Source: Candidatus Woesebacteria bacterium
GTDB taxonomy: Bacteria > Patescibacteriota > Microgenomatia > UBA1406 > HO2-37-13b
DNA: 64,000 bases
Direction of reading: 5' to 3'
NCBI GenBank assembly: GCA_018062135.1
Contig: JAGOSW010000001.1
Coordinates: 3,210-67,209 of the forward strand
Shown here: piece by piece, positions 1-64,000 of the stretch
How positions within the stretch are numbered: the first letter of the stretch is position 1
Layout: each line of letters starts with the position of its first letter
Translations under genes and position numbers: made by a program
Notes under the pieces: generated by a model
What the model saw: only the letters and a program-made list of their open reading frames with translations
Database searches by the model: none
Told to the model about the DNA's origin: nothing

Positions 1-138
1 TGCATCATACATGTATTCAGAACATGTGGGTTGAAATCGACACACTGATTGTCCCGGAATAAACATTTTTCTAATTGGATTGTCGATGAGTTGGGATTTT
101 TGATAAAAACTGATAAGTTTTAGTAGGGCGTTTTTCAT
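1..138 (-). CDS. yidD: membrane protein insertion efficiency factor YidD, N-terminal part (CDS runs off the window edge)
   Basis: Not in the ORF track because there is no stop in the window. Manual minus-strand translation from ATG at 138 gives MKNALLKLISFYQKSQLIDNPIRKMFIPGQSVCRFQPTCSEYMYDA, which carries the CRFxPTCSxY signature of the YidD family. Confidence 0.75.
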   Translation of the reverse strand, partial: MKNALLKLISFYQKSQLIDNPIRKMFIPGQSVCRFQPTCSEYMYDA

Positions 139-216
139 AACTTGATTATACTTCACACCACTTTGAATTTAAAAGTAACTCATAGTATAATTAAATCTTC
201 GTTTTTCATAAGACTC

Positions 217-1587
217 ATGGCTTTAACAGAATATCAGGGCACACCACCCACAGCCGACAACAAACTAGGTTTACTTAATACCATTAGGTTGGGAGTAGGA
301 CTAATGGGTGATGAGCCTCTAGAAGGTATTGAAAACATAGTTGATGCTCATGGGAGACAACTAGAAATAAATGTTTTAGGTAAGAGCGCGGTTTTAATTG
401 CAAATGGTACAGATGCAAGAACTGTTTTGGTTGATGAAGCTGACTCAACATCTAAAGACACACGAGATATGGATGTTTTCCGTGGAGTATTTGGCAACTT
501 TATACTCACCAGACCAGATTCCCAAGATTGGCGTCCCTTTAGAGCAGTAGCTCAACCAGGGTTCGATCGAGATCATACAGCTATTTATACTGGAATAGTA
601 AGAGAAGAGGCAGAGAGCTATGCGGCACATTTGGCCGAGCAAGCTGAAGGAGGATCAGTGGTTGTGGACGACTTACATGCGGATCTAACCGAAGTAACTG
701 CTCGCATAATATCAAGAGCGCTTTTTAGCCACAATCTTTCGGCAGAAGAAGTTATTCAGTTACGTGAAGCTATGAGGGTTTCGCTTAGTGCGGCGAGCGA
801 AGGAGTTCAAACAGCTGGATTAAGTTGGCGTTTAAGAGCCTTAACCCCAAGTCGCAATAGAGAAATTGAAGCAGCTAAAGCGAGATTGCAGGGATTTGCG
901 CAAGATCTCATAGATAGAAGGGTTTCCGCCGGAGTAAAAGGTGATTATCACGACATGCTAGATATGTTTTTAGCTGCTCATCAATCAGATCCAGAGAACT
1001 TTGACGATGGTTGGTTGCGAGATGAGGTGGCGGGATTTTTTGGTGCAGGTCATGACACTACAGCAAGTGCAGTTTTATTTACTTTAAGTAATGTATCGGG
1101 CTTACATGACGAGGCGTTAGAAGAACAATTACACATAGAGGCAGTTGACCCATCAAATGTTGGAGGACCTCAAATGACAACTGCTGTATTCAAAGAAACC
1201 TTACGTCGAAATCCGCCAATATGGCTTTTCGGGAGACGTGCAATAGAACCAATAGAGTTGCGTAATGGACATATTATCCCACGTAATGCAACTATAGGAA
1301 TTAGCCCTTATCTTATTCATCGTGATCCTGATGTATGGGAGGATCCCACTAGATTCGATCCAATGCGATTTACTAATGGATTTCGCCCTCAATCAGGTTC
1401 GTATATTCCTTTTGGTATGGGTGCGCGCTCGTGTGTTGGTGCTTCACTTGCGGCGGTAGAAGGGCCTATGATATTATCGGATCTATATAAACAATTCCCT
1501 CATATCGAAGTCGCTGCAATAACCACTAGCCCCGCTGCTATTCAAAGACCGAATAATCCTTTACGAGCCCAGTTTTATCTGCGATAA
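217..1587 (+). CDS. cytochrome P450
   Basis: I-helix FGAGHDTTAS, K-helix ETLR, and heme-thiolate loop FGMGARSCVGASLA (FxxGxRxCxG). The track ORF starts at TTG 142. ATG at 217 (MALTEYQG) is the more plausible start. Confidence 0.9.
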   Translation: MALTEYQGTPPTADNKLGLLNTIRLGVGLMGDEPLEGIENIVDAHGRQLEINVLGKSAVLIANGTDARTVLVDEADSTSKDTRDMDVFRGVFGNFILTRPDSQDWRPFRAVAQPGFDRDHTAIYTGIVREEAESYAAHLAEQAEGGSVVVDDLHADLTEVTARIISRALFSHNLSAEEVIQLREAMRVSLSAASEGVQTAGLSWRLRALTPSRNREIEAAKARLQGFAQDLIDRRVSAGVKGDYHDMLDMFLAAHQSDPENFDDGWLRDEVAGFFGAGHDTTASAVLFTLSNVSGLHDEALEEQLHIEAVDPSNVGGPQMTTAVFKETLRRNPPIWLFGRRAIEPIELRNGHIIPRNATIGISPYLIHRDPDVWEDPTRFDPMRFTNGFRPQSGSYIPFGMGARSCVGASLAAVEGPMILSDLYKQFPHIEVAAITTSPAAIQRPNNPLRAQFYLR

Positions 1588-1601
1588 GATACAATATAAG
1601 C

Positions 1602-2351
1602 ATGAAATGCACTATCATAACGCTCTTTCCGAATATGTTTCGGGGATTTCTTGAAGAAAGTATCGTCCAAAGAGCACAGGAAATGGGAAAAATTGAAATT
1701 GAATTTGTTAACCCACGAGATTTTACTTTCGATGCTCATAAAACCGTAGATGATCGTCCATTTGGCGGCGGCGCTGGTATGGTTATGATGGTTGAGCCAA
1801 TTTCACAAGCAATAAAAAGCGCAAAAACTGAAAACAGCTATGTTGTAGGTACCTCTGCTCGTGGAAAAACCTTCACTCAAAAAATGGCACAAGAATTTTC
1901 TGATAAAGAACACTTAATTATCCTTGCTGGTCATTATGAAGGGTATGATGAACGCGTTCGAGAGCTCCTTGATGACGAAGTTTCTTTAGGAGATTTTATT
2001 TTAACGGGAGGAGAACTTGCCGCGGCATGCATTATAGATGCTGTCGCAAGGCTCCAAAAAGGCGTGTTGAAAAAAGATGCGGCTACGGAAGAAGAAAGTT
2101 TTTTCACTGTCGCCATTGACGAAATAATGAAAGCAGTAGGTGATGATTCTCTATTAGAAGCAATGAAAAAAAATGGTGCAACAAATATTCAATTACTTGA
2201 ATATCCTCAATATACCCGTCCGCAAGATCATGGGGGAAGAGTGGTTCCAGACGTACTCGTTTCTGGCGACCCAAAGAAAATTAGAATATGGCAACTGCAA
2301 CAAGCCTACGCAATAACAAAAAAAGCTCGACCAGATCTGCTTACTTCATAA
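1602..2351 (+). CDS. trmD: tRNA (guanine37-N1)-methyltransferase
   Basis: N-terminus ITLFPNMF, motif DDRPFGGGAGMVMMVEP, and a YTRP-containing C-terminal domain, all typical of TrmD. Confidence 0.95.
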   Translation: MKCTIITLFPNMFRGFLEESIVQRAQEMGKIEIEFVNPRDFTFDAHKTVDDRPFGGGAGMVMMVEPISQAIKSAKTENSYVVGTSARGKTFTQKMAQEFSDKEHLIILAGHYEGYDERVRELLDDEVSLGDFILTGGELAAACIIDAVARLQKGVLKKDAATEEESFFTVAIDEIMKAVGDDSLLEAMKKNGATNIQLLEYPQYTRPQDHGGRVVPDVLVSGDPKKIRIWQLQQAYAITKKARPDLLTS

Positions 2352-2387
2352 CAATTATTTAATTGTCATACCGTACTATGCCAGTAT

Positions 2388-3104
2388 ATGACATCTACAC
2401 ATTTTTCCCTTTTAGACATATTTTTTCCGAAGCTGTGTTTTAACTGCAGAGTTATTGGCTCGTATCTCTGTGCAAAGTGTAAAAAGAAACTGCAATATGT
2501 CTCGAGCGATATTTGTCCTTACTGTGAAAAAGAAAGCGGATATGGATTGGCTCACGGAACTTGTCGTCGGCTATATGGATTAGACGGAGTGCTAAATGTA
2601 TTTTATTACGACGAAGTTTTTCAAAAGGTTTTAAAGGCAGTTAAATTCAGACGAATTAGAGGTGGAGTTTCAGCCCTTATTGACAGCATTCCAGAAGAAT
2701 TTTGGAAGAGACTTTTGGCAACTAGTGAAATCTTCTACAAAAATGCAGAAATACTTGCAGTTCCGCTGCATAGAAAAAGACTTATAGAGAGAGGATTTAA
2801 TCAGTCAGAAGATTTCGCACATGCATGCGCCATTATGTTGCAAAAAGACGTAACAAACATTGTTGCAAGAAATCGATATACCCAACCACAATCACAACTT
2901 TCATCTGCAACAGAACGATATCTAAATATTCAAAAAGCTTTTTCTCTTAATCCTCGAAAACTGTTGCCGGAGAAAGTCATCATTATTGATGATGTGTGGA
3001 CAACGGGTGCCACAATTCGCGAAATAGCATATACGTTAAAATATGCAGGTGTTGAGAGGGTCTATGCAATAACCTTATCTCGAAGAGCCCACGCACAATA
3101 TTAA
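2388..3104 (+). CDS. comF: ComF family phosphoribosyltransferase-like protein
   Basis: N-terminal Cys-pair zinc finger (CFNC..CAKC..CPYC) and C-terminal PRTase motif VIIIDDVWTTGAT. Confidence 0.85.
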   Translation: MTSTHFSLLDIFFPKLCFNCRVIGSYLCAKCKKKLQYVSSDICPYCEKESGYGLAHGTCRRLYGLDGVLNVFYYDEVFQKVLKAVKFRRIRGGVSALIDSIPEEFWKRLLATSEIFYKNAEILAVPLHRKRLIERGFNQSEDFAHACAIMLQKDVTNIVARNRYTQPQSQLSSATERYLNIQKAFSLNPRKLLPEKVIIIDDVWTTGATIREIAYTLKYAGVERVYAITLSRRAHAQY

Positions 3105-3129
3105 TATTAGTGCTATAATCAATTCTGGT

Positions 3130-4107
3130 ATGACTCAACGCATAGAGATATCCTGGAAAACGATCGTATTCACTGTTGTCTTTCTCATCGGATTGCAAGC
3201 ATTATGGATTGTAAAAGAGCTCATCTTCACTCTCTTTTTAGCATTCATATTCATGAGCGCGCTCAAACCAGTAGTAAACAAACTTACAAAACGTGGTATT
3301 CCCCGTACTGCTGCATCCTTTTTAGTATTGGCTTCTACGGTAGCGTGGCTTATTTTTGTATTAGCCTTTATTCTTCCTCCAATAGTAACGGAGAGTATTT
3401 CGTTTTTGACAAATCTTCCAACTCTATTAATCGAGGCATTCCCGTTTTTTGAAAAAATATTTACAGCAGAATCTGCGATAAGATTCTTCCCGAACATTCC
3501 TCAAAATATATTTAAAATCGCGAGTGGACTATTCTCTAATGTCTTTTTCATAGTATCGCTTATTTTCTTTACTTTCTATTTCTTGCTCGAAGAAATATTC
3601 CTACAGAAGTTTTTGCAAAAAATAATGTCACATCAGGAAGCAAAGAAAGTTACTGAATTTACACAGAAACTTGAGTTGCGTATGGGTGCATGGATGAGAG
3701 GCCAACTCATTTTAATGTTGGTTATAGGATTAACAACGTATATCGGGCTATCAATTTTAGGAATACGTTATGCGCTTTCATTAGCTGTGGTGGCTGGGTT
3801 GCTCGAAGTTATTCCTATTATTGGTCCCGTTGTATCAAGTATTCCGGCGTTTTTAGTAGCTTCAGCGACCTCTACGTTCTCTGGAGGAACAACAATTATC
3901 CTGTATCTTCTTATTCAGCAACTTGAGAACAATATTCTTGTTCCCTATGTAATGAGTAAAACAGCAGGAATTAATCCTATAATGACGCTCATTGCGCTTT
4001 CAGTCGGAGGAAGCCTTGCTGGATTATTGGGGGCGATTCTTGCAGTACCAGTAGCAGTTGTCGTCGAAACAGTTGTATCGGAATATTTCGATAGGCGTAG
4101 TTCATAA
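3130..4107 (+). CDS. AI-2E (PerM/YhhT) family transporter
   Basis: Polytopic membrane protein with the characteristic LLEVIPIIGPVVSSIPA segment. TATAAT lies at 3114-3119, 10 nt before the ATG. Confidence 0.8.
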   Translation: MTQRIEISWKTIVFTVVFLIGLQALWIVKELIFTLFLAFIFMSALKPVVNKLTKRGIPRTAASFLVLASTVAWLIFVLAFILPPIVTESISFLTNLPTLLIEAFPFFEKIFTAESAIRFFPNIPQNIFKIASGLFSNVFFIVSLIFFTFYFLLEEIFLQKFLQKIMSHQEAKKVTEFTQKLELRMGAWMRGQLILMLVIGLTTYIGLSILGIRYALSLAVVAGLLEVIPIIGPVVSSIPAFLVASATSTFSGGTTIILYLLIQQLENNILVPYVMSKTAGINPIMTLIALSVGGSLAGLLGAILAVPVAVVVETVVSEYFDRRSS

Positions 4108-4141
4108 TTTCTTTTTAATTTCTCCACTGTACCATGCTTCT

Positions 4142-5689
4142 ATGGTATCTAAGATTCATACTGCAACTATTGTCGGAATTCAAGTTATTGCCGTTACTGT
4201 TGAAACGGATATTGCCGAGCGTGGCTTCCCCCAATTAAAGATCGTAGGATTGCCTGGGAAGTCTGTTGAGGAGGCAAGAGAGCGAGTGCGCACTGCGCTC
4301 ATTAATGCCGGTTATGAAATTCCTGCGAGGAGAGTAGTCGTTAATCTCGCACCAGCGGATGTGCCAAAGCAGAGTTCTCGATTTGATCTGCCGATAGCTG
4401 TTGGAATTTTAGCAGCTCAAGGACTCATCGATGGTAAAGTGGTAGAGAAGTCGCTTTTTGTTGGCGAGATTTCTTTAAACGGCGAAATTATGCCCGTAAG
4501 CGGCATAATGCCCATTCTCGATTTCGCGCGTCAACGAGGGTTTTCTGATGTATATATTCCGATACAAAATAGCAGTGAAGCATTATTTGCGGGGACCGAA
4601 ATGAATGTGTATGGCGTTCATTATTTAGCAGAAGTAATACTACATTTGCAAAAGAGTCGTCCCATGATCCAGATTGCAATTGAGGAACTTATGTTGAGCG
4701 AGTCCCTAAATGAAAATATCGTAAAAGAAAATGACTTCGTTCATATTAAAGGTCAATATCACGCAAAAAGAGCACTCGAAATCGCTGCCGCCGGCGGCCA
4801 CAACATTATCTTAAGAGGTCCGCCGGGCACTGGAAAAACTATGCTTGCCAAAGCATTTGTATCGATATTGCCACCATTGACCGAAAGCGAAAAAGTTGAT
4901 ATCGCCAAGATCCAATCAATAATGTTCGGTGGTAAAGGCGATAATCTTTCTATATCGCGCGCGTTCCGCGCGCCCCATCATACAATTTCCCGCGCCGGTA
5001 TGATTGGCGGCGGCGCGGATCTTGTCCCTGGCGAAGTAACCCTAGCCCATCGAGGCGTCTTATTCCTTGACGAATTTCCAGAATTCCCTCGCTCGATTAT
5101 AGAAGCACTTCGCCAACCATTAGAAGATGGCACAGTAACAATAACTAGAGTCCATGGCTCCGCGACGTACCCGTCGCGGTTCCAGCTTATTGCCGCAGCA
5201 AATCCCTGTCCTTGCGGCTACTCAGGAAATAAAGAAAAACGCTGTACGTGCATAGGTCGGCAAGTTGCCAACTACAATAGGCGTTTATCTGGTCCTATCC
5301 TCGATCGTATTGATCTTCATATTTCTGTACCAAATATCCCCGAAGAAGATCTATTACGCTCAGATATTGATACAGAACCTACTGAGAAAATTAGAGCACG
5401 TGTTATTGTTGCTAGAAAACTCCAACTTGAACGTTTCTCTTCTCTTCCCGGCATTCGTTATGTAACAAACGCCGAAATGACCACTCAAAACGTGAAAAAA
5501 TTTGTGCAACTTGAACCCAACGCTCGTTCATTCCTCACTAATGCTTTTCAAAAACTTCATTTCTCACCTCGGTCGTATTTTAAAATCCTGAAAGTCGCCC
5601 AAACCATCGCCGACCTTGAAAATAAACACTCAATATCTCAACAAATAATTGCAGAAGCAGTGCAGTATCGGTCCTTTCTCTATAAGTAA
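4142..5689 (+). CDS. comM: YifB/ComM family Mg-chelatase-like ATPase
   Basis: N-terminal Lon-protease-like domain, Walker A GPPGTGKTM, Walker B LFLDEFPEF, and a Cys cluster CPCGYSG..CTC. Start moved from the track's 4058 to ATG 4142 (MVSKIH), which removes the overlap with the preceding gene. Confidence 0.9.
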   Translation: MVSKIHTATIVGIQVIAVTVETDIAERGFPQLKIVGLPGKSVEEARERVRTALINAGYEIPARRVVVNLAPADVPKQSSRFDLPIAVGILAAQGLIDGKVVEKSLFVGEISLNGEIMPVSGIMPILDFARQRGFSDVYIPIQNSSEALFAGTEMNVYGVHYLAEVILHLQKSRPMIQIAIEELMLSESLNENIVKENDFVHIKGQYHAKRALEIAAAGGHNIILRGPPGTGKTMLAKAFVSILPPLTESEKVDIAKIQSIMFGGKGDNLSISRAFRAPHHTISRAGMIGGGADLVPGEVTLAHRGVLFLDEFPEFPRSIIEALRQPLEDGTVTITRVHGSATYPSRFQLIAAANPCPCGYSGNKEKRCTCIGRQVANYNRRLSGPILDRIDLHISVPNIPEEDLLRSDIDTEPTEKIRARVIVARKLQLERFSSLPGIRYVTNAEMTTQNVKKFVQLEPNARSFLTNAFQKLHFSPRSYFKILKVAQTIADLENKHSISQQIIAEAVQYRSFLYK

Positions 5690-5757
5690 TCTTGTTTTTT
5701 TTAAGTAGCTATGATATAGTATCAGCTGTATCATATGAAAAAGGAGGAACTAAACAG

Positions 5758-6897
5758 ATGCCAGCGAAAAAATTAAAGACCACTGCGCTTAAAATCGAGC
5801 CTGCTAAAGCTAAAACTGAAAAACCTGCAAAGGTTACCCCAACAAAAAAGGCAACTTCAATGGCCGACTTATTGGGCATGAAGCCACTAACTCCCCCAAA
5901 GAAAGGGGCAATAGTACAGGCAAAAATTGTTGATCTTACAAAAAAAGGTATTTTATTTGATATAGGATGGAAATCCTATGCTGTTTTGGGCAGTATTGAA
6001 GCCCACGATCTTGGCTCTTATCTTCCTTACCTTACCTCAGGCGACACAGTTCCTGTAAAAATTGTAGTTGAAGAAGCAAAAGATGGCTTCCCAGTAGTTT
6101 CTATGCGCACATTCTTCGAAGATGGTAAGTGGAATATTTTGATTGAAAAGCATAAAAATGAAGAAGAAATTGAAGTTATCTGCGGCGAATATGGAAAAGG
6201 CGGCGTATTTATCGAATTCATGGGAATCCGCGGTGTTATTCCAAAGATTCAACTTACAGAAGAATTTTTGCGTGATCCGGAACAACTTATTGGAAAGAAA
6301 ATAAAAGTAAAAGTTCTCGAAGTTGACCGTGAAAAAAATCGCCTTGTTGTATCCCAAAAAGCTTCTGTCCTCAATATTTCATATAAAGACATTAAGAAAA
6401 AGTTTGATGAAGTCGAAGTTGGGAAAGTTTACAAAGCAAAAGTTATCGGATTTTCTGATTTTGGTGTCTTCTGCGAAGTCAACAAGATCGAGGGTCTTAT
6501 TCATATTTCAGAAATATCCTGGCAAAAAGTCAGTAATCCACGCAAGTATCTTAATGTTGGAGACGATATTGATGTCATGGTCGTCGAAAAGAACGATGAT
6601 AATCTTAAATTAAATCTTTCTATCAAAAGACTTGAAAAGGATCCTTGGGAAAGTATTGAAGAGCGCTATCCAAAAGATAAAGAAGTTAAGGGTGAAATTG
6701 TACGAAAAGAAAAATATGGTTACATTGTTAGACTTGAGCCAGGAATCGAAGGACTTATTCATATATCTAAGGTAACTGGACATGAAAGTATAGAAATTGG
6801 AAAGCCAATTGTTGTGTATATTGAGAAAATCGATGTGCGCCAGCGCCGCATTAGCCTCGTCTTCGCTCTTGTGGACAAGCCAGTTGTATACAGATAA
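5758..6897 (+). CDS. rpsA: S1 RNA-binding domain repeat protein (ribosomal protein S1-like)
   Basis: Repeated S1 motifs (G.V..V..fG.F.e...ieGLIHISE). AAGGAGG at 5741-5747 precedes ATG 5758. The N-terminal extension is Lys/Ala-rich. Confidence 0.8.
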   Translation: MPAKKLKTTALKIEPAKAKTEKPAKVTPTKKATSMADLLGMKPLTPPKKGAIVQAKIVDLTKKGILFDIGWKSYAVLGSIEAHDLGSYLPYLTSGDTVPVKIVVEEAKDGFPVVSMRTFFEDGKWNILIEKHKNEEEIEVICGEYGKGGVFIEFMGIRGVIPKIQLTEEFLRDPEQLIGKKIKVKVLEVDREKNRLVVSQKASVLNISYKDIKKKFDEVEVGKVYKAKVIGFSDFGVFCEVNKIEGLIHISEISWQKVSNPRKYLNVGDDIDVMVVEKNDDNLKLNLSIKRLEKDPWESIEERYPKDKEVKGEIVRKEKYGYIVRLEPGIEGLIHISKVTGHESIEIGKPIVVYIEKIDVRQRRISLVFALVDKPVVYR

Positions 6898-6904
6898 TCT
6901 TTTC

Positions 6905-6933
6905 TTGACTTTAGACCTTCTTGTTTATATAAT
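6905..6933 (+). promoter_or_regulatory. near-consensus sigma70-type promoter for the 5S rRNA
   Basis: TTGACT (6905-6910), a 17-nt spacer, then TATAAT (6928-6933), ending 7 nt before the first base of the 5S rRNA. Confidence 0.6.
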
Positions 6934-6940
6934 GGACTCT

Positions 6941-7052
6941 TGCCTTGGTGATTTGAGCGTCTTGGAACCACCCCTTCCCATTCCGAACAGGGCCGTGAAA
7001 CGAGATAGCGCCGACAATACTTACAACGGGACGATAGGTCATGGCCGAGGCA
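6941..7052 (+). rRNA. rrf: 5S ribosomal RNA (stand-alone, not linked to 16S/23S in this window)
   Basis: Contains CCACCCCTTCCCATTCCGAACAGGGCCGTGAAAC...AGCGCCGA, which matches the conserved 5S core. Helix I closes between TGCCTTGG at the 5' end and CCGAGGCA at the 3' end. A T7 run follows at 7053-7059. Confidence 0.9.
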
Positions 7053-7101
7053 TTTTTTTATTGCCATAAATCATTTTTCTGAGGCCAAAAGAACGTTCGT
7101 G

Positions 7102-7107
7102 TATAAT
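7102..7107 (+). promoter_or_regulatory. -10 box (TATAAT) 8 nt upstream of the ATG at 7116, giving a leaderless-type architecture
   Basis: The sequence reads gTATAATatacatacATG, with no Shine-Dalgarno between the box and the start. Confidence 0.45.
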
Positions 7108-7115
7108 ATACATAC

Positions 7116-7688
7116 ATGCCTCACACACTAATTAAACGTCATCATAATCACATACTGGCGAAAGAGCGCCACACACGCTATCTGAATTCCTTCAGTGTGT
7201 ACCCAAAGACGCGATTCGAGTCACAAAACGACGACGAACATATTATTCTTCTTTTAAGAGCCCACCCAATAACCTTTATTCCTTGGATTGCTACTGCTGT
7301 TGGTGCGTTTTTCCTACCCATACTTTTAAATTTTATTCTTCCCGAGTTTCTTACAGTCGCGCAGGTCCTTTTTCTTAATGTTTTTTGGTATAGCGGATTG
7401 ATTACATACGTATTTCTTAATTTGTTGCTGTGGCTTTTTAATGTAGGTATTGTGACAGATCAACGAGTACTAGATGTCGACTACTTTAATATAATTCAAA
7501 AATCAGTTAACGCGACCACTCTTGAGGAAGTATCTGATGTTGGTGCGAAGACAAATGGCTTTATCCGCTCACTGTTTAACTATGGCGATGTCTTAGTGCA
7601 AACAGCTGGCCCTGCCTCTGATATCGATTTTCGTGCAGTTCCACAGCCTGCAGAAGTAGTAAGTATTATTAACGAGATGATGCACTAA
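7116..7688 (+). CDS. membrane protein, bacterial PH (YdbS/YdbT-like) domain
   Basis: Two TM helices followed by a small soluble domain. The layout resembles the bPH_2 family. Homology was not verified. Confidence 0.55.
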   Translation: MPHTLIKRHHNHILAKERHTRYLNSFSVYPKTRFESQNDDEHIILLLRAHPITFIPWIATAVGAFFLPILLNFILPEFLTVAQVLFLNVFWYSGLITYVFLNLLLWLFNVGIVTDQRVLDVDYFNIIQKSVNATTLEEVSDVGAKTNGFIRSLFNYGDVLVQTAGPASDIDFRAVPQPAEVVSIINEMMH

Positions 7689-7689
7689 A

Positions 7690-7914
7690 ATGATAGATTT
7701 ATTTTTAAATGGCGATATTTTTGGGCTTTTTATAAAGCTTTTTGGTGTTGTCTTGGGAATTCTTTATATGTTCTTTTGTATTATTCTCATTCGCCAGCTT
7801 GGTACTATGCGAAAAACGTTGTCGATTAATGATGGGGGTATTTTAGATCTGATAGCTTATATTCAGGCTCTGCTTGCAGCATTCCTTGTGTTTTATGCCC
7901 TGTTTATACTATAA
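7690..7914 (+). CDS. small membrane protein (2 TM)
   Basis: A 74-aa hydrophobic ORF tightly coupled to the preceding gene (1-nt gap between the stop codon ending at 7688 and ATG 7690). Confidence 0.5.
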   Translation: MIDLFLNGDIFGLFIKLFGVVLGILYMFFCIILIRQLGTMRKTLSINDGGILDLIAYIQALLAAFLVFYALFIL

Positions 7915-7925
7915 ATAGAGTATAC

Positions 7926-9746
7926 ATGTGGGAATATAGTATCTATTTGGGTAATGAATCCGACTCAATTCATGTCGATTTTGTCTCGACAGATAATCTT
8001 TTTGTTGTTGCTTCGATCGAAAATTCTATAGAAAAAGAGGCATTTAAGGGGTTATTTGAGAAGGTGCGCGACGCAGTTGCTGCGGAGCGCGTGCATAATC
8101 TCGCTGCTTTTGAAAAAGTTATTGATCGCGAGTTTAAAATAGTTGAAAAAAATCCTGGTTTTGCTCTTGCAGCTTCGCTTTCTGTTGAAAACGTACTGTA
8201 CTTAGTTACACGCGGAAATGGCACGGTTTATATTGATCGAGGTCCAATTTTTCAGAATTTAGTTTCTGGTGATAATACGGCCTCTGGTTTTTTGCAGGAA
8301 AATGATGTTATTGCTCTGACGACGGGAAGTTTCATGAACCGCATAACACCCCCTACTCTACAGAGATTCATTCAAGGCAAAACACCTCAAGAAATTGTGG
8401 AAGCAGTAACACCTGATCTAAAAGGAAATGATGACACGGGGCTTATTGCGCTTTTTAGTCGTCATCATGTCAGGGAGGCCGCAGAGGAAACGATGGAGGA
8501 GAGGGAGGCAGAAGAAGAACTAGAATATCAAGTTATTCCACCACCAAGTGAAGCCCCGATGTATGCAACTCCAACGCAACATGTCGTTGCAGAAAAACCA
8601 CAGCCGAACTTTTCTTTAAAGAGCCTTTTAGCAGGTATCCGCCCGGGCAGCTCAATGGGAAAGAAGGTGACATTTGCGCTTCTTATTATTTTGGTGGGAA
8701 TTTTTGTATGGAGTGTTGTGTTGGGCGCTCAGAGAAGGCAAAAAAACACCTTTATTAAAAAAGTTGAAGCGCAATCATTATTAATTGACTCCCAACTAGA
8801 AGAGGCTTCGTCATTAACGACGACAGATGTAGACAGGTCTTTGGAGCTTTTAGCATCAGCAAAGCAGTCGTATGAGGCTCTAAATAAAGAGGCAGTCGAA
8901 AAGAAATTAAGCGATTTGGACCAGCTTGCATCGATAAAGGTCAAAATCGCGGAATCAGAAAAATCTATTAAGAAAGAAGAAGAAACAGCATCAGAAGAAT
9001 TTTATGATCTAAACCTTATAGAAAAGGGAGCGGAGGCAAAGAAAATGTATTATGACGGGACGACGCTCGCGTTGTTGGATAGTGAAAATGCAAAAGTGTA
9101 TCTGCTAGATCTTGCAAAGAAGTCAGTCGTGACGCGCAAAGACGGAAAAATGGCAGATGGCGTATTCGTCGCTTTACATCAAGACGAGCCATATATTTTT
9201 AGTAGCACTGATGGTGTTTTTAGAACAACAAAAGAAAAAACAGATGTTTTGATTGAGAAAGACGAAGAATGGGGAAGTATTAAAGATATGTGGATGTATA
9301 ACGGCAATATTTATATAGTCGATGCAGGAAAAGATGAGATATATAAATATCTGGTCGCTGAAGGTGGATATTCTGCAAAAAATTCGTACGTAAAGTCAGG
9401 TCAAGCTGATTTGGCTAAGGCAGGAGCTATGGCAATCGATAGATCCGTATATGTAATTAATGGTTCTCGAATATTAAAGTATGAATCGGGAAGCAGCGTA
9501 GATTTTACGGTGAAAATTCCTGGCGGTGATGACATTGTGTTTGACGACATCTATACGAGTGAAGATATAGACAATGTATATTTGTTAGATAAGGAATCAA
9601 AAAAGATTTTCGTTGTTTCGAAAGAAGGAGAGTTTCTAAAACAAGTAACCGCATCTACAATTGCTTCCACAACTGATTTTGTGGTTGATCAAACTGAAGG
9701 GATTTTGCTTCTCGTAAAAGATAAGATTGTGAAGATTGTTGAATAG
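7926..9746 (+). CDS. hypothetical membrane-spanning protein (N-terminal cytoplasmic domain, acidic linker, one TM, coiled coil, C-terminal repeat/propeller-like domain)
   Basis: Long uninterrupted ORF of 606 aa. TM segment VTFALLIILVGIFVWSVVLGA. C-terminal repeats of the Y(L/I/V)(L/V)D type. No family recognised. Confidence 0.7.
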   Translation: MWEYSIYLGNESDSIHVDFVSTDNLFVVASIENSIEKEAFKGLFEKVRDAVAAERVHNLAAFEKVIDREFKIVEKNPGFALAASLSVENVLYLVTRGNGTVYIDRGPIFQNLVSGDNTASGFLQENDVIALTTGSFMNRITPPTLQRFIQGKTPQEIVEAVTPDLKGNDDTGLIALFSRHHVREAAEETMEEREAEEELEYQVIPPPSEAPMYATPTQHVVAEKPQPNFSLKSLLAGIRPGSSMGKKVTFALLIILVGIFVWSVVLGAQRRQKNTFIKKVEAQSLLIDSQLEEASSLTTTDVDRSLELLASAKQSYEALNKEAVEKKLSDLDQLASIKVKIAESEKSIKKEEETASEEFYDLNLIEKGAEAKKMYYDGTTLALLDSENAKVYLLDLAKKSVVTRKDGKMADGVFVALHQDEPYIFSSTDGVFRTTKEKTDVLIEKDEEWGSIKDMWMYNGNIYIVDAGKDEIYKYLVAEGGYSAKNSYVKSGQADLAKAGAMAIDRSVYVINGSRILKYESGSSVDFTVKIPGGDDIVFDDIYTSEDIDNVYLLDKESKKIFVVSKEGEFLKQVTASTIASTTDFVVDQTEGILLLVKDKIVKIVE

Positions 9747-9769
9747 TACTAACAAATACGGCCTGCATT

Positions 9770-9949
9770 TTACCTATCTTTGTCTCTAAACCACTCAATT
9801 GAGTTTTTGGGCGCAGGCACTTGGTATTTTGACTCGTCATCATCCTCAATACTTTTCATAATAAGGTGGCGAATGTATTCGGACATGGTCACTCCAAGCT
9901 GTACGCTCATATTCACTTTTATCTGTGTTTGTGAAAGCTTGGTTCCCAT
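9770..9949 (-). CDS. small ribbon-helix-helix-like protein (59 aa), absent from the ORF track
   Basis: Manual translation gives MGTKLSQTQIKVNMSVQLGVTMSEYIRHLIMKSIEDDDESKYQVPAPKNSIEWFRDKDR*. The strand-helix pattern (IKVNMSV.LGVTMSEYIRHLI) is CopG/Arc-like. The upstream sequence is TATAATTAAGGACCC-ATG. Confidence 0.45.
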   Translation of the reverse strand: MGTKLSQTQIKVNMSVQLGVTMSEYIRHLIMKSIEDDDESKYQVPAPKNSIEWFRDKDR

Positions 9950-9998
9950 GGGTCCTTAATTATACCCCTATTGATGGGTCAAATTAAGGACCCTTTTT
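9950..9998 (+). terminator. perfect 12-bp inverted repeat (GGGTCCTTAATT / AATTAAGGACCC), 20-nt loop, followed by T5
   Basis: Arms at 9950-9961 and 9982-9993, with TTTTT at 9994-9998. The left arm is complementary to the Shine-Dalgarno of the small minus-strand ORF. Confidence 0.4.
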
Positions 9999-10037
9999 AG
10001 AGCGAACGTAACGAATGGTCCATCCGTCGCGTGCAGC

Positions 10038-11798
10038 CTACTTTACTGTTACTGATTTAGCAAGATTTCTTGGCTTATCTGGATCTGCTCCGCGGCCGAT
10101 TGCGCAGTAATAGCCGAGGAGCTGGCCGACAATAATGTTGCCCAAGATTGTTAACGGTCCTAAATCGGGTGTGATAATGGTCGTATCAAATTCTGATGCT
10201 TCAAAAGGAGCGATGCCTATAATGCGACCGCCGCGTGCCTTAACTTCTGCAGCAGAAGCACGCACTTCGCTTTCGTAGCCATCATGCGCTCCTAAGACGA
10301 TGCATGGTGTACCTTTATCTATTAAGGCAATGACGCCATGCTTTAGCTCTCCAGATGAGAAAGCCTCGCCATGGATATAGCTCGTTTCTTTTACCTTTAG
10401 TGAACATTCCATGGCAGCAGGATACTGGAGATCCTTACCTAGAAAATATATATGTTCATTCGTAAGTAAATTCGCCGCAAGCTGTGTTATGTCGTCGACA
10501 GTTTCTTTAGTAAGCCAGGATTTAAGCTTACCCCCTGCCTCGACAATCTCTTGGCGTAAGTCCTTTGGTTTATCTCCGCAAAGACCAGCAAGTCTATACA
10601 TTGTTGCTAATTGTGCAGTGAATGCTTTTGTCGAGACAACAGCAATTTCTGGCCCACTTCCAACCATAAGTGCGACGTCGCTTATGCGCTCGAGCGTTGA
10701 ACCCCGTGCATTTATCGCTGAAATAATTTTTGCACCTTTCTTCTTAGCCTTCTTTACAGCTATTAGCGTGTCAGCTGTTTCACCACTCTGCGATATCGTG
10801 ATGAGAACGGTATGCTTATCAGCGAACTCAATTGTTGAAGCCGATTCATATGCACCACACATTTCAGACGCAACACCATGTTGTGCAAGCATATACTTTG
10901 TAATGAGCGCGCAAAAACCAGCAGATCCGCAGGCGGTAATAATAACTTTTTGCGCATTCTTAACTAAATCTGCCGCCGCTATCAGCTCGTCGTCATTAAT
11001 CTTTGCTGTCTTTGGGATAGTGACGAGCTGCTCCATGATCTCTTTGAGCATATAATGGGAGTAACCGCCTTTTTGAGCCTCTTCTGCTTCCCAATCGATT
11101 GTTGTGGGCACTACATGAAGTGTTTTTTTTGAGGCAATATTGAAAACTTCGCAACCCTTCGCACTTATTATTGCTCCTTGTCCATCATCAAGAAAAACAA
11201 CATCTTTTGTGTATTGCAAAAAGGCAGTAACATCTGAACCAATAAAATATTCATCTTTGCCGATTCCTACAATTATCGGCGATCCGTCACGACATACGCC
11301 AATCTCGCTTGTTTTAAGATTGAGAACGCAGATTGCATTAGATCCAGCCAACATGCTAAATGTTTTGCAAAGTGCCGACTTAAAATCTAAGTCGCGCATG
11401 TTCTTCTCAATAAGATGCGCAATAACCTCCGTATCTGTCTCAGAAACAAAGGTATTGCCTTCAGCGATAAGTTGAGCTTTTAGCTCCTGGTAATTCTCAA
11501 CAATGCCATTATGGACGACGGCAATGGTCTCATCCGCATTAAGATGCGGGTGCGCATTTAACTGTGTGACACCCCCATGGGTCGCCCAACGTGTATGGCC
11601 AATGCCAATATTGCTGTTGGGCAGCGTTGTCTCAGCGTCACCAATCTTTCCAACTTTCTTCTCTACAGCGATTTTCTCACCTTTTCCAACTGCAATACCC
11701 CAGCTATCATAGCCGCGATATTCAAGCGTTTTTAACCCTTCTAAAATCATTTTCGGACTGTCCTGACGGTTTCCAACGTATGCAAAAATTCCACACAT
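10038..11798 (-). CDS. glmS: glutamine--fructose-6-phosphate aminotransferase (isomerizing)
   Basis: Ntn start MCGIFAYVG, two SIS domains, full length of 586 aa, and a typical C-terminal end. Confidence 0.97.
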   Translation of the reverse strand: MCGIFAYVGNRQDSPKMILEGLKTLEYRGYDSWGIAVGKGEKIAVEKKVGKIGDAETTLPNSNIGIGHTRWATHGGVTQLNAHPHLNADETIAVVHNGIVENYQELKAQLIAEGNTFVSETDTEVIAHLIEKNMRDLDFKSALCKTFSMLAGSNAICVLNLKTSEIGVCRDGSPIIVGIGKDEYFIGSDVTAFLQYTKDVVFLDDGQGAIISAKGCEVFNIASKKTLHVVPTTIDWEAEEAQKGGYSHYMLKEIMEQLVTIPKTAKINDDELIAAADLVKNAQKVIITACGSAGFCALITKYMLAQHGVASEMCGAYESASTIEFADKHTVLITISQSGETADTLIAVKKAKKKGAKIISAINARGSTLERISDVALMVGSGPEIAVVSTKAFTAQLATMYRLAGLCGDKPKDLRQEIVEAGGKLKSWLTKETVDDITQLAANLLTNEHIYFLGKDLQYPAAMECSLKVKETSYIHGEAFSSGELKHGVIALIDKGTPCIVLGAHDGYESEVRASAAEVKARGGRIIGIAPFEASEFDTTIITPDLGPLTILGNIIVGQLLGYYCAIGRGADPDKPRNLAKSVTVK

Positions 11799-11859
11799 AA
11801 TAGTAATAGTTAAAATAATAATGAGAATCGCACAAAAAGATCAGTTCATAGAAGAAAAC

Positions 11860-12023
11860 GCGGTACGCTGTGTATATGCTTTCGTATCCTTTCAGTTACC
11901 TGAAAGCTTTAAAAGCTTATTTAAGGTCGACAGCTTGGTTTCGACCTGAGGGCACCCGCAGATTATTCGCTAACCCCCTCCTCGTATCCCTTCCATCTTG
12001 CGATGAAGTCGGGCCACACGCTT
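11860..12023 (-). ncRNA. glmS ribozyme (GlcN6P-dependent self-cleaving riboswitch) in the glmS 5' leader
   Basis: The minus strand reads AGCGUGUGGCCCGACUUCAUCGCAAGAUGGAAGGGAUACGAGGAGGGGGUUAGCGAAUAAUCUGCGGGUGCCCUCAGGUCGAAACC.... This matches the conserved glmS core as I recall it (A/GCG cleavage-site context, GGAAGGGAUACGAGG, GGUUAGCGAA, GCGGGUGCC). It lies directly upstream of glmS. The ends are approximate. Confidence 0.85.
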
Positions 12024-12111
12024 TAAAAGTTTATTTCACCCAGACGTATTGTCAGGGAACGATTAATGTCTACCGTAGTTGTATTGTAGGACCAAAGGGG
12101 AAGTAAGTCAA

Positions 12112-12744
12112 TTATTCGGTAGGATATGTAGGTTGTGGATCGATTGGAATAATAGGTCCAGAAGATGTCGGTTGTGGCCTTGACGTTGGTGTGGCAGTCG
12201 GATAATATCTTCCTGTTGGATAGGTTGTTGGGTATGGTCGTGATGTTGGAGTTGGCGTTGATGCTGGCGTTCCTGTCGGCCCCCATGGATATGTAGGTGT
12301 TGGTAGCGGACCACCTGGTGTAGATGTAGGCATTGGACATCGATTACACATGTCGGCCATGAAATATCCCATGGACTGAATATTGCTTCTGATTTGATCA
12401 AGTTTTTCGCACGTAGTTAGTCCTGCTTGTGGTGCAAAAGCAGTATTCGGGCCTCCAGTAGGTTGTGGTGGACAATTAAGCTCTTTCTTAATTGAATCAA
12501 TATCTGCATGAGAGAACTCTACGTATTGTTGATATGAATCACATGAAATTGGCTCTCGGAAATTTGGATCGAGCGTATCCGCTCTTGGTGCCGTGTTAAT
12601 TTGTGTTTCTGATGTGCCGACTTGAGTAGAAACAGTAATTAGAAGATAGGTGAGAAGAACTAGGAAGCCAACTATAGAGAAAATTGCCCACTTGCTTCTC
12701 AATAAGCCAGTGTGAAGATTTTTTACATGGGCATCATTTTCCAT
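12112..12744 (-). CDS. membrane-anchored secreted protein with Cys-containing domain and Pro/Thr/Tyr-rich C-terminus
   Basis: N-terminal TM segment WAIFSIVGFLVLLTYLLITV, six Cys, and a C-terminal PTxTP/YP low-complexity tail. Chosen over two overlapping alternative-frame ORFs. Confidence 0.65.
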   Translation of the reverse strand: MENDAHVKNLHTGLLRSKWAIFSIVGFLVLLTYLLITVSTQVGTSETQINTAPRADTLDPNFREPISCDSYQQYVEFSHADIDSIKKELNCPPQPTGGPNTAFAPQAGLTTCEKLDQIRSNIQSMGYFMADMCNRCPMPTSTPGGPLPTPTYPWGPTGTPASTPTPTSRPYPTTYPTGRYYPTATPTSRPQPTSSGPIIPIDPQPTYPTE

Positions 12745-12765
12745 TATTTATTTAGAATAGAGTAT

Positions 12766-13779
12766 TTAAAGGACATTTGCAAGTTGGCCTACAACGTCAA
12801 CAACCCGGTTTGAGTAGCCCCATTCATTGTCATACCAGCCGTAGCACTTTACAAAAGTCCCGTTTAGAACGGCAGTATAGTGTGGGTCGAAGGTACACGA
12901 TGCAGAAGCACCAATGTAATCGGCAGAAACAAGCTCGTCTTCTGCATAGTCAAGAATATTTTTAAGGTCACTACCTGCGTGTTTTTTAAAGGCTGCATTA
13001 ATTTCATCAACAGTAACAGGTTTTTTTAGTATTGCAGTTATGTCTGTAATAGAGCCGCTAGGAGTAGGGACACGGAAAGCCATGCCACCCATATGGTCGG
13101 CATGCAAATCGGTTACCTTACATACTGCGTCCGAAGCTCCTGTCGTCGTTGGAATAATCGAGACAGCGGCCGCGCGGCTGCGCGTAAACTTATCTGCAGG
13201 ATTATCAACCAACATCTGCGAACTCGTATATGCGTGAATCGTCGAGATAAACGAGGTCTCAACTCCAAATTCATCCTGCAAGATCTTCATCATAACCGCC
13301 GCGCAATTTGTTGTACATGACGCGTTCGAAATAATATCTGAGCCTTCCCAGTCGAACGCATCGCTATTAACCCCCATGACCACATGGGGAATAGTCTCAT
13401 CTTTCGCGGGAACCGTTAAAATAACTTTCTTTACTGTCCCGCGCAAATGCTTTTTTAAATCCTCTCTTGTTTTAAATACGCCAGTACAGTCGATTATGAC
13501 TTCTGCACCAGTCTCTTCCCAAGGAATTTCTTCTGGATTGCGAATGTTGTAGGCCTTTATGAAGCGTCCACTTAAAGAAATACCATCTTCCACTTTCTTT
13601 ACTGGCTTATTGAATGTGCGATAGGTGGAATCGTATTTAAGTGAATATGCGAGTTGTGCTGGAGTAGTTTTCGAGGTGTTAATAGCAACCAACTCAAAGA
13701 AGTCCTTCTCTGAAGCGATGCGAGCGATTGCTCTTCCGATACGACCAAATCCATTGAGACCAACCTTAATCTTCTTCAT
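12766..13779 (-). CDS. gap: type I glyceraldehyde-3-phosphate dehydrogenase
   Basis: NGFGRIGR Rossmann motif and the active site SNASCTTNC. Confidence 0.95.
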   Translation of the reverse strand: MKKIKVGLNGFGRIGRAIARIASEKDFFELVAINTSKTTPAQLAYSLKYDSTYRTFNKPVKKVEDGISLSGRFIKAYNIRNPEEIPWEETGAEVIIDCTGVFKTREDLKKHLRGTVKKVILTVPAKDETIPHVVMGVNSDAFDWEGSDIISNASCTTNCAAVMMKILQDEFGVETSFISTIHAYTSSQMLVDNPADKFTRSRAAAVSIIPTTTGASDAVCKVTDLHADHMGGMAFRVPTPSGSITDITAILKKPVTVDEINAAFKKHAGSDLKNILDYAEDELVSADYIGASASCTFDPHYTAVLNGTFVKCYGWYDNEWGYSNRVVDVVGQLANVL

Positions 13780-13793
13780 AAGAAGATTATATA

Positions 13794-14513
13794 TTATTCT
13801 GCGGCTGGTTTTTCTTCGTCTGCTTTATCACTACCTTCGGCAGGAGCTTCTCCAGCTGGAGCCTCAGCACCTTCGCCTTCAGTTGCTTCACCTTCAACAA
13901 TAGCTGCGTCAGTTTCTGGCTCAAGTGATTCTTCTTTATGTTCAGCAATACGGATAATGACTGTTTCTGCTTCATCAGTGATTGTATAGTTGCCGGCTTT
14001 CTTTAAGTCAGAAACTTTTACCTCATCACCAATTTCTTTAAGATGAGAAATGTCTATTTCTATCTCTTGTGGCATATCGGTTGGGAGTGCCTCAACATAG
14101 AGCGAATTGACAAGAGTCATCATGTCACCCTTATTTTGTGCAACTGCCTCAGATTCGCCAATAATAATTACTGGAACTTGAGCTTCAAGTTTTATACTAA
14201 GATTGACCTTTTTAAATTCTGCATGAATAAACACATCCGTAACTGGATCGGTCTGGACATTTTGAATCATTGAAGGAATTTCTTCTTTGTCGACGGCGAG
14301 GTATATTACTTGTGTAAGACCAGCAGCTTGAAGAGCTTTTTTAAACTCTTTACCATCAATTTGGATTGAAATTGAAGCTAAATCTTTTCCATATACATTT
14401 GCTGGAAGTTTGCCTTCTGCACGTACATTTCTAGCTTTTTTTCCAAGTCGATCTCTTTTTTCGACGGTTAGGAGAATTTTATCGTGGGTTTTCTTTGTAT
14501 CTTTAGCTGCCAT
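13794..14513 (-). CDS. rplY: 50S ribosomal protein L25 / general stress protein Ctc form
   Basis: N-terminus R...GK..AR..R..GK.PA..YG and a two-domain Ctc length with an acidic C-terminal tail. Confidence 0.88.
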   Translation of the reverse strand: MAAKDTKKTHDKILLTVEKRDRLGKKARNVRAEGKLPANVYGKDLASISIQIDGKEFKKALQAAGLTQVIYLAVDKEEIPSMIQNVQTDPVTDVFIHAEFKKVNLSIKLEAQVPVIIIGESEAVAQNKGDMMTLVNSLYVEALPTDMPQEIEIDISHLKEIGDEVKVSDLKKAGNYTITDEAETVIIRIAEHKEESLEPETDAAIVEGEATEGEGAEAPAGEAPAEGSDKADEEKPAAE

Positions 14514-14520
14514 AGTTTTT

Positions 14521-16797
14521 TTATTCTTTTATAAATTGCAAGACAAATATTTTGTCTGTTGATAAGGAGCTATTGTAGCCTACTGCATTGTTTTTTGCAA
14601 GGCTCTTAAAGTTTTGATCAGTAATAAACATATTGTTCGGAAAATACACTTCAAATGTGAAATCACTATTAAATGCGCCAATTTGTTTTTGGATAACAAC
14701 CTGGTATGTATTTTGCCCCGTAATCGCCTTTGACTTTAGTGCATACGTCACATTTACATATGATGATGAAGAAGGTTGAACTTCAATAAGCATGCCGAGA
14801 ATCTTAAAGAAACCTGATTTTGTCTCGTCATAATCTTCCACTACGACGCCATCAATATCAATGCTTTCAATTTCGGCGTCGTTAGGAAGATAAAGCTGAA
14901 AGTAGTTTGTATATTTTCCTCCAGGAAACTGGTCGGCAGCTGATTTATTAGTAAAATTAATACTCAGTTCATTTTTTACTGAACCATCGCGATCAAATCG
15001 GGAAGTCAGATGCATAAACTTACTTACAAAGTAATTCGCTTTGTTTACTCCCAGGTTCGCGTCTACAGGAAAGATGTGATTAATAATACAATTGTCTTCT
15101 TCTGTTGTGCATTGCGGATAGACTGTTTGGCCAGACCAATGTAATCGCTCAATATCTCTTTGGAATGCTGCATCCTTCATAAACATTACAGCATGCTTTT
15201 CATCAAAAGATTTACGAAGACCTTTGGCGAGTAGAGCAGGCGACGCATCTTCTAGTTTTAAGAAAAGCATCTTTCCGATAGACGAAAGATAGTTTTTCTT
15301 TTGTTTTGAACCTGGAAAGAAGTCTTTTTCCGTTTGAGCTTGGGTTTTTAAGTAAAAATTGTCTTTATTTATAGTTTCTTCAAAATCTGGAACATAGACA
15401 TCGCCGAAAGCTTCGAGAATATACGTCATCGCAGTTGTGGTTATACCCATGGCACCATCGAACTCCCCTATTTGGAGCTCCTTATCAAGAAAATATTCTG
15501 CGGTTTTTACATTCTGTTCGAAGTCCGGGCTAAAATTTGAGTCGCGAAGAAACCAATGGGGCTGACCAAGGTGTAATCTTATTGCCTTTGGAGGCTCTAT
15601 ATGGGCTACCAGTTGACCATCGGCATCATACACATCATAAATCTTAAAATCTTTCAGCGAATAATGGTCAAATGAAACATGGGCAAAAGATCCAATAAAG
15701 CCGCCACCTGGCCTTATTTCCATATTGTTATAGAAGAAGATAATGTAGCTTTTTGTTCCGTCTTTTGCCAAGAGGGAATCTGCATGTGTCATAAGAACGC
15801 GCGCAGTTTCTAGGTAATTATGAATATCACTAAAGCGCGCCTGGATTTTCTTTACTTTTTCGTTCTCAAAAGTAAGCGTATCTTTGATTGACCCCGAGGA
15901 TCTATACAAAATTTCTATTTCTTCATTTATGCGTGTTATGTGACTTTCCATAGTCGCAATATCTTCAGGAGTTTTTTGGGTTTTTAAAAGTAATGTAAAA
16001 AGTGTTCGCGCATCATCCTTTGCTATTAACGCGGTTTCTGCGAACTCATAGCCGTTTTTTTGAACTTGGATAAGGTTCTCAGGTGTTAGAGTGAAAAAGA
16101 GAAACGATAACAGTGGCCTTGACACTGCATACGACTGTTCGGTAAGTTTTAAGAATGGTTTTCCTTGTCTGAGTAGTTGCTGTGCCTTTACGATTTGCTG
16201 TTTTTCTAATGCTTGACCAGCCTTATATAAAAAATACCCAGAAACTCCCATTGGAAGAATAAAGAATGTCTCAATAAGCAGTATGAATAGCACCGCTGCA
16301 ACAACCCAACGTGCTTTAGTCATTCGTGGTGGTGTAAACACAAAGCGCTTTTTCTTTTCAGTCACCGGTTTTGCTTTTAGTGTTTTTTCTAAGTTGAGCC
16401 CTTTTTCTCTCGACGTTGTTGTCGCAAACCACACAATTTTATCAATATATTCACCATGTGATTCGTCCGGATCGAGATTAATTATTCTTAAACTTGTGTA
16501 CTCATCGGTTCGTGCGAGTTCAACCAAATGATTAAAAGTGTTTGTTTCATGCGTAATAACAACAATATTTTGGTGTCTATTCGCTAATTGCTTAAAAAAT
16601 GAGCGACCAAATTCCTTGTCATAGAAAACAAATACATATGTGTAGGGTTTTAAACTTTCTGGAAGTTCTTCGACCTCATTAACAGAAGTACCAAAACGCT
16701 TAAGATGATCGACCAAAGCAATAAGAGCTGGAGTTTGTTTTGTGCGTACAAATAGAGCCAATGGTCCATCGGATTGTTCTTCGGTGACAAAATACAT
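14521..16797 (-). CDS. DUF4012 domain-containing membrane-anchored protein
   Basis: Motif NNMEIRPGGGFIGSF is typical of DUF4012. One TM (WVVAAVLFILLIETFFILPMGV). 758 aa. Confidence 0.75.
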   Translation of the reverse strand: MYFVTEEQSDGPLALFVRTKQTPALIALVDHLKRFGTSVNEVEELPESLKPYTYVFVFYDKEFGRSFFKQLANRHQNIVVITHETNTFNHLVELARTDEYTSLRIINLDPDESHGEYIDKIVWFATTTSREKGLNLEKTLKAKPVTEKKKRFVFTPPRMTKARWVVAAVLFILLIETFFILPMGVSGYFLYKAGQALEKQQIVKAQQLLRQGKPFLKLTEQSYAVSRPLLSFLFFTLTPENLIQVQKNGYEFAETALIAKDDARTLFTLLLKTQKTPEDIATMESHITRINEEIEILYRSSGSIKDTLTFENEKVKKIQARFSDIHNYLETARVLMTHADSLLAKDGTKSYIIFFYNNMEIRPGGGFIGSFAHVSFDHYSLKDFKIYDVYDADGQLVAHIEPPKAIRLHLGQPHWFLRDSNFSPDFEQNVKTAEYFLDKELQIGEFDGAMGITTTAMTYILEAFGDVYVPDFEETINKDNFYLKTQAQTEKDFFPGSKQKKNYLSSIGKMLFLKLEDASPALLAKGLRKSFDEKHAVMFMKDAAFQRDIERLHWSGQTVYPQCTTEEDNCIINHIFPVDANLGVNKANYFVSKFMHLTSRFDRDGSVKNELSINFTNKSAADQFPGGKYTNYFQLYLPNDAEIESIDIDGVVVEDYDETKSGFFKILGMLIEVQPSSSSYVNVTYALKSKAITGQNTYQVVIQKQIGAFNSDFTFEVYFPNNMFITDQNFKSLAKNNAVGYNSSLSTDKIFVLQFIKE

Positions 16798-16822
16798 AGT
16801 TTAAGTATAATATGTAGAACAT

Positions 16823-17293
16823 ATGGCACAAATAGTACCCCTTTCATCATATCAGGCTTTGCCAGGTAAGACCGTTGCGATAAGCGGTTGCTTCGATATT
16901 CTCCATATTGGTCACATTCGTTTTATAGAAGCTGCACGCAAGAAGGGCGACCTTCTTGTAGTCTTGCTCGAGAGTGACGATTTCATAGCTAAGTATAAAA
17001 TGCGTAAACCGTTTCATAATCAAGCAGAGCGCGCCGAACTTTTGAGCCACATCAGAGAGGTGGACGTTGTTGTGTTGCTCCCCTTTATGACCAAAGAATT
17101 AATGTATATCGACATGTGGAAAAAAGTATCACCAGCAATCATTGCACTTACTGCCGGAGACACATATCTTAACGAGAAGATTGCCCAGGGGACAGAAGTA
17201 GGTGCTAAGGTTGTCGAAGTCACTCCTTTGATTAAAGGAAAATCGACGACTCTTGCACTCACCTTTAATCCAATTAGAAGTGTTCTCGATTAG
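16823..17293 (+). CDS. cytidylyltransferase-like (adenylyl/cytidylyl-transferase) family protein
   Basis: HxGH nucleotidyltransferase motif GCFDILHIGH. 156 aa. Confidence 0.8.
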   Translation: MAQIVPLSSYQALPGKTVAISGCFDILHIGHIRFIEAARKKGDLLVVLLESDDFIAKYKMRKPFHNQAERAELLSHIREVDVVVLLPFMTKELMYIDMWKKVSPAIIALTAGDTYLNEKIAQGTEVGAKVVEVTPLIKGKSTTLALTFNPIRSVLD

Positions 17294-17294
17294 A

Positions 17295-17558
17295 TTAAAA
17301 CGGAAGTAGTCCTTTTGACTTTGCGATAAATACGCCGGACTGAAGAAGGAATAGTACTGCAATAAGAAAAAGTGTTTTTATAATACCCCGTTTAGTTACG
17401 CGCGCTTCCTCGACATCCTCTGCAGAAAGAATTATGGATGAGGTTTTCTTTTCAGATGGCTTTGCAGGAGATTGTTTCATCACTGCTTGCACTGTTTCTG
17501 GTTTCTTTGTCAGCTTTAGTGAAGTTTTTACTTTTTGTTTTCTCGTTTTTCGTGCCAT
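17295..17558 (-). CDS. small Lys-rich membrane protein
   Basis: An 87-aa ORF with a basic N-terminus and a C-terminal TM. No homology recognised. Confidence 0.45.
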   Translation of the reverse strand: MARKTRKQKVKTSLKLTKKPETVQAVMKQSPAKPSEKKTSSIILSAEDVEEARVTKRGIIKTLFLIAVLFLLQSGVFIAKSKGLLPF

Positions 17559-17612
17559 GCATCTATTCTATCACACAGAATTTCATTGACACCCAAGCTG
17601 AAACCATATACA

Positions 17613-18074
17613 ATGATTTTCATCATGACACTCCTATACGGTGCACTGGGACTGGCTTTTCTTTGGTTGGGAGCGTTGAGCTTTTTTGTATTTCGCGCTG
17701 TGAGCCATTATAAGAAACTCTCAAGTCGCACCGGTTCAAAAAGCATTGACGCAATCCTTGACGACATAGTAGACCAACATGTTTCAAACGAGAAAGACAT
17801 TACTCTTCTAAAAGAAGGCATTGTGACACTTGAAACCCAGGCAAAGAAACATTTACAACGCGTTGGATTTGTAAAGTTCAATCCTTTTGATCGCGCCGGA
17901 GGAGAACAGAGCTTTGTGCTCGCACTTCTTGACAGTAATAATACTGGCATAGTAAAAACTTTTATGTACACCCGCGAAGGAGTTAGAATCTACGTGAAGC
18001 AAGTTCTCTTAGGAAAACCTGTAGAATATGAGCTTTCTGATGAGGAAAAAGAAGCCATCAGGCTGGCTCAATAA
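17613..18074 (+). CDS. DUF4446-like membrane-anchored protein
   Basis: N-terminal TM followed by FNPFDRAGGEQSFVLALLD. Start moved to ATG 17613 from the track's 17535. Confidence 0.55.
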   Translation: MIFIMTLLYGALGLAFLWLGALSFFVFRAVSHYKKLSSRTGSKSIDAILDDIVDQHVSNEKDITLLKEGIVTLETQAKKHLQRVGFVKFNPFDRAGGEQSFVLALLDSNNTGIVKTFMYTREGVRIYVKQVLLGKPVEYELSDEEKEAIRLAQ

Positions 18075-18118
18075 AACTTATTGTTGAAAATTATTAAACA
18101 TTTTTATACCATTCAACC

Positions 18119-19288
18119 ATGAACAAAAAATTTGTTTTTGTGGCAGCTTTTCTTACTTATTGTATATCCCTTTATTTTTCTTACAGTTTCTTTACCGGTA
18201 ATTCTTCATCTGGAAGTCTAAGAATAATGAATCAGGGTGGAACTGATAAGGTAGATGTAACTCAAGCTGTGGCTGATGGAGAAGAACAAATTCCTGGAAA
18301 ACTTACAGAGGAATGCCCTCTTAACGGACTAAAACTAACAGAAACTCATAAAAAACGATGGGAAGCTCGACGCCCAATGGGCATCATGATAGAAAACCAT
18401 CTTGAAGCACGACCACAGTCTGGCCTTACTTCTGCTGATGTAGTCTACGAATTTGTCGCCGAAGGTGGCATTACACGATTCCTAACTATGTTTTACTGTA
18501 AGGATGCACGATATGTTGGTCCTGTGCGATCTGCACGTGTGTATTTTGTAGAAATGGTTCGTGGATATGGTAATAATCCTCTCTACGTTCATGTAGGTGG
18601 TGCTAATCATCCTGGAAAAGCAGACGCACTAGGAATGATTTCAAAGTTAAAATGGGCAGGTTACAATGATCTAAATCAATTCTCAGTACCATTCCCTATT
18701 TTTGCACGTGACTATGAAAGGTTGCCTGGAGTTGCCACAGAACATACGATGTATTCCTCAACGCAAAAACTTTGGAAGTATGCGGCTGACAAAAGAAAGC
18801 TCGCTGCAGAAGATGAAGACGGCGTAAAGTGGGACGAGGATTTTGAAACCTGGGAATTTAAAGATGGTAAAGCATCAAGTAGTCCTACAGCTCCAAAAAT
18901 CTCCTACGACTATTGGGAAGGTCGCGCAGATTATGCAGTAAGCTGGAATTATGATGCGGCTACAAATACGTATAAAAGATTTCAAAATGGCAAGCCGCAT
19001 GAGGATAAAAATAATAAAAAACAACTTTACGCATTCAACGTAGTTGTCGCGTCAATGAAAGAGTCTCCTGCAAATGATGGTTACGATGGAGGGCATCTGT
19101 TATATAAGACATTAGGCTCAGGGAAAGCAGTTGTATTCCAAAATGGTGAAGCTGTTGAGGGCACATGGAAGAAACCAAAAGAAGAAGACATGATTCGTTT
19201 TTTTGATAAATCCGGTAAAGAAATAGAACTTGTGCGGGGTCTTACCTGGGTTTCTGCTATACCTGAAGGAAACGAAGTTACATATTAA
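18119..19288 (+). CDS. DUF3048 (YerB-like) domain protein, secreted/lipoprotein-like
   Basis: Signal anchor plus RPQSGLTSADVVYEFVAEGGITRFLTMF, characteristic of DUF3048. Confidence 0.75.
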   Translation: MNKKFVFVAAFLTYCISLYFSYSFFTGNSSSGSLRIMNQGGTDKVDVTQAVADGEEQIPGKLTEECPLNGLKLTETHKKRWEARRPMGIMIENHLEARPQSGLTSADVVYEFVAEGGITRFLTMFYCKDARYVGPVRSARVYFVEMVRGYGNNPLYVHVGGANHPGKADALGMISKLKWAGYNDLNQFSVPFPIFARDYERLPGVATEHTMYSSTQKLWKYAADKRKLAAEDEDGVKWDEDFETWEFKDGKASSSPTAPKISYDYWEGRADYAVSWNYDAATNTYKRFQNGKPHEDKNNKKQLYAFNVVVASMKESPANDGYDGGHLLYKTLGSGKAVVFQNGEAVEGTWKKPKEEDMIRFFDKSGKEIELVRGLTWVSAIPEGNEVTY

Positions 19289-19293
19289 GATCT

Positions 19294-19869
19294 ATGCTGC
19301 AAGAAATTATTCCGTCTAAAACTAGACGAAAGATTCTGTCGCTATTCCTCAATAACGTCGATGAGGCGTATCATCTACGTCGTATCGGGAGAGAAGTTGA
19401 AGAAGAAATAAATGCGGTAAAAAGGGAGCTTGATATATTAGAAAAGGCAAAAATTCTCAAAAAAGAAAAGCGGCTGAACAAATCAATTTACGTCATTAAT
19501 CAAAAACATTTATATTTTGACGAACTTCTTAAGCTTCAAGCCAAACATAATACTATTGCAACAGAATTAAGAAAGAGCTCCTCACTGTTAGGAAAAGCAT
19601 ATTTTGTTGCAATGTCATTAAAATTACAGCGTAAAGCAGAGATTAGCGAAAGTGAGGTTTATATGGTTTTTGTGGGAACAATCGTAGCAGCAGAAGTGCA
19701 GAAAATAGTGCAAGCCGCACAAACTGAGTACCCATTTGATGTGAACTATACTATAATGCCAAAAGATGAATTCGAATATAGAAAAAGAAAAAACGACCCT
19801 TTTATTTGGAAGTTTCTTAAAGAGCCAAAAGTTATGTTAGTTGGTGACGAAGGCGATTTCATGGCATGA
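19294..19869 (+). CDS. hypothetical protein, possible N-terminal winged-helix domain
   Basis: A 191-aa ORF overlapping the secD start by 4 nt (ATGA coupling). The N-terminus RRKILSLFL..YHLRRIGR resembles wHTH. Confidence 0.55.
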   Translation: MLQEIIPSKTRRKILSLFLNNVDEAYHLRRIGREVEEEINAVKRELDILEKAKILKKEKRLNKSIYVINQKHLYFDELLKLQAKHNTIATELRKSSSLLGKAYFVAMSLKLQRKAEISESEVYMVFVGTIVAAEVQKIVQAAQTEYPFDVNYTIMPKDEFEYRKRKNDPFIWKFLKEPKVMLVGDEGDFMA

Positions 19870-21251
19870 AAAAAATACCTTTTGGCGCCATATTTTTTGT
19901 TATTCTTGTTTGTCTTACACTGCTTATAGATCTTCCAACTAATCAAAGAGTTAATTTTGCTGTGGGTCCACTAAAAGTTGATCGTGTCATAAGCCCTCCA
20001 AAGATCGACTTTACCCTCTTTGGTAAAAGATTTGAACGTACATTTGAAACAAAACTCGGATTAGACCTGCGTGGAGGAAGTCATTTGCTTTTTGAAGCTG
20101 ACATAAAAAATGTCCCCGCAGCGGATGTTGAGGGCGCATTAGAATCAGCACGAAATGTTATAGAGCGAAGAGTAAATTTTTATGGCGTGTCCGAGCCACA
20201 AGTTCAAACAATAAAGAATAAAGACACGTATCGTATTTCAGTCGATTTACCTGGTATTGAAAGTGTTGATCAGGCGATTAAATTAATTGGCCAAACTGCG
20301 CAACTTGAATTTAAAGAAGAAGGAACCGCATCTGCGGAACTTCAGCAAATCGCGTCCCAGTCGCCACAACTTGCACTTATTCTTTCCTTAAATAAGCCTA
20401 CGGGTTTGAAAGGTACCAATGTTAAAAAAGCGACGGTAGAATTTGGTCAGGGAACTGGCCAGAATCTTGGCGCACCTTCGGTGCAACTTACTTTTGATAG
20501 TGAAGGAGAAAAACTCTTTCAAGAAATCACGAAAAGAAATGTAGGAAAACAAGTTGGTATTTTTCTTGATGATCAAATATTATCCGCGCCAAGTGTTCAA
20601 CAAGAAATTAGTGGAGGCACGGCAATTATTACTGGCCAATTTACTCTCGAAGAAGCAAAAAGCCTTGCCCTATCAATAAATTCTGGAGCGCTGCCCATTC
20701 CGATAAAGCTTATTGAGCAGCGCACAATTGGACCCAGTATTGGTCAGGAAGCAATAGAGAAGAGCGTTTTTGCTGGGGGTGTTGGATTGGTTTCAGTTGT
20801 ACTCTTCATGATCCTCTATTATGGTAAATTTGGCGTTATTGCAACGATGGGACTTGTATTATATGGCCTTTTCTCTTTCGCTATTTTCAGAATTATTCCG
20901 ATCGTCTTAACGCTTCCCGGAATCGCCGGATTTATTTTATCGATCGGAATGGCAGTTGATTCTAACATTCTTATTTTTGAAAGAATTAAAGAAGAGATGC
21001 GTAAAGGAAAGCCGTTTGATGTCGCAGTACGTCTAGGCTTTGGTAAGGCTCTTGATGCAATAAAAGATGCGAATGTCGCCACGCTACTGGTGGCGTTTAT
21101 TTTATTCAATCCGTTGAACTGGAGTTTCTTCCCACAATTTGGTCTTATAAAAGGTTTTGCATTGACGCTTTCGATTGGTGTACTCACGAGTTTATTTACC
21201 GGTATATTTATCACACGTCGTTTGCTTGAGTTCTTTATTAAAAAACCATGA
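19866..21251 (+). CDS. secD: protein translocase subunit SecD
   Basis: LGLDLRGGS motif, a periplasmic domain, and a C-terminal 6-TM bundle with MAVDSNILIFERIKEE. Confidence 0.92.
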   Translation: MKKIPFGAIFFVILVCLTLLIDLPTNQRVNFAVGPLKVDRVISPPKIDFTLFGKRFERTFETKLGLDLRGGSHLLFEADIKNVPAADVEGALESARNVIERRVNFYGVSEPQVQTIKNKDTYRISVDLPGIESVDQAIKLIGQTAQLEFKEEGTASAELQQIASQSPQLALILSLNKPTGLKGTNVKKATVEFGQGTGQNLGAPSVQLTFDSEGEKLFQEITKRNVGKQVGIFLDDQILSAPSVQQEISGGTAIITGQFTLEEAKSLALSINSGALPIPIKLIEQRTIGPSIGQEAIEKSVFAGGVGLVSVVLFMILYYGKFGVIATMGLVLYGLFSFAIFRIIPIVLTLPGIAGFILSIGMAVDSNILIFERIKEEMRKGKPFDVAVRLGFGKALDAIKDANVATLLVAFILFNPLNWSFFPQFGLIKGFALTLSIGVLTSLFTGIFITRRLLEFFIKKP

Positions 21252-22096
21252 TTAATTTTCTAAAATACACAAAATTATATTTTGCACTTTCAGCAGTCGT
21301 TATTGCTATTGGCATGTTTACCCTTTTTTCGAAAGGACTCAATCTCTCAATAGATTTTACAGGTGGAAGTATGTTGGAGTACTCATTTGAAAAAGATATT
21401 ACAACTGATGAAATACAAAAAGTCTTTAACGATAAAAGTATTGAAGTTTCTTCAATTGCTACACAAGGACCAAAACGCGTCATCTTAAGAGCTGAGGCGC
21501 TTTCGGAAACTCAAGAAGTCGATGTCCGCACAGCACTTAGTGCAAAACAACTACGTTTTGATTCGGTAGGACCAGTTTTAGGGCTCGAAACGATTCGTAA
21601 AACATTTTATGCATCTGTAGTCGCCGTATTCGGCATTCTTCTATATATAAGTTTTACGTTTAGAAAATTGAGTTATGGTGTCGCAGCAGTCACTGCGCTT
21701 TTGCATGACTTGCTTGTTTTGTTTGGCGTATATGCAATTTTAGCTCGCTTTGGTGCAGAGATTGACACACTATTTATCACTGCAGTATTAACGACAATGT
21801 CATTTTCGGTACACGATACGATTGTTATGTTCGATAAGATTCGCGAATATAAGAAGACGTCTGGATTGGGAATTGAGGTTTTGGCGAACAAAGCTTTGAC
21901 AGAAACAATTGTACGTTCGGTAAATAATTCTCTAACAATTATTCTAATGCTTGTCCCACTCACACTTTTTGGCGGCGACGCAGTAAGATTCTTTGCAGCC
22001 GCACTTTTGATTGGTACGATTACAGGAACATATTCTTCTCCCTGTATTGCGACGCCACTTCTCGTCTTATTGGAAAGGCGTCGAAACAGCCGCTAG
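21248..22096 (+). CDS. secF: protein translocase subunit SecF
   Basis: GLNLSIDFTGGS motif and HDTIVMFDKIRE. Overlaps secD by 4 nt. Confidence 0.92.
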   Translation: MINFLKYTKLYFALSAVVIAIGMFTLFSKGLNLSIDFTGGSMLEYSFEKDITTDEIQKVFNDKSIEVSSIATQGPKRVILRAEALSETQEVDVRTALSAKQLRFDSVGPVLGLETIRKTFYASVVAVFGILLYISFTFRKLSYGVAAVTALLHDLLVLFGVYAILARFGAEIDTLFITAVLTTMSFSVHDTIVMFDKIREYKKTSGLGIEVLANKALTETIVRSVNNSLTIILMLVPLTLFGGDAVRFFAAALLIGTITGTYSSPCIATPLLVLLERRRNSR

Positions 22097-22342
22097 CTTT
22101 AAATCCGGAACATCTTCAGGCGTCATATATTGACGCTCTACAACTCCTGACCTGGGAAATACTTCTGTAACGATTGGAGTTGGTGTTGGTGCATTGGTCA
22201 TTGCATCGAAAGGAGAAGAAATCGGCTCCGGCTGGCGGAACGCAAAAAATATTACAGCAGCAGCAAGAGGGATATCAAGCCACCAAAGGATTTTACTTGC
22301 GGGGTCTTCATCATACCCGTCTATGGGATCATGATCTGGCAT
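22067..22342 (-). CDS. small hypothetical membrane protein
   Basis: A 91-aa ORF with one TM (ILWWLDIPLAAAVIFFAF). The only substantial ORF in this gap. Confidence 0.4.
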   Translation of the reverse strand: MPDHDPIDGYDEDPASKILWWLDIPLAAAVIFFAFRQPEPISSPFDAMTNAPTPTPIVTEVFPRSGVVERQYMTPEDVPDLKLAAVSTPFQ

Positions 22343-22385
22343 CAGAAGTATTATACATCAACCTTTCATTTGCTATACTTTGGGC

Positions 22386-23246
22386 ATGGATGAAGACAAA
22401 TATAAGGCGGTCTGGCTTTCTTACTCGTCACTGAGCGATTTTACCGCATGTCCACGCGCATATTACTTTGCAAATGTATACAAAAATCCACTGAGTGGAA
22501 AAAAAATCGCGATCATTAATCCTTGGCTTTCTTTGGGGCAGGCTGTACACAGCACATTAGAATCACTCTCAACGCTTCCCGTTGAAGATCGGTTTGAGAA
22601 GTCGTTGGCATTACGTTTTGAGGAAGATTGGAAAAAAGTAACAGGAAAACAAGGGGGTTTTTTATCAGAAGCACAAGAAAAAACGTTTAAAGAAAGAGGA
22701 ATTCAGATGATTGCAAAAGTTGAAGAAAATCCTGGACCCTTGTTAAATAAGGCGATCAAGACAAAAGAAGATTTACCAAATTATTGGTTTTCAAAAGAAG
22801 AAGGAATGGTTTTGTGTGGAAAAATTGATTGGCTTGAGTATCTTGAAGAAGAAGACGCAGTTCATATTATTGATTTCAAGACGGGTCGCCGTACCGAAGC
22901 AGAAGGCTCGTTGCAACTGCCCATTTATTATTTGTTGACGACCAATATCCAATCTCGACCTGTGAAGAAAATGAGTTACTGGTATCTTGATGAGAGCAAT
23001 CCGCTCGATTTAGAAAGCGTCAATCTTCCCGATGTAAAAAACGCCGAAAAAGAAATAATGGAAATTGCGAAACGCATAAAACTAGCTAGGCAGTTGAATC
23101 ACTTTAAATGTGCCACCGATGAAAAAAATGGATGTATTCATTGTGCGCCGTACGAAGCCATTACAAAAGGTAAAGGAGAATTTGCTGGTATTAATATTTA
23201 TAATCGAGAGGTCTATCTTTTATCGAGCGAAGCGACGAGTCTTTAA
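22386..23246 (+). CDS. PD-(D/E)XK nuclease family protein (Cas4/AddB-type with Cys4 cluster)
   Basis: GKIDWLEY...HIIDFKTGR (D..D/ExK). One N-terminal Cys (TACPRAYYF) plus C-terminal CATDEKNGCIHC. TATACT at 22374-22379 lies 6 nt before ATG 22386. Confidence 0.78.
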   Translation: MDEDKYKAVWLSYSSLSDFTACPRAYYFANVYKNPLSGKKIAIINPWLSLGQAVHSTLESLSTLPVEDRFEKSLALRFEEDWKKVTGKQGGFLSEAQEKTFKERGIQMIAKVEENPGPLLNKAIKTKEDLPNYWFSKEEGMVLCGKIDWLEYLEEEDAVHIIDFKTGRRTEAEGSLQLPIYYLLTTNIQSRPVKKMSYWYLDESNPLDLESVNLPDVKNAEKEIMEIAKRIKLARQLNHFKCATDEKNGCIHCAPYEAITKGKGEFAGINIYNREVYLLSSEATSL

Positions 23247-23247
23247 A

Positions 23248-23499
23248 TTACGCAGTTTTGCTTCCTTTATTCTTACGAAAACGGTTTAGGACTATTTGAG
23301 CAATTGTTAATCCGACGGCTGATGCAATGCCACTTTTCTTACTTTGAAATACATGGGCCGCTTTTGCAACAAAACTAGATTTAAATACTTTGATTTGATA
23401 TCTGACGTAATACACAAGAATAAGGCATGTAATGGCAATGCCAATCCATAAAACCATAGCAACAATACCAATTGTGTAGAAGATTGACTCAAGTGTCAT
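23248..23499 (-). CDS. small membrane protein
   Basis: An 83-aa ORF with two hydrophobic helices. Confidence 0.45.
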   Translation of the reverse strand: MTLESIFYTIGIVAMVLWIGIAITCLILVYYVRYQIKVFKSSFVAKAAHVFQSKKSGIASAVGLTIAQIVLNRFRKNKGSKTA

Positions 23500-23523
23500 A
23501 TAGAAATATTATATCATTTTAGC

Positions 23524-23529
23524 TATAAT
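23524..23529 (+). promoter_or_regulatory. -10 box (TATAAT) 8 nt upstream of ATG 23538
   Basis: The sequence reads agcTATAATcacatcacATG, with no SD. Confidence 0.45.
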
Positions 23530-23537
23530 CACATCAC

Positions 23538-24215
23538 ATGAGAAAGGAAGTGCTTTTATTATTATTCATTGTTGCATTCGCTGGTATAGTCTATTTATTA
23601 ATATCATCCAGCGAATCATCGTTACAAAATAACATGCAATCAAAAAAGAAGACAACACAACCATCTGAAGAAGTTACAATGCCAACAGGCTCTGCGAAAG
23701 TTAAAAAAAGTTACCCAGCGGCTCCAAAAATGACGATAGACACAGCTAAAAGCTATACGGCGACACTTAAAACCAATATGGGCGACATGGTAATTGCACT
23801 TGATGTAAAAAATGCTCCAAAGACTGTCAATAATTTTGTGTTTCTCGCGCAAAAAGATTTTTATGATGGCACGATTTTTCATCGTGTAATTAAAGATTTT
23901 ATGATTCAGGGGGGGGACCCAGATGGTATTGGAACAGGAGGACCAGGATACCAATTCGAGGATGAAATTAACGCAGCACAAGTATTTAATAAAGCCGGGC
24001 TGCTTGCAATGGCAAACTCTGGTCCGAACACAAATGGCTCACAATTCTTTATCACGCAAAAAGAAACTCCCTGGCTAACAGGTAATCACACAATTTTTGG
24101 AGCAGTCACAAAAGGAATGGATATTGTAGATAAGATCGCTCTGACAGCCACTGGTAATAACGACAAGCCGCTAAAGGATGTCATTATTACAGATGTGGTA
24201 ATAGAGGAGAAATAA
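23538..24215 (+). CDS. peptidylprolyl isomerase, cyclophilin type, membrane-anchored/secreted
   Basis: FHRVIKDFMIQGGDP and GLLAMANSGPNTNGSQFFIT motifs. N-terminal TM. Confidence 0.93.
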   Translation: MRKEVLLLLFIVAFAGIVYLLISSSESSLQNNMQSKKKTTQPSEEVTMPTGSAKVKKSYPAAPKMTIDTAKSYTATLKTNMGDMVIALDVKNAPKTVNNFVFLAQKDFYDGTIFHRVIKDFMIQGGDPDGIGTGGPGYQFEDEINAAQVFNKAGLLAMANSGPNTNGSQFFITQKETPWLTGNHTIFGAVTKGMDIVDKIALTATGNNDKPLKDVIITDVVIEEK

Positions 24216-24223
24216 TCCAGGTA

Positions 24224-24853
24224 ATGCGTATTGAAACATTAATTTTAGGCGAGCTAAAGACAAACTGCTATTTGCTTATCGAAAGAGACAGGTGCCTCTT
24301 GATAGATCCGGCTGATTCAGCGGATTTTATTCTTGAAAAAATTGTGCGCGAGAATCTTACATTAATGGGAATTCTCGCGACACATGGACACTTTGACCAC
24401 ATTTTATGTGTAGGAGAAATTCAACTTTCTTTGCCCGTTCCCTTATACATCGATAAGAACGATGAATTTTTAGTTAAAAGATTGAACAAAACTGCTGCGC
24501 ATTTTCTTGGGTATGATCCGACAGCGGTCGAACCGTTGAAAAAAACATTCTTTCCTGATGGTGATGAGGATATTGGCATGGATCCGTTTTCCTTTCGGCT
24601 TATTCATGTGCCGGGTCATACGCCGGGGAGCGTCGCATTTTACTTTCCAAGAGAACAAGCTATCTTCACAGGCGACACGCTCTTTAAAGATGCGATTGGG
24701 CGCACTGATTTGTCTTATTCTGATAAAAAGGAATTGAGAAATTCGTTGGCAAAATTATGGAAACTTCCTGAAGAAACTTTTGTGTATTCTGGCCACGGGG
24801 AAGAAACTACAATTGGTGAGTCAGCTCCTCTAAGAGAGCTTTTCGCTCATTAG
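24224..24853 (+). CDS. MBL-fold metallo-hydrolase
   Basis: THGHFDH motif and HVPGHTPGS. Confidence 0.88.
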   Translation: MRIETLILGELKTNCYLLIERDRCLLIDPADSADFILEKIVRENLTLMGILATHGHFDHILCVGEIQLSLPVPLYIDKNDEFLVKRLNKTAAHFLGYDPTAVEPLKKTFFPDGDEDIGMDPFSFRLIHVPGHTPGSVAFYFPREQAIFTGDTLFKDAIGRTDLSYSDKKELRNSLAKLWKLPEETFVYSGHGEETTIGESAPLRELFAH

Positions 24854-26156
24854 GGAGGTTTTTTTCAACAACTTTTTCGAAAAGATCGTCGAGTATTTTT
24901 CCAATTTCTGGTCCTGGTTTTATATTGAGTTCTTTCATCACATCATGGCCAGAAATTTTTAGATCGGTTACCGTAAATGGTTTTTTCTGTACCTCAATAA
25001 GTCTTCTTTTGAAAAGATCTGTGCGCCAAGAAGTCGGTGTTGCGCCACCTCCTATCCGATCTCCTGTGCGCAACGCCATCATATCCTCAAGATTTTCACG
25101 TCCAATAGTTCGAATAAACCGTCGTAGTGCGCTATCTGTCTGGTTTTCGACAACAGAAAACATATGGTGACGCACAAGAATAACAAGTTTTTCTTTCTGC
25201 TTTTTCGAAAGTCGAAAGCGATCTGCAATTTTTTCTGTTTGCATGGCACCCACTTTTTCATGATTATAAAAAGTTATGGTGCCCGTTTCTTTATCTTGCG
25301 AAACTGTTTCTGCTTTTCCTATGTCATGCAGCAGCGTCGCAAAGCGAGTAATAGGATCTTGTGATGGGCAGTTTCGCAAAGCCTCAACAAGATGTGTTCC
25401 CACATCAAACACATGGTGTCTTCCTGGACTTTTTTGTTCGATGCCAAAACACGCTTCTAATTCCGGAAGAATATATTTCAACAATCCGACTTGTTTTAAA
25501 AACAAAATGCCATCTGCGGGATGATCACTTTCTAGAATTTTAAAGAACTCATCCCTGACTCTTTCCCCAGAAATAGATGTAATACGTTCCGCATGTTTTT
25601 CGATAGCGCTGCGCGTACTATCGTCGATCAGAAATTCTAGCTGTGTTGCAAAGCGAATTGCCCGCATAAGACGCAGCGCGTCCTCTTCGAAACGCTTATC
25701 TGGATCACCAACAGCTCTGATCAGTTTTTTTTCCAAGTCTTTCACCCCTTCAACGTAATCAAGAATTTCTTCCCCATCAGTCGCGAGGGCATTAATCGTA
25801 AAATCGCGTCGTTGCACATCTTCTTCCAAGCTGTCAGACCAATCTATCTTATCTGGATGCCTGTTATCAGAGTAAGAACTTTCCTTTCGGAATGGGGTGA
25901 CTTCTGTAAGAATTTTTTCATCTTTGTGCTGTATGATTGTAGTCACGGTACCGAAATCGTTCTCGCAAAAAGACTGTGGGAAGAGAGTCATTATTTGATC
26001 AGGCGTTGCATTTGTCGTAAAATCCCAATTATGTATTGGTCGGTCCATAAGTAGATCACGAACAGGGCCACCTACCACATAAATAAGATAACCGTTTTCA
26101 CGGAATATCTTCATAAAATCCATAATTGGCTGCGGTAAAGGTTTGGGCAATTGCAT
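24807..26156 (-). CDS. cca: CCA tRNA nucleotidyltransferase with HD domain
   Basis: VGGPVRDLLM...DFTT polymerase-beta head, RRDFTINA, and HD motif LLHDIGK. Confidence 0.85.
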   Translation of the reverse strand: MQLPKPLPQPIMDFMKIFRENGYLIYVVGGPVRDLLMDRPIHNWDFTTNATPDQIMTLFPQSFCENDFGTVTTIIQHKDEKILTEVTPFRKESSYSDNRHPDKIDWSDSLEEDVQRRDFTINALATDGEEILDYVEGVKDLEKKLIRAVGDPDKRFEEDALRLMRAIRFATQLEFLIDDSTRSAIEKHAERITSISGERVRDEFFKILESDHPADGILFLKQVGLLKYILPELEACFGIEQKSPGRHHVFDVGTHLVEALRNCPSQDPITRFATLLHDIGKAETVSQDKETGTITFYNHEKVGAMQTEKIADRFRLSKKQKEKLVILVRHHMFSVVENQTDSALRRFIRTIGRENLEDMMALRTGDRIGGGATPTSWRTDLFKRRLIEVQKKPFTVTDLKISGHDVMKELNIKPGPEIGKILDDLFEKVVEKNLPNERKALLEELTHQL

Positions 26157-26173
26157 AGCGATATTTTACTACA

Positions 26174-27859
26174 ATGGACATAAAAATAAACATCAAGCAG
26201 AAAATAGATGCAGCTATTTCCCCCGAAACATTCGTGCAACTTTTATTAAAAGAGCGCGGTATAGAGGATATCGCAGATTTCATGCAGCCTCCGCATCCAT
26301 CTACGATTCCGCTACCCTTTTTCTTTAAAGAAAAACCCTCATTTAAAAAAGATTGGGCGGCAGTTATTACATTACTTAAAAAAATTCATGCAAGCGGCGA
26401 AACTATTGTTGTTTACACAGATTATGATGCCGATGGCGTAACGGGAGGCACTATTTTATGGGAAGCGCTGCATAAGCTTGGTTTTAAAACGATGCCTTAT
26501 ATTCCCGATCGAAAAAAAGAGGGCTATGGATTTTCAGAAATCGGCCTTGATCATGTTAAGAAAGAATTTAACCCGGCGCTTATTTTCAGTGTAGATCATG
26601 GTATTGTCGCACACAAACAAATTACGTATGCAAAAGAGAAGTTGGGGATACCGATTGTCGTCACCGATCATCATCAAATGCAAGAAATAGAGCCTCAAGA
26701 CGCTCTGGCAGTATTTCATGTCACTTCATTATGCGGTAGTAGTGTCGCTTATTTTGTCGCGAAAGAATTAGCGAAAGAATTTGGCGCTCCCGGAGAAGAA
26801 AATGGAGGCTTGCAAGAATTTAAACGAGATTATATAGCTCTAGCCGCCACAGGAACAATCGCTGACTTAGTGTCGCTGACGGGAGTATCGCGAAGCGTTG
26901 CAAAGTATGGACTTGAAGCATACTCTTCTTCTGTCCGTTATGGTCTGCGCCACATACTAAAACAAGCAGGACTTGATGGAAAGCCGATAACACCCTATGA
27001 GGTCGGCTACATAATCGCTCCGCGCATTAACGCATTCGGGCGACTTGATCATGCGCTTGAGGCAATGCGATTACTATGCACAAAATCATATGCAAAAGCA
27101 GTGGAATTGGCCGCAAAAGCAGGGACTATAAATAAAACGCGCCAGGATCTTGTGGGTGTTGCACAAAAAAAAGCGGACAAGTTAGCGGACAGCGAGAAAA
27201 AGATAATAATTGTCCGCGATGATAGTTGGGAAGAAGGCATTATCGGTCTTATTGCAGGAAAGCTCATGAACAAACATAGTAAGCCAGTCATTGTTATGAC
27301 AAGATCAAATGGCCATGCAAAAGCATCGGTGCGATCAATCCCGGGCGTCGATATAACAAAGTTTTTGACGTCAAAAGAAATAAGAAAGCACTTAACAAAC
27401 GTCGGTGGGCACGCAGCAGCTGCGGGATTTTCGATTCCTTTAGAAAATATTGACGAATTTACAAAAGCTGCTCAAGCAAAAGCCGAAAAAGAAATTACAA
27501 AAGAAATGATGCGACCAGTTATCAACGTAGATTTTGAAGTTCCTATTTCGTTCGTAACGATGGATTTAGTGAAGAAGCTTTCACAACTCGAACCTTTTGG
27601 CATGGGAAATCCGCAACCTAATTTTATCGTAGAAGGAACTATAAAAGATCTTATGCCTTTTGGGAAAAAGAAAGAATATGTCCGTATTAATATGTTTGAT
27701 GGTGATATGTCATTTCTTGAAGTCACTTTTTTTGATAAACCACAAGTCCCTTTAAAAATCGGTGATACGATTCGGGCAATTTTCACTTTAAAAATTGATA
27801 CCTGGGGTGGTAAGATAAAACTTGCTGCCATGGGACGTCATGTAAGCAATAAAGTATAA
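26174..27859 (+). CDS. recJ: single-stranded-DNA-specific exonuclease RecJ
   Basis: DHH motifs DYDADGVTG, VTDHH and GGHAAAAG. Confidence 0.9.
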   Translation: MDIKINIKQKIDAAISPETFVQLLLKERGIEDIADFMQPPHPSTIPLPFFFKEKPSFKKDWAAVITLLKKIHASGETIVVYTDYDADGVTGGTILWEALHKLGFKTMPYIPDRKKEGYGFSEIGLDHVKKEFNPALIFSVDHGIVAHKQITYAKEKLGIPIVVTDHHQMQEIEPQDALAVFHVTSLCGSSVAYFVAKELAKEFGAPGEENGGLQEFKRDYIALAATGTIADLVSLTGVSRSVAKYGLEAYSSSVRYGLRHILKQAGLDGKPITPYEVGYIIAPRINAFGRLDHALEAMRLLCTKSYAKAVELAAKAGTINKTRQDLVGVAQKKADKLADSEKKIIIVRDDSWEEGIIGLIAGKLMNKHSKPVIVMTRSNGHAKASVRSIPGVDITKFLTSKEIRKHLTNVGGHAAAAGFSIPLENIDEFTKAAQAKAEKEITKEMMRPVINVDFEVPISFVTMDLVKKLSQLEPFGMGNPQPNFIVEGTIKDLMPFGKKKEYVRINMFDGDMSFLEVTFFDKPQVPLKIGDTIRAIFTLKIDTWGGKIKLAAMGRHVSNKV

Positions 27860-27866
27860 TAGCCAT

Positions 27867-29264
27867 ATGAAGAAAACATGGATTAGCGAAACACCAGGAC
27901 TTGTTGGAAAAACCGTCGAACTATACGGCTGGGCACAGACCGTAAGAGATCATAAAAAAGTAGTTTTTATCGATTTGCGTGACTCAACAGGATTTGTGCA
28001 GGTTGTAGGAAACGAAGAGCTCTCCAGTATAACTTCAGAATCTGTCATTTATATTAAAGGCCTCGTTAAAGAAAGACCCGCACATATGGCCAACGATAAA
28101 ATTCTGACAGGATCTATTGAAATTGAAGTCCAAGAGCATCGCGTTATCTCTGTCAGTAAGCCACTTCCCATGCCGATCGACGACGACGGTTATAAGATTG
28201 ATGAAGAAATTCGCAATCAATATCGTTATCTCGATCTTCGACGATTGCGCATGGCAGACAACATAAAAATGCGCAATAAAGTTGTCTCATTCATAAGACA
28301 CTTTTTAAGTGAACGACGTTTTACAGAAATAGACACGCCAATATTGACAAAGACTTCTCCAGAAGGAGCGCGAGACTTTATTGTCCCCTCACGATTACAA
28401 CCTGAAAAATTTTATGCACTTCCACAATCACCACAACAATACAAACAATTATTGATGATTGCGGGATTTGAGCGCTACTTTCAAATTGCTCGATGTTTCC
28501 GTGATGAGGACCCACGAAAGGATCGCGCATACGGGGAATTTTCACAGCTAGACATGGAGATGTCTTTCGTTGAACAAAATGATATTTTAGAGCTTGTTGA
28601 AGAGCTTTTTACCAACATGATTAAGGAGCTGTTTCCAGAAAAACATATCACGCAATCACCATGGCCACGCATCTCACATAAAGAAGCAAAGGAAAAATAT
28701 GGAAACGATAAACCTGATTTAAGAAAAGACCCCAATGATCCTCATGAATTAGCATTTGCATGGGTCTTAGATTTCCCACTTTTCACAGAGCAAAGCTCTG
28801 AAGATTTCTATCATGGCTCTGGAAATGCAAAGTATGCACCATCGCACCATATGTTTACCGCACCACATCCAGATGATATTCCACTGCTAGAGACCGATCC
28901 GCTGAAAGTTCGTGGACTACAGCATGACTTGGCTCTAAACGGATTTGAAGTTGGCGGGGGAAGTATCCGCATTCACCAACCAGAAGTTCAAAGCAAGATT
29001 TTTGATTTGATCGGATTTTCTGAAGAACAAAAAGCTCGTTTTTCTGATATGCTCGAGGCCTTTACGTATGGAGTTCCTCCACATGGCGGAATTGCTCCAG
29101 GCATCGATCGTCTTCTTATGGCTTTGCTCGGCGAGCCTTCAGTTAGAGAAGTAATTCCGTTCCCTGCATCTGCAAGTGGAAAAACTGCCGTAATGGATGC
29201 GCCATCAACTGTTGAACAAAGCCAACTTGATGAACTTGGAATCCACATAAAAACAAAAAAGTAA
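27867..29264 (+). CDS. aspS: aspartate--tRNA ligase, bacterial-type sequence but lacking the GAD insertion domain
   Basis: FYALPQSPQQYKQLLMIAGFERYFQIARCFRDEDPRKDR, GGGSIRIH and GIAPGIDRL. Only 465 aa. Confidence 0.93.
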   Translation: MKKTWISETPGLVGKTVELYGWAQTVRDHKKVVFIDLRDSTGFVQVVGNEELSSITSESVIYIKGLVKERPAHMANDKILTGSIEIEVQEHRVISVSKPLPMPIDDDGYKIDEEIRNQYRYLDLRRLRMADNIKMRNKVVSFIRHFLSERRFTEIDTPILTKTSPEGARDFIVPSRLQPEKFYALPQSPQQYKQLLMIAGFERYFQIARCFRDEDPRKDRAYGEFSQLDMEMSFVEQNDILELVEELFTNMIKELFPEKHITQSPWPRISHKEAKEKYGNDKPDLRKDPNDPHELAFAWVLDFPLFTEQSSEDFYHGSGNAKYAPSHHMFTAPHPDDIPLLETDPLKVRGLQHDLALNGFEVGGGSIRIHQPEVQSKIFDLIGFSEEQKARFSDMLEAFTYGVPPHGGIAPGIDRLLMALLGEPSVREVIPFPASASGKTAVMDAPSTVEQSQLDELGIHIKTKK

Positions 29265-29268
29265 ATGC

Positions 29269-30225
29269 ATGCCAAAGAAATCACATAAAAAGACAGCCGT
29301 AACATTTGGGCAACTTCGAATAGTATTTTATCTTTTCTTCATAAGCGGTCTTCTTCTTTTTTATCCAGGAACGGATTATTACACAAATGTTTTTGCTTTT
29401 AATCGGGAGCTATTTACAGAAAATAATAAACTAGACGAAAATTTTACTCCCCAAGATATTCCGTATGTGCGCGACAATAATATTAAACCACTTGTGAGCG
29501 CACAAGGCGTTTATATTATCGATCTTGCAACAGCGACGCCGCTATTCGAAAAAAATAAAGACTCGCAATTTTTTCCGGCGTCGACAGCAAAAATTATTAC
29601 CGCGCTAGCAGCGCGAGATATATACGATCTTGATCAAGTTATAGAAGTTAAGCGCCTTTTTACAGAAGGACAACTTGCAGATTTAGTATTAGGAGAAAAA
29701 CTCACTTTTGAAAATGTCTTATATGCAACACTTATTCACTCAGGAAACGACGCTGCATATGTACTCGCTGATAATAACCCAACTGGTTATGCGGCCTTTG
29801 TTAAGCAGATGAATGCAAAAGCCAAAGAGCTCGGCATGACCCATTCAAGTTTTTCTAATCCTGCCGGCCTTGATGAAGCAGCGCAATTTTCGACCCCTTA
29901 CGATCTATCGCTTGCAGGCCGAAAATTGCTCCAAGACAAGGAGTTATCAAAAATAGTTTCAACAAAAAGCATTACGATTTCTGACGTCGAATTTAAAAAC
30001 TTCCACGCCCTGTATAATGTCAATCAGCTCCTCGGCAAGATTCCTGGCGTAGGCGGATTGAAAACGGGAAAGACGGAACTTGCTGGAGAAAATCTTATTA
30101 CTCTTTATAAGAATGGTGATCGTGCATATCTCATTGTTCTTATGAAAAGTGAAGATCGCTTTAAAGATACGGAAGGAATCGTAACATGGATTCAAACAAA
30201 CATCGCATATGAAGAAAATAATTGA
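29269..30225 (+). CDS. D-alanyl-D-alanine carboxypeptidase (serine peptidase S11)
   Basis: SxxK (PASTAKI), SxN (HSGND) and KTG (LKTGKT) motifs, with an N-terminal anchor. Confidence 0.85.
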   Translation: MPKKSHKKTAVTFGQLRIVFYLFFISGLLLFYPGTDYYTNVFAFNRELFTENNKLDENFTPQDIPYVRDNNIKPLVSAQGVYIIDLATATPLFEKNKDSQFFPASTAKIITALAARDIYDLDQVIEVKRLFTEGQLADLVLGEKLTFENVLYATLIHSGNDAAYVLADNNPTGYAAFVKQMNAKAKELGMTHSSFSNPAGLDEAAQFSTPYDLSLAGRKLLQDKELSKIVSTKSITISDVEFKNFHALYNVNQLLGKIPGVGGLKTGKTELAGENLITLYKNGDRAYLIVLMKSEDRFKDTEGIVTWIQTNIAYEENN

Positions 30226-31141
30226 TGTAAAACATCTCATAAAACGCTACAAAAAAACAGAAATTAACGCAGTTGACGATGTCTCCTTTTATGTAGAAGA
30301 AGGAGCGTTTTTCTCATTACTTGGCCCAAACGGCGCAGGAAAAACAACAATTCTTTCTATTTTAAATACGACGCTAACAAAAACTTCAGGTTCTGTAGAA
30401 ATTGCAGGATATGAATTAGAAAAAGATCCGGGAAAGATAAGAAAAAATATCGGCGTTATTTTCCAGAATCCAAGTTTAGATATGAATCTTACCGCTGAAG
30501 AAAACGTGCGCATCCACGCGAATTTATATGGCTTGTATCCTTTCAGACCAGCGTATGCGCTCATGCCAAATGGCTACAAAAAGAAAGTAAAAGAATTATC
30601 CGATGTTCTCCAAATTTCGGAAGACATGTTTAAGCCAGTCAAAACATTTTCTGGAGGAATGAAAAGAAAGCTCGAAATTATTAGAAGTCTCACACACAAT
30701 CCTCGCGTGCTATTTCTTGATGAGCCGACGACGGGACTAGACCCAATTAGTCGCAAAGGTCTATGGGATTATCTCCAAGACGTTCGCGAAAAAGAAAAAA
30801 TAACTATTTTTTTGACGACACATTATCTAGAAGAAGCAGAAAGATCTGATTATATTTGTGTTGTAAATAAAGGAAAGATTGTGAGTCAAGGTTCGCCGGA
30901 AGAAATTAAGAAAAACTTAATTGAGGCGTTTATTACTGTCGATGCAAAAGATCGCGAAGCATTAAAAAAAGAACTCGAAAAAAGAAAGTTGAAAGTTTCT
31001 GAGAAGGGACCGTTCAAAATTACAATGGGAAGAAAAACTGCACATGAAATATTAAAAATGATTGAAACGCCGCTCACTGATGTGCAAGTGCACACACCAA
31101 CATTAGAAGAGGCGTATGTCGAAATTATTAACAATGCTTAA
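30209..31141 (+). CDS. ABC transporter ATP-binding protein
   Basis: Walker A GPNGAGKTT, signature FSGGMKRKL and Walker B VLFLDEPTTGLD. Confidence 0.93.
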   Translation: MKKIIDVKHLIKRYKKTEINAVDDVSFYVEEGAFFSLLGPNGAGKTTILSILNTTLTKTSGSVEIAGYELEKDPGKIRKNIGVIFQNPSLDMNLTAEENVRIHANLYGLYPFRPAYALMPNGYKKKVKELSDVLQISEDMFKPVKTFSGGMKRKLEIIRSLTHNPRVLFLDEPTTGLDPISRKGLWDYLQDVREKEKITIFLTTHYLEEAERSDYICVVNKGKIVSQGSPEEIKKNLIEAFITVDAKDREALKKELEKRKLKVSEKGPFKITMGRKTAHEILKMIETPLTDVQVHTPTLEEAYVEIINNA

Positions 31142-31907
31142 TACAATATTAGCGATCGCATACAGAGATTTAATAAAACTTTTTCGTGATCGCACGAGAA
31201 TTCTTGCGAGTCTTGTATTTCCCGTTGTATTTATTGGTGCATTAGGAGGAAGTCTACAGTCAAACTGGGGAGATGAAACTGGATACAATCTACTGGTTTT
31301 CGTCTTTACCGGAGTTTTTGGACAAACGATGTTCCAATCAACTGCCTCCGGTATAATTTCATTAGTTGAAGATAGAACAAATGATTTTAGTCAAGAAATG
31401 TTTGTTGCTCCCGTTTCACGAACTGTAATATTACTGGGTAAAATTTTAGGCGAAACGCTCGTTTCATTTGCTCAAGGAATTGCAATTCTTATTTTTGGTT
31501 TAATTATTGGAGTGCCTTTATCTGCGCTGCAAATTCTTATGCTTATCGGCGCAGCACTTATTATGAGTTTCCTTGGCGGAGCTTTTGGCATTTTGGTTTT
31601 GGGAAACGTGAGTAATCAGCGAACTGCGAACCAAATCTTCCCCTTTCTCCTCTTTCCACAGTTCTTTCTTGCCGGAGTTTTTAGTCCAATAAAGGATCTT
31701 CCATGGTACTTATTTATCCTTTCACGCATATCACCCATGACCTATGCGGTCGACTTGGGTCGCGCTGTGTATTACTGGGGAAAGCCTGAATATAGTAAGG
31801 TCGTCCTCTTCAATCCACTCGTTACATTAACCATAATTACCCTCATCTTTGTGGTTTTCCTGTCCATAGGAACCTATCTTTTCACAAAGAACGAAGCCGA
31901 CAGATAA
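31116..31907 (+). CDS. ABC-2 type transporter permease
   Basis: Six-TM ABC-2 topology following the ATPase. An alternative start at ATG 31134 would give an 8-nt overlap. Confidence 0.82.
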   Translation: MSKLLTMLNTILAIAYRDLIKLFRDRTRILASLVFPVVFIGALGGSLQSNWGDETGYNLLVFVFTGVFGQTMFQSTASGIISLVEDRTNDFSQEMFVAPVSRTVILLGKILGETLVSFAQGIAILIFGLIIGVPLSALQILMLIGAALIMSFLGGAFGILVLGNVSNQRTANQIFPFLLFPQFFLAGVFSPIKDLPWYLFILSRISPMTYAVDLGRAVYYWGKPEYSKVVLFNPLVTLTIITLIFVVFLSIGTYLFTKNEADR

Positions 31908-32031
31908 CTTTGCATTCGTCTTAAAACTATCTCATAGTTGTTTTCTAAAGGACTTATGATATAATGTTGATCTAGTTTTTCCACCGGTCCACAGTAGTGG
32001 ACCATCAGCCACCTGAAAGGGGCACCCGACC

Positions 32032-32238
32032 ATGCAGCAGGACGACTTGGATCCGACGACCCGCACCGATGACGAGGACGAGGGCACCGGCACCGGCGCC
32101 GGCGCGAGCGCGGCCGACACCGGTAGCGACCTGGCCACCGATGCCCGCCCGGCCGAGGAGGACACCGTGGTCGACGACCGCGAGATCGGCGGCGAGGGCG
32201 GCGAGGCCCTGAGCGGCATCGAGGGCACCGGCTACTAG
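32032..32238 (+). CDS. small highly acidic protein (68 aa) encoded in a high-GC insert
   Basis: An ATG preceded by GAAAGGGG. Nearly all codons end in G or C (GAC, ACC, GGC, GCC, GAG...), which supports this frame over the three overlapping ORFs in the track. No family recognised. Confidence 0.55.
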   Translation: MQQDDLDPTTRTDDEDEGTGTGAGASAADTGSDLATDARPAEEDTVVDDREIGGEGGEALSGIEGTGY

Positions 32239-32292
32239 GCGCCCGGCGCCAGGTGGAACTATACTGCTCAGCGCAATAGCGCAGAGCAAACT

Positions 32293-32324
32293 AGTCGGGC
32301 GGGGGAACCAACCCCCGCCCGACT
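32293..32324 (+). terminator. GC-rich perfect 13-bp hairpin (AGTCGGGCGGGGG-aaccaa-CCCCCGCCCGACT) at the 3' edge of the high-GC insert
   Basis: Read directly from the sequence. There is no U-tract, as is common for terminators of high-GC bacteria. Confidence 0.5.
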
Positions 32325-32539
32325 GCCATTACTCTTCATTAATCCTCAAATGCTAGAATATAGCTTCCCATACGAGTCGCATGCACTTTCTGTGAGGGCT
32401 TTTTCAAATGCGGGCCGAAGGCCCTCTCTTATCTTTATCTACTGTATTTTAGGTACTTCAAAATCGTATTAAACTGTATTACAAATTTCATACACTGTAT
32501 GACGGTTTTGACTGAACTATAAAGAGTATGCAAAGAGGT

Positions 32540-32869
32540 CTAGTCAATTTCTTCATCAAATTGTCCAGCATCCTTCGTGGTAGCAATCGAATTCGCAATG
32601 AGTTGTGAGAGTAATGTAACATCTTCAAAATGTTTCTTTAACTTATACTGGTTTATTTCAGCTTTGTCTTGAGCAGACATATCTCGTTGTCGCCTTAGAA
32701 CCTTTTCTCTATAAAGATGAAGAAGATATCGAAAAAATTCACTTTTACTTGCAAACTTTTTCTCGTTGACTACTTGCTCTACATACTCATTTAAATACTT
32801 AGGAAGGGAAATACTGACGACTTTACTTCGGCGAGAATTCTTATTTATGATCATACTCATGTATGACAC
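32540..32869 (-). CDS. ribbon-helix-helix (CopG/Arc-like) domain protein
   Basis: VVSISLPKYLNEYVEQVV...FASKSEFFRYLL is an RHH strand-helix-helix pattern. 109 aa. Confidence 0.6.
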   Translation of the reverse strand: MSYMSMIINKNSRRSKVVSISLPKYLNEYVEQVVNEKKFASKSEFFRYLLHLYREKVLRRQRDMSAQDKAEINQYKLKKHFEDVTLLSQLIANSIATTKDAGQFDEEID

Positions 32870-32906
32870 ATACTACCGAACATATATGAAAAATTAATTA
32901 GTCGTT

Positions 32907-33986
32907 TTAGGGGGCAGCTTTTGCAGAATCTGTCGCTACATACATATTAGTAACCGCAGGCACGTAGGCAGCAAAGTTATTATCTCCTAAGAAAACGTAG
33001 ACAGGTTGGAAGAAATCTTGATACAGTTCAGGCTCGTAATATCCTAAAAACATTTGGCGCACCGTAATTTTATTTGAATTTTGCCCCGCTGACACAATCG
33101 TACCTTTGCCGCTTGCCAGCTCTTCCCATGCTTCATCACCCGTTTTCACAGGATACATATTTCCAGCTGGATTCTTTTCAAAGTATTTAATTTGGGCTTT
33201 TACAACGCGCCCAATAACACCCTTGCTTCCTTGTTGTGCAAAGACCATAACGACATAATTCTGACTATTAAAATACTTTGGCACTACAACTGGAAATCCA
33301 GAAACATCGGGTGGGAAATAATCAATTTCCACCACGTTTGCATCCTCAATCTTCTCGACAACAGTATATTCTTTTGTCACCGGCTCATAACGCAGATATA
33401 TGATATGCTCTTTGCCCTGCGCTAATCCATCTGGAAAACGATCCATTCTTCTTAAAAATGCTTTAGCTTGCTCCGAGATAACTTGTTCCGGCGGAATTGT
33501 TGAAGAGTTAAATATATCTGGTTGTGTCTCAAGCTTTGTATCAAAAGTAAAATTAAAATTGCGAATATCGACATCAAGCTTTTGAGTCGCGTTCTCAAAA
33601 GATGCTGCAGTTCCATTTAATGAGTATTTTTCCTCACTAGTATTAAATCCCACTGCTTTCGCCATCAGCAAAATATTTTGGACATAGCCAAAGCGAGTTG
33701 ATGGCGGAGGAATGTAAAAGATATCTGCAGAACGGGTCGCCGTCGTTGGGCGACCCTCGATATTATCAATAGTAAATTCTGGACTTGGCGGATATTCAAC
33801 TTTAACACTAAAATTGATTGGTGTAAGTTGTCCAAAGGCTGGTACGAATACTGTCTGGACGGGACGAGAAGTTAATGATTTTACTCCAAGTGAAATAATC
33901 ATGAAAAAAAGTACAAAAAGAATAAGGCCTAAAACGGCAATAGGACCAAATTTTCGAAGGTAATATGAGAACTCGCTGAGCGACAT
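32907..33986 (-). CDS. hypothetical membrane-anchored extracytoplasmic protein
   Basis: Long ORF. Start moved to ATG 33986 (MSLSEFSYY...), removing the overlap with gltX. TM segment FGPIAVLGLILFVLFFMIISLGV. Confidence 0.7.
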   Translation of the reverse strand: MSLSEFSYYLRKFGPIAVLGLILFVLFFMIISLGVKSLTSRPVQTVFVPAFGQLTPINFSVKVEYPPSPEFTIDNIEGRPTTATRSADIFYIPPPSTRFGYVQNILLMAKAVGFNTSEEKYSLNGTAASFENATQKLDVDIRNFNFTFDTKLETQPDIFNSSTIPPEQVISEQAKAFLRRMDRFPDGLAQGKEHIIYLRYEPVTKEYTVVEKIEDANVVEIDYFPPDVSGFPVVVPKYFNSQNYVVMVFAQQGSKGVIGRVVKAQIKYFEKNPAGNMYPVKTGDEAWEELASGKGTIVSAGQNSNKITVRQMFLGYYEPELYQDFFQPVYVFLGDNNFAAYVPAVTNMYVATDSAKAAP

Positions 33987-34009
33987 GTATAGATTATAGA
34001 TTAAATTGC

Positions 34010-34015
34010 TATAAT
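34010..34015 (+). promoter_or_regulatory. -10 box (TATAAT) 6 nt upstream of the gltX ATG, predicting a leaderless mRNA
   Basis: The sequence reads gcTATAATacacacATG. Confidence 0.45.
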
Positions 34016-34021
34016 ACACAC

Positions 34022-35437
34022 ATGATCCGCACACGTATCGCACCGTCCCCAACAGGTTTTCCACATATCGGCACCATATATCAGGTGCTTTTTGACTATG
34101 CTTTTGCGAAAAAAAATAATGGAAAATTTATTCTCCGCCTTGAAGACACTGATAGAGCGCGCTTTGTCGAAGGAGCCGAAGAGGTGATCTATAAGTCGCT
34201 CGATTGGTTCGGTCTCTCAGAAGACGAAAGCACGCGCAAACCTGGTGAATATGGCCCTTATAGACAATCTGAACGCCTCGACATATATAAAAAGTACGCG
34301 GAAGAGCTTGTAGAAAAGGGCCATGCCTACTATTGTTTCTGCACAAAAGAACGTTTGGAAGCAATGAGAGAAGAGCAGCAGAAACAAAAAGCCCTACCAA
34401 TGTATGACAAGCATTGCAGAAATTTGCCTGCAGACGAAGTCAAAGCAAATCTAGGCAAAGAAATTTCCTACGTCATTCGCATGAAAGTCCCCGAAAATAG
34501 ACAGGTTATCTTTCATGATTTAATCATTGGAGATATCGAATTTGATAGCAATACAATTGATGATCAAGTCATCTTAAAAGCCGACGGCTTTCCTACGTAT
34601 CATTTAGGTGTCGTCGTCGATGACCATTTGATGGAAATTACTCATATTTTCAGAGGAAAAGAATGGATACCCTCTACGCCAAAGCATGTGCTACTTTATG
34701 AATTTTTCGGCTGGGGAATGCCAGTCCACGCACACCTTCCCCTTATCCTGAATGACAAAGGCCCGGGCAAATTAGGAAAGCGTTTCGGCCATGCTTCAGT
34801 AGACTTCTATAGAGAAGCGGGTTTTCTTCCTAAAGCAGTTCTGAATTATCTTTCGAACATTGTATGGAATCATCCCGAAGATAAAGAGATTTATTCTCTT
34901 GAAGAATTCATTGAGGTGCTTGATATTGAGAAAGTAACATCCCAAGGGGCGCGCTTTGATTTACAAAAATTAACGTGGATGAATGGGGAGTATATTCGTG
35001 CAATGGAAACAGAAAAGCTTGCAGATATGATTCATACATTTATGACGGAATATAAAGTTGGCGACTATTCTCTCGATTTAGTAAAAAAGGTGACACCATT
35101 TATTCAAGAAAGAATAAAAACGCTACGCGAATTTGATGAGTATGCCCGATTCTTCATAGAGCAACCCCGGGAGTTGTCTGGAGCGTCACCGCTTTCCGCA
35201 GAAGAATTAGAGTTACTAAAAAAAATTCACGGCGCGTTGGAAGGCATTGCTGAAGAATCATGGAATCTCGAGACCTTAAACACAGAACTTCAGAAACTCG
35301 CAGAAAAAGAAGAGGTTGGTTTTGGCAAATTCTTTATGCTTATTCGTCTTGCCATTACTGGAAAAAAAATCACTCCTCCAATAAATGAGTCTCTCGCTAT
35401 CCTAGGGAAAAGTGAGACATTAGCACGACTTTCCTAG
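34022..35437 (+). CDS. gltX: glutamate--tRNA ligase
   Basis: RIAPSPTGFPHIGT (HIGH) and KLGKR (KMSKS-type), with a typical class I catalytic core. Confidence 0.95.
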   Translation: MIRTRIAPSPTGFPHIGTIYQVLFDYAFAKKNNGKFILRLEDTDRARFVEGAEEVIYKSLDWFGLSEDESTRKPGEYGPYRQSERLDIYKKYAEELVEKGHAYYCFCTKERLEAMREEQQKQKALPMYDKHCRNLPADEVKANLGKEISYVIRMKVPENRQVIFHDLIIGDIEFDSNTIDDQVILKADGFPTYHLGVVVDDHLMEITHIFRGKEWIPSTPKHVLLYEFFGWGMPVHAHLPLILNDKGPGKLGKRFGHASVDFYREAGFLPKAVLNYLSNIVWNHPEDKEIYSLEEFIEVLDIEKVTSQGARFDLQKLTWMNGEYIRAMETEKLADMIHTFMTEYKVGDYSLDLVKKVTPFIQERIKTLREFDEYARFFIEQPRELSGASPLSAEELELLKKIHGALEGIAEESWNLETLNTELQKLAEKEEVGFGKFFMLIRLAITGKKITPPINESLAILGKSETLARLS

Positions 35438-36922
35438 CAGTAAATCTGGATTCACAGGAACCGGATAATTTCCATCAAAACACGCAGTGCAGAAACCATT
35501 CTCTCTTCCACCCAATCGTGAGCCAATGCCAACCATTTCTTGCGTATCCATATATGCAATCGAATCAGCCCCAAGAATTGCTGCTATGTCTGCCTCCGTG
35601 CGTCCTTCAGCAATAAGTTCTTCATTCTCACCCGTAAAATCAACTCCATAAAAACAACCGTGTTTAATCGTTGGTGATGCGCTTCGTATATGTACTTCTA
35701 GGGCTCCAGCATCACGGCACATTTTTACCAGTTTTGTCATAGTTGTGCCACGCACAACAGAATCGTCAACTAATACAATTTTTTTTCCTTTTACAATTCT
35801 TTCGACAACGGTGAATTTTTCAGCAACAGCATCGCTTCGACCATCTGGGAGAATAAAAGTACGTCGTACATAATGATTGCGTAGAAACCCTTCTCGCGGT
35901 TGTAAATCCATTTTATCAATCTCATCAGCCGAATAGCCTTCTTGCATGAGGTGATGCATGATTGCTGCAGAATACCCTCGTGCCGACGTGGTTCCCGATG
36001 AAGGTATAGGAACAATAACATCAGGGATAAAGCCATCGGCAATATCTCTATTTGCTAATGCTTTTCCACATTCCTCTCTAAATTTATCAACTCTTATGCC
36101 ATCAAATTCACTTCCAGGGCTTTGAAGGTATACATGCTCAAAGATACACGTCGCTGGTTTTACTTCTGGGAAATCTATAGGAATTTCTGTGATGCCATTT
36201 TGGTCAATGCGAAGACATTGGCCGCGTTTAACTTCAACAATAGTTTCAGAATCATCAACATACTGAACAAACGCCATTGTTTCTGAGGCTGCTACGAAAC
36301 CGTTGCCATCTCGTAGCGGCGCATAATGGAGCGGTCTAAATCCCCACGGGTCCCGCACAAGATATAATGCGCCAGTTTCTCGATCAGCAACTGTAAGGCT
36401 GAACGCGCCTTCGGCGCGAGGTAAGACTGCCTGTAGGCGCTCTTCAATAGTCTGCTCTGGTTTTGCGTTGAGCGCTTTATGCAAAACATGGGTATCTGAA
36501 GACAAAACAGCCCGCTCGTCTTCGTCTAGTTCGTCTAAAAAGCTGAGCGGATTCGTAATATTTCCATTATGAGCTGTGGCGACCCTATCTCCTTCATCGC
36601 AAAATGGTTGCCACGCATCGGGACCTCCTGACGTTGAATAGCGATCATGTCCTAATGCAATATTAACATCAGCATCTGCTACGATAATTCCAGCGGCATT
36701 ATCTCGGACGATTCCTTTATTACGATACGCACTGATAGTTCCATCCGGAAGAAATCCCACAACGCCAACACCTTCTTCACCGCGATGATTTTGAGCTGCT
36801 AAGGCTGGAATAAGCGTAGACATAGGAGCAGGAGTATCAAAATAAAACGCAGCAACAGCACAATTATGTCGAATCCCTTCAAAGGGTTCGTGTGCCGCGA
36901 TATCACTCTCGGCTAAAGCCAT
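35420..36922 (-). CDS. purF: amidophosphoribosyltransferase
   Basis: Ntn glutaminase domain (..NCAVAAF, HNGNITN) and PRTase motif IVLVDDSVVRGTT. Confidence 0.92.
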   Translation of the reverse strand: MALAESDIAAHEPFEGIRHNCAVAAFYFDTPAPMSTLIPALAAQNHRGEEGVGVVGFLPDGTISAYRNKGIVRDNAAGIIVADADVNIALGHDRYSTSGGPDAWQPFCDEGDRVATAHNGNITNPLSFLDELDEDERAVLSSDTHVLHKALNAKPEQTIEERLQAVLPRAEGAFSLTVADRETGALYLVRDPWGFRPLHYAPLRDGNGFVAASETMAFVQYVDDSETIVEVKRGQCLRIDQNGITEIPIDFPEVKPATCIFEHVYLQSPGSEFDGIRVDKFREECGKALANRDIADGFIPDVIVPIPSSGTTSARGYSAAIMHHLMQEGYSADEIDKMDLQPREGFLRNHYVRRTFILPDGRSDAVAEKFTVVERIVKGKKIVLVDDSVVRGTTMTKLVKMCRDAGALEVHIRSASPTIKHGCFYGVDFTGENEELIAEGRTEADIAAILGADSIAYMDTQEMVGIGSRLGGRENGFCTACFDGNYPVPVNPDLLLGKSC

Positions 36923-36924
36923 AA

Positions 36925-37791
36925 TTACGAAAAGTTTGTAATCCAGTGCTTGTCTGATTCAACAGTCAGATCCAGAAAAACTTTACGATTTGTTGCTGTT
37001 TCCAATTCCTTTCGTGACATAGAGCCAATTTCTTTAATGCGCCTTCCACCTTCGCCAATCAGCATCTTTTTATACTTATCTGTAGTTGTTAAAATTCGCG
37101 CCCTAACATATAGCATGCCGTTATCCCGATCTGCAATCTCGTCAATAAGCACAGTTGTTGTATAAGGAACTTCTTTTCGTGTGCGAAGAAAAACTTTTTC
37201 GCGAATTAATTCTGCAAGAAAAATCTTTCCATCAATATTTAATGCAGGATACGTATATTCTTCCTTCTTAACCAGTGGGGTATCCCTTTCTGGCATTTTC
37301 TCAAAAATAGCCTCGAGCAGAGTTTTTAAATGCATTTTTTCAAGCGCTGAGACCTTAATAACCGTATCGAATTCATCTTCTAAAAATTTATATAGCGGGA
37401 GGAACGAAGGTTCTTCCACATCGATCTTATTTATGACAAGAATTTTCGGAATGTTAAATTTTCGCACTATGCCCAGTACGCGTGATTCTTCGTAATCGCG
37501 TGTTCTTGTGTGGTCAATGACATATAAAACCAAATCAATGTTTCCCTCAAAGGGCTCCATTACTTTTTGGTTTATTTTCTTTGAGAGCGCATCTGTGGCT
37601 TTACGAAAAATACCTGGCGTATCAACAAAGACAATTTGTCCTCTTTCGTCTTCGTACAATCCCTGAATCGGAAAACGCGTTGTCTGGGGTTTTGGCGATG
37701 TTATTGCGACTTTTTGGCCAATGAGATTGTTGACGAGTGTTGATTTGCCAACGTTTGGTCGGCCAATGAGCGCTACTGTACCTGCTTTCAT
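36925..37791 (-). CDS. era: GTPase Era
   Basis: G1 GRPNVGKST, G3 DTPG, G4 NKID and a C-terminal KH domain. Confidence 0.95.
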   Translation of the reverse strand: MKAGTVALIGRPNVGKSTLVNNLIGQKVAITSPKPQTTRFPIQGLYEDERGQIVFVDTPGIFRKATDALSKKINQKVMEPFEGNIDLVLYVIDHTRTRDYEESRVLGIVRKFNIPKILVINKIDVEEPSFLPLYKFLEDEFDTVIKVSALEKMHLKTLLEAIFEKMPERDTPLVKKEEYTYPALNIDGKIFLAELIREKVFLRTRKEVPYTTTVLIDEIADRDNGMLYVRARILTTTDKYKKMLIGEGGRRIKEIGSMSRKELETATNRKVFLDLTVESDKHWITNFS

Positions 37792-37869
37792 TGTGGATAT
37801 TGTATCATTTACATGTAGTTTTATACTAGGGATTTATCCTTTTGTGGTAAAATAAACTCAACTTTAAAT

Positions 37870-37940
37870 TGGGGGATCGTTCAATGGCAGGACAACAGCC
37901 TTTGGAGCTGTTTATCGGGGTTCGAATCCCTGTCCCCCAG
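37870..37940 (+). tRNA. tRNA-Gln (anticodon UUG), CCA not encoded
   Basis: Manual cloverleaf. Acceptor UGGGGGA/UCCCCCA. U8. D-loop with GG. Anticodon stem ACAGC/GCUGU with loop CU-UUG-GA. T-arm CGGGG-UUCGAAU-CCCUG. Discriminator G. Confidence 0.85.
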
Positions 37941-38031
37941 CAAAATAGGACTCGAACTGGAGCATGACAAAAAGATAGTGTATGCTAGTTTGTGTAGGCC
38001 TGTGGGAAGAAGTTACGTTCTAAGAAGCCAA

Positions 38032-38526
38032 ATGTTAGGAGATATAAAACCGACACTTTCATTTAATCTATTCTTTAACAGGGATAGACACCAACCAGAA
38101 ATCAAGTTCTATACGGAGCATAATAAAGGAAAGCTATTATACTTTGTCAAGAATATCAGCAAGTACTCAGCATATCAAATACACATTTACTCATATGAGG
38201 ATCACTATCAGGAAGTCGCTCTTCAGTTCATAGCACAGGCTGGAGATGTTCTTGAACCGGGAGAAACAAAAAAAGCAACTTCATATATAGAGTATCCCTT
38301 TGTTGGATGTATGTCGTATAAGGAATATTGGGTTGAGTTTAGTGATGCTGAAGGCAACCATTATAGGTATTCCTCAGGTTCAGACAATAGCGGTATCGAG
38401 CTTGCAAATGTTAAAAAGCTGAAAAAAAGGACAAAACATATAACAACAGGAATAAGGAAGAAGAATAGAATAAAAACCCTTCTATCAAGTTTCATGTATA
38501 AAATTAGATATTTGACAAAAATTTAA
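38032..38526 (+). CDS. hypothetical protein (islet ORF A)
   Basis: The track ORF starts at GTG 37978, and ATG 38032 is more plausible. Basic C-terminal tail. No family recognised. Confidence 0.5.
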   Translation: MLGDIKPTLSFNLFFNRDRHQPEIKFYTEHNKGKLLYFVKNISKYSAYQIHIYSYEDHYQEVALQFIAQAGDVLEPGETKKATSYIEYPFVGCMSYKEYWVEFSDAEGNHYRYSSGSDNSGIELANVKKLKKRTKHITTGIRKKNRIKTLLSSFMYKIRYLTKI

Positions 38527-38536
38527 ATGCTAAAAC

Positions 38537-39331
38537 ATGGGTAAATCAGTGGACAAGGAAGAGATTAATCAAACAAGTAGTACTCAACCTTCCAAAATAT
38601 CAGATGCTCCAATGTATCCAAGAATTAGAAACAGATTCATTGCAAAACTTCTTGATTCTATCGACAAAGATTGGGATGACTTAACAAAAGAATCTTCAAA
38701 AGCTAAAAAGGACAAGGTAGAATTATCTTTCCATAGACTTAAAGAAGCGCTGGTGAAGCTGGACTATCGATTTTTCGAGCTTTATCAGGCGGAAGAGATC
38801 TTTGATCAATTGGATGAATCAGAAATGGGCGAACCATTACATTATTTACAGATTTACTATGTAGACAAAGTTGAAGCATTTCATCAACAAATATATGCAA
38901 CTATCTCAACGCTTATATTGGTGTTAAACCATGTAGGTATTGAGAATGATTTCGTACAGCATCCAATACATAGTGTAAAAAAGTTTTTAGAGTTCATTGG
39001 CGATCATAAGTCATTTAGATACAGAAGCACAATCCAGAATCAAAAAAGCTTGTTAGAAAGTTCAGTTGACTTTAGATCAAAGTTTATTGATCATCCACAA
39101 CAGCACCTGTTACATGATTGGGCAACATTTAGAGCAAATGATGAAGCTTTCTTGATTTTCTTTATAAGAAAGGGAAATGAGGTCTATTTTATCGACCCAA
39201 CAATTCATCCATCTGATGCAGAGTTTAAACCACCAATTAACTGTGGTAAAGATTATTACATTCCACCAAGTCCTCTGGACACTCTGAAGGCATGTCTTTC
39301 ATTAGTTAAACATCTACTTGATATCGAGTGA
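38537..39331 (+). CDS. hypothetical protein (islet ORF B)
   Basis: A 264-aa ORF, helical by composition. No family recognised. Confidence 0.6.
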   Translation: MGKSVDKEEINQTSSTQPSKISDAPMYPRIRNRFIAKLLDSIDKDWDDLTKESSKAKKDKVELSFHRLKEALVKLDYRFFELYQAEEIFDQLDESEMGEPLHYLQIYYVDKVEAFHQQIYATISTLILVLNHVGIENDFVQHPIHSVKKFLEFIGDHKSFRYRSTIQNQKSLLESSVDFRSKFIDHPQQHLLHDWATFRANDEAFLIFFIRKGNEVYFIDPTIHPSDAEFKPPINCGKDYYIPPSPLDTLKACLSLVKHLLDIE

Positions 39332-39342
39332 GTCCTATACAT

Positions 39343-39369
39343 AGGCGTTCGAATCCCTACTCCCCAGCA
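39343..39369 (+). repeat. degenerate direct copy of the 3' end of tRNA-Gln (att-like remnant)
   Basis: AGGCGTTCGAATCCCTACTCCCCAGCA aligns with tRNA positions 37916-37942, CGGGGTTCGAATCCCTGTCCCCCAGCA. By manual alignment 22 of 27 positions are identical. Confidence 0.6.
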
Positions 39370-39477
39370 GAGTTGCTATGAGTATCAAGCATCAAATAGT
39401 AGATGAAATGCTTCTTAGATTATGATATCAATCTATCCTCAGTACCTCAATTCTATCTTTGATATAATCAAGTCGCT

Positions 39478-40281
39478 ATGCACGCATTTAGAACAAGAAT
39501 AACTGATTTGCCTCGCACATATATCCTATACAGAATTAAACACAGATATTACTTACTCTGTTGGTTAGAGCATGGTATTGATGAATCAATGTATATCTGG
39601 TTTGATGACAACATTGACAATTCATGGGAAGTTACCGCTAAACACTCGCAAGATGAAATTGATGGTAAAGTAACAATTGAATTGACACAACAAAAGTATA
39701 AGATTTATGACCCTCATTTGTCTTGGCACCCCTCAGGAAAAGTACATGTAAGTGGTTATAACGAAGCAGGTAGGATGAAGGAAAGACTTATTGCAGATAA
39801 GAAAGCTGCATCATTGCAGGATATTTCTAATGGCCAGACAGTACCATTTTCCCAAATTGTCTTTCCGACAGTAAATTTTCGGAATATGTTTACATTCATG
39901 GGAAAAGGACTTCCTGAAATTATTTCCAAGAATAAGTATTATGTGGTGATAAATAGGAAGGGTCATAAAATCAATAATTCCGGTGCTAAAGACGAAGCCT
40001 ACATCATTATTGATGATGATATTATCCCCAAAGGCAAGAATCTGAGTATCGATTTCTGCATTCATGACAAAAAGGTAGTAGCTGAGCCGATCGGAAATCT
40101 GAATAGGAATTTAATTTTTTCTGAAATTGTTAGTTCACATAAAGACATGACCCAGAATGCATTTGGTTTACGATTATTTTACTCAGATGTTGAATATGAC
40201 TTGAAAAAGGTTAAGGGCTTAATTGCAACTTGTTTTAACCAAGAATCTTATGATCTATTTCAGCTATCAAGAGCTAGATAG
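39478..40281 (+). CDS. hypothetical protein (islet ORF C)
   Basis: A 267-aa ORF. TATAAT lies 9 nt before the ATG. No family recognised. Confidence 0.6.
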   Translation: MHAFRTRITDLPRTYILYRIKHRYYLLCWLEHGIDESMYIWFDDNIDNSWEVTAKHSQDEIDGKVTIELTQQKYKIYDPHLSWHPSGKVHVSGYNEAGRMKERLIADKKAASLQDISNGQTVPFSQIVFPTVNFRNMFTFMGKGLPEIISKNKYYVVINRKGHKINNSGAKDEAYIIIDDDIIPKGKNLSIDFCIHDKKVVAEPIGNLNRNLIFSEIVSSHKDMTQNAFGLRLFYSDVEYDLKKVKGLIATCFNQESYDLFQLSRAR

Positions 40282-40344
40282 TTAAGTATTAGCCTATCAA
40301 CCTCCGAACTTTTCACCTTAGATTTCATCCTGTACAATATTACT

Positions 40345-42033
40345 ATGGAACTATACCTAATGATTTTTGCTGGCGTAATTATTTATGGCGTTCTTAGTAG
40401 CAGAAAATCAAAAGGGATTACTTACACGGATCAATCGGGTGAAAAGAAGACCGAGTCATTGCAGCGTAGAAAGTCTAGAAAATTTCTTACGGTTAATAAA
40501 CCTGAAGGTTTTAACATCACTCCTGAAATAAGGAGCATTTTAGATCTGATGGATAATACCAAGCAGAACGTTTTTCTAACCGGAAAAGCTGGTACTGGAA
40601 AATCAACACTCCTCAGGCACTTTCGTGCTACAACAAACAAGAATCATGCTGTTGTTGCACCAACGGGTATTGCTGCAATTAACGTTCAAGGACAAACCAT
40701 TCATTCATTCTTCGGATTCAGAATTGGGGTCACACTGGGTTCGGTACGACCTGTGAGTTATGAAAAGTTAAAGGTAATACGGAATCTTGAAACCTTGATT
40801 ATAGATGAAATATCTATGGTAAGAGCAGATTTATTAGATTGTATTGATAAGGCTTTACGGATAAACCGCCGTAACACATTGCCATTCGGAGGAGTACAAG
40901 TTATTGCAATAGGTGATCCTTATCAACTCCCCCCTGTTGTAACAGCATCGGAAGAAAAATTTATTCAAAGGACTTACGGTGCTCCACATTTTTTTAACGC
41001 GATGAGCTATAAAACTAGTAACTTTACTACACGAGAGCTGACGAAAGTTTATCGTCAGAGCGATGGTGTCTTTATTGATATTCTTAATGCAATTAGAACT
41101 GGGGATCACAGTGAGAGTCATATTAACCAATTAAACAGCTTGACTAGATCTAATCGGCCAACTGATTCATCAATAAAACTGGTTACTACTAATAATATGG
41201 CACAGATGATAAATCAGTCACAACTAGATTTGATACAATCAGAAGCCGCACACTACAGTGCTCAGGTATCAGGCAACTTTTCTGAAAAAGCTGCCCCAAC
41301 AGCAATTGACTTGTATCTTAAGGAAGGGGCACGAGTAATGCTACTAAATAATGATAGGGAAGGTCGTTGGGTGAATGGTGATGTCGGTTTAATTATAGGA
41401 CTGAGTAAGTCATCGGTCAAAGTAAAGTTTGAAGACGGAACATATGAAGATGTTGAACCTAATATTTGGGAAAATATTCAATTTGAGTTTGACGAAGAGA
41501 CTCAAAAAATTGAGCCAGTTATAGTAGGAAAATTCGTTCAACTTCCGGTTAAGCTTGCCTGGGCAGTTACGATACATAAATCACAAGGTAAAACATACGA
41601 ATATGTTCATATTGATTTTGGTTCGGGAACCTTCGCTCCTGGTCAAGCTTATGTTGCATTAAGTAGAGTAACTTCTCTTAACGGCCTTTCATTTGAAACT
41701 CCCATATTACCTAATGATGTGCTAATAGATAAAGCTGTGAAAATCTTCATGGTGCCCGAACTCATTAAAAAGAAGGTTACTAGTTTAGTAGATAAGGAGG
41801 ATGTAGATATAGCAAGAGAGCAAAAGCAAGACGATATAGCAAAATCAGATATCAACAAACTCAAGTTTTTTATCCAAAATGCAGAAAGATATGCGACCGG
41901 CACAAAAAAATCTAAGGAAAAGGTCGAGCATTCGATCAAGGTCTTTAATGCGATGAAAAACAATCTTTCAGATGATGAAATCAAAGATTTTGAATCTGCA
42001 CTTAAGCGTTACAAAGGAAAATTACTAAGTTAA
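40345..42033 (+). CDS. Pif1/RecD-like SF1B DNA helicase with N-terminal hydrophobic segment and C-terminal charged extension
   Basis: Walker A GKAGTGKST, Walker B IIDEISMV, GDPYQLPPV and TIHKSQGKTYEYV. The N-terminus LYLMIFAGVIIYGVLSS is TM-like. Confidence 0.85.
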   Translation: MELYLMIFAGVIIYGVLSSRKSKGITYTDQSGEKKTESLQRRKSRKFLTVNKPEGFNITPEIRSILDLMDNTKQNVFLTGKAGTGKSTLLRHFRATTNKNHAVVAPTGIAAINVQGQTIHSFFGFRIGVTLGSVRPVSYEKLKVIRNLETLIIDEISMVRADLLDCIDKALRINRRNTLPFGGVQVIAIGDPYQLPPVVTASEEKFIQRTYGAPHFFNAMSYKTSNFTTRELTKVYRQSDGVFIDILNAIRTGDHSESHINQLNSLTRSNRPTDSSIKLVTTNNMAQMINQSQLDLIQSEAAHYSAQVSGNFSEKAAPTAIDLYLKEGARVMLLNNDREGRWVNGDVGLIIGLSKSSVKVKFEDGTYEDVEPNIWENIQFEFDEETQKIEPVIVGKFVQLPVKLAWAVTIHKSQGKTYEYVHIDFGSGTFAPGQAYVALSRVTSLNGLSFETPILPNDVLIDKAVKIFMVPELIKKKVTSLVDKEDVDIAREQKQDDIAKSDINKLKFFIQNAERYATGTKKSKEKVEHSIKVFNAMKNNLSDDEIKDFESALKRYKGKLLS

Positions 42034-42069
42034 ACTGTAATAAATAATTCTGATATTATCAGCTAAAGC

Positions 42070-43299
42070 ATGACTAAAAAATTTAACCAGTGGTTGTTAC
42101 CTTTATTTTTTGTTCTCCTATTTATCCTCATCAGATCAATATACTTCGACAATCTCTTCAACTTCGTCTACGACCAAGTATCCTCATCAACAGAAATCTT
42201 AAAATTATGGAGGACTAAATCAATCTCCCTCCTTGGTCCGCCAATGTCGTTTACCGTTGAACATCGCCAAGTTTTCTTTGGAGGATTCTCGTATCTCATG
42301 CAATTCGTGTTTCTCGCCATCGGCAGCTTTGACCCCTTCCTTTCGACATACGCGTTTATGGTATTTAGTGCACTCATGATCTTTCCACTGTACTTTGGAA
42401 CCAAAAGACTCATAAATCAAACAGCAGCTATAATCATGGCAACGCTCTATACACTACTTCCATATTTCATCGAAAGTACCTCTTCAATGTGGAATCCATA
42501 TTTTATGTTTAGTCTTTTTCCTCTGATTGTCTATCTCATGGGATTATTCAAAACGAAAAAATCACCATGGCTTTTCCTATTTCTTTCCATTCTCGGAGGC
42601 ATATGTTTTCAACTTCATTACTTATTCATATTTGCGTGGGTCGGCATCGGCGTGTATTATTTCTTTGTCGAAAAACTTTCTCGAAAATTTCTAGCAATTT
42701 TCATTCTCGGATTTGCTATCGGTATAGCGAATCTTATGCTTTTTGAAGTTCGCAATAATTTTTATCTTTTACAAACACTCTGGATTTATGTGACGCACCC
42801 GAGAAATGTTTCACAGCATTGGATTGCTCCTTACTACATTTTGAGCGAAGTATTTTTCGCTATTCTTGCTGGACTTTCGATCTTTAGAAAAAGATTAAAC
42901 AATACGATGGTCGTGGCACTTTTTATTGTTCTTTTGCTCATGAGCATTCCATACATAACCACTGATGCTAGAGAGAGGAGTTATCCAAAAGATTGGTACT
43001 ACGAAGACGATATTGAGGTTTACAAAATTATTAAAGACAATCTTCCTACTTATCAGGATGTAAACATTTTTGAATTTTATGATGCAACCGGAAACGTTCC
43101 TAAGTATTTTCTAAAACTAGATAATGTTTTATTAGACTACGATGACTACTATGGAAACAAGTATCTGTATGTTTCCTATAAAGATGATCAATTTATGAAA
43201 AATGCAGCGTATGAAGTCGCAAGCTTTAATCCATCAAGAATCGTCAAAACCTGGAAAATAAATGATGTGTACAATCTCTTTTTGTTAGAAAGACTGTAA
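42070..43299 (+). CDS. polytopic membrane protein, possibly GT-C/ArnT-like glycosyltransferase
   Basis: About 9 TM helices plus a C-terminal soluble domain. The family assignment is tentative. Confidence 0.55.
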   Translation: MTKKFNQWLLPLFFVLLFILIRSIYFDNLFNFVYDQVSSSTEILKLWRTKSISLLGPPMSFTVEHRQVFFGGFSYLMQFVFLAIGSFDPFLSTYAFMVFSALMIFPLYFGTKRLINQTAAIIMATLYTLLPYFIESTSSMWNPYFMFSLFPLIVYLMGLFKTKKSPWLFLFLSILGGICFQLHYLFIFAWVGIGVYYFFVEKLSRKFLAIFILGFAIGIANLMLFEVRNNFYLLQTLWIYVTHPRNVSQHWIAPYYILSEVFFAILAGLSIFRKRLNNTMVVALFIVLLLMSIPYITTDARERSYPKDWYYEDDIEVYKIIKDNLPTYQDVNIFEFYDATGNVPKYFLKLDNVLLDYDDYYGNKYLYVSYKDDQFMKNAAYEVASFNPSRIVKTWKINDVYNLFLLERL

Positions 43300-43304
43300 C
43301 TGCC

Positions 43305-43341
43305 TAGCTGCCGGCAACTTACTCTGGAGTGCCGGCAGCTA
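43305..43341. terminator. perfect 12-bp hairpin between convergent genes (TAGCTGCCGGCA - 13 nt - TGCCGGCAGCTA)
   Basis: Read directly. It lies between the stop at 43299 (+) and the stop at 43349 (-). Confidence 0.6.
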
Positions 43342-43348
43342 CTTATCA

Positions 43349-43864
43349 TTAGTGCATTTCCATTCTCATTCTCATCTTATGACCTTTCCCGAACCCTGCT
43401 AAGTAGGAAGGATCAATATCATTTTGTCGTGCCCAATTCTCAAGCTCGTCTCGGCGTTTTTGCATTTTAGCCTTGCGTTCTTGTGGTGTCATATTTTTTA
43501 ACTCATCAAAGTGCGTTTCTCTTTGACTAAAAAGTTCGTTATGTTTTGCTATCAAAAGCTTCTTCTGCGCCTCAGTTAGCTTTCCATCCTTAACAGCCTG
43601 AGAAAGCATATCTTGATATCGAGATTCCATTTCGGCTCTTCTATCCGAATGAATTTCGTCAAATGCTTTTTGCACTTTATCTTCGCTAACGCCTAGCTTC
43701 TGAGAAAGTGTCGAAACAATAGTATCCTTTTCTAACCCATAAAAGGAAGCATTGACATTGTTTACGCTGACCGCTATGATACCTAAAAGTGCGAAACTTG
43801 TAAGTACGTATACTACTTTTCTATTAACTTTAGGACTGACTTTTGTGTGTGCTTGTTTCTTCAT
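43349..43864 (-). CDS. secreted helical protein, Spy/CpxP-like (LTxxQ-type), Met/His-rich C-terminus
   Basis: Signal anchor, KLTEAQKKLLIAKHNEL, and the tail GHKMRMRMEMH. Sits next to the two-component system. Confidence 0.55.
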   Translation of the reverse strand: MKKQAHTKVSPKVNRKVVYVLTSFALLGIIAVSVNNVNASFYGLEKDTIVSTLSQKLGVSEDKVQKAFDEIHSDRRAEMESRYQDMLSQAVKDGKLTEAQKKLLIAKHNELFSQRETHFDELKNMTPQERKAKMQKRRDELENWARQNDIDPSYLAGFGKGHKMRMRMEMH

Positions 43865-43925
43865 TATTTTTCACCTCCTTTCATAACAATAAGGTGAAGT
43901 ATATGAAGCTTGTCTGAAAAATAGC

Positions 43926-44939
43926 TTAAGAAAGTATGCGTTTTTTAGGTAGTCGCACGGTAAATGTTGATCCTTTTTTTACTGTGCTTTCGACAGATAT
44001 GGTGCCTCGATGTTTTTTTACCATATGTTGAGCGATGGAAAGGCCAAGTCCATACCCTGACGCGTCAGCATAAGTACGTGCATCATCTGCTCTATAAAAC
44101 CTGTCGAATATATGTGGAAGATCTTTTTTTGCAATACCGACTCCCGTATCGCGAACTTTTATAATGACGAAAGTTCGCGACTTCTCAACAGAAAGTGTAA
44201 TGCTACTTTTCTTTGGTGAGTATTTTATAGCGTTTTCCAAAAGAATAACGAAGAGGTTTGTGATTTCGTCTTTTACTATTTCAGCTGATGCATCTGAGCT
44301 TTTTTCTAATGTGATTGCGATAGATTTTTTCTTTGCAAGTGTTTTAGTTTTTTTGATTGCACTTTCTAAGACGTTTGTAATAAGACTATCTTCAAATAGT
44401 TGATCTGGTAATGGCTTTTGTAGCAGGGCTAATTCTAACAATGATTCTGTTAATTTTTGCAACCTGTTTACTTCGTACATGCTCTCTTTGATTATTATTC
44501 GTGCATCTTTTAATGTGCTTTTTTTACTTCTATCAAATACTTCAAAGGCCGTTTTTAAAGATGTGAGTGGGGTTTTAAGTTCATGTGAGGCATCAGAAAT
44601 AAATCTGCTTTGCTCGATCATCATTACGTGGATTGGGTTAAGCGTCTTCCCTGATAGTACCCATGCAAATATTCCCGACATAGCCAAAATTACGCCATTG
44701 AGATACATAAGATTAAGAGTAAGATGTTTCCGCGCTTCATCTATAAAACTTAGTTCGAGAATAAGGGGCGCCATATCGCGCATCTCAATTTGCCTATTGA
44801 TGCGAGCTTTTTGTCTTGATTCAATTACGCGGAGTTCATTTATTTGAATTTGATATATTGCTGCCGAAAAAAAGATGCTGATGATCATTATCATCAAAAC
44901 ATACCAGAGTGTTAATTTTACGCGTGCTTTGTAAAACAT
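43926..44939 (-). CDS. sensor histidine kinase
   Basis: H-box SHELKTPLT, N-box LLENAIKYS, G1 DTGVGI and G2 GYGLGLSI. Two N-terminal TM helices. Confidence 0.9.
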   Translation of the reverse strand: MFYKARVKLTLWYVLMIMIISIFFSAAIYQIQINELRVIESRQKARINRQIEMRDMAPLILELSFIDEARKHLTLNLMYLNGVILAMSGIFAWVLSGKTLNPIHVMMIEQSRFISDASHELKTPLTSLKTAFEVFDRSKKSTLKDARIIIKESMYEVNRLQKLTESLLELALLQKPLPDQLFEDSLITNVLESAIKKTKTLAKKKSIAITLEKSSDASAEIVKDEITNLFVILLENAIKYSPKKSSITLSVEKSRTFVIIKVRDTGVGIAKKDLPHIFDRFYRADDARTYADASGYGLGLSIAQHMVKKHRGTISVESTVKKGSTFTVRLPKKRILS

Positions 44940-44954
44940 TATATTTTCACTTTT

Positions 44955-45611
44955 TTACGAAGTAGTTTTATAACCAAAACCTCTAATTGTTTTTATAAGG
45001 TGATGCCCAATTTTTTGCCGAATATTCCTAATATTAACTTCAACAGTATTCGGCAAGATATCAGCATCGAAATTCCATACATGATCGATTATCTCTTGTT
45101 TGGAAATAATTTTTTCAGGATTCCTCATAAAATATTCAAGAATTGCATATTCTTTTTTAGATAAATTGACATTCTTATCTTTTCTTTTTACGACTTGATT
45201 ATTTGTATTAATTTCGATGTCACTTAATCTTAATTGCGCTAGTAGTGTCTTGCTTGGTCTACGAGAGAGAGCTCTTATGCGGGCAATAAGTTCGTCAAAG
45301 GAAAACGGTTTTGCGAGGTAGTCGTCTGCACCAATGTTTAATCCATCAACTTTATCTTGTATCTGCGACTTTGCTGTAAGCATTAATATCGGTGTAAAAA
45401 TGTGATTTTTGCGAAGTTCAGCACAGATTTTCATGCCATCCATACTAGGGAGCATTCTATCAAGCAGAATGATGTCATAGTTCTCGGTCGAGGCCATGTC
45501 ATAGCCAATAAGACCATCATATGCAACATCTACTGCATAACTTTCTTGTTCGAGTCCCTTTTTGATGGTGTCGGCAATACGACGTTCATCTTCAATACAC
45601 AATATTCGCAT
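44955..45611 (-). CDS. OmpR-family response regulator
   Basis: Receiver domain (ILLDRMLPSMDG, LTAK) plus a winged-helix output domain (RGFGYK). Confidence 0.93.
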   Translation of the reverse strand: MRILCIEDERRIADTIKKGLEQESYAVDVAYDGLIGYDMASTENYDIILLDRMLPSMDGMKICAELRKNHIFTPILMLTAKSQIQDKVDGLNIGADDYLAKPFSFDELIARIRALSRRPSKTLLAQLRLSDIEINTNNQVVKRKDKNVNLSKKEYAILEYFMRNPEKIISKQEIIDHVWNFDADILPNTVEVNIRNIRQKIGHHLIKTIRGFGYKTTS

Positions 45612-45669
45612 ACATATATTATACGTCTATAGCTGAAAACTAGCTGAAAGTCGTTTTCCGTACCTCAGC

Positions 45670-45999
45670 ATGATACAATATACAGACAATATGACAAAAT
45701 ATTACGAGGTACACGTAACCGCAAAAGATGAAGATCAGGCAAATGCGATTCTTAACGCGATTCTGCAAAAAAAAATTGCGACTGGAGGATTGATGTTTAT
45801 TACACCTGCACGTTTTCTTTGGAAAGAAAAATTAGTCGATCTACAATATTTTACAATCACGGCTTTTACCGTCGAAAAGAATAAGCAAGCAATCATCGAC
45901 GAAGTAAAAAAAGTAACGCACGAAGACTTGCCTATGATTTGGTTTACCGAAATTGATGGTAATGAAGAGCTTCTGGCCTGGATAAACGAGATGGTATGA
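45670..45999 (+). CDS. CutA1-like divalent-cation tolerance family protein (tentative)
   Basis: About 105 aa with the pattern ..Y.W...l....E......T.......i...v...H.YE.P.i. An alternative start exists at ATG 45691. Confidence 0.5.
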   Translation: MIQYTDNMTKYYEVHVTAKDEDQANAILNAILQKKIATGGLMFITPARFLWKEKLVDLQYFTITAFTVEKNKQAIIDEVKKVTHEDLPMIWFTEIDGNEELLAWINEMV

Positions 46000-46478
46000 A
46001 ATTGATTTTACTCATATTATTTAGCTTTCTTCTCATTCTCTTATTTGTAGTAATCTTTTTTGGACTCATTCGCACATATATTGTCCAACATAACGCAAAC
46101 CAAAAAGAGTTCTTGTCAGGGAAAATTCCTAAAAGTATGCCTGATGGATTTTATAAGGGATCAATAGGGGATATAAAGGTGCCTTGGATGGGAAAGCGGT
46201 TTGACAGTAAAAAATCGAGAGGGATTAATAGATTTGTTGATGAAAAAGGGAAATCTAACGAAAAGTACCCATTCACCACATACGTGGGAAATGGCCTCCA
46301 AGACAAAGATTTTAAGGTGTTTAAGATTGACTATGGAGTTAATAAGAGTCCTTGGTGGATAAAATACATTCTTGATGAAGTAGTAGAAACAGCTTCAGGT
46401 CAATACCTTGGAAAGGTGCATGTGACAATTCTGCCAGGAATTCCACTTACTCTTGGCTATTTTCGTTTAGAGAAATAA
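45996..46478 (+). CDS. hypothetical membrane-anchored protein
   Basis: A 160-aa ORF with an N-terminal TM, overlapping the preceding gene by 4 nt. Confidence 0.5.
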   Translation: MKLILLILFSFLLILLFVVIFFGLIRTYIVQHNANQKEFLSGKIPKSMPDGFYKGSIGDIKVPWMGKRFDSKKSRGINRFVDEKGKSNEKYPFTTYVGNGLQDKDFKVFKIDYGVNKSPWWIKYILDEVVETASGQYLGKVHVTILPGIPLTLGYFRLEK

Positions 46479-48033
46479 CAGGAATAGTAAACAGCTTATC
46501 TTTTAATAGTATTTTTTGTGAATCTGAAATTGTTTTCACTTTGTCTTCATGAACATATACTTTTGATGGTTTATTAAGGTGATGAAGTTGCACATATGAG
46601 GATAGTAGTACCTGATTTAGTCTATTTCTAAACACTTGATCGTGAGAAGAAATATCTGGTATCACTATAAATTCAGGAGGATTTTGTGTGATAGTAGTGA
46701 CAAAGTTCTCTTCATACTCAGGGATAGTCGTTATCCAAGGGTAATATTCAAGAACTTTAGTTGCCATATGAATATCTGCAACCCAATAAACCAATGGGTC
46801 ATTCTCAAAGACAAGTAAACGGTCGGTAGGGCTCTTTAATATTTTAACTACTCCACCATGTGTTTCTGATTCTGAATAAAAAATATAGTGCTGTTCAGTA
46901 ATGAAGGGCTTTGTCGAATAAAAAATTGGAAATGCTCGATATATCCAGCCAGTAATGCCAATAAAAAGAACAAATGAAACCGAGATAAATAATCTGTTAG
47001 ATTTAAAATTATTCTTTATTGCTTCAAATATAAGATACATTGCCGTAGCCAGCATTGCTCCAAACTGTGGAAGAAGATGAAAATTGTCGAATGTTGCAAA
47101 ATCGGTACGAGTATTAAGCAGTAGAAGTGGAAGTAAAATAATCGCCCCATACTCTTTTTTATTCTTCAACCAGTCTAATCCAAAGATCAAAAGTATAAAG
47201 ATGCTGCCAGAAAAAAGAAGCTTAATTGGCGTGTAAGGCGGTAGAAATGAGAGTATAGGCAACATTACAACATTAAATACCGATTGTTTACCTGCTTGGG
47301 ATGGGAGAAAGTAGCGAGTATTGTAGACAATGGTTTCACGTAAGTAATCAGATAATGGTGTTATAACAAATAAGACTATTGTGCAAGCAAAGAAGGGAAG
47401 AAGGATGTAGAGTAATTTGCGGTGATTTTTTCTGAAATACCATATGAATAAACTCAAGGTAAGTAGAACAAAGGGCCATAGTGGTAATAGTGAGAAGGTA
47501 ATGAGAAAAAAACTTATGGAAAGTATACATATGTGCAGTGATGTAAGATGTTTTTTATTTACTACCAATTGAATAAGCGATACGCATACAAAAACAACAG
47601 GATATACGGCAAGTGTTTCGGCAAGAAGTTTCTCGCCTGAAAGAAGATACTTGCTCATCTCGAAGAGTGCCATAAAGAAAACCATTGGCAGACCAAAAAA
47701 TGCAATCAGGAGCAGTTCCCATACGGCTGCATAAATAAATACAGCATCGCGTTGTCTGGATATGTAATTAAAAAGGTTATCGGGTTTGGAAATTGCCTCG
47801 GTAAGTGAGCTGTAATAGTAAACCAATGGTTGGTGGTTAAAGTGGATGTCTTTATATAGTTTTGTTCCGTGAAGGGCAAGGTGTCCACCTACCATGTGTC
47901 CCACTTCATCGCCCATACGGTTTGTGTGAGCGAAGTTATGTGCAGAAAGACCCATGACAAAGAGGAATAGTAGTGTGAGTATGATAACCACATACGATTT
48001 CATATTAATGAATACTACATTTTTTGATATCAT
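46447..48033 (-). CDS. polytopic membrane protein, possibly GT-C-type glycosyltransferase
   Basis: 528 aa with more than 10 TM helices and a C-terminal soluble domain. The family assignment is tentative. Confidence 0.55.
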   Translation of the reverse strand: MISKNVVFINMKSYVVIILTLLFLFVMGLSAHNFAHTNRMGDEVGHMVGGHLALHGTKLYKDIHFNHQPLVYYYSSLTEAISKPDNLFNYISRQRDAVFIYAAVWELLLIAFFGLPMVFFMALFEMSKYLLSGEKLLAETLAVYPVVFVCVSLIQLVVNKKHLTSLHICILSISFFLITFSLLPLWPFVLLTLSLFIWYFRKNHRKLLYILLPFFACTIVLFVITPLSDYLRETIVYNTRYFLPSQAGKQSVFNVVMLPILSFLPPYTPIKLLFSGSIFILLIFGLDWLKNKKEYGAIILLPLLLLNTRTDFATFDNFHLLPQFGAMLATAMYLIFEAIKNNFKSNRLFISVSFVLFIGITGWIYRAFPIFYSTKPFITEQHYIFYSESETHGGVVKILKSPTDRLLVFENDPLVYWVADIHMATKVLEYYPWITTIPEYEENFVTTITQNPPEFIVIPDISSHDQVFRNRLNQVLLSSYVQLHHLNKPSKVYVHEDKVKTISDSQKILLKDKLFTIPVISLNENSQE

Positions 48034-48039
48034 TTAGCT

Positions 48040-49329
48040 ATGACCTGGAATGGTATATACGTCGTAACTGACCCCACTTGGGGTGATAACGGAAAAGGAA
48101 AAATTGTCGATCTTCTCGCGGACCGCGCCGAAATGTCAATTAGATATAATGGCGGGCCGAATGCAGGACATACAGTCCGCAACGAACATGGCGAATTTAA
48201 GTTTCATTTAATGCCTTCAGCTATTTTTAATCCTCAGGCAGTATGCGTTCTTGCTGATGCCGTGGTTATCGATCCAAAAACACTCGCCGAAGAAATTATT
48301 GCCATTCGAGAAGCAGGCATAGAAATTACAGCAAAAAATTTAATGATAAGTCGCGCCGCGCATATGATTATGCCGTGGCATAGAGACAGGGATAATCTAC
48401 GAGAAACTGTGCGCGGCGAAGGAAAGATTGGTACGACGGGCCGAGGCATCGGGCCGACGTACGCAGATCGTACGGAACGTGTTGGCTTGCAGATGAAAGA
48501 TTTAATCGCTGCTGATTTTGAGAAACGACTTGAAACAGAAATGGCTTGGCAAGAAAAACTTGTCGCATTGATGCGCAATGATGATTTTACGTATGATAGA
48601 AAAGCTGTTATGAAAGAACTTATGGAAGCGCGAGAAATTCTTGCACCTTTAATTACTGATGTTATGCCCGTGATTGAAGAATATTATTCTGGTGGAAAAA
48701 GAATTTTAGGTGAAGCAGGTCAAGGAACGCTGCTCGATCTTGATCGTGGTACCTATCCGTATGTAACTTCGAGTCATCCGGGTATTGTGGGTTTTACCCT
48801 AACGACAGGGATTCCTCCGCGAAGTGTTGATAGGGTAATTGCGGTTACAAAAGCATATACCACGCGCGTTGGCGAAGGTCCTCTTCCAGCGGAATTGCTT
48901 GATGCTGATGGAGAAAAAATAAGGGAAGTTGGACATGAATATGGAACAACAACTGGCCGTCCACGTCGCTGTGGGTGGTTGGATATTCCTGCGTTACGAT
49001 ATGGTGTGCAAGTTGCGGGAGCAGACGAGTTAGCGTTAACGAAGATTGATGTGTTTGATGATTTTTCAGAAGTAAAAATATGTGTTGCGTATGAAATTAA
49101 TGGGAAGCGTTATGACAAAATTCCAAGTGTTGATATTGATTTTCTTAAAGGAGCGAAGCCTATTCTTGAAACAATGCCTGGATGGAAATCGCCTACTTCG
49201 GCAATACGTGCATTAAAAGATATGCCAAAAGAAGCTCAAGCATATATTAATAAAGTCGAAGAACTTGTAGGAAAAGATATCTCAATCGTATCAGTGGGTC
49301 CTGCAAGGGAAGAGACGATGTATAAATAA
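48040..49329 (+). CDS. purA: adenylosuccinate synthase
   Basis: WGDNGKGKIVD P-loop, GTTGRGIGP and TKIDV. Confidence 0.96.
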   Translation: MTWNGIYVVTDPTWGDNGKGKIVDLLADRAEMSIRYNGGPNAGHTVRNEHGEFKFHLMPSAIFNPQAVCVLADAVVIDPKTLAEEIIAIREAGIEITAKNLMISRAAHMIMPWHRDRDNLRETVRGEGKIGTTGRGIGPTYADRTERVGLQMKDLIAADFEKRLETEMAWQEKLVALMRNDDFTYDRKAVMKELMEAREILAPLITDVMPVIEEYYSGGKRILGEAGQGTLLDLDRGTYPYVTSSHPGIVGFTLTTGIPPRSVDRVIAVTKAYTTRVGEGPLPAELLDADGEKIREVGHEYGTTTGRPRRCGWLDIPALRYGVQVAGADELALTKIDVFDDFSEVKICVAYEINGKRYDKIPSVDIDFLKGAKPILETMPGWKSPTSAIRALKDMPKEAQAYINKVEELVGKDISIVSVGPAREETMYK

Positions 49330-49668
49330 TTAACTCTCCTTTTTACTTTCTTTCTGAATAGTCTTCCAGTGATATGCATATAAAGGAAGTCCTACGAGAA
49401 GCATAGAAATTGCTCCAGAAAGCTCTCTTTGACGTTGGCGTTGCGATTCTTTATCTTGGCGAGCCTTTTCTTTTGCCTCATCAACTTCTACGGTCTTTCC
49501 ATCAGGTGTTGTCGTGATTGGTCCTGCATAGTATTCATACTTATCTGCGTCTTTAAAGACGAAAACTTTTATGCCGAGATCAACGATACGAACGGTGCCG
49601 ATAACGACAATAAGAAGTCCAATAAAAGAAAAGAGATACAAATAAATAAGACGGATGTTGATTTTCAT
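49330..49668 (-). CDS. hypothetical 2-TM membrane protein
   Basis: A 112-aa ORF with two hydrophobic helices flanking a charged loop. Confidence 0.55.
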   Translation of the reverse strand: MKINIRLIYLYLFSFIGLLIVVIGTVRIVDLGIKVFVFKDADKYEYYAGPITTTPDGKTVEVDEAKEKARQDKESQRQRQRELSGAISMLLVGLPLYAYHWKTIQKESKKES

Positions 49669-49701
49669 AAGGTAAGTATAAAGGATTTTTTAAAAGATGT
49701 G

Positions 49702-49718
49702 AGAAACGGCAATTGATT
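49702..49718. repeat. left arm of perfect 17-bp inverted repeat AGAAACGGCAATTGATT
   Basis: The exact reverse complement occurs at 50832-50848. Together the arms bracket the high-GC cassette. Confidence 0.85.
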
Positions 49719-49934
49719 TTCTGTGTTCCTAACATCAACTTCGGCAGCCAGCCGCTGGTCGTGGCCACAAGTGGCCCCGGGCCGTCGTAGACGGCATTGG
49801 TCGGTATGTTTCCGACCAGCGGCTGGACTGCCTGGGGGTTAGTACCCCGTGAAGGTGATTACCGGCTCACGCCGGCAGCGCCGCAGAGCGGCGCTCAAGG
49901 ATGCCCTCAAAGGGCGTCTAAGTGTATGAGGTTG

Positions 49935-50585
49935 TTAGAGCTGCAGCTGCTGGCGGGTCGCCGGCTGCCACATCATCGCGATCTCGTAGCCCAGCAGGTA
50001 CTGCCGCAGTGCGCGCAGACGGTGGTGGCCGGTGGCCGCCATCGCTGCTCCGCCCATGTTGGCATCGTCACGCCACGCGAGGTGGCCGTCGGTCCACGTC
50101 TCGTTGGTGGCCGCCATGTACTGGCAGCCGGGTGGATTGAAGGTCGTCGCAACGCCGTAGGCCAGGTGCCGGCTGCCGGTATTCGTGCTGTAGTTGGCGA
50201 TCAGTTGCTGCCGCTCATCGTTGCGCCAGACCGTCGTCGCCCAGTTGTGGCCGTTGAAGCCCTTCGCGCTCGCGATGCCGATGCCGGTGTACCCCGCGCT
50301 GGCCATCTGCTGCGCCGTCGTCTGCCCGTTGTCCATGGCGATGGCCTGTTGCGTCTGGCCGTCGTGGCCGTAGCTGCGCAGCAGAACCATCTGGTTCGGG
50401 TTGAGGTTGGAGTCGGTGTTGAGCGCGATCAGCTGGTCAGCAGCACTGCCGACGTTGTTGATCGTCGCCACGTTGTGGTCACCAGAGACAGCGTTCGCCG
50501 CCGCCAGGTTGGCCGGGCGGCTGAACGCACCAAGGAACATGATCGCGATCGCGATCGGAACGGTCCATCGGAGGAAGCGTTGCAA
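49935..50585 (-). CDS. secreted protein of unknown function, encoded in high-GC (Actinobacteria-like) codon usage
   Basis: TTG start at 50585 with GAGGGA 7 nt upstream. Nearly all codons end in G or C. Signal peptide MQRFLRWTVPIAIAIMFLGAFSRPANLAAANA. Chosen over the plus-strand ORFs in the same DNA. Confidence 0.7.
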   Translation of the reverse strand: MQRFLRWTVPIAIAIMFLGAFSRPANLAAANAVSGDHNVATINNVGSAADQLIALNTDSNLNPNQMVLLRSYGHDGQTQQAIAMDNGQTTAQQMASAGYTGIGIASAKGFNGHNWATTVWRNDERQQLIANYSTNTGSRHLAYGVATTFNPPGCQYMAATNETWTDGHLAWRDDANMGGAAMAATGHHRLRALRQYLLGYEIAMMWQPATRQQLQL

Positions 50586-50831
50586 GAGGTATCCCTCACT
50601 TTGTCTTCGCGTAGATGGGTTGGTCTCTCCGTCAGGTGACGGGAGGTGGGGAACTGCGGACGATGCGACTAGGCGATCAGGGCGGTCCCCGGATCATGTA
50701 CTTCTGCCTCCTTTCATGGTGGCAAGCTTGGATGGATAGACACTGACGCCCAAGGTAGCTGGTCAGTAGAGCTCTAAAGACATTTTTATAATATCCCTAA
50801 AATTCTACTAACCAACTTTCAAATTTCTAAT

Positions 50832-50848
50832 AATCAATTGCCGTTTCT
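50832..50848. repeat. right arm of perfect 17-bp inverted repeat (AATCAATTGCCGTTTCT)
   Basis: Exact reverse complement of 49702-49718. Confidence 0.85.
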
Positions 50849-51003
50849 GTCAAAGAACTATGAGTAATAATGCTGGCAGTACACGGCTTTTGCGTACGCC
50901 CTCACTCTTTTCTCAAGGTGTAAAAAAATTTACTATCGGTAGTATAGGCCCGCTTTGGGCACATGTCAATATACCTAATTTTTCCAGCTGTTATACTTTC
51001 TCT

Positions 51004-51207
51004 ATGCCCCAAGATACCAATGAAGCAATTGAACGAGCAAAAGACGGAATAGAAGTTCTTAACGAATACCGAGATCCTACTCCAGCAGTCGCAGCAGATT
51101 CATCTTCATTACTTTCATCACCCCTCTTTCTGTACTCAATCTACGCCCTTTTTTTTATAATAATCTCTATAACCGTCTTATATATTCGCTTTAAAAACAG
51201 CACATGA
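51004..51207 (+). CDS. small membrane protein upstream of dsbB
   Basis: ATG 51004 (MPQDTNEA...) follows a TATACT box. C-terminal TM. Overlaps dsbB by 4 nt. The track ORF starts at 50860. Confidence 0.45.
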   Translation: MPQDTNEAIERAKDGIEVLNEYRDPTPAVAADSSSLLSSPLFLYSIYALFFIIISITVLYIRFKNST

Positions 51208-51611
51208 TTTTATATATCGCGTGGCTTCAATCAATCGTCGCAACACTTGGAAGTCTTTATTTTAGTGAAGTAATGAAGTTTCCACCTTGTGTACTCTGTT
51301 GGTATCAGCGCATCTTAATGTACCCACTTGTTTTTATTCTCGCCGTTGGCATGGTTAGAAAAGATAAAAAAGTCTATACATACGTTCTGCCATTAAGCAT
51401 TACGGGTCTTTGCATAGCTCTGTATCATAACTTACTTTATTACCAAATCATTCCGGAAAGCCTCGCGCCTTGCGTTAGTGGCGTATCTTGTACAACAAAA
51501 TTCATTCAATGGTTTGGCTTTGTAACAATTCCACTTTTATCTTTAATCGCGTTCACCGTTATTACAATCTGTATGTTAGTTACCTGGAAGAGTCTCGAGA
51601 AATCGAAGTAA
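51204..51611 (+). CDS. dsbB: disulfide bond formation protein B (DsbB/BdbC family)
   Basis: Four TM helices, CVLCWYQR (CxxC in loop 1) and a second Cys pair CVSGVSC. Confidence 0.85.
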   Translation: MILYIAWLQSIVATLGSLYFSEVMKFPPCVLCWYQRILMYPLVFILAVGMVRKDKKVYTYVLPLSITGLCIALYHNLLYYQIIPESLAPCVSGVSCTTKFIQWFGFVTIPLLSLIAFTVITICMLVTWKSLEKSK

Positions 51612-52163
51612 TGTAGCAGCAGAACGATCTTCTTTCACAGAACCATTAAGAGCCAACTTTTTTGCTTCCGCAACAGAAACCCATTTTATTTTTATATTTT
51701 CTCCAAGTTCTAAGTGTTGCCCTTCTGGATCTTCCGTATATTTTGTAATGACAAAGTAATACAGGTCCCAAATTACTGACGCTCCACACGTCGAAAGAGA
51801 AAACAACTTCGCATCATCTGCAATAATGCCGACTTCTTCCAAAGCTTCTTTTTTAGCAGCGTTTTTAGCTTTTTCTAGCATTTCATCGCCACTCGTTAAA
51901 AACGCATGATATTCTTCGAGAGAATCACAGACTTTTCCTCCAGGCAAGCGGATATCCCAATCTCGTATTTCACTTCGATATTCTTCTATAAGCAGAATTT
52001 TCCCCTCGGGCGAAGTAATAATAAGTCTTGTTCCTGGAGCACGGCGAGCTTTTTCGTAGATAACTTTTTTGTCGCCGATTTTAAATGTCATAAGTACAAC
52101 CTCAAACATTCGCCCTGAATAGACAATTTCTTCTTTTATGAATTCAGGCAGTGTGTTATTCAT
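51576..52163 (-). CDS. NUDIX hydrolase
   Basis: Nudix box GGKV(x)...AAKKEALEEVGI. Confidence 0.85.
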   Translation of the reverse strand: MNNTLPEFIKEEIVYSGRMFEVVLMTFKIGDKKVIYEKARRAPGTRLIITSPEGKILLIEEYRSEIRDWDIRLPGGKVCDSLEEYHAFLTSGDEMLEKAKNAAKKEALEEVGIIADDAKLFSLSTCGASVIWDLYYFVITKYTEDPEGQHLELGENIKIKWVSVAEAKKLALNGSVKEDRSAATLLRFLETLPGN

Positions 52164-52252
52164 AATACGTAAGTATAATGAACGAAAACCGATAATAAAT
52201 GGTATAATTAACTTTTCCTTCTTACATTATTCTAAGCACGGAAAAATATTTT

Positions 52253-54082
52253 ATGAAATCAATACGAAATATTGCTATTATTGCACACGTTGACCATGGA
52301 AAAACAACCTTGGTCGATACGCTTTTGAAGCAAACAAAGACATTCCGCGATAATCAAAAAGAAATGTTCCAGGATCTTATCATGGATTCAGGCGATCTTG
52401 AGCGCGAAAAAGGAATTACGATTCTCGCAAAAAATACGTCAATTTTTTACGAAGACACAAAAATTAACATTATCGATACCCCAGGCCACGCAGATTTTGG
52501 TGGCGAAGTTGAGCGAGTTCTTAATATGGCCTCTGGTGCCATTTTACTCGTTGATGCTGCAGAAGGTCCACTTCCCCAAACAAGATTTGTACTAAAAAAA
52601 GCACTCGAAAATCATCTCAAAATCATTTTAGTTATTAATAAAATCGATAAAAAGGATGCACGACCACTCGCTGTGCGTGCAGAAGTAGAGAACCTCTTTT
52701 TAGAGCTCGCACATGATGAGAGCGCCCTCGATTTCACGACTCTATATGCAGTCGGGCGTGATGGGAAAGCTTTTTATGAACTTCCTGAAGACTATCTTAA
52801 AACTGAAGATGCAACATTAAAACCGCTTTTCGACACAATCCTCAAAGAAATTGAAGACGTTTCGGGCCCAGTTGACGAGCCATTCCAAATGCTTATTTCA
52901 ACTCTTGATCAAGACGACTATGTTGGCAAACTTTGTATTGGAAAAGTTACCCGTGGTGTGTGCGCATTAGGGCAAACCATCTCACTTGTTGAAGAGGGAG
53001 TCGTAAAAGGCACATATAAAGTAACAAAACTTTATACTTCAACTGGTCTTATAAGAGAGCCAGTTGAAAAAGTATCAGCAGGCGATATTATTGCAATCGC
53101 AGGTATTCCTGAATTGACTATTGGTCAGACAATTACTGACCCAGCTACACCTGAGTCGCTTCCAACAATTTCAGTAGAAGAACCAACCCTAAAAATTACC
53201 TTAGGACCAAACACCTCACCTTTCGCAGGTCGTGAAGGAGAATTTACCACGAGTCGACAAATTAAAGAACGCCTTTTAAGAGAGAAGGAGATTAACCTGG
53301 GTCTCCATATTGAAGACGATACCCAATCAGTAAATTTTATAGTTTCTGGTCGCGGAGAACTCCATCTTTCGGTTCTGATTGAAACAATGCGTCGCGAAGG
53401 ATTCGAAATGCAAGTTTCAAAACCAGAAGTTCTATACAAAGAAATTGATGGAAGAACATGCGAGCCATTCGAAGAAGTAACAGTTGATGTCGCGCCTGAT
53501 TTTGTGGGTGCTGTTAATGAAGAAATGGGTAAGCGCCGTGCAGCAATGCAAAGCATGCATAATGAGCTTACTGGAACATCACGACTTGTATTCAAAATAG
53601 CTTCTGCAAATCTTTTAGGTATTCGCAGTACGTTAATGACGAAAACCCGAGGAACTGCGGTAATGTCGAGCTACTTCTTAGGCTATGAGCCAAAAGAGGG
53701 TGGTAGTTTAGAAACTCTTCGTGGTGGCGCAATGATTGCGACCCAAACTGCTGTTTCTACAACATACGGAATATTAAATGTACAATCTCGCGGATCATTA
53801 TTTATTGCTCCAGCAGTGCAGGTATATGAAGGAATGGTTGTTGGCGTCAGTTCACGCCAAGATGATATGGAAGTAAACGTTTGTAAAGTAAAAAATCTAA
53901 CAAACAATCGCTCACGTGGTGAGGGTGTAACTGATGGTTTAACACCGCACGTCATTATGACGCTTGAAGAATGTTTAGATTTCTTAGGAGATGATGAACT
54001 TCTCGAAGTAACACCAAAAACTCTTCGTATTCGCAAAAAATTCCTTAAAGAAGCCCAGCGCCGCGTTTCTGGAAGAAAGTAA
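52253..54082 (+). CDS. typA: translational GTPase TypA/BipA
   Basis: [17 protein letters not shown] and NKID motifs. The 609-aa length and domain order match BipA. Confidence 0.96.
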
Positions 54083-54097
54083 GCTATACTACTCAAT

Positions 54098-54574
54098 ATG
54101 AGCGATGAAGACTTCATGAAAGTTGTCCTTCAAGATGCGCAGAACGCAAAAGATTCAGGAAATCTCCCCAGTGCCACGATTCTTGTAAAAAATGGTGAAA
54201 TTATTGCTCGTGGCATTAGTCATGTTGGATCCGATATGGATCCTTCTGCACATGGCGACATCATGTGCATACGATCTGCATGCAAAACACTTAATACTTT
54301 AGACCTTTCAGGATGTATTTTATATACATCAATAGAGCCGTGCTCAATGTGTCTTACGTGTGCAAGCTGGGCGAATATTTCTAAAATAATCTTTGGTGCA
54401 TATAAAGAATTTATTGCAAGCAATTCATATTTATTAGATGGATATCATGCAAAGGATTTTGGAAAGAAACTTGTATCGCTTAGTGGAGAAACTATTGAAA
54501 TCCGAGGAGGCGTAATGGGCGACGAATGTCGCGTTCTCATGGATAACGTTGAAAACTGGATGCCAAAGGTATAA
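54098..54574 (+). CDS. CMP/dCMP-type nucleoside/nucleotide deaminase (TadA/guanine-deaminase-like)
   Basis: Zinc motifs H-G-D (where HAE is usual) and PCSMC. Confidence 0.8.
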   Translation: MSDEDFMKVVLQDAQNAKDSGNLPSATILVKNGEIIARGISHVGSDMDPSAHGDIMCIRSACKTLNTLDLSGCILYTSIEPCSMCLTCASWANISKIIFGAYKEFIASNSYLLDGYHAKDFGKKLVSLSGETIEIRGGVMGDECRVLMDNVENWMPKV

Positions 54575-54631
54575 AAAACAAAACCACAGACAAGTTGCCT
54601 ATGGCTTTGTTTAACGGCATGATGTTGAAAG

Positions 54632-54847
54632 TTATTTCTTTTTCTTTGCTACTGTTTTCTTCTTAGCTACGACTTTCTTTTTAGGCGCTACTTTCTTTAC
54701 TATTTTCTTGACTGCTGCTTTAAGTCCTGTAGCCTTCTTAACCACTGACTTCTTTAATGTTTTCTTTGCTACTGTCTTCTTCTTAGCTACGACCTTCTTC
54801 TTTGCTACTGTTTTTTTAGCTGTTGTCTTTTTCTTTGCTGCTGGCAT
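54632..54847 (-). CDS. Lys/Ala-rich histone H1-like basic protein
   Basis: A 71-aa ORF built from repeated KKKTVAKK / VVAKKK units. AGGAGGGG lies upstream of the ATG. Confidence 0.6.
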   Translation of the reverse strand: MPAAKKKTTAKKTVAKKKVVAKKKTVAKKTLKKSVVKKATGLKAAVKKIVKKVAPKKKVVAKKKTVAKKKK

Positions 54848-54957
54848 GTTGTATCCCCTCCTTTCATTGAATTAACTATTCCTTAATTTAAGCATAGAGA
54901 GATTTAGAGAAAAAACAATACATCAAACTACATCGCATGTATTTTTAACCTCGAAAA

Positions 54958-56181
54958 TTATATCTTGATAAGCAATCCTGCGAGCACTGCTCCGACACCG
55001 AAGACTGCGAAGATCAGAGCGATTGTTAGTGAGTTCTGAGCAAGTCCAGTTTGTGGTAACGTCGGCTGCGTCGTAACATTTGGTCTGGTTGGTGATGGCG
55101 TATTAGTGACGTTTACAATAACTATGTCAGTTGGTGTAGGCGAGCTAATACTCGTTGGCGCTGGAGTTGCAGTTGGCGGATTATAGCTGCATGCGTTAGA
55201 TTGTTTTGCTGAGCTAGCTCCACATTCTTCATTAACTGCTTCAACAAAACATCCATATGAATGTCCTGCGATAGCCGTAAATGTTGCTTTTGTTCCTGTA
55301 ACTTTCTTGTTTGGATTATAGCCGTCTATTGGAAGACCTGTTGATTCATCACGGATAGTGACGAGATAATAACCTGCGCCTGATGACGCGTCCCAGGTGC
55401 ATTGTGCAGCTGATTCACTACAAGCTAGAGCTATATTCGTGACCGCATTAGGAATTGGACATGTTGTCGGGGTTGGTGCTGGCACTGTTGGGGTTGCGCT
55501 TGGTGTTACAGTAGCTGTCGGTGTTAAGGTCGCTGTTGGTGCTGGGGTAAAGGTCGGCTGGCCGGGTAATATCGTAGGTGTGGCTGTTGGTGTAAGTGTC
55601 GTCGTCGGTGTGAGCGTTACTGTTGGCGTTAATGTTACGGTAACCGTTGGCGTAAGGGTTGCTGTTGGTCCACAAGAAGGGTCGCCTGGATTTTGACATG
55701 CTAATGAACCGTCAGCTTGTTTTATACATTGCATATCATCTGCGCAACGAGGAACGGGTTGATCTTCTTCACATGGCTCACATAGACCAGGAAGTGGTGG
55801 GGTTGGCGGGGGTGTTCCCGACGGCGCTACACATATAATTGGTTCACTTCTCTTCTTACAGGATAAATCATCTGGGTTAATAATTTCACAATATACGGGA
55901 ATAGGGAGTGTTCTCGGGTCTAGATCTCTAAATGTATATGAAGTACCACTCGATACGGGTTGTTCGCCAATCACGTTACCTGAGCCATCAACGAGTCTTA
56001 TGATATAGGTTCCTTCTGTTTCCCAATTACAAGTAATTTGCTTTAGAGGAATAGCAACTTCTTCAGCTTCATTCTTTGTCGTTTGGCGTTCTTGCACAAA
56101 AATCATACCGATCACAAGTGATGCGACAAGAAATATGAGTCCTGCGACTAATCCAATTGTTTTCTTCCTTTGATTATTCAT
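54958..56181 (-). CDS. surface protein: N-terminal TM/signal, two Cys-bracketed Ig/FN3-like modules, Pro/Thr linker, LPQTG sorting signal
   Basis: The C-terminus TLPQTGLAQNSLTIALIFAVFGVGAVLAGLLIKI is an LPxTG motif plus a hydrophobic segment plus a basic residue. Confidence 0.75.
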   Translation of the reverse strand: MNNQRKKTIGLVAGLIFLVASLVIGMIFVQERQTTKNEAEEVAIPLKQITCNWETEGTYIIRLVDGSGNVIGEQPVSSGTSYTFRDLDPRTLPIPVYCEIINPDDLSCKKRSEPIICVAPSGTPPPTPPLPGLCEPCEEDQPVPRCADDMQCIKQADGSLACQNPGDPSCGPTATLTPTVTVTLTPTVTLTPTTTLTPTATPTILPGQPTFTPAPTATLTPTATVTPSATPTVPAPTPTTCPIPNAVTNIALACSESAAQCTWDASSGAGYYLVTIRDESTGLPIDGYNPNKKVTGTKATFTAIAGHSYGCFVEAVNEECGASSAKQSNACSYNPPTATPAPTSISSPTPTDIVIVNVTNTPSPTRPNVTTQPTLPQTGLAQNSLTIALIFAVFGVGAVLAGLLIKI

Positions 56182-56182
56182 A

Positions 56183-57724
56183 TTATATTGCTGGCTGGTC
56201 TACACAAACTCCCGAAATAGGTGGTATGACACAAGCTGGCAGATCTCCTCCTGGCGGCGGATTGCCTGGTGGGTTGCCAGGAGGATTTCCCGGCGGATTT
56301 CCTGGTGGGTTACCTTCGGTACAAGTGATTCTAATTCGCTTAGTACAGCTCTTGGCATTTCCACATTTCAGTCTAACGTCGTAACTTCCACCATCAGGAT
56401 ACTTATAAAAATGGTCTTCACCATCAGGTGTTCCTATGATCTGATCTATTCCATTCTCAGCACCTCTGAAATCATCATCATATCCTAATTCGCCACCGTT
56501 CTGGCCAGTGTAAGACTTAAAATGAGTTTCAGCATTGATTCGTGGACAACTATTTTGTGGTACCACATAACATTCTTGATCAGGATCAACATCAGGATAG
56601 TTTCCATCTGGGTCACCTGGGCAGCCATCATTTGGATTATCAGGATCATCAATTATTTCGGGTGGAATACATTGGCTAGAACAGCAGATGTTTTCTTGAG
56701 GCATGTTTGGACAGACTGGTCTATTTTCTGGATCATCCTTAAATTCTACGTTTACTTTATAACAACGACATTGATCACCGCGAGCTTGATGGAGACGGAA
56801 CCTAGCTCCTTCGTTATAATCTTCCCCTGCCTTTATGAGCGCCTCAGCACATTTTATACTGCTTCCATAGCGATCAAAGTAACTATCACTGTCATCAGTA
56901 TTAAGTGGAATAGGGGTAAGATCTGGCTGGCCAAAACACGAATCATTATTATATGCTCTAAACTCAATCTTTTTTATATCAGCACAACTCATGGTTTTGC
57001 CACATTCGCCTAAAAATTCAATTGTAAGTCGACCAATTATAAGATCTTTTATATCAGGGCTTTTTACATTTGGTGGTGTTAATGTTGGTTGTTGTGCATC
57101 TTTTGGTTCTTCATAATCGAGTTTTACTTCAACCTTTGTACAGTCTTTACATGTAGGTCCTGAACCACCTCCTGGACCGTCAGGACCAGTAGGGCCAGTG
57201 GGGCCACCTGGACCATCGGGAGGAGGAGTAGTACCACCTGATGGAGTATCGCCATCCGGCGGAGTACATACTAAAGAGGTGTTTTTTGTGTCGGTTGCAG
57301 TTTTGCTTCCACATGCATTTGTTACTGTTGCAGTAACTTTAACATCACATGTATATGTGCCTGTAAATTGAACTTCAACACTCTCCTGAATGTTCGTGGA
57401 AGGTTCTGTAGGGATAATCTCTCTTTCTCCCGAAGTAGCTGAGTATAAACCAGTTGTGCCATCAGAATTCGAAGTACTATCCGTTGAGCTGGAAACAGTA
57501 ACAACATATGTAAAAGGAACAGTACTATCTACTGTAAATTTACAAGTCACCATTTTTAGTACACCAACCGGGCAGCTATTAGCAGCCCTATTACGAATAT
57601 CAATACGGCCACTTACAAGCATGAGCCCTGCAAAAATACCACCGACAATAACAAAAAGAAGCAACATAGCAATTGCTATCTTTTTTGTATCGTATTCTTC
57701 TCTAATTTTATGTAAGTCAAACAT
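56183..57724 (-). CDS. Cys-rich surface/secreted protein with Gly-Pro-rich segment and GNPP x5 repeat
   Basis: Start placed at ATG 57724, directly after the upstream stop (the track has 57754). TM segment IAIAMLLLFVIVGGIFAGLMLV. Many Cys. Confidence 0.7.
   Translation of the reverse strand: MFDLHKIREEYDTKKIAIAMLLLFVIVGGIFAGLMLVSGRIDIRNRAANSCPVGVLKMVTCKFTVDSTVPFTYVVTVSSSTDSTSNSDGTTGLYSATSGEREIIPTEPSTNIQESVEVQFTGTYTCDVKVTATVTNACGSKTATDTKNTSLVCTPPDGDTPSGGTTPPPDGPGGPTGPTGPDGPGGGSGPTCKDCTKVEVKLDYEEPKDAQQPTLTPPNVKSPDIKDLIIGRLTIEFLGECGKTMSCADIKKIEFRAYNNDSCFGQPDLTPIPLNTDDSDSYFDRYGSSIKCAEALIKAGEDYNEGARFRLHQARGDQCRCYKVNVEFKDDPENRPVCPNMPQENICCSSQCIPPEIIDDPDNPNDGCPGDPDGNYPDVDPDQECYVVPQNSCPRINAETHFKSYTGQNGGELGYDDDFRGAENGIDQIIGTPDGEDHFYKYPDGGSYDVRLKCGNAKSCTKRIRITCTEGNPPGNPPGNPPGNPPGNPPPGGDLPACVIPPISGVCVDQPAI
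56249..56315 (-). repeat. imperfect 12-nt tandem repeat (x5) encoding GNPPGNPPGNPPGNPPGNPP
   Basis: The plus strand reads cctggcggcgga ttgcctggtggg ttgccaggagga tttcccggcgga tttcctggtggg. Confidence 0.7.
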
Positions 57725-57725
57725 A

Positions 57726-58175
57726 TTATTGTGGTACTTGTGAACTACACCCATCTGGACAAATTATTTGGATATTACTAATATTTATCGTCGGTTCTTC
57801 TGGAAGAGGGCACACTGACGGGGTAGGCGTAAGAGATGGCTCATTCACGGGTGTCGTTGGTATCGGTCCTTCGGTAATGACCGGTTCTGGCGACGGTGGT
57901 AGTATAACGGTAATATTTTTACAGCAAACTTGAATGCTTGAGTTGTCGCCACCTGTGCCAGTATCTCCTCCGATAATATTAACAAGTTGCTTGTCAGTAC
58001 CTAAACATGAAGCTTGATCAGTGACAAACCCTCCATCGATTTGGCATTGTTGCGCACCGTCAGCAAGTTGTGCTTTCGTTCCAGACTGTTGTGGCTTGCT
58101 AACTGTTAGTACAGAGATTACCAATAGCAAGATAAGTACGACTAATCCAGAAAGAATAACAGGTTTACTTTTCAT
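57726..58175 (-). CDS. small Cys-containing secreted protein, N-terminal anchor
   Basis: A 149-aa ORF with TM segment VILSGLVVLILLLVISVLT and a Pro-rich linker plus C-terminal Cys motif. Confidence 0.6.
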   Translation of the reverse strand: MKSKPVILSGLVVLILLLVISVLTVSKPQQSGTKAQLADGAQQCQIDGGFVTDQASCLGTDKQLVNIIGGDTGTGGDNSSIQVCCKNITVILPPSPEPVITEGPIPTTPVNEPSLTPTPSVCPLPEEPTINISNIQIICPDGCSSQVPQ

Positions 58176-58250
58176 AATAAAAACATACAGCTCAACGCCT
58201 TTAGATACATATTAGTATGTTGCAGAAATAAGTGCAAGTTTAACTCTAGT

Positions 58251-58997
58251 TTAGAGAATTAATCCTAACGTTATGACAATAAATCCGACAAGAATAACAG
58301 AAAGTACTGGCAGCGAAGCTATTCCACCAGTTGTTGGTAGTGTTGGATTTGAAGCCGCCTTTGGTGTAGATGTTGCTTGACCAGGCTTTGGTGTATTTGT
58401 TGCATTGACAATGATTATGTCTGTTGGTGTTGGCGTTTTGCTTGGTGTAACGTTTGGTGGGAGCGTTGGGCTCGGTCCTGTAGTTGGTGTTACCGTTGGA
58501 GAAAGTACGCCGGTGGGTGTTATTGATGGAGTAAGGGTACTTATTGGTGTTGGACTAGAAATGAGTGTTGGCTGTGGTGAAGATGAACATGAAGCCGACT
58601 TTTCATCACTGGTCGTACCACAATCATTATTAGCGACAACGGTACAAGTATAGGTTGTGCCAGATTCTGGAGTGTGGGTCACGGTTATTTTATCTGTACC
58701 CGAGCTTGCTGGAATATCGCCTTCTTTTACTATCGTGCCGTCACCCTCTTTAATGCTGTAATGATATGAAACACCTGGTTCACGGGTCCATTTACAAATA
58801 AAGCCATTCGCTGGACAGTTTGGTCCAGAAAGCGGGACACCTTCACCTTCATCTGCTCGCTTCGCGGGATTCTGAACTTGGTTTACAAGAAAATAACCCA
58901 CAATCATTGCCACGAGTGTGAAAGCAAGGATTGCCAGGATTGCCCCTGTCTTTTTATTTAAACCTGTACTGGATTCTATGGTGTGTGCTGCTTTCAT
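58251..58997 (-). CDS. surface protein: Cys-bracketed Ig/FN3-like module, Pro/Thr linker, LPTTG sorting signal
   Basis: The C-terminus NPTLPTTGGIASLPVLSVILVGFIVITLGLIL. The module CKWTREPGVSYHY...TYTCTVVANNDCG is paralogous to modules in 54958-56181. Confidence 0.75.
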   Translation of the reverse strand: MKAAHTIESSTGLNKKTGAILAILAFTLVAMIVGYFLVNQVQNPAKRADEGEGVPLSGPNCPANGFICKWTREPGVSYHYSIKEGDGTIVKEGDIPASSGTDKITVTHTPESGTTYTCTVVANNDCGTTSDEKSASCSSSPQPTLISSPTPISTLTPSITPTGVLSPTVTPTTGPSPTLPPNVTPSKTPTPTDIIIVNATNTPKPGQATSTPKAASNPTLPTTGGIASLPVLSVILVGFIVITLGLIL

Positions 58998-59776
58998 TGT
59001 GTTATTGCTTCTCCATCACATAGGAGACATTGGACTTCTATATCAAGTTTTGGTTTTACACATGCTACTGGTGTCGGCGATGGGGTAACAGTGACGGTTA
59101 CACCCGGCTTTGGTTTACAACAATATAGGTTATTCGCACATTTTCCAGCCGGGTTAGCTGCTGGCGGTGGTGTTTCGCATTCATTTAAGGGAATGCATTG
59201 GTTTGGATTTGGGCAAGTTGCAATAGGTGCGATGGTTGGAGTCGGTGTTGGCGCTTCAGAACAAGATACCCATTGGCCATCTCGATAGCGTAATAATTGA
59301 AATTTAGACTCAGAGCGACATTCCCAGCACGTACCATCACTACAAGGATTGCCTTTTGGTTTACATTCTCCATCGGCAGGAGCCTTACATCCTTTGCCAT
59401 CATAACCACTCTCCCATGGGCAACAACCAGCAGTGCATACCATTCCAATCTGATCAAGACGTGCTTTATACTTCGCCCCGTCATTACAAGATAACAATTG
59501 GATACTTGCATCATCTGAAAATGTGCTTACCTCATCGGATCCTTCTTCAGGTAACGGGCTAGGTTGACTTACTGGAGTGCTTGGCGTCATAGATTCTTGA
59601 GGCGCTGGTTTAACAGATGAATTATTAAGATAGAAGAGTACGCCCAATATAAGCGCCACCATAACAAGAAGCCCAAGAATTATGAGGGCAACTTTATTTT
59701 TAGCAGTAAATGAAGATTCCCTTTTCGGAATTACATCATCTGGCAAAGGTGTGAAATGTGTTGGATTATCAGCCAT
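58994..59776 (-). CDS. Cys-rich secreted protein, N-terminal anchor
   Basis: A 260-aa ORF with more than 20 Cys and TPTPT linkers. Overlaps the next gene by 4 nt. Confidence 0.7.
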   Translation of the reverse strand: MADNPTHFTPLPDDVIPKRESSFTAKNKVALIILGLLVMVALILGVLFYLNNSSVKPAPQESMTPSTPVSQPSPLPEEGSDEVSTFSDDASIQLLSCNDGAKYKARLDQIGMVCTAGCCPWESGYDGKGCKAPADGECKPKGNPCSDGTCWECRSESKFQLLRYRDGQWVSCSEAPTPTPTIAPIATCPNPNQCIPLNECETPPPAANPAGKCANNLYCCKPKPGVTVTVTPSPTPVACVKPKLDIEVQCLLCDGEAITQ

Positions 59777-59818
59777 ATCGATATACTATTGTGCTGAAAT
59801 TTCTTTCGTAATGCAAGC

Positions 59819-60712
59819 TTACATAAAAAGTCTTTTCTGTTTCACATATAGTGTCATAAGATTGGCGGTAAGAATAGTAGTTATAAAAGGCTCTGCAACA
59901 AACCGAATTAATATTGTCGAATATGCGAATAAAGCAGCCCCAGATAAAAGGCCAATAACCACGTGTTGAGTGGGCAGCGCCGGGGAGGTTTTTGGCTCAG
60001 GAATCATTATGAGTGCAAGGAATGCGACTGAATTGAAGAATGCCTGAGTAACGATTTGGATTGTTTCAGCAGGCTGTTGTGATACGACTATATTGTAGGT
60101 AAAAAAGCAGAAAATATACGTCAGGAAAAAAGTTGCAGCATAATTAAATTTTCTAAATGCCCGAGTAAAGTAGAGGCAACCTAATAATAAGATTGATGCA
60201 ACAGCGATATTAAGAATTGGTACATGCGAAAGAAACTGTTGTTGCATATCGGCGCCCCACCAAGAGATAAGTAATGAGTCGGGTGCAAGTTTTAGGGCGT
60301 ACAATGCCTTGCTTACATAAAGCGCAAAGAAAAGTCCAAATGCAGTTGGATTGAATATGGGCAGATTCATAAACTTAAAAAAATATTTTCCGATGAAAAT
60401 GCCGACAAAGGCCAGGATAAACATCAACGGTGGATTTGTCGGATGAATAAGGAGATACACAAGTATGGAGCTAATGCCAATGTTAAATGGATTGACTGTC
60501 TGAATCTTTAACACATATCGCGCGATGTAGTAAGAAAGAAATCCTAAGCCGCCGCATAGAGCAAAGTTAACAAATAGCGCAGTTTTTTCCTGCGGTTTTT
60601 GTGCGCCAACATAGAGATCCCACGTGGATATTGCCATAAATGCTAGAAGAAAAAGGAAAAATTGGAAGAGAGGATTCTTAACATTGGCGAACTTTTTTAT
60701 CTCCGACAACAT
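59819..60712 (-). CDS. RnfD/NqrB-family-like integral membrane protein
   Basis: LLIHPTNPP......IFNPTAFG and IMIPEPKTSP, which corresponds to the FMxTDPVTSP flavinylation region of RnfD/NqrB. Confidence 0.7.
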   Translation of the reverse strand: MLSEIKKFANVKNPLFQFFLFLLAFMAISTWDLYVGAQKPQEKTALFVNFALCGGLGFLSYYIARYVLKIQTVNPFNIGISSILVYLLIHPTNPPLMFILAFVGIFIGKYFFKFMNLPIFNPTAFGLFFALYVSKALYALKLAPDSLLISWWGADMQQQFLSHVPILNIAVASILLLGCLYFTRAFRKFNYAATFFLTYIFCFFTYNIVVSQQPAETIQIVTQAFFNSVAFLALIMIPEPKTSPALPTQHVVIGLLSGAALFAYSTILIRFVAEPFITTILTANLMTLYVKQKRLFM

Positions 60713-60761
60713 ATAGTTTTGTGTATAATAACGTTACTTACAATTTTACACATAATTGATC

Positions 60762-61205
60762 ATGAATAGTAAAAATCTCGCAATGGGCCTCATCGTTCTT
60801 GCCGTAATAGCCTTAGCCGTATTTACATTAGGAAGTAAGCCAACAACTCAAAAAACCGAAACCCCTACACCAACAACAGCCGAAGTGCAGGTTGATGCAA
60901 AAACCGAATACAAAGATGGCACATATGAAGCAATAGGCAACTATACCTCACCAGCTCAGAAGGAGGAGGTTGCTATTTCACTTACCCTAAAAGATGGCTT
61001 GGTAACAGACGCAACATTTGAAGGAAAAGGAGTCCATGAAATATCAAAAAAAATGCAAGGAAAATTTAAAGAAGGCTTTACAGAAGAAGTTGTTGGAAAA
61101 CCGCTTGACGAAATTGCGCTTACTGTTGTAAACGGCTCTTCTTTAACTCCAAAAGGATTTATGGAAGCGGTAGAAAAGATAAAGGTAGAAGCCCAACAGT
61201 CATAA
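60762..61205 (+). CDS. FMN-binding domain protein, membrane-anchored/extracytoplasmic
   Basis: YKDGTYEA...Y.....V...L..G.I and C-terminal VVNGSSLTPKGF, which resembles the D.xSGAT flavinylation site. ATG at 60762. Confidence 0.65.
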   Translation: MNSKNLAMGLIVLAVIALAVFTLGSKPTTQKTETPTPTTAEVQVDAKTEYKDGTYEAIGNYTSPAQKEEVAISLTLKDGLVTDATFEGKGVHEISKKMQGKFKEGFTEEVVGKPLDEIALTVVNGSSLTPKGFMEAVEKIKVEAQQS

Positions 61206-61206
61206 A

Positions 61207-62079
61207 ATGGCCGATCTGGAATGTTCATTCGATTCGATGGGAACATCCTGGCATATTACAGTCTGGGATGATATCCCCGAACCGACATTTAGAGCCTTAG
61301 AGCAAACTATTCGTGCATACTGTTCTATATTTGATCATACATATTCACGTTTCATTAAAGACTCTTTTATATCACAACTTGCCGATAAAACAGGTGTGCA
61401 AGAGGTTCCTCCAGATTTCACACAGATTTTAAGAATGTACGAAGATTTATTTAAAGCGTCGGGTGAAAAGTTCACGCCACTCGTCGGAAATACTTTGAGT
61501 GATATGGGTTACGATGCGACCTATTCTTTACAGCGAAAAAAGTCAGTCCGACCTGTTCCACATTTCCTAAAAACAATCGCAATCATTGATGATCGACATA
61601 TTGATATAACTGAGAAAGTCACAATTGACATTGGTGCAATTGGAAAAGGTTTTGCCGTAGATGCGCTCGCAAACATTTTAGAATTAAGAGGAGTAACTCA
61701 CTATTTAGTAGATGGAAGTGGTGATATTCGTTATAGAGGACCAGGTCCTATAAAGGTCGGACTTGAGCATCCGCTAGACGTAAAGAAGGTAATTGGAAGT
61801 ATCGATTTTAGTTCTGGAGCAATGTGCGGCTCTGCGACAAATAGACGTTCGTGGCAAGGCCAACACCATATTATCGATCCACATACTATGTCGTCTACAA
61901 CGGACATTATCGCAGCGTGGGTTATTGCTGATACAGCGGCTCTTGCAGACGGACTTTCAACTGCATTATTTCTCTGTACTCCAGAACAATGTGAAAAAGA
62001 TTTTTCTTTTGAGTATTTGCTGTTGAATAAAGACCTAAAAGTAAAGAGATCTGCTGGTTTTAATGCTGAGCTGTATTAA
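61207..62079 (+). CDS. apbE: FAD:protein FMN transferase (ApbE family)
   Basis: MGTSWHITVWD, DIGAIGKGFAVD and HHIIDPHT motifs. Confidence 0.88.
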   Translation: MADLECSFDSMGTSWHITVWDDIPEPTFRALEQTIRAYCSIFDHTYSRFIKDSFISQLADKTGVQEVPPDFTQILRMYEDLFKASGEKFTPLVGNTLSDMGYDATYSLQRKKSVRPVPHFLKTIAIIDDRHIDITEKVTIDIGAIGKGFAVDALANILELRGVTHYLVDGSGDIRYRGPGPIKVGLEHPLDVKKVIGSIDFSSGAMCGSATNRRSWQGQHHIIDPHTMSSTTDIIAAWVIADTAALADGLSTALFLCTPEQCEKDFSFEYLLLNKDLKVKRSAGFNAELY

Positions 62080-62097
62080 AACTTGTATAATCGATGT

Positions 62098-62640
62098 ATG
62101 CGATATGTATCGTTCATAATAATCATTATTCTAGTGTTCGCTGGGTTAATGTATTACTTTTCATACGGAAGACTCCACAATAAGATCGAACCACGTCTTA
62201 ATATTACCTATCAAAACAGACCAACTTTAAGGTCGGATGTAAACATCATTAATGAACCCACAGGTGAATTGCCTTTAGAAGCCGAATCAGGAGGACAATG
62301 TGCGAATCTACCAAAGAAGCAAGATGTTCATGCACTTTATGTAAAGAGCGTTGCTAAAGATTGCGGCGCCTTGAATGATAATGAAGCTGTTATGGATGAA
62401 GCTGAATCAAAAAATGTTTTGAGATGCCTAGAAAATAGTATTACTGCTGGTCAATGCAGTAATAATAAAGCGTTTTTTACATTGCAGGGTTTTGAAGGAG
62501 CATCAGAAATATTTTTAGAATCGAAAGACTGCCTTTTAAATATAAAGAAATGGTCAACAACATCGCCATCTTGTGGATATTCTGAAGAATCTTGCGAAAA
62601 TATATCAGAAAAGTTTCCGTTCACTCTATGCGATATATAA
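62098..62640 (+). CDS. hypothetical membrane-anchored Cys-containing protein
   Basis: TATAAT at 62086-62091 lies 6 nt before ATG 62098. N-terminal TM. 8 Cys. Confidence 0.5.
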   Translation: MRYVSFIIIIILVFAGLMYYFSYGRLHNKIEPRLNITYQNRPTLRSDVNIINEPTGELPLEAESGGQCANLPKKQDVHALYVKSVAKDCGALNDNEAVMDEAESKNVLRCLENSITAGQCSNNKAFFTLQGFEGASEIFLESKDCLLNIKKWSTTSPSCGYSEESCENISEKFPFTLCDI

Positions 62641-62669
62641 AGATCATCATTGCCCAAATTCTTGGATAC

Positions 62670-63467
62670 ATGGTTTCTGTATTTTTAATCCAGAACGTAT
62701 TTTTGGGTCCCGTTCCAACAGTGCGCGCCGAATTTATTCATGAAGTGCAAGCGTTTCCATCGACGGCGCGCGAATATGTAGTGGCGATGCCTGCAAAATT
62801 AAAGAATATTGTATCGGGCATAAAGGCGAAAAAAGAACGTGCCTCTAAGACGCCGCCGCCTTGGGTTTTTGAACCTTTGCCAGGCGAAGTTATCCCTACG
62901 ACTTCAGGCCGATATACCGGTCCAACGAGAGGTCCGAGAGAACCGAGTCCCTTGCCAACAAATCGCCCAGGCGAACAGGTTCCTCCTTCTCAGCCAGGAC
63001 AACCTCAACCCACAGAACAACCGGAGCGAATTCAGCCAACGCGCGCACCGCAGCCAACGCGGCCGCCGGCGCAGCCTACGTCTGCCCCGGCTAATCCTTC
63101 TGCACTCGAACAAGAAATGTTGACGATAATTAATCAGCGCCGCAAGGCGGCCGGACTACAAGAGATGTCTCTTGATGGTCGTCTAACTGATGCATCTCGT
63201 GGGCATAGTCAATACATGTCTGGCGGCAGAGGGCGATGTGGACATGTTGGCGCGAGCGGTTCGTCTCCTTTTGATCGCGCCAAAACCGCAGGATATAATG
63301 GCCAAGTTATTGGCGAAACAGTTGCGTGCGGCTATACCAGCGCCCAAGCGGCTGTCGATGGATGGTGGTCAAGCCCGCCACATAAAGCTATTCTTATGAG
63401 CCAAAACGGCCGCCAGATCGGATTGGGGTGGTCGAATAATTACCAAACCGCACTCGTTGCGCGATAA
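62670..63467 (+). CDS. CAP/SCP (YkwD-like) domain protein with Pro-rich linker
   Basis: Start moved to ATG 62670. C-terminal domain NQRRKAAGL...HSQYM...GE..A.G......V.GW..S..H...IL. Confidence 0.82.
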   Translation: MVSVFLIQNVFLGPVPTVRAEFIHEVQAFPSTAREYVVAMPAKLKNIVSGIKAKKERASKTPPPWVFEPLPGEVIPTTSGRYTGPTRGPREPSPLPTNRPGEQVPPSQPGQPQPTEQPERIQPTRAPQPTRPPAQPTSAPANPSALEQEMLTIINQRRKAAGLQEMSLDGRLTDASRGHSQYMSGGRGRCGHVGASGSSPFDRAKTAGYNGQVIGETVACGYTSAQAAVDGWWSSPPHKAILMSQNGRQIGLGWSNNYQTALVAR

Positions 63468-63504
63468 CTAACGAACTAACGACTCTAATTTAGTACTATA
63501 TAGT

Positions 63505-64000
63505 ATGCAAAATATTGAACACTTGAACGCAATAACCCGCCGTCTACGCGTGCATATTTTAGAATCGACCACAAAAGCCGGCTCTGGCCATCTAACCTCA
63601 TCACTATCCGCCGTAGAATTAATGACTGTCTTAATGTTCGGCGGTTATTTTCGCTACTTTATCGATAATCCAAAGCATCCAAACAATGATCGCCTCATTT
63701 TCTCAAAAGGCCATGCATCGCCTCTTTTCTACAGTCTTTGGGCAACTTCAGGTGCTTTTCCAGCAGAAGAATTATTAACACTTCGTGAATTTGGCAGTCG
63801 ACTTGAAGGGCACCCTACGAACGCATTCCCCTATACCGAAGTGCCGACTGGATCGCTTGGACAAGGTCTTTCAATAGGCCTCGGCATGGCTCTAAATGCC
63901 CAGTACTTAGATAAACTTCCTTACAAAACATATGTGCTTCTTGGCGATAGCGAGCTCGCAGAAGGCTCTAATTGGGAAGCAATGGAAGTTGCAGCTTATT
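63505..64000 (+). CDS. tkt: transketolase, N-terminal (TPP-binding) part; CDS runs off the window
   Basis: Not in the ORF track because there is no stop in the window. Manual translation gives MQNIEHLNAITRRLRVHILESTTKAGSGHLTSSLSAVELM...GHAS...LEGHP...GSLGQGLSIGLGMA...LLGDSELAEGSNWEA. Confidence 0.9.
   Translation, partial: MQNIEHLNAITRRLRVHILESTTKAGSGHLTSSLSAVELMTVLMFGGYFRYFIDNPKHPNNDRLIFSKGHASPLFYSLWATSGAFPAEELLTLREFGSRLEGHPTNAFPYTEVPTGSLGQGLSIGLGMALNAQYLDKLPYKTYVLLGDSELAEGSNWEAMEVAAY

Follow-up and report, generated by a model that had tools for sequence, protein, structure and literature searches.

How does a short gene whose codons almost all end in G or C come to sit in the AT-rich genome of a Candidatus Woesebacteria bacterium, and does its composition mark it as a recent arrival? 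An interpretation made earlier from the letters alone (hereafter the sequence-only reading) treated the segment as a high-GC insert that could share its donor, presumably actinobacterial, or its mechanism with a second GC-rich cassette at 49.7-50.8 kb. Our analysis leads to a different answer. With a probability of about 0.6, we consider the acidic ORF at this locus to be a vertically inherited, clade-restricted orphan gene of a few Candidatus Woesebacteria (CPR/Microgenomates), which would encode a disordered polyanionic product and whose GC-rich composition would be actively maintained. All positions refer to the whole 64,000-nt stretch of DNA that was analyzed (the window), and features lie on its + strand unless otherwise stated.

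A GC-rich island encodes a hyper-acidic protein predicted to be disordered

The sharp rise in GC between AT-rich flanks that had been described is readily reproduced. GC content is 0.67 across 31969-32342 and 0.71 across 31981-32326, with up to 0.78 in 150-nt windows of the island, vs 0.404 for the 64 kb window overall; relative to the genome around it, the island is raised by some 35 points. Only one other GC island in the window exceeds 300 bp, the 49.7-50.8 kb cassette, and no second copy of the present island was found within these 64 kb.

The acidic ORF (32032-32238; MBP9815646.1, KBD09_00200) consists of 68 codons followed by a TAG stop, and its translation is identical to the 68-aa peptide quoted in the sequence-only reading. 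The preference for G/C-ending codons noted there amounts to a strong coding signature, with GC1/GC2/GC3 values of 0.74/0.54/0.94. The GC3 value is ~15 SD off the host mean of 0.327 (62 host ORFs of at least 100 aa), and no host ORF of that length exceeds 0.43, except one inside the other GC-rich cassette. Written with host codon usage, the same peptide would have an expected GC3 of 0.34, and the binomial probability of finding 65 or more of the 69 third positions occupied by G or C is 4e-26. From its sequence characteristics, we infer that the acidic ORF is translated as a protein. An antisense ORF of 98 aa that shares the GC3 phase was considered as well and rejected, since it continues past the island into AT-rich sequence, orders GC1 and GC2 atypically and lacks a counterpart in L009, a more distant Woesebacteria lineage whose island yielded no antisense ORF of 30 aa or more.

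The peptide contains 20 Asp and Glu residues, three basic residues, all of them Arg with no Lys, and no Cys, and terminates in Gly-Thr-Gly-Tyr. AlphaFold2 modeled it with a pLDDT of 60 and a pTM of 0.11, its only secondary structure being a single three-residue helical turn, with no strand and no helix of four residues or more; the product is thus predicted to be intrinsically disordered.

The island occupies the same site in three diverged lineages

Sequence of the window type, with identical junctions, is present in at least eight independent assemblies from different samples and sources, and two further assemblies carry an island of the type found in L010, another of the more distant Woesebacteria. 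The identical junctions recur in Logan, ENA, JGI and NCBI assemblies made with different assemblers, and strain differences within the island go together with differences in its flanks. Both observations run against an assembly chimera, in which contaminating high-GC reads would have been joined to a CPR contig; as the abrupt compositional change is all that speaks for such an artifact, we regard its probability as negligible.

A GC island is found at the same site in L009 and L010, where flank identity to the window sequence is 83% and 75%, respectively. Each unit has the same conserved promoter, Shine-Dalgarno sequence (SD), hyper-acidic ORF and three 3' hairpins. The orthologous ORFs (6930-7172 in L009 and 6865-7110 in L010) encode proteins of 80 and 81 aa with GC3 values of 0.975 and 0.95, and the frame is conserved in these homologous loci. 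Divergence between the lineages is large, with d = 0.94 and 1.49 at four-fold sites of the neighboring permease gene relative to L009 and L010, that is, saturated. Two other relatives lack the acidic ORF: the slot is empty in L067 and holds DUF2442/DUF4160 in L068 (permease protein identity of 70% and 67%, respectively); the permease of L010 is 85% identical. A metagenome scan using the permease recovered no further members of the clade. Flanking this variable slot are the ABC-2 permease gene and a conserved gene for a membrane protein; the acidic gene would probably have entered the slot when the clade arose.

It may have done so along with, or near, the gene for a ribbon-helix-helix (RHH) protein of CopG/ParD/NikR type, identified through weak RHH matches, which lies at 32540-32869 on the - strand. 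This gene co-occurs with the acidic ORF in the three lineages (being shorter in L010) and is absent from L067 and L068. The co-occurrence, in these three lineages, suggests a functional link between the two genes, which are convergent and not co-transcribed.

The acidic proteins themselves have changed extensively. Only 20-40% of residues are shared between lineages and the body of the ORF is unalignable, yet the composition of the encoded protein is kept, with net charges of -14 to -28. An M-x-Q start is retained, and the C termini read GTGY, GGAY and HGGF, so that a terminal Tyr/Phe within a short G-x-Y/F motif is the one position-specific feature kept across the three lineages. Among strains, indels comprise 18 nt in-frame within the ORF (deletion variant P0002) and 2 nt in the UTR, and the L009 ORF contains repeats with periods of 33, 45, 27, 9 and 6 nt. 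The protein changes rapidly in sequence, partly through in-frame tandem duplication. Small in-frame tandem repeats are also seen in the window copy of the ORF. Strain divergence inside the island is low, but it is no outlier, given the mosaic pattern of divergence over the compared strain sequences, and it is uninformative about selection.

The edges of the island match those of a predicted transcript

A putative promoter can be read at 31938-31965, in AT-rich DNA of native type upstream of the island. The TATAAT-like box that had been pointed out here belongs to an extended -10 element (TATAAT at 31960-31965, with TG at 31957-31958 within the 16-nt spacer), which is preceded by a weak -35 element, TTGTTT, at 31938-31943. 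A consensus promoter scan missed this promoter because its -35 matches the consensus at only three of six positions, but the block TAGTTGTTTT.TAAAGGA....TG.TA.AAT is common to the window, L009 and L010. Transcription is predicted to start at ~31971-31975.

The 5' untranslated region begins with a 7-bp hairpin (31986-32003; GGUCCAC-AGUA-GUGGACC), the loop of which carries the 2-nt GG indel that distinguishes strains; at this position L009 has a different hairpin, UGCCCC...GGGGCA. A second, small hairpin (32008-32023) contains the SD GAAAGGGG at 32015-32022, which, as had been suggested, lies upstream of the start codon (9 nt 5' of the ATG). The SDs of L009 (AAGGAGG) and L010 (AAAGGAG) are each likewise located within a local hairpin, and SD-to-ATG spacing is 8-10 nt in all three lineages.

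Three hairpins follow the coding sequence. H1 (32238-32250; GGCGC-CCG-GCGCC, 5 bp) overlaps the final base of the stop codon and has an equivalent in L009, GGCGCC-AAC-GGCGCU. H2 (32265-32288) is imperfect, with the structure UGCUC-A-GCGC-AAUA-GCGC-A-GAGCA, and its position in L010 is taken by GCUCCGGC-ACCC-GCCGGAGC, followed by an identical AAAC linker. H3 (32292-32325) is a GC stem of 13-14 bp with perfect 13-bp arms at 32293-32305/32312-32324; it looks like a terminator but has no U run behind the stem, and its role as a terminator is our assumption. The 5' hairpin, H2 and H3 were all listed in the sequence-only reading and are borne out here.

In the arrangement that we propose, the extended -10 promoter in AT-rich DNA would drive a transcript of ~350 nt, composed, in order, of the 5' hairpin, an SD partly enclosed in a hairpin, an ORF of 68-81 codons and three GC-rich hairpins, the last of them terminator-like. 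The GC-rich tract starts ~10-15 nt past the predicted transcription start and ends at H3, stopping abruptly at the transcript limits with no gradient into the flanks. The edges of the island are thus those of the predicted transcript, which is unlike an insertion scar. Consistent with the lack of flanking repeats noted previously, a repeat search around the island found neither a flanking direct repeat nor a terminal inverted repeat of the transposition type. No tRNA was found nearby, and the neighboring genes are housekeeping genes only, with no mobility genes among them.

The predicted, structured transcript bears the marks of a coding gene

When a GC-rich island occurs in an AT-rich genome, it is typically an RNA gene, and GC-rich structured RNA genes of this sort underlie screens of GC content and intergenic regions for new non-coding RNAs. 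The locus could accordingly be viewed as a structured non-coding RNA gene in which the ORF is an accident of the scarcity of stop codons in GC-rich sequence, and indeed all six reading frames of the island are fairly open in the window copy. Like known RNA genes of this kind, the island runs from a promoter to a terminator-like hairpin and has a very stable predicted fold: that of 31974-32340 is far more stable than those of shuffled sequences (z = -5.7), with the 3' region alone giving z = -4.4 to -7.2. Furthermore, H2 and H3 keep their pairing despite sequence change, with three double-change pairs across three lineages in which the ORF body is unalignable; in H3, the compensatory changes between lineages are U-A to C-G and G-C to A-U. 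Unlike RNA genes, however, the island displays strong three-base periodicity in the same frame in the three lineages, a conserved SD and ATG together with a TAG stop, and length changes inside the ORF that are all in-frame. Over the main part of the transcript, neither sequence nor alignable structure is conserved between lineages, while the encoded proteins keep their composition, and no Rfam family was matched at the gathering score, with only noise at E values up to 10. A purely non-coding gene is therefore decidedly unlikely. The conservation and covariation statistics given here rest on three diverged lineages.

Extreme GC at silent sites appears to be maintained

If the acidic ORF is a vertically inherited orphan gene, its composition has persisted for a long time. 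GC3 exceeds GC1, which exceeds GC2, in all three lineages, and third positions are G or C in 94-97.5% of cases despite turnover between lineages, the identity of third positions being 58-65% vs 50-51% expected from composition alone. Codon choice is shared by the three lineages (GGC, GAC, GAG, ACC, GCC, AGC, CGC) and markedly specific, with GGC used in 35 of 38 cases, GGG never and GAG in 30 of 31. Under a generous neutral amelioration model, a simple two-state calculation on saturated distances, GC3 would be at most 0.53-0.63 (P = 1e-9 to 1e-17). Because the gene lies at an orthologous site in three saturated lineages and its GC3 has not decayed, we interpret high GC as a maintained trait of an old gene and not as a sign of recent arrival. 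The pattern suggests active maintenance against the AT-biased mutation pressure of the host, and its cause could be selection, biased gene conversion or repeat turnover; upkeep might operate through selection on the mRNA or its codons, or through a local GC-biased process.

Could the gene be real and its GC richness a neutral by-product, arising either because gene conversion at a local recombination hotspot favors GC or because GC-rich triplet units turn over rapidly by slippage and duplication? The in-frame tandem repeats, the mosaic strain divergence, which indicates frequent recombination, and the location in a variable slot are all compatible with this idea. It sits poorly with a bias that is codon-specific and strongest at third positions, with a GC tract that stops at the transcript ends and with repeats that span only part of the ORFs, and we judge it unlikely. 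At the other extreme, the G/C-ending codon composition may itself be the selected trait, the island having been made and held by selection and not by transfer. The transcript might then be an exceptionally stable, dual-function RNA; another option is a message tuned to an environment of translation or RNA decay unlike that of the rest of the CPR genome, for example through expression gated by rare codons or because a partner organism of high GC uses the message or hosts its use. This bolder proposal, too, we see as a minor possibility.

Searches reveal neither a donor nor a known family

A recent foreign origin predicts that relatives of the gene exist elsewhere. When the peptide and a family profile were searched against a word-indexed collection of 5.8 billion proteins, only P0001-P0004 were retrieved, all at the island locus, and a HMMER scan of 1.84 billion representatives found nothing beyond the locus, two extra matches being low-complexity or repeat proteins. 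No match was found in a donor search of 185,579 GTDB species genomes, nor to the peptide in phages and plasmids (by tblastn) or IMG/VR viral contigs, and no larger parent gene containing the island segment was found in the databases searched. The collections searched likewise yielded no donor for the 49.7-50.8 kb cassette, which leaves the proposal of a shared actinobacterial source without a donor for either island.

Recent or recurrent transfer from high-GC donors, with each lineage's copy of the unameliorated DNA acquired or refreshed separately at a hotspot, would nevertheless account for the resemblance of composition and codon choice to a high-GC genome. It would also fit the variability of the slot, which is empty in L067 and occupied by different accessory genes in L068, and the presence of a second GC-rich orphan cassette in the same genome. 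Against it stand the missing donor homologues, the lack of integration scars and mobility genes, and the presence of the island, rather than its absence, at the orthologous site of L009 and L010. The three lineages share a native promoter, a left boundary just past the transcription start and homologous 3' hairpins, and three independent arrivals at one nucleotide-level position are improbable. Finally, GC3 values of 0.94-0.975 despite d = 0.94-1.49 reveal no amelioration. We consequently consider transfer of this kind quite improbable and part here from the sequence-only reading.

That reading found no known family for the peptide, and our searches of Pfam, NCBIfam, PHROGs, PADLOC and PDB sequences agree. 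A small disordered modifier akin to Pup or UBact, matured by removal of the residues after Gly-Gly, might be envisaged since such proteins are about 60-80 aa long, acidic and disordered, and have a Gly-containing C terminus, features shared with the acidic proteins and their Gly-rich ends. The peptide, however, matches no Pup or other HMM in Pfam or NCBIfam, its C terminus is aromatic and not Gln/Glu, and the 10 kb on either side contain no gene for a PafA/Dop-type ligase or a proteasome, all of which make this very improbable.

Several other roles were considered and rejected. A RiPP or bacteriocin precursor finds no modifying enzymes or C39-type exporter nearby, no Cys and no NCBIfam precursor match. 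The adjacency of the ABC-2 transporter is uninformative, and export by it was dismissed, because the transporter pair is conserved in relatives without the acidic ORF. For a target of a diversity-generating retroelement, no template-repeat copy was found in the 64 kb window and no reverse-transcriptase domain among the neighbors. The Asp/Glu-rich ORF and its three hairpins lie between aspS and gltX, which prompted the idea of a leader-peptide attenuator. The next genes (the RHH gene and a 385-aa gene) are on the opposite strand, with no same-strand gene downstream, and although the window ORF contains 8 nt complementary to the 5' arm of H3, L009 and L010 lack this complementarity.

Discussion

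What might the acidic protein do? One tentative, low-confidence proposal is that this polyanion resembles nucleic acid and serves as a decoy or shield. Bacterial SSB, whose tip reads ...DDDIPF, and phage T7 gp2.5 and gp4 carry acidic C-terminal tails with an aromatic last residue, and acidic inhibitors that mimic DNA include Ocr, Ugi, ArdA and p56. The acidic protein resembles both groups in being strongly polyanionic and in having a free C-terminal aromatic residue after small residues, that is, it combines dense negative charge with a conserved terminal Tyr/Phe. By analogy, the acidic chain would be the part that contacts a basic protein, for example one that binds DNA or RNA (the RHH neighbor is a possible candidate), with the aromatic residue as the anchor, as in the tails of SSB and T7 gp2.5. 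In contrast to these systems, the acidic chain stands by itself, lacking an OB fold or a folded mimic scaffold, and it has no sequence similarity to them.

Our literature search found no description of the acidic gene or of the phenomenon. The island is reminiscent of ORFan islets ascribed to horizontal transfer, which are short stretches of deviant GC and codon usage, orphans in databases, with their own expression signals and in slots that vary among relatives. It departs from them in having no detectable donor, mobility scars or GC3 amelioration, and in being orthologous across saturated lineages. GC-rich orphan or de novo ORFs encoding disordered proteins have been described in yeasts in relation to the local GC background (Basile et al. 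2017, PMC5389847). While the acidic ORF is similarly a GC-rich orphan with a product predicted to be disordered, its GC is far above that of the surrounding genome and kept there.

Deviant GC is routinely taken as a sign of recent transfer or misassembly, notably in metagenome-assembled CPR genomes. At this locus composition alone would mislead, because the deviation has persisted through saturating divergence and coincides with the limits of the predicted transcript. The gene further offers a compact natural test, with ~70-80 silent sites per lineage held ~60 points off genome equilibrium, of whether selection or biased conversion holds them there. It also adds a clade-specific, polyanionic and disordered protein, which is probably abundant, to the very poorly characterized small proteome of the Woesebacteria.

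The island and its acidic gene

The GC content of the window is 40.4%, against 67% for positions 31969-32342 and 71% for positions 31981-32326, with a peak of 78% in 150-nt windows; just one more island of comparable size is present in these 64 kb (49718-50740). The GC-rich segment described in the sequence-only reading is therefore real, and that description is correct, including its 68-residue peptide, which is matched exactly by translation of the ORF at 32032-32238 (plus strand). This peptide, recorded as MBP9815646.1 (KBD09_00200) in a Candidatus Woesebacteria MAG, contains 20 Asp and Glu residues, three Arg, and no Lys or Cys. The ORF has GC1/GC2/GC3 values of 0.74/0.54/0.94, while GC3 averages 0.327 over the 62 other window ORFs of at least 100 aa, only one of which, located in the other GC-rich cassette, exceeds 0.43. 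Under host codon usage, the acidic peptide would have an expected GC3 of 0.34 (binomial P = 4e-26). Elsewhere, the window contains a glmS ribozyme (11864-12033, minus strand), a tRNA-Gln (37870-37941, plus strand), and a lone 5S rRNA gene (6944-7050, plus strand) that is not accompanied by a 16S or 23S gene.

The peptide, either exactly or as a variant 97% or 81% identical to it, is encoded on contigs of eight or more independent assemblies (Logan, ENA, JGI, and NCBI sources). Its ORF always comes directly after the ABC-2 permease gene and, wherever the contig reaches far enough, is followed by a ribbon-helix-helix (RHH)-type gene. The junctions agree base for base when these loci are aligned. 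No larger gene or donor homologue was detected in an index of 5.8 billion proteins, in a full HMMER scan of 1.84 billion representatives, or among GTDB species genomes, phages, plasmids, and viral contigs, and there was no match in Pfam, NCBIfam, PHROGs, PADLOC, PDB, or Rfam. The island, for which a chimeric junction or an origin as a piece of a larger gene had been considered, is thus neither an assembly artefact nor a gene fragment.

Orthologous islands in related genomes

Searching GTDB genomes with the neighboring permease returned two species representatives, L009 and L010, whose flanking DNA is 83% and 75% identical to the window, respectively. Both have, at exactly the same site, an island of 68-70% GC with the same AT-rich promoter block, a Shine-Dalgarno (SD) sequence 8-10 nt ahead of the ATG, a TAG stop, and three GC hairpins, the last of which is a long G/C stem. 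Their ORFs consist of 80 or 81 codons, with a GC3 of 0.975 or 0.951. The acidic proteins of the three lineages have only 20-40% of residues in common. All are hyper-acidic, start with M-x-Q, and end in a Gly-x-Tyr/Phe motif (GTGY, GGAY, or HGGF), position-specific conservation being limited to the start and this C-terminal motif. Compensatory double changes between lineages are seen in the third 3' hairpin, and the second 3' hairpin of L010, which is different in sequence, forms the same structure before the same AAAC linker.

In this clade, the slot between the permease gene and a conserved gene for a 363-385-aa membrane protein (31908-32906 in the window) is occupied by the acidic ORF and the RHH gene. 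In L067, a more distant relative with a 70% identical permease, the membrane-protein gene starts 3 nt after the permease gene (L067 2461-2463), and both the island and the RHH gene are lacking. In L068, a DUF2442/DUF4160 pair (3790-4290) fills the slot, which is therefore variable. These comparisons show that the island is old and orthologous, and we infer that the ancestor of this small clade already had both the acidic and the RHH gene.

L009 (CAZTOA010000028.1) and L010 (CAZTFB010000002.1) are GTDB representative MAGs labelled "uncultured Gammaproteobacteria," yet they share synteny and 75-83% identity with the Woesebacteria window, and the record titles look wrong. L003, a co-occurring strain, is 95-100% identical to the window over most of 20 kb but essentially unalignable over most of aspS (28032-29300) and everything right of ~38 kb (38000-42238), a pattern indicative of mosaic replacement by recombination.

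The GC-rich composition is maintained

At four-fold degenerate sites of the permease gene, 54-65% of positions differ between the window and L009 or L010, corresponding to Jukes-Cantor distances of 0.94 and 1.49, respectively, a saturated level of divergence. When the acidic ORFs are aligned by codon, third-position identity is 58-65%, compared with 50-51% expected from base composition alone. Despite extensive turnover at these positions, 94-97.5% are still G or C. A simple two-state relaxation model, with a generous starting GC3 of 1.0, predicts a present GC3 of at most 0.53-0.63, which the observed values exceed (binomial P between 1e-9 and 1e-17). A recent arrival therefore does not account for the high GC; by all appearances, it is held by selection or by a local biased process. 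Candidate causes are selection for a very stable message, effects at the codon level, GC-biased conversion, and turnover in which GC-rich units are duplicated in frame. The fold stability of the island transcript has a z of -5.7, and the L009 ORF contains repeats with periods of 33, 45, 27, 9, and 6 nt. Codon choice is specific and common to the lineages: Gly is encoded by GGC in 35 of 38 cases and never by GGG, Glu by GAG in 30 of 31, and Asp by GAC in 30 of 35, while ACC, GCC, AGC, and CGC are the choice for their respective amino acids.

A probable coding gene with its own signals

The ORF displays three-base periodicity in the same frame in all three lineages, and coding is supported by the SD, ATG, and TAG signals. 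One variant (P0002) has an 18-nt in-frame deletion, and the sole non-triplet indel (GG) falls in the loop of the 5' hairpin. It also counts for coding that the L009 repeat periods are all multiples of three and that the L009 island has no antisense ORFs. The transcript may have an additional RNA-level role. The AlphaFold2 model from a small family alignment (pLDDT 60, pTM 0.11) has essentially no secondary structure, with one three-residue helical turn and no helix of four or more residues, which is consistent with a disordered protein, the supporting alignment being shallow.

Upstream, the AT-rich DNA contains an extended -10 box (TG at 31957-58, TATAAT at 31960-65) and a weak -35 (TTGTTT). 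A consensus promoter scan missed this promoter because the -35 matches only three of six consensus positions. The hairpins noticed earlier are present at 31986-32003, 32265-32288, and 32293-32324, with an additional one at 32238-32250. In the minimum-energy fold, the whole ORF is closed by UUCCACC (31979-31985), directly after the predicted transcription start, paired with GGUGGAA (32252-32258), 14 nt past the stop codon; a displaced counterpart of this pair occurs in L009 (GUUUUCCA / UGGAAAAC), while in L010 a CUUUUCC motif pairs with the SD region instead. A palindrome, AACTAT-CTC-ATAGTT (31925-31939), conserved in L009 and half-conserved in L010, abuts the -35; it is a candidate operator that a DNA-binding dimer, for example the neighboring RHH protein, could recognize. 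Three features occupy the stretch from the island to the RHH gene: another TGnTAnAAT box (32352-32360), a 33-nt block differing by one base from L009 (TTCCCAT[A/T]CGAGTCGCATGCACTTTCTGTGAGG, within 32345-32435), and a GGGCC-GAA-GGCCC hairpin (32412-32424) whose tail is T-rich. Jointly, the features in 32345-32435 could make up a small RNA; alternatively, they could be the RHH gene's 3' UTR/terminator.

Overall, sequence and comparison mark the gene as a transcription unit of its own, with conserved signals and a polyanionic, predicted disordered product. Tentatively, the protein might work electrostatically, shielding a basic partner or serving as a decoy for it, with the terminal aromatic residue as a possible anchor, much like the SSB and T7 gp2.5 tails; the RHH protein that co-occurs with it would be a possible partner or regulator. 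We tested and rejected a leader-peptide attenuator, a DGR target, a RiPP precursor, a Pup/UBact-like modifier, and a substrate of the adjacent ABC-2 exporter.

The second cassette and the origin of the islands

The other cassette (49718-50772) encodes a 216-aa orphan (MBP9815665.1; 49935-50585, minus strand; GC3 0.88), whose only relatives, 59-83% identical and orphans too, are on short contigs; the gene stays GC-rich in these diverged copies. It is flanked by inverted repeats (GAAACGGCAATTGATT / AATCAATTGCCGTTTC), which, as already pointed out, the acidic gene is not. Six ENA assemblies (loci L146-L154) have it on contigs of its own, 1.05-1.1 kb long and with 32-131x coverage, that end at the cassette borders; the contig ends examined (L149, L150) continue directly as Illumina adapter. 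The pattern points to a molecule whose ends are defined or to a multi-context (mobile) element.

The sequence-only reading had suggested a common donor or mechanism for both islands. A common donor cannot be supported because neither has a detectable one; what they share is that each is an orphan gene kept GC-rich against an AT-rich genomic background. Its view of the acidic gene as a recent foreign insert is largely wrong, given the orthologous site in L009 and L010 and the maintained composition. The acidic gene is a clade-restricted orphan with an evolutionarily maintained compositional anomaly. It cautions against taking GC deviation alone as transfer and provides a test case for the forces acting at silent sites.

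Follow-up and report, generated by a model that had tools for sequence, protein, structure and literature searches.

A recombinase-free islet behind tRNA-Gln(UUG), probably the remnant of an LSR-type mobile element

Tyrosine integrases are classically recognised by direct repeats of tRNA 3' ends. For the best-studied set of mycobacteriophages, it is reported that tRNA genes are not among the targets of serine-integrase phages (PMC9262239), and the cis-mobilizable elements (CIMEs) described for Streptococcus and in ICEberg 2.0 have lost their integration genes and retained attL and attR (PMC6323972). Here we describe a 1.4-kb islet behind the tRNA-Gln(UUG) gene in a stretch of 64,000 nucleotides (the window) from a Roizmanbacteria (CPR) genome. 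Apart from two unusual details, the islet is a genomic scar of an ordinary type. A preliminary description of the locus, made from the DNA letters and the translated open reading frames, had proposed integration at the tRNA gene, with a degenerate copy of the tRNA 3' end at the far border. The features are collected in Table 1.

Table 1. Features of the tRNA-Gln islet, in positions of the window
Feature	Position	Strand	Remarks
tRNA-Gln(UUG), integration target	37870..37941	+	ARAGORN tRNA-Gln(ttg); Rfam tRNA, 59.5 bits at 37870-37940
Direct-repeat copy 1	37914..37942	+	tRNA T arm and 3' acceptor strand; putative host B arm of attL
Whole insert, relative to empty site	37943..39369	.	1,427 bp, GC 0.349
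Insert left end, putative P' arm	37943..37988	+	inverted T-arm-like half-site TAGGACTCGAAC at 37946-37957
ORF A	38032..38526	+	cargo, 164 aa, ATG start at 38032
ORF B	38537..39331	+	cargo, 264 aa, uncharacterised family, 19 homologues
Direct-repeat copy 2	39341..39369	+	right end of insert; read as the element's tRNA-like P arm, attR
Host flank, putative B' side of attR	39370..39438	+	homologous to the sequence directly after tRNA-Gln in relative L003

The insert and the empty site

The tRNA-Gln gene, which is the only tRNA in the 64-kb window, is divergent from era (36925-37791, minus strand), and the era/tRNA-Gln pairing is kept in many Roizmanbacteria and Microgenomates loci. Copy 1 of the repeat is identical to the tRNA-Gln 3' ends of three relatives (L001, L002, and L003). 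Copies 1 and 2 are identical at 24 of 29 positions (83%), with the mismatches clustered and perfect blocks of 12 and 8 nt remaining, which bears out the 22 matches in 27 positions counted earlier and extends the repeat 2 nt further left. A 23-nt repeat pattern with up to three mismatches occurs at two sites only in the window, both being the repeat copies, and none of 100 dinucleotide-preserving shuffles contained two matches. No third copy was found downstream of copy 2, and neither was a third tRNA remnant by which ORF C and ORF D could be delimited as an older island. At 45548, within a response-regulator gene, there is a T-loop-like motif, which was dismissed as a chance match.

In the relative L003, whose Era is 92% identical to that of the window, era, tRNA-Gln, and ORF C follow one another as in the window and ORF D and ORF E are present as well, whereas ORF A and ORF B are missing. 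Its tRNA-Gln runs straight into the sequence that follows copy 2 in the window, and 37943-39369 is therefore an insertion relative to the L003 empty site. Window positions 39341-39438 align to L003 positions 9908-9813 at 77.6% identity, and both repeat copies, as well as the flank past copy 2, can be aligned to a single L003 segment that consists of the tRNA 3' end and its trailer. The empty site has exactly one repeat copy, and its flanks join exactly at the repeat. The integration at the tRNA gene that had been proposed earlier is supported by this empty site, which also indicates that ORF A and ORF B are not core genes that relatives would carry in the same place without the repeat. Both ORFs are likewise missing from L001 and L002 (Era 97% and 89% identical, respectively), and these two genomes hold different DNA behind the same tRNA-Gln, which marks the site as a hotspot.

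With a GC content of 0.349 against 0.404 for the window, the insert falls within the lowest 2% of 1.4-kb windows. The islet is thus AT-rich, as had been noted by eye, but the entire 38-47 kb stretch is likewise low in GC (0.35-0.37). As had also been described, the islet consists of two ORFs only and has no integrase: no recombinase gene or pseudogene was found within it, and no large serine recombinase (LSR) was found in the 64-kb window. The islet is incapable of moving by itself. Promoter and terminator scans of the islet gave nothing above the shuffle background.

LSR elements at related tRNA-Gln genes and the reconstructed att sites

In L002 (contig CAZTFB010000002.1), a 545-aa LSR with a PHROG integrase match (1.6e-72) overlaps tRNA-Gln in antisense with its 3' end, and L042, L084, and L085 show the same geometry. 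Resolvase+Recombinase(+Zn ribbon) proteins are encoded in all four of these genomes and in L005 (contig MFZT01000034.1), and the LSRs of the relatives share only about 27% identity with annotated phage serine integrases. Of the complete elements that are related, the one in L005 has the look of a prophage and the one in L084 that of a small replicon, and no conjugation genes were seen in them. A homologue of ORF A is the last gene of a 6.65-kb element with an LSR and a replication initiator (L084/L085), having the same orientation relative to the tRNA as in the window. This element is found in 99.8% identical copies in tRNA-Gln(CUG) and tRNA-Gln(UUG), where the flanks are different.

Among the ORFs within 5 kb downstream of tRNA-Gln at 34 loci, Resolvase was found in three and Recombinase in three, and no other recombinase family, tyrosine integrase included, was among the families listed. 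Close viral relatives of the L002 LSR did not emerge from a single-protein search and were found by an alignment-based search. Six of the 63 IMG/VR contigs with related LSRs have an opposite-strand tRNA just past the LSR stop, three of these tRNAs being Gln. In L133, an LSR element lies beside a tRNA-Gln 3' fragment, representing accretion at a secondary site, and in L085 an exact 20-nt tRNA-Gln repeat bounds a GIY-YIG micro-islet that is unrelated to the LSR element of the same genome.

Over 46 nt, the left end of the insert shares 82.6% identity (E 7e-6) with the L005 LSR prophage at its tRNA-proximal end. About the first 13 nt of the insert are shared with the L002 LSR element, whose tRNA-proximal end resembles window positions 37943-37958; at both loci the comparison covered the tRNA-proximal end of the element and hence the left end of the insert. 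Joining 39341-39369 to 37943 onward gives a putative attP with the dyad GTTCGAATCCCTA-N13-TAGGACTCGAAC, which is centred on CAGCA and symmetric with 9/10 to 12/13 matches, and the identity between attL and attR stops at this centre. The dyad symmetry and the matches to L005 and L002 are not independent evidence, because of their shared ancestry. Of the 76 tRNAs examined, those with an inverted T-arm within 50 nt downstream were confined to the window and the L005 organism. At the sequence level, the candidate att arms comprise an inverted T-arm with 9/10 matches in P', a conserved 12-nt T-loop block in P, and the common CCCCAGCA core. Exact-pattern scans for the attL/attP junction and the P' end gave nothing in viral contigs and re-found the L005 organism and nothing else in metagenome contigs. 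The P arm of the L084/L085 element itself is only vaguely tRNA-like.

The cargo genes

ORF A has three homologue clusters with 55-57% identity, which are all 164 aa long and all start with MLGDIKPTL, supporting the ATG start given in Table 1. Its AF2 model is of low confidence (pLDDT 62) and shows a beta-sandwich with a basic C-terminal helix, for which Foldseek gave no significant match in the PDB. Neither ORF A nor ORF B matches Pfam, PADLOC, or NCBIfam, the only PHROGs match is to a family of unknown function (E=0.005), and tblastn against annotated phages gave no match for either. The earlier statement that both ORFs lack a recognisable family holds in these four collections, which gave nothing usable for ORF C as well, and no housekeeping homologues of the two ORFs were found. 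Both ORFs are uninterrupted. A conserved ORF A and ORF B system was ruled out, the pair never being found together elsewhere; the two are unrelated cargo genes, not a conserved pair.

The family of ORF B comprises 198 clusters at 50% identity, and in 102 members the only invariant residues are Y120, R180, and H186. One other contig has an identical ORF B, with the same flanks as in the window, and tblastn against plasmids gave no match. The AF2 model is confident (pLDDT 86, pTM 0.85), and Foldseek found no significant structural neighbour in the PDB or BFVD, the sole recurring matches being weak ones to HepT chains (E 5-7, TM 0.37-0.46). The preliminary description had pointed to the string RSKFIDH, which corresponds to residues 180-186, as a weak HEPN-like R-x5-H cue. 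This cue is stronger than thought, because R180 and H186 are two of the three residues invariant in the 102 members, but no profile or fold match accompanies it: Pfam scans of 19 family members at E<=10 gave no HEPN family, and neither PADLOC nor two PDB profile searches gave any match for the family. HEPN membership of ORF B is therefore not supported. ORF B resembles HEPN RNases such as the HepT toxin in having an invariant R-x5-H on a helical bundle, and differs from them in the lack of a profile match, in the position of the motif at the C-terminal end of a helix, and in an extra beta hairpin and C-terminal region.

Origin of the islet and comparison with known systems

The islet probably derives from an LSR-type element that integrated at the 3' end of tRNA-Gln(UUG) and then lost its recombinase by an internal deletion. 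Site-specific recombination would have put a mobile element at the tRNA 3' end, at about CAGCA, in an ancestor of the Roizmanbacteria host, and the parent would most likely have been one of the LSR prophages or small integrative replicons found at tRNA-Gln in related Microgenomates. The proposed crossover at the last bases of the tRNA would explain why the gene stays intact. In the deletion, the recombinase would have been lost together with all else that lay between the left end and the final cargo genes, leaving behind attL (host tRNA end and P' arm), ORF A, ORF B, and attR (P arm and host flank). On the LSR reading, copy 2 would be the arm of the element to which its recombinase binds; it would never have been identical to the tRNA, which would explain the mismatches. 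Of the degenerate copy proposed in the preliminary description, the repeat itself is real, but it would probably represent a tRNA-like att arm of the element rather than a decayed host end. Because no LSR is present in the window, it is from the relatives only that we infer the enzyme, and the course of the deletion and any function that the ORFs may have today are inferred as well.

An island of a tyrosine integrase, which brought along the tRNA 3' end in an exact copy, recombined inside the tRNA, and later had its integrase deleted, is an unlikely source; here, 39341-39369 would be the displaced host end, with 5 of its 29 positions altered by later decay. A direct repeat of the tRNA 3' end with 24 of 29 matches is also what would be expected of a tyrosine-integrase core after decay, the divergence of 17% is similar to that of the neutral flank (22% against L003), and the exact repeat around the L085 micro-islet indicates that such repeats arise in the clade. 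The reported avoidance of tRNA genes by the serine-integrase phages of mycobacteria (PMC9262239) points in the same direction. However, the tRNA 3' end matches three relatives exactly, and only the distal copy differs from them, which fits a B arm from the host and a P arm from the element with no decay assumed. The clustering of the mismatches around perfect 12- and 8-nt blocks also argues against this source, as does the homology of the left end and ORF A to LSR-bearing elements, and at the 34 tRNA-Gln loci LSRs were met three times and no tyrosine-integrase family was listed. The parent was probably an LSR element rather than one of the classical tyrosine-integrase type.

It is distinctly unlikely that the islet is a miniature element with functional att sites, moved in trans by the LSR and directionality factor of a co-resident prophage, which would make it a CIME or satellite-like hitchhiker spreading ORF A and ORF B. 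Such mobility would be consistent with two att arms that look intact from their letters, with the uninterrupted ORFs, with the accretion seen in L133, and with the definition of CIMEs as having lost integration genes and kept attL/attR (PMC6323972). On the other hand, no second copy of the islet was found, the other contig with an identical ORF B having the same flanks, and the 64-kb window has no LSR; the viral and metagenome collections gave no attP junction, and ORF A and ORF B never occur together elsewhere. We consider it very unlikely that the islet is a mobilisable mini-element served by an LSR in trans and that, in addition, the ORF B family represents new-fold, HEPN-like RNase-type defence or abortive-infection effectors on CPR mobile elements. 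Hardly credible is the reading of copy 2 as the remnant of a duplicated or second tRNA, which the preliminary description had raised, or as a chance match, with ORF A and ORF B as resident genes. The T-loop motif GTTCGAATCC is indeed common to many tRNAs, but neither ARAGORN nor Rfam calls a tRNA at 39.3 kb, where no 5' half, D arm, or anticodon arm is present and the end of ORF B lies upstream of copy 2. The shuffles never gave a second match, the empty site of L003 contains a single copy with a flank that in the window goes on past copy 2, and L001, L002, and L003 are without ORF A and ORF B; the empty-site alignment effectively refutes this reading.

The islet identifies tRNA-Gln as a hotspot of integration in Roizmanbacteria and Microgenomates, groups in which the biology of mobile elements has hardly been charted. 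It points to an LSR clade that targets tRNA 3' ends, with genes running antisense through the tRNA. The tRNA 3' ends are a target class unused by the well-studied mycobacteriophage serine integrases (PMC9262239), and because of this difference, tRNA-targeting LSRs could serve as new integrase/att pairs. ORF B gives access to a family of about 200 clusters that is still uncharacterised, and its confident unmatched fold and invariant Arg/His/Tyr triad make it a concrete biochemical target.

The islet shares with tRNA-linked islands and degenerate prophage remnants of the Islander/TIGER type an intact tRNA at one border and a partial tRNA 3' copy at the other, a lower GC content, cargo whose function is unknown, and a relative with an empty site. 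In contrast to these, it is only 1.4 kb long and without an integrase, its relatives point to a serine and not a tyrosine recombinase, and the crossover apparently fell on the final bases of the tRNA instead of inside a long identical core.

Formally, the islet may be called CIME-like, with both putative att sites retained and the recombinase absent. Like the Streptococcus CIMEs, it is without recombination and transfer genes, appears to keep attL and attR, and sits where complete elements with the same type of att also integrate. It differs in that its parents look like CPR LSR prophages or small replicons, not ICEs, and no conjugation genes were seen.

A further parallel would be the LSR systems of the phiC31/Bxb1 type: the relatives of the islet encode Resolvase+Recombinase+Zn-ribbon proteins beside the att site, the reconstructed attP would be a dyad of about 38 bp, and the identity to attB is limited to a short central core. 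Unlike these systems, the window has no LSR, the target is a tRNA 3' end, and the LSR ORFs of the relatives read antisense through the tRNA.

Repeat, gene content and empty site at tRNA-Gln

The only tRNA that ARAGORN and Rfam detect in the 64-kb window is tRNA-Gln(UUG); a second copy of its 3' part lies 1,427 bp downstream as a direct repeat. The preliminary description had matched 22 of 27 positions, which is right for its shorter string, and the fuller repeat is identical at 24 of 29, where the mismatches leave uninterrupted stretches of 12 and 8 nt. Scanning the window for a 23-nt repeat pattern, with at most three mismatches allowed, finds only these two copies, a two-site match seen in none of 100 dinucleotide-preserving shuffles; no third copy was found downstream. 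As first described, the enclosed islet contains only ORF A and ORF B and no recombinase gene, and translated searches, run with four serine recombinases and with the remaining genes of related elements, reveal no trace of a pseudogene in it, nor do the four recombinases find a large serine recombinase (LSR) anywhere in the window. The reported AT-richness is borne out against the window (GC of 0.349 versus 0.404, in the lowest 2% of 1.4-kb windows), but not as a property of the islet alone, as the entire 38-47 kb stretch is low in GC.

Era protein relatives place the window in Candidatus Roizmanbacteria (Microgenomates, CPR), where the divergent era/tRNA-Gln pair is widely conserved. The proposed comparison of related tRNA-Gln loci yielded both empty and occupied sites. 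Locus L003 (Era 92% identical) carries era, tRNA-Gln, ORF C, ORF D (a PIF1/Dda-like helicase) and ORF E in order, without ORF A and ORF B. Window positions 36900-37942 align with it as far as the tRNA end, and positions 39341-39438, comprising copy 2 and its flank, align with the same tRNA end and the bases directly after it, so that L003 is the empty attB counterpart to the occupied site. Between the tRNA and ORF E, L001 (Era 97%) has other genes, and L002 (Era 89%) has a mobile element exceeding 9 kb. These comparisons mark the site as a hotspot and show that neither ORF A nor ORF B is a core gene; the islet is almost certainly an insertion at tRNA-Gln, as had been proposed.

After the islet come ORF C, an orphan of 4 clusters, and ORF D, an SF1-type helicase, a pair that is kept in L003 and missing in L001; a homologue of ORF C is carried by a contig of 5.7 kb that also has a rolling-circle Rep. 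Together the two genes are probably a second segment derived from a mobile element at this hotspot, and the older one. Elsewhere, two patches of high GC with sharp borders (~0.6-0.7, against 0.40 for the genome) have no Rfam match at E<=0.1 and may represent foreign DNA or chimeric assembly; the glmS ribozyme and 5S rRNA are routine features.

Features of the window and of related loci
Feature	Locus	Position	Strand	Remarks
tRNA-Gln(UUG)	window	37870-37941	+	ARAGORN; Rfam tRNA 59.5 bits
Repeat copy 1, ATCGGGGTTCGAATCCCTGTCCCCCAGCA	window	37914-37942	+	3' part of tRNA-Gln
Repeat copy 2, ATAGGCGTTCGAATCCCTACTCCCCAGCA	window	39341-39369	+ (direct)	
ORF A	window	38032-38526		164 aa
ORF B	window	38537-39331		264 aa
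ORF C and ORF D	window	39478-42033		
High-GC patch	window	31990-32325		68-aa acidic ORF (32032-32238), GC-rich hairpin
High-GC patch	window	49750-50750		280-aa ORF (49797-50639), no Pfam match
glmS ribozyme	window	11864-12033	-	70.5 bits
5S rRNA	window	6944-7050	+	58.8 bits
LSR ORF antisense into tRNA-Gln	L002	7918-9555		
LSR ORF antisense into tRNA-Gln	L042	8277-10004		right through tRNA
LSR ORF antisense into tRNA-Gln	L084/L085	3983-5620		
6.65-kb LSR element	L084 and L085	4034-10625		
GIY-YIG gene and tRNA-Gln 3'-end copy	L085	10626-11009		copy at 10990-11009
Putative diversity-generating retroelement	L005	6985-9663		by eye
tRNA-Gln, tRNA-Gln 3' fragment and LSR gene	L133	6360-6556		
T-arm-like sequence GAGTTCGAATCCCAC	L081	11064-11095		

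Serine recombinase elements at tRNA-Gln in relatives

Directly downstream of the same tRNA-Gln, L002 encodes a 545-aa LSR (PHROG integrase, 1.6e-72), the 3' end of which overlaps the tRNA on the opposite strand, and the tRNA-proximal bases of this element, GAATAGGACTCGCAGC, resemble window positions 37943-37958, AAATAGGACTCGAACT. The same overlap is present in L042, L084 and L085, and the last ~20 codons of the LSR ORFs at all four loci are therefore tRNA antisense (…DSNP…), meaning that the LSR C-terminus would change upon integration or excision. Locus L005 is a prophage-like element with a tool-confirmed 421-aa LSR, and the 46 nt of it nearest the tRNA share 82.6% identity with window positions 37943-37988 (E 7e-6). 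By eye, this Roizmanbacteria prophage also has a large ORF read as a terminase, a LexA-like repressor and, between LSR and tRNA-Gln, a putative diversity-generating retroelement, for which ORF translations suggest a reverse transcriptase, a four-helix protein resembling Avd and a target gene whose product varies at the C-terminus.

Resolvase and Recombinase occur three times each among the 132 ORFs found in the 5 kb that follow tRNA-Gln at 34 loci, and the families listed there include no other recombinase family. Among 63 viral contigs from IMG/VR whose LSRs share 40-47% identity with that of L002, six carry an opposite-strand tRNA just past the LSR stop (three Gln and one each of Asp, Ser and Glu). 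The LSRs described here are only ~27% identical to annotated phage serine integrases. In L133, tRNA-Gln is followed after 25 nt by a divergent tRNA-Gln 3' fragment and then an LSR gene, an arrangement that suggests accretion at a secondary att site.

A 6.65-kb LSR element has a homologue of ORF A (57% identity) as its last gene, oriented with respect to the tRNA as ORF A is. The element also encodes a replication initiator of phage type (PHROG 1408, 3.6e-13), an HTH protein and small membrane proteins. Copies 99.8% identical are found in two chromosomal contexts, once at tRNA-Gln(CUG) and once at tRNA-Gln(UUG), which differ throughout except in the last ~12 nt.

Predicted proteins of the islet

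ORF A homologues form three clusters only, and its low-confidence model (pLDDT 62) shows a beta-sandwich with a basic C-terminal helix. The family of ORF B comprises 198 clusters at 50% identity, and the AlphaFold model of ORF B is confident (pLDDT 86, pTM 0.85), with a long helical hairpin, two further helices and a beta hairpin. The suggested structure searches gave no significant fold match for either protein, the best ORF B hits being at E 1.7 in the PDB and E 0.24 in BFVD. In line with the lack of a recognisable family noted earlier, ORF B matches no profile in Pfam, PADLOC or NCBIfam, nor PDB sequences.

Only Y120, R180 and H186 are invariant over 102 diverse family members, and since two of these lie in RSKFIDH, the R-x5-H string picked out in the preliminary description, conservation argues for a real functional motif. 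The HEPN membership it was taken to hint at did not find support: no HEPN profile is matched, and HEPN-type fold hits are limited to weak ones against HepT (E 5-7, TM 0.37-0.46), leaving a HEPN-like RNase role doubtful.

Family members occur singly in variable regions beside methyltransferases, DUF3800, Mrr_cat, toxin-antitoxin genes and phage packaging or excisionase-like genes, and the closest homologues sit in a three-gene module together with genes for proteins of ~320 and ~205 aa; this gene context makes a role in defence or as a 'moron' plausible. A conserved pair of ORF A and ORF B was rejected, as they never co-occur in four ORF A and eight ORF B contexts. L081 has an ORF B homologue 5.4 kb past a tRNA-Gln(CUG), within an island that is rich in methyltransferases and apparently integrase-less; the lone T-arm-like sequence ~330 nt after the homologue may be another att remnant.

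Origin of the islet and comparison with known elements

Joining the right end of the islet to its left end gives GTTCGAATCCCTA-CTCCCCAGCAAAA-TAGGACTCGAAC, a dyad-symmetric sequence whose centre lies in the CCCCAGCA core, where attL/attR identity stops. Of the 76 tRNAs across all loci retrieved, none outside the window and the L005 organism has an inverted T-arm in the 50 nt that follow it. Three lines of sequence evidence tie the islet to LSR elements: LSRs at the same tRNA in relatives, ORF A as cargo and LSR-like joined ends. The att-flanked, integrase-less islet of the preliminary description is supported and can be refined, with an LSR element as the probable parent.

Its attP would have recombined with an attB consisting of the tRNA-Gln 3' end and trailer, and a crossover at about CAGCA would have kept the tRNA host-derived and intact. 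The tRNA end with the element's P' arm would then be attL, and the element's tRNA-like P arm with the host trailer attR. The five copy-2 mismatches would reflect a P arm and a B arm that differed from the outset, which fits the clustering of the mismatches and the present tRNA end, identical to that of three relatives while the distal copy is the differing one. A later internal deletion may have taken the recombinase and intervening genes, leaving ORF A and ORF B flanked by ~90 nt of the left end and by the right end.

Taken as a whole, this account is the one we consider probable. A tyrosine-integrase island, with copy 2 as the displaced tRNA end that has since decayed, is the main alternative and seems unlikely, with LSRs being what relatives carry at this tRNA. 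The repeat taken by itself is compatible with such an island, and repeats of this kind do arise in the clade: just past the LSR element in L085, a GIY-YIG gene is followed by an exact 20-nt tRNA-Gln 3'-end copy, which is another tiny integrase-less islet. The islet arms look intact, as they would if it were still mobilisable in trans; however, neither another islet copy nor an excised junction was found, making this variant of the LSR origin quite improbable.

An att-flanked, integrase-less islet at a tRNA is an already known kind of object, either a degenerate island or, formally, a cis-mobilizable element (CIME), defined by loss of integration and transfer genes with attL and attR kept (PMC6323972); the islet lacks a recombinase, and its putative attL and attR arms look intact in sequence. 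Less ordinary are the cargo protein ORF B, with a predicted fold that is confident yet unmatched, and the apparent involvement of serine recombinases targeting tRNA 3' ends. Among mycobacteriophages, those with a serine integrase reportedly do not insert at tRNA genes (PMC9262239).

What the first reader, a model, noticed from the sequence alone, without database searches (positions are those of the whole stretch)
49702..50848. High-GC gene cassette for a secreted protein, bracketed by a perfect 17-bp inverted repeat, inserted in an AT-rich divergent intergenic region
Between about 49735 and about 50745 the DNA switches abruptly from the AT-rich background to strongly G+C-rich sequence. On the minus strand, TTG at 50585 (GAGGGA 7 nt upstream) to TAA at 49935 gives a 216-aa ORF. 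I read its codons one by one, and almost all end in G or C (CTG, GCG, GGC, AAC, ACC, CAG...). That is real coding sequence in an Actinobacteria-like codon dialect that no other gene in this window except the 68-aa ORF of the 31981-32326 high-GC insert uses.

The product has a Sec signal peptide (MQRFLRWTVPIAIAIMFLGAFSRPANLAAANA|VSG). I cannot assign the mature domain to any family. A loose R...YSTN...YE spacing reminiscent of R-S-E ADP-ribosyltransferases is noted only as something to test.

The GC-rich block, together with about 85 bp of AT-rich sequence carrying -10-like boxes on its upstream side, is bracketed by AGAAACGGCAATTGATT (49702-49718) and its exact reverse complement (50832-50848). 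No transposase or integrase lies inside or next to it.

Three explanations fit. One is recent horizontal acquisition from a high-GC donor, which would be attractive if this organism is an epibiont of an actinobacterial host. A second is a non-autonomous TIR-bounded cargo element. The third is an assembly chimera.
Basis: partly seen in the sequence, partly recalled or inferred. Interest (0 to 1): 0.8.

Follow-up and report, generated by a model that had tools for sequence, protein, structure and literature searches.

The report
Native GC-rich gene with guarded mRNA
A strangely G+C-rich gene for a fast-changing secreted protein sits at the same spot in every sampled relative of this tiny (Woesebacteria/CPR) bacterium and is made as a structured, trimmed, abundant RNA, so it is an old, actively maintained feature and not a recently imported, mobile or mis-assembled cassette.

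Summary
There is a ~1 kb block of 62-68% GC in a 40% GC genome, a 216-aa ORF with GC3 0.88 (13 sd above the window's genes), a Sec-type signal peptide, and an exact 17-bp inverted repeat.

The three proposed explanations fail.
- The junctions recur in 13 independent assemblies, so it is not a chimera.
- The block and both 17-mers occupy the same purA-dsbB locus in five Woesebacteria lineages (purA 84-99% identical).
- No homologue exists outside this locus among about 15 billion proteins, phages or plasmids.
- There is no second copy, target-site duplication, transposase or inversion.

What is there is a conserved transcription unit:
- a minus-strand sigma-70 promoter outside the repeat;
- an AT-rich leader carrying the right arm and a covarying 25-28 bp RNA hairpin;
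- a conserved GAAAGGAGG far upstream of the start codon;
- the ORF, a 3'-UTR three-way junction, and the left arm.

Strand-specific RNA-seq contigs show an abundant mature RNA whose ends coincide with the GC block.

The protein is an orphan. Its alleles are mosaic among near-identical strains, and it is only about 30% identical between lineages, yet it stays GC-rich.

The best reading is a stabilised, processed mRNA for a hypervariable secreted protein, with the arms pairing in the precursor. What maintains the GC content is unexplained.

The parts
50941..50969 (-). Conserved sigma-70-type promoter pointing into the island (TTGACA-17-TATACT). The inferred transcription start is near 50934. It stands back to back with the promoter of the 67-aa/dsbB operon.
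   Evidence: Scores 11 of 12. Both hexamers and the 17-nt spacing are kept in all 5 lineages while the spacer sequence is not. The start site is inferred, not mapped.
50857..50919 (-). First leader stem-loop domain of the precursor RNA.
   Evidence: The same fold is predicted in WIN, L255, L257, L264 and L265. This is prediction only.
50832..50848 (-). Right arm of the 17-nt inverted repeat. It lies at about +86 to +102 of the inferred precursor.
   Evidence: Exact in the window. It is 100% conserved in L001-L004, L255-L258, L256, L264 and L265. It pairs with the left arm in the minimum-energy fold of the whole precursor in all 5 lineages.
50757..50817 (-). Long leader hairpin of 25-28 bp that ends at the mature 5' end. 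It is a double-stranded RNA substrate of the RNase III type.
   Evidence: Of 25 pairs, 10 show compensatory double changes and 95% of cells are paired, against 38-48% in slid controls. Covariation is 0.547 against 0.281 in shuffles, with 0 of 500 shuffles reaching it. Seven to nine G.U pairs per stem in the window-type alleles would be A.C mismatches on the plus strand, so this is an RNA structure on the minus strand.
49730..50761 (-). Mature, abundant transcript, which coincides with the GC-rich block. 5' ends are at 50761, 50759 and 50754. 3' ends are at about 49734-49717.
   Evidence: Ten roughly 1 kb ENA contigs (k-mer coverage 32-131) consist of this block only. Six carry the Illumina Read-2 adapter (a seventh carries only its last 4 bases) fused to the sense 5' end, and one carries the Read-1 adapter complement on the 3' side. 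That is a strand-specific RNA-seq signature.
50707..50715 (-). GAAAGGAGG, a perfect anti-16S Shine-Dalgarno-like motif 128 nt upstream of the start codon. It is a candidate 5' mRNA stabiliser.
   Evidence: Present in the 5' UTR of all 5 lineages, 30-53 nt from the mature 5' end and 119-172 nt from the start codon. The precedent is cry3A STAB-SD (PMC4113751).
50677..50697 (-). Mini-ORF MIRGPP* that starts 9 nt after the SD-like motif.
   Evidence: MIRGPP* in the window, MKLIRGPP* in L255 and MARGPP* in L256, with synonymous differences. It is absent in L264 and L265.
49935..50585 (-). 216-aa ORF (KBD09_00300, MBP9815665.1). It has a Sec-type signal peptide (residues 1-32) and an orphan mature domain.
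   Evidence: GC3 is 0.88. The same frame, signal peptide and GC3 of 0.80-0.88 hold in all lineages.
50148..50330 (-). Hypervariable central segment of the ORF. Alleles are mosaic.
   Evidence: 35-58% identity between allele groups whose flanks are 97-100% identical. Different segments pair up different alleles.
49743..49832 (-). 3'-UTR three-way junction closed by a 15-19 bp stem. The whole 3' UTR runs from 49730 to 49934.
   Evidence: The 3' UTR folds with z = -8.3. The architecture is kept in WIN, L256 and L264 while the inner hairpins change sequence.
49702..49718 (-). Left arm of the 17-nt inverted repeat, just past the 3' structure.
   Evidence: Exact in the window. It is conserved in all lineages. 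In L265 the core 14 nt are kept and the inner 3 nt are changed.
51004..51207 (+). Conserved 67-aa membrane-anchored protein gene, first gene of the divergent dsbB operon. This is context, not part of the unit.
49330..49668 (-). DUF5671 gene between purA and the left arm. It is present in the window-type and L256 lineages and absent in L264 and L265.

Best explanation
This is a native, clade-wide transcription unit of one genus-level group of Woesebacteria. It is not an inserted cassette.

Proposed mechanism:
1. A conserved minus-strand promoter (50969-50941), which lies outside the inverted repeat, makes a precursor of about 1.23 kb.
2. The precursor's AT-rich leader carries the right arm and a 25-28 bp hairpin. 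Its 3' end carries the left arm.
3. The two arms can close the whole message in a 17-bp helix, as the flanks of rRNA precursors do.
4. Endonucleolytic cutting (an RNase III-type enzyme is the obvious candidate) and exonucleolytic nibbling remove the AU-rich leader and trailer.
5. This leaves a mature mRNA of about 1.03 kb that is exactly the GC-rich block.
6. The mature mRNA is guarded at the 5' side by GC-rich structure and a conserved GAAAGGAGG 30S-binding site, followed in 3 of 5 lineages by a short RGPP-stop mini-ORF. It is guarded at the 3' side by a three-way-junction structure.
7. The message accumulates to a high level and encodes a Sec-secreted orphan protein of about 19 kDa. That protein diversifies very fast and is reshuffled between strains by homologous recombination.

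The high GC content is kept by an active force and is not a leftover of a recent transfer. My preferred candidate is selection for a nuclease-resistant, stable message. GC-biased gene conversion at a recombination hotspot is the main alternative.

Shown:
- composition and coding signature;
- conservation of locus, promoter and arms;
- hairpin covariation;
- ends and abundance of the mature RNA;
- mosaic alleles;
- absence of donors.

Inferred:
- the transcription start;
- arm pairing in vivo;
- the nucleases involved;
- the stabiliser function;
- secretion;
- the reason for the GC content.
For: Locus and origin:
- The same locus holds a GC island in 13 assemblies from 5 lineages.
- Island proteins are 30-34% identical between lineages whose purA is 84-88% identical, yet GC3 stays at 0.80-0.88.
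- There are no homologues elsewhere.

Transcript architecture:
- Promoter hexamers and spacing are conserved while the spacer sequence is free.
- The leader hairpin covaries and is rich in G.U pairs, which places it on the minus-strand RNA.
- The arms pair in the full-length minimum-energy fold in 5 of 5 lineages.
- RNA-seq contigs equal the GC block, have nibbled 5' ends (50761, 50759, 50754), and show coverage of 32-131.
- GAAAGGAGG is conserved in 5 of 5 lineages, and the cry3A precedent applies.
- The 3' UTR folds with z = -8.3 and its architecture is conserved.
- The leader inside the arms is only 34% GC, so GC-richness tracks the mature RNA and not the arm-bounded DNA.

Evolution of the island:
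- Alleles are mosaic.
- Singleton changes inside the island run 25 strong-to-weak against 24 weak-to-strong. About 4:1 would be expected if the island were decaying toward the genome's GC3. The polarisation is crude.
Against: - The arms never vary in sequence (0 changes in the 14 core positions of either arm in 5 lineages), while 18 of the 25 pairs of the neighbouring hairpin vary. Pairing alone does not demand this, so a sequence-specific protein at DNA or RNA level is implied.
- In L265 a strong hairpin with a U-tract lies just inside the left arm. The transcript may end before the arm there.
- The mature RNA contains neither arm, so arm pairing is unobserved.
- The CDS is no more structured than synonymous-codon shuffles (z = -0.3). 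Any RNA-level selection would therefore be for GC content as such.
- The type of the ENA libraries is inferred from adapter orientation, not from metadata.
Confidence: 0.5

Rival explanations
1. The unit is the same native locus, but the two 17-mers act on DNA. They would be paired binding sites for a sequence-specific protein. One option is a repressor or looping protein that insulates or silences the unit. Another is a recombinase that exchanges or inverts the segment between them. RNA pairing would then be incidental.
For: The arm sequence is invariant while the adjacent RNA hairpin covaries freely. In L265 the left arm lies past a terminator-like hairpin. Island segments are 98-100% identical between lineages whose flanks are 83-93% identical, which shows exchange of island DNA across lineages.
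Against: No regulator or recombinase gene is linked in any lineage. All 13 assemblies that have both flanks show one orientation. Recombination breakpoints lie inside the island, not at the arms. The motif has no other copy in 64 kb or in the 10-kb contexts of relatives.
Confidence: 0.28
2. The GC content is a by-product of GC-biased gene conversion at a recombination hotspot, and not of selection on the RNA. The locus would be native and hypervariable, and its composition a neutral consequence of very frequent allelic exchange.
For: There are mosaic alleles, and identical tracts are shared across diverged lineages. The numbers of weak-to-strong and strong-to-weak changes are balanced. The CDS shows no structure beyond what its composition gives.
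Against: The GC boundaries coincide with the mature RNA ends. The AT-rich leader lies inside the same recombining unit. The second GC island at 31981-32326 is nearly invariant between strains (2 of 68 residues differ), so high GC occurs there without visible hypervariability. The size of the effect (GC3 0.88 against 0.32) far exceeds what I know of reported bacterial biased gene conversion.
Confidence: 0.2
3. An ancient horizontal acquisition from a high-GC organism or its phage is repeatedly refreshed by import from an unsampled GC-rich pool, such as a host.
For: The composition, Arg-for-Lys usage and TTG start look actinobacterial. A second GC-rich gene lies in the window. Tracts are shared across lineages.
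Against: There is no homologue outside this locus. That holds for 5.8 billion clustered proteins, a full HMMER profile search of 1.84 billion representatives, phages, plasmids and viral contigs. The covarying AT-rich hairpin, the GCTACCTT motif and the arms are lineage-specific native sequence contiguous with the GC block. One caveat applies: gene callers often call the antisense ORF in these islands, so protein databases under-sample the family.
Confidence: 0.1
4. A non-autonomous cargo element bounded by terminal inverted repeats and mobilised in trans.
For: A perfect 17-bp inverted repeat brackets the block. The DUF5671 gene is present or absent next to it.
Against: It is one fixed locus in five lineages. 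There is no target-site duplication (GATGTG against GTCAAA outside the arms). There is no second copy or solo arm. No transposase is present. The conserved promoter is outside the repeat. The single viral-contig match to the 18-mer is a chance hit.
Confidence: 0.03
5. An assembly chimera, or a recent strain-specific transfer.
For: Only the abrupt composition change.
Against: Identical junctions and an identical allele recur in independent assemblies (L259, L261). Thirteen assemblies contain both junctions. The island is present in all lineages.
Confidence: 0.01

Closest known systems
cry3A (cryIIIA) mRNA of Bacillus thuringiensis: STAB-SD 5' stabiliser plus 3' stem-loop 'retroregulator'
   Same: A long primary transcript is trimmed 5' to 3' to a shorter, very stable major species. 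A Shine-Dalgarno-like sequence sits far upstream of the start codon (about -125 in cry3A; -119 to -172 here). A strong 3' structure is present. The product is exported and very abundant (PMC4113751). The literal STAB-SD sequence GAAAGGAGG is from my memory of Agaisse and Lereclus 1996.
   Different: In cry3A the mature end lies a few nucleotides from the STAB-SD, whereas here it is 30-53 nt away. cry3A has no flanking inverted repeat, no long leader hairpin and no compositional island. Function here is untested, and the presence of RNase J in this organism was not checked.
rRNA precursor processing stems (inverted repeats flanking 16S/23S, cut by RNase III)
   Same: Conserved complementary sequences flank a GC-enriched, highly structured, abundant RNA in an AT-rich genome and are absent from the mature species.
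   Different: The enclosed RNA is a messenger. The helix is only 17 bp. Cleavage has not been shown. rRNA stems covary, whereas these arms are invariant.
Borrelia vlsE and other contingency or antigenic-variation loci
   Same: A hypervariable secreted or surface protein gene has a GC content far above the genome's, and this compositional anomaly is conserved across species even though the sequence is not (own knowledge). Segments are mosaic.
   Different: There are no silent cassettes or partial copies in 64 kb and none in protein databases. Variation is seen between strains, not shown within a clone. The flanking repeats here are inverted, not direct.
Hin/Gin-type invertible segments and other invertons
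   Same: A segment of about 1 kb is bracketed by short perfect inverted repeats.
   Different: There is no recombinase inside or nearby. Only one orientation appears in 13 assemblies. The ORF has no resolvase or integrase domain.
hok-type mRNAs with 5'-3' fold-back pairing
   Same: Long-range pairing of the two transcript ends gives an inert, stable precursor that is activated by end processing (own knowledge).
   Different: The size (1.2 kb against 0.4 kb), the product (a secreted protein, not a membrane toxin) and the absence of an antisense RNA all differ. This is purely an analogy.

Membership tests
Recently acquired genomic island (HGT) | Compositional deviation from the host genome | tested here: met
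   62-68% GC against 40%. GC3 is 0.88 against 0.32 +/- 0.04.
Recently acquired genomic island (HGT) | Patchy presence among close relatives (empty sites) | tested here: not met
   The island is present at the orthologous site in all 5 lineages sampled, with purA 84-99% identical. The next relative (purA 63%) has no synteny.
Recently acquired genomic island (HGT) | Identifiable donor-lineage homologues | tested here: not met
   Only the family's own members were found. Phages, plasmids and viral contigs were negative.
TIR-bounded transposable element (MITE-like cargo) | Terminal inverted repeats | tested here: met
   Exact 17-bp inverted repeat.
TIR-bounded transposable element (MITE-like cargo) | Target-site duplication | tested here: not met
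   The bases outside the arms are GATGTG on the left and GTCAAA on the right.
TIR-bounded transposable element (MITE-like cargo) | Multiple copies or different insertion sites | tested here: not met
   There are two arm matches only in 64 kb and in each 10-kb relative locus. No island copy lies elsewhere in the window. The whole genome was not available.
Invertible DNA segment (inverton) | Both orientations observed, with a linked recombinase | tested here: not met
   One orientation in 13 assemblies. No recombinase domain within about 5 kb.
Diversity-generating retroelement target | Template repeat and reverse transcriptase nearby | tested here: not met
   No repeat of the variable region in 64 kb. 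Variation consists of indels and unalignable blocks, not adenine-specific changes. No reverse-transcriptase domain within about 5 kb (Pfam columns).
Silent-cassette antigenic variation (vls/pilS type) | Partial donor copies of the variable region | tested here: inconclusive
   None in the window or among database ORFs. The rest of the genome was not searched.
STAB-SD-type stabilised mRNA | SD-like sequence in the 5' UTR that does not serve the main start codon | tested here: met
   GAAAGGAGG lies 119-172 nt upstream of the start in 5 of 5 lineages.
STAB-SD-type stabilised mRNA | Processed 5' end and raised half-life that depend on the motif | tested here: inconclusive
   Nibbled 5' ends and high RNA coverage are seen. 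Dependence on the motif cannot be tested with these tools.
RNase III-processed precursor with flanking stem | Complementary flanks absent from the mature RNA | tested here: met
   The arms pair in the minimum-energy fold. Mature contigs lack both arms.
RNase III-processed precursor with flanking stem | Cleavage within the duplex with 2-nt staggered ends | not testable with these tools
   Needs end mapping of intermediates or an in vitro assay.
CAP/SCP (PF00188) secreted proteins | Significant match to the family profile | tested here: not met
   E = 0.54 and 0.24 in 2 of 10 members, below the cut-off. The match does not cover the motif-like stretches.
R-S-E ADP-ribosyltransferases | Profile or structure match | tested here: not met
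   No Pfam or PDB hit. The AlphaFold model is unusable (pLDDT 31).
Known RNA families (Rfam 15) | Covariance-model match | tested here: not met
   Nothing at gathering score or with a credible E-value in the window locus or in L256, L264 and L265.

The most novel reading that the evidence does not exclude
This Woesebacteria clade keeps a small class of genes, at least two in this 64 kb, as compositionally distinct GC-rich messages. Their GC content is actively maintained because the mature RNA has to survive. Survival could be needed inside an RNase-rich or dormant cell, or outside the cell on the way to a partner organism. The invariant 17-nt arms would be the recognition sites of a dedicated, still unknown processing, packaging or recombination protein. 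That would be a new way of setting gene expression by local base composition, and a new flanking-site system.
Probability: 0.2. Interest if true: 0.85.

Novelty: new variant of a known kind. Interest (0 to 1): 0.62.

Why it matters
- Composition-based detection of horizontal transfer would flag this gene with full confidence, and it would be wrong. The block is old, fixed in position and actively kept GC-rich while its protein changes faster than almost anything around it.
- It gives a concrete, testable case of a protein-coding gene whose base composition is uncoupled from its genome.
- It also offers a first look at mRNA processing and stabilisation signals in CPR bacteria: a long leader hairpin, flanking complementary arms, an SD-like 5' element and a 3' junction. 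Nothing is known experimentally about these in this group.
- The product is an abundant, secreted, hypervariable orphan protein. That makes it a natural candidate for the interface between these presumed episymbionts and their partners or phages.
- Most gene callers annotate the wrong strand in these islands, so the family is nearly invisible in protein databases.

Tried and rejected
1. Empty-site search. I guessed that the arms might be halves of an ancestral palindrome, and scanned genome contigs and metagenome contigs with AGAAACGGCAAN{0,30}TTGCCGTTTCT. No exact-match hunt for the 3' UTR in metagenomes and no purA-anchored scan of GTDB genomes could then be run.
2. Function by homology. Pfam, PDB (single sequence and profile) and a full HMMER profile search found nothing significant. 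The best PDB hit was the fragilysin pro-domain at E about 0.06.
3. CAP-like motifs that I thought I saw (GHNWATTVW, FNPPG) are not supported by the profile alignment.
4. AlphaFold on the 10-sequence alignment gave pLDDT 31 and no usable model, so no fold search was made.
5. An Obelisk-like or small-replicon reading of the roughly 1 kb contigs was rejected. They have no terminal overlaps, and L008 carries chromosomal flank bases at both ends.
6. Known RNA families: none.
7. Phage, plasmid or viral origin: no protein or DNA match. The single viral 18-mer hit is chance.
8. Specific structure in the CDS: none beyond what composition gives.
9. Pairing of the mature 5' and 3' ends: not consistent between lineages.
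10. Literature searches for GC-rich islands in CPR/Patescibacteria returned nothing relevant.
Full report

Yes.
- GC jumps from about 0.35-0.42 to 0.61-0.69 between about 49735 and about 50750. Only one other block in the window is comparable, at 31951-32375.
- The minus-strand ORF at 49935..50585 (TTG start, 216 aa) has GC by codon position of 0.60/0.48/0.88.
- The other 61 long ORFs of the window have GC3 0.323 +/- 0.042 (maximum 0.43), so this ORF lies 13 sd out. Its Lys:Arg ratio is 1:12 against 1.67:1.
- The 17-mer AGAAACGGCAATTGATT (49702-49718) and its exact complement (50832-50848) are the only matches in the window, even with three mismatches allowed.
- The window is from a Candidatus Woesebacteria MAG, and the ORF is KBD09_00300 / MBP9815665.1.

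**2.

*Chimera.* Rejected.
- The block with both AT-rich junctions recurs in independent NCBI, JGI, ENA and Logan assemblies: L001-L004, L255-L261, L264 and L265.
- The window's own allele is found with an identical protein in L259 and L261.

*Recent transfer.* Rejected.
- All these loci are the same place in the genome, between purA (with or without a DUF5671 gene) and a 67-aa/dsbB/NUDIX cluster.
- purA identities define a tight clade (99, 88, 86 and 84%), followed by a gap to 64%.
- Every one of the five lineages carries a 0.75-1.05 kb island of 62-74% GC there.
- In L256 (flanks about 75% identical to the window), L264 and L265 the island DNA cannot be aligned to the window's. Each still holds, on the same strand, an ORF with a signal peptide and GC3 of 0.80-0.88. 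These proteins are 30-34% identical to the window's and share short motifs such as GH-x-AWRD and SGG(F/L)GHRL.
- No other homologue exists. The word-indexed search of 5.8 billion clusters found 10 proteins, all from this locus. A full HMMER profile search of 1.84 billion representatives found only two, both from the family itself. tblastn and blastn against phages and plasmids found nothing, and a viral-contig scan found nothing.
- One caveat applies. In most assemblies the gene caller annotated an antisense ORF inside the island, so the family is under-represented in protein databases.

*Mobile TIR element.* Rejected.
- It is one fixed locus, with no second copy of the arms or the island.
- There is no target-site duplication.
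- There is no transposase, integrase or reverse transcriptase within about 5 kb in any lineage.
- All 13 assemblies that have both flanks show the same orientation.

**3. What the unit looks like**

Aligning the right flank across the five lineages corrects the annotation. The conserved gene is 67 aa and starts at 51004. The first 48 codons of the '115-aa ORF' are not coding.

That stretch holds a minus-strand promoter, TTGACA-17-TATACT at 50969-50941 (11 of 12 matches). Its hexamers and 17-nt spacing are kept in all lineages while the spacer sequence drifts. In L256 the -10 box is TATAAT. It points into the island and lies outside the inverted repeat.

Downstream of the promoter come, in order:
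- A predicted leader stem-loop.
- The right arm.
- A long hairpin at 50817-50757. This is the 'AT-rich 85 bp with -10-like boxes'.
  - It is a 25-28 bp stem in every lineage.
  - 10 of 25 pairs show compensatory double changes.
  - 95% of cells are paired, against 38-48% when the partner is slid.
  - The covariation score is 0.547 against 0.281 +/- 0.035 in shuffles, with 0 of 500 shuffles reaching it.
  - It contains 7-9 G.U pairs in the window-type alleles. These would be A.C mismatches on the other strand, so it is an RNA structure on the minus strand. Transcription must therefore start upstream of it.
- A 5' UTR that contains GAAAGGAGG (50715-50707) in all five lineages. The motif lies 119-172 nt before the start codon.
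- In three lineages, 8-9 nt after that motif, a mini-ORF: MIRGPP*, MKLIRGPP* or MARGPP*. Synonymous differences between the window and L256 suggest it is translated.
- The main ORF, which has its own SD and a TTG or ATG start.
- The 3' UTR, which folds far better than shuffles (z = -8.3). It forms a three-way junction closed by a 15-19 bp stem. That architecture is kept in the window group, L256 and L264 while the inner hairpins change sequence.
- The left arm.

Rfam has no family for any of this.

**4. The RNA**

Ten ENA contigs of 1004-1099 bp (k-mer coverage 32-131) carry allele P0008 and consist of the GC block only.
- In six of them the Illumina Read-2 adapter is fused directly to the sense 5' end; a seventh (L014) shows only its last 4 bases. 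The junction is at 50761 (four contigs, plus one with an extra G), at 50759 or at 50754.
- L014 also has the complement of the Read-1 adapter on the 3' side.
- All junctions have the orientation expected of a dUTP-stranded RNA-seq library. This is my knowledge of the adapters, and the sample metadata could not be checked. An unstranded DNA library would give both orientations and no fixed ends.
- 3' ends fall at 49734-49717. Two contigs carry short non-templated purine-rich tails.
- L008 keeps 5 and 12 bases of chromosomal flank, so the RNA comes from this locus.

So the mature, abundant RNA is the GC-rich block. The leader (34% GC), the hairpin and both arms are removed or lost. The scatter of 5' ends looks like exonucleolytic nibbling up to stable structure, not a single start site.

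**5. The arms**

Both 17-mers are identical in the window group, L256 and L264. In L265 the right arm is identical, and the left arm keeps its outer 14 nt.
- At about 75% flank identity, keeping all 34 positions by chance has a probability of about 6e-5 (my arithmetic).
- In a minimum-energy fold of the whole inferred precursor, the right arm pairs with the left arm in all five lineages. This is the geometry of an rRNA-type processing stem.
- Two facts argue for caution:
  - The arms do not covary at all, while 18 of the 25 pairs of the hairpin next to them vary. Their sequence, not only their complementarity, is therefore constrained.
  - In L265 a strong hairpin with a U-tract, which also serves purA from the other side, sits just inside the left arm. 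The message may end before the arm there.

I therefore hold RNA pairing as the leading idea for the arms (about 0.4 for that sub-claim alone) and a DNA-level protein site as a serious rival.

**6. Evolution of the gene**

Within the window-type group the alleles are mosaics.
- The 3' UTR and the first 50 or so mature codons are 96-100% identical in all alleles. This includes L001 and L255, whose flanks are only 83-93% identical to the window.
- The central segment (50330-50148) is 35-58% identical between allele groups, even where flanks are 97-100% identical.
- The 5' UTR/signal peptide and the C-terminus each group the alleles differently. This incongruence means recombination.
- Tracts of 350 nt at 98-100% identity lie inside 86% flanks and include synonymous sites. 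That means recent exchange between lineages, not constraint alone.
- One allele (L003, L258, L260) carries a frameshift in three independent assemblies.
- No partial copies that could act as silent cassettes, and no template repeat, occur in the window.

**7. Why is it GC-rich?**

This is not settled. A relic of transfer cannot be the whole answer. The proteins have diverged to about 30% identity, yet GC3 has not moved toward the genome's 0.32.
- A crude count of singleton differences in well-aligned island columns gives 25 strong-to-weak against 24 weak-to-strong. About 4:1 would be expected if the island were drifting toward the genome's composition (with my arithmetic).
- The GC boundaries follow the mature RNA, not the arm-bounded DNA. 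This favours selection acting on the message.
- Predicted folding energy is -0.44 kcal/mol per nt, against -0.21 to -0.29 for three ordinary genes.
- The CDS is not more structured than synonymous-codon shuffles (z = -0.3). Selection would therefore be for GC content or stability as such.
- GC-biased gene conversion at a recombination hotspot is the main alternative.
- The second island (31981-32326) encodes a 68-aa acidic protein with GC3 0.94. It starts right after a TATAAT box, has a 5'-terminal hairpin and ends in a strong terminator. It is almost invariant between two strains. High GC without hypervariability fits RNA-level selection better than conversion.

**8. Comparison with known systems**

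- The closest working analogy is the cry3A message of Bacillus thuringiensis. There a long primary transcript is trimmed 5' to 3' by RNase J1 until a 30S subunit bound to an SD-like 'STAB-SD' blocks it, and a 3' stem-loop protects the other end (PMC4113751).
- The flanking complementary arms recall rRNA precursor stems.
- A hypervariable gene far above genomic GC recalls Borrelia vlsE (own knowledge).

None of these is a family this locus can be filed under. The membership table lists which defining features were met and which were not. The protein itself remains an orphan, and the AlphaFold model is unusable (pLDDT 31).

**9. Verdict**

- The thing is a conserved, lineage-specific, processed and stabilised GC-rich message for a hypervariable secreted protein, bracketed by two invariant complementary 17-mers of unknown mechanism.
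- Confidence that it is native and neither recent, mobile nor chimeric is about 0.9.
- Confidence in the processed stable-mRNA reading is about 0.75.
- Confidence in the whole model, including arm pairing, is about 0.5.

Noticed in passing
window 31981-32326 (+): A second GC-rich block (63% GC) with a 68-aa acidic ORF (32032-32238, KBD09_00200, GC3 0.94). It starts just after a TATAAT box at about 31961, has a 5'-terminal hairpin and ends in a 13-bp GC terminator at 32293-32324. It has no flanking arms. A related strain differs at 2 of 68 residues (P0135).
   Followed up: partly
window 50677-50697 (-); L255, L256: Mini-ORF MIRGPP* (MKLIRGPP* in L255, MARGPP* in L256) lies 8-9 nt after the conserved GAAAGGAGG. 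Synonymous differences preserve R-G-P-P-stop. It is absent in L264 and L265. It may be a ribosome-stalling peptide that acts as a 5' stabiliser.
   Followed up: partly
window 50860-51207 (+): The 115-aa ORF is over-called. The conserved gene is 67 aa from 51004, with TATACT-N6-ATG (a leaderless-type arrangement). The DUF5671 gene has the same arrangement (TATACT 49680-49675, ATG 49668).
   Followed up: partly
L264 6290-6300; L265 6290-6300 versus window 49330-49700: The DUF5671 gene is absent in two lineages. There the left arm starts 6 bp after the purA stop codon. So there is a gene-sized indel just outside the arm.
   Followed up: partly
L003, L258, L260 (island ORF, about 60 codons before the stop): One allele has a frameshift that recurs in three independent assemblies. 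In that strain the gene may be a pseudogene or have an altered C-terminus.
   Followed up: no
L255, L256, L257, L259, L261, L264 (island): Automatic gene callers annotate antisense ORFs inside the GC island in most assemblies. This hides the family from protein databases.
   Followed up: yes
L005 and L007, 3' ends: RNA-derived contigs end in non-templated purine-rich tails (AAAGGGACAAAAGGG and GAAGAGAGAG). These resemble heteropolymeric tails added by PNPase.
   Followed up: no
window 37870-37941 and 39341-39369: The last 29 nt of tRNA-Gln are repeated at 83% identity 1.4 kb downstream. This may be an att-type repeat left by a small integrated element.
   Followed up: no
window 11864-12033 (-): A glmS ribozyme scores 70.5 bits, well above the gathering score.
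   Followed up: no
window 62592-63467 (+): A moderately GC-enriched gene (51-57% GC) with a Pro-rich linker and a C-terminal half that reads to me like a CAP/SCP-type domain (not scanned against Pfam). Its GC3 is only 0.43, so it does not belong to the same phenomenon.
   Followed up: partly
window 54640-54847: A run of imperfect 70-nt direct repeats (T/C-rich on the plus strand), probably a low-complexity Lys-rich coding repeat on the minus strand.
   Followed up: no
window 49743-49832 (-): In the 3' junction the hairpin GGUCGG...CCGACC competes with the closing stem for the same GGUCG bases. Both alternatives are conserved in L256 and L264, so this may be a structural switch.
   Followed up: no
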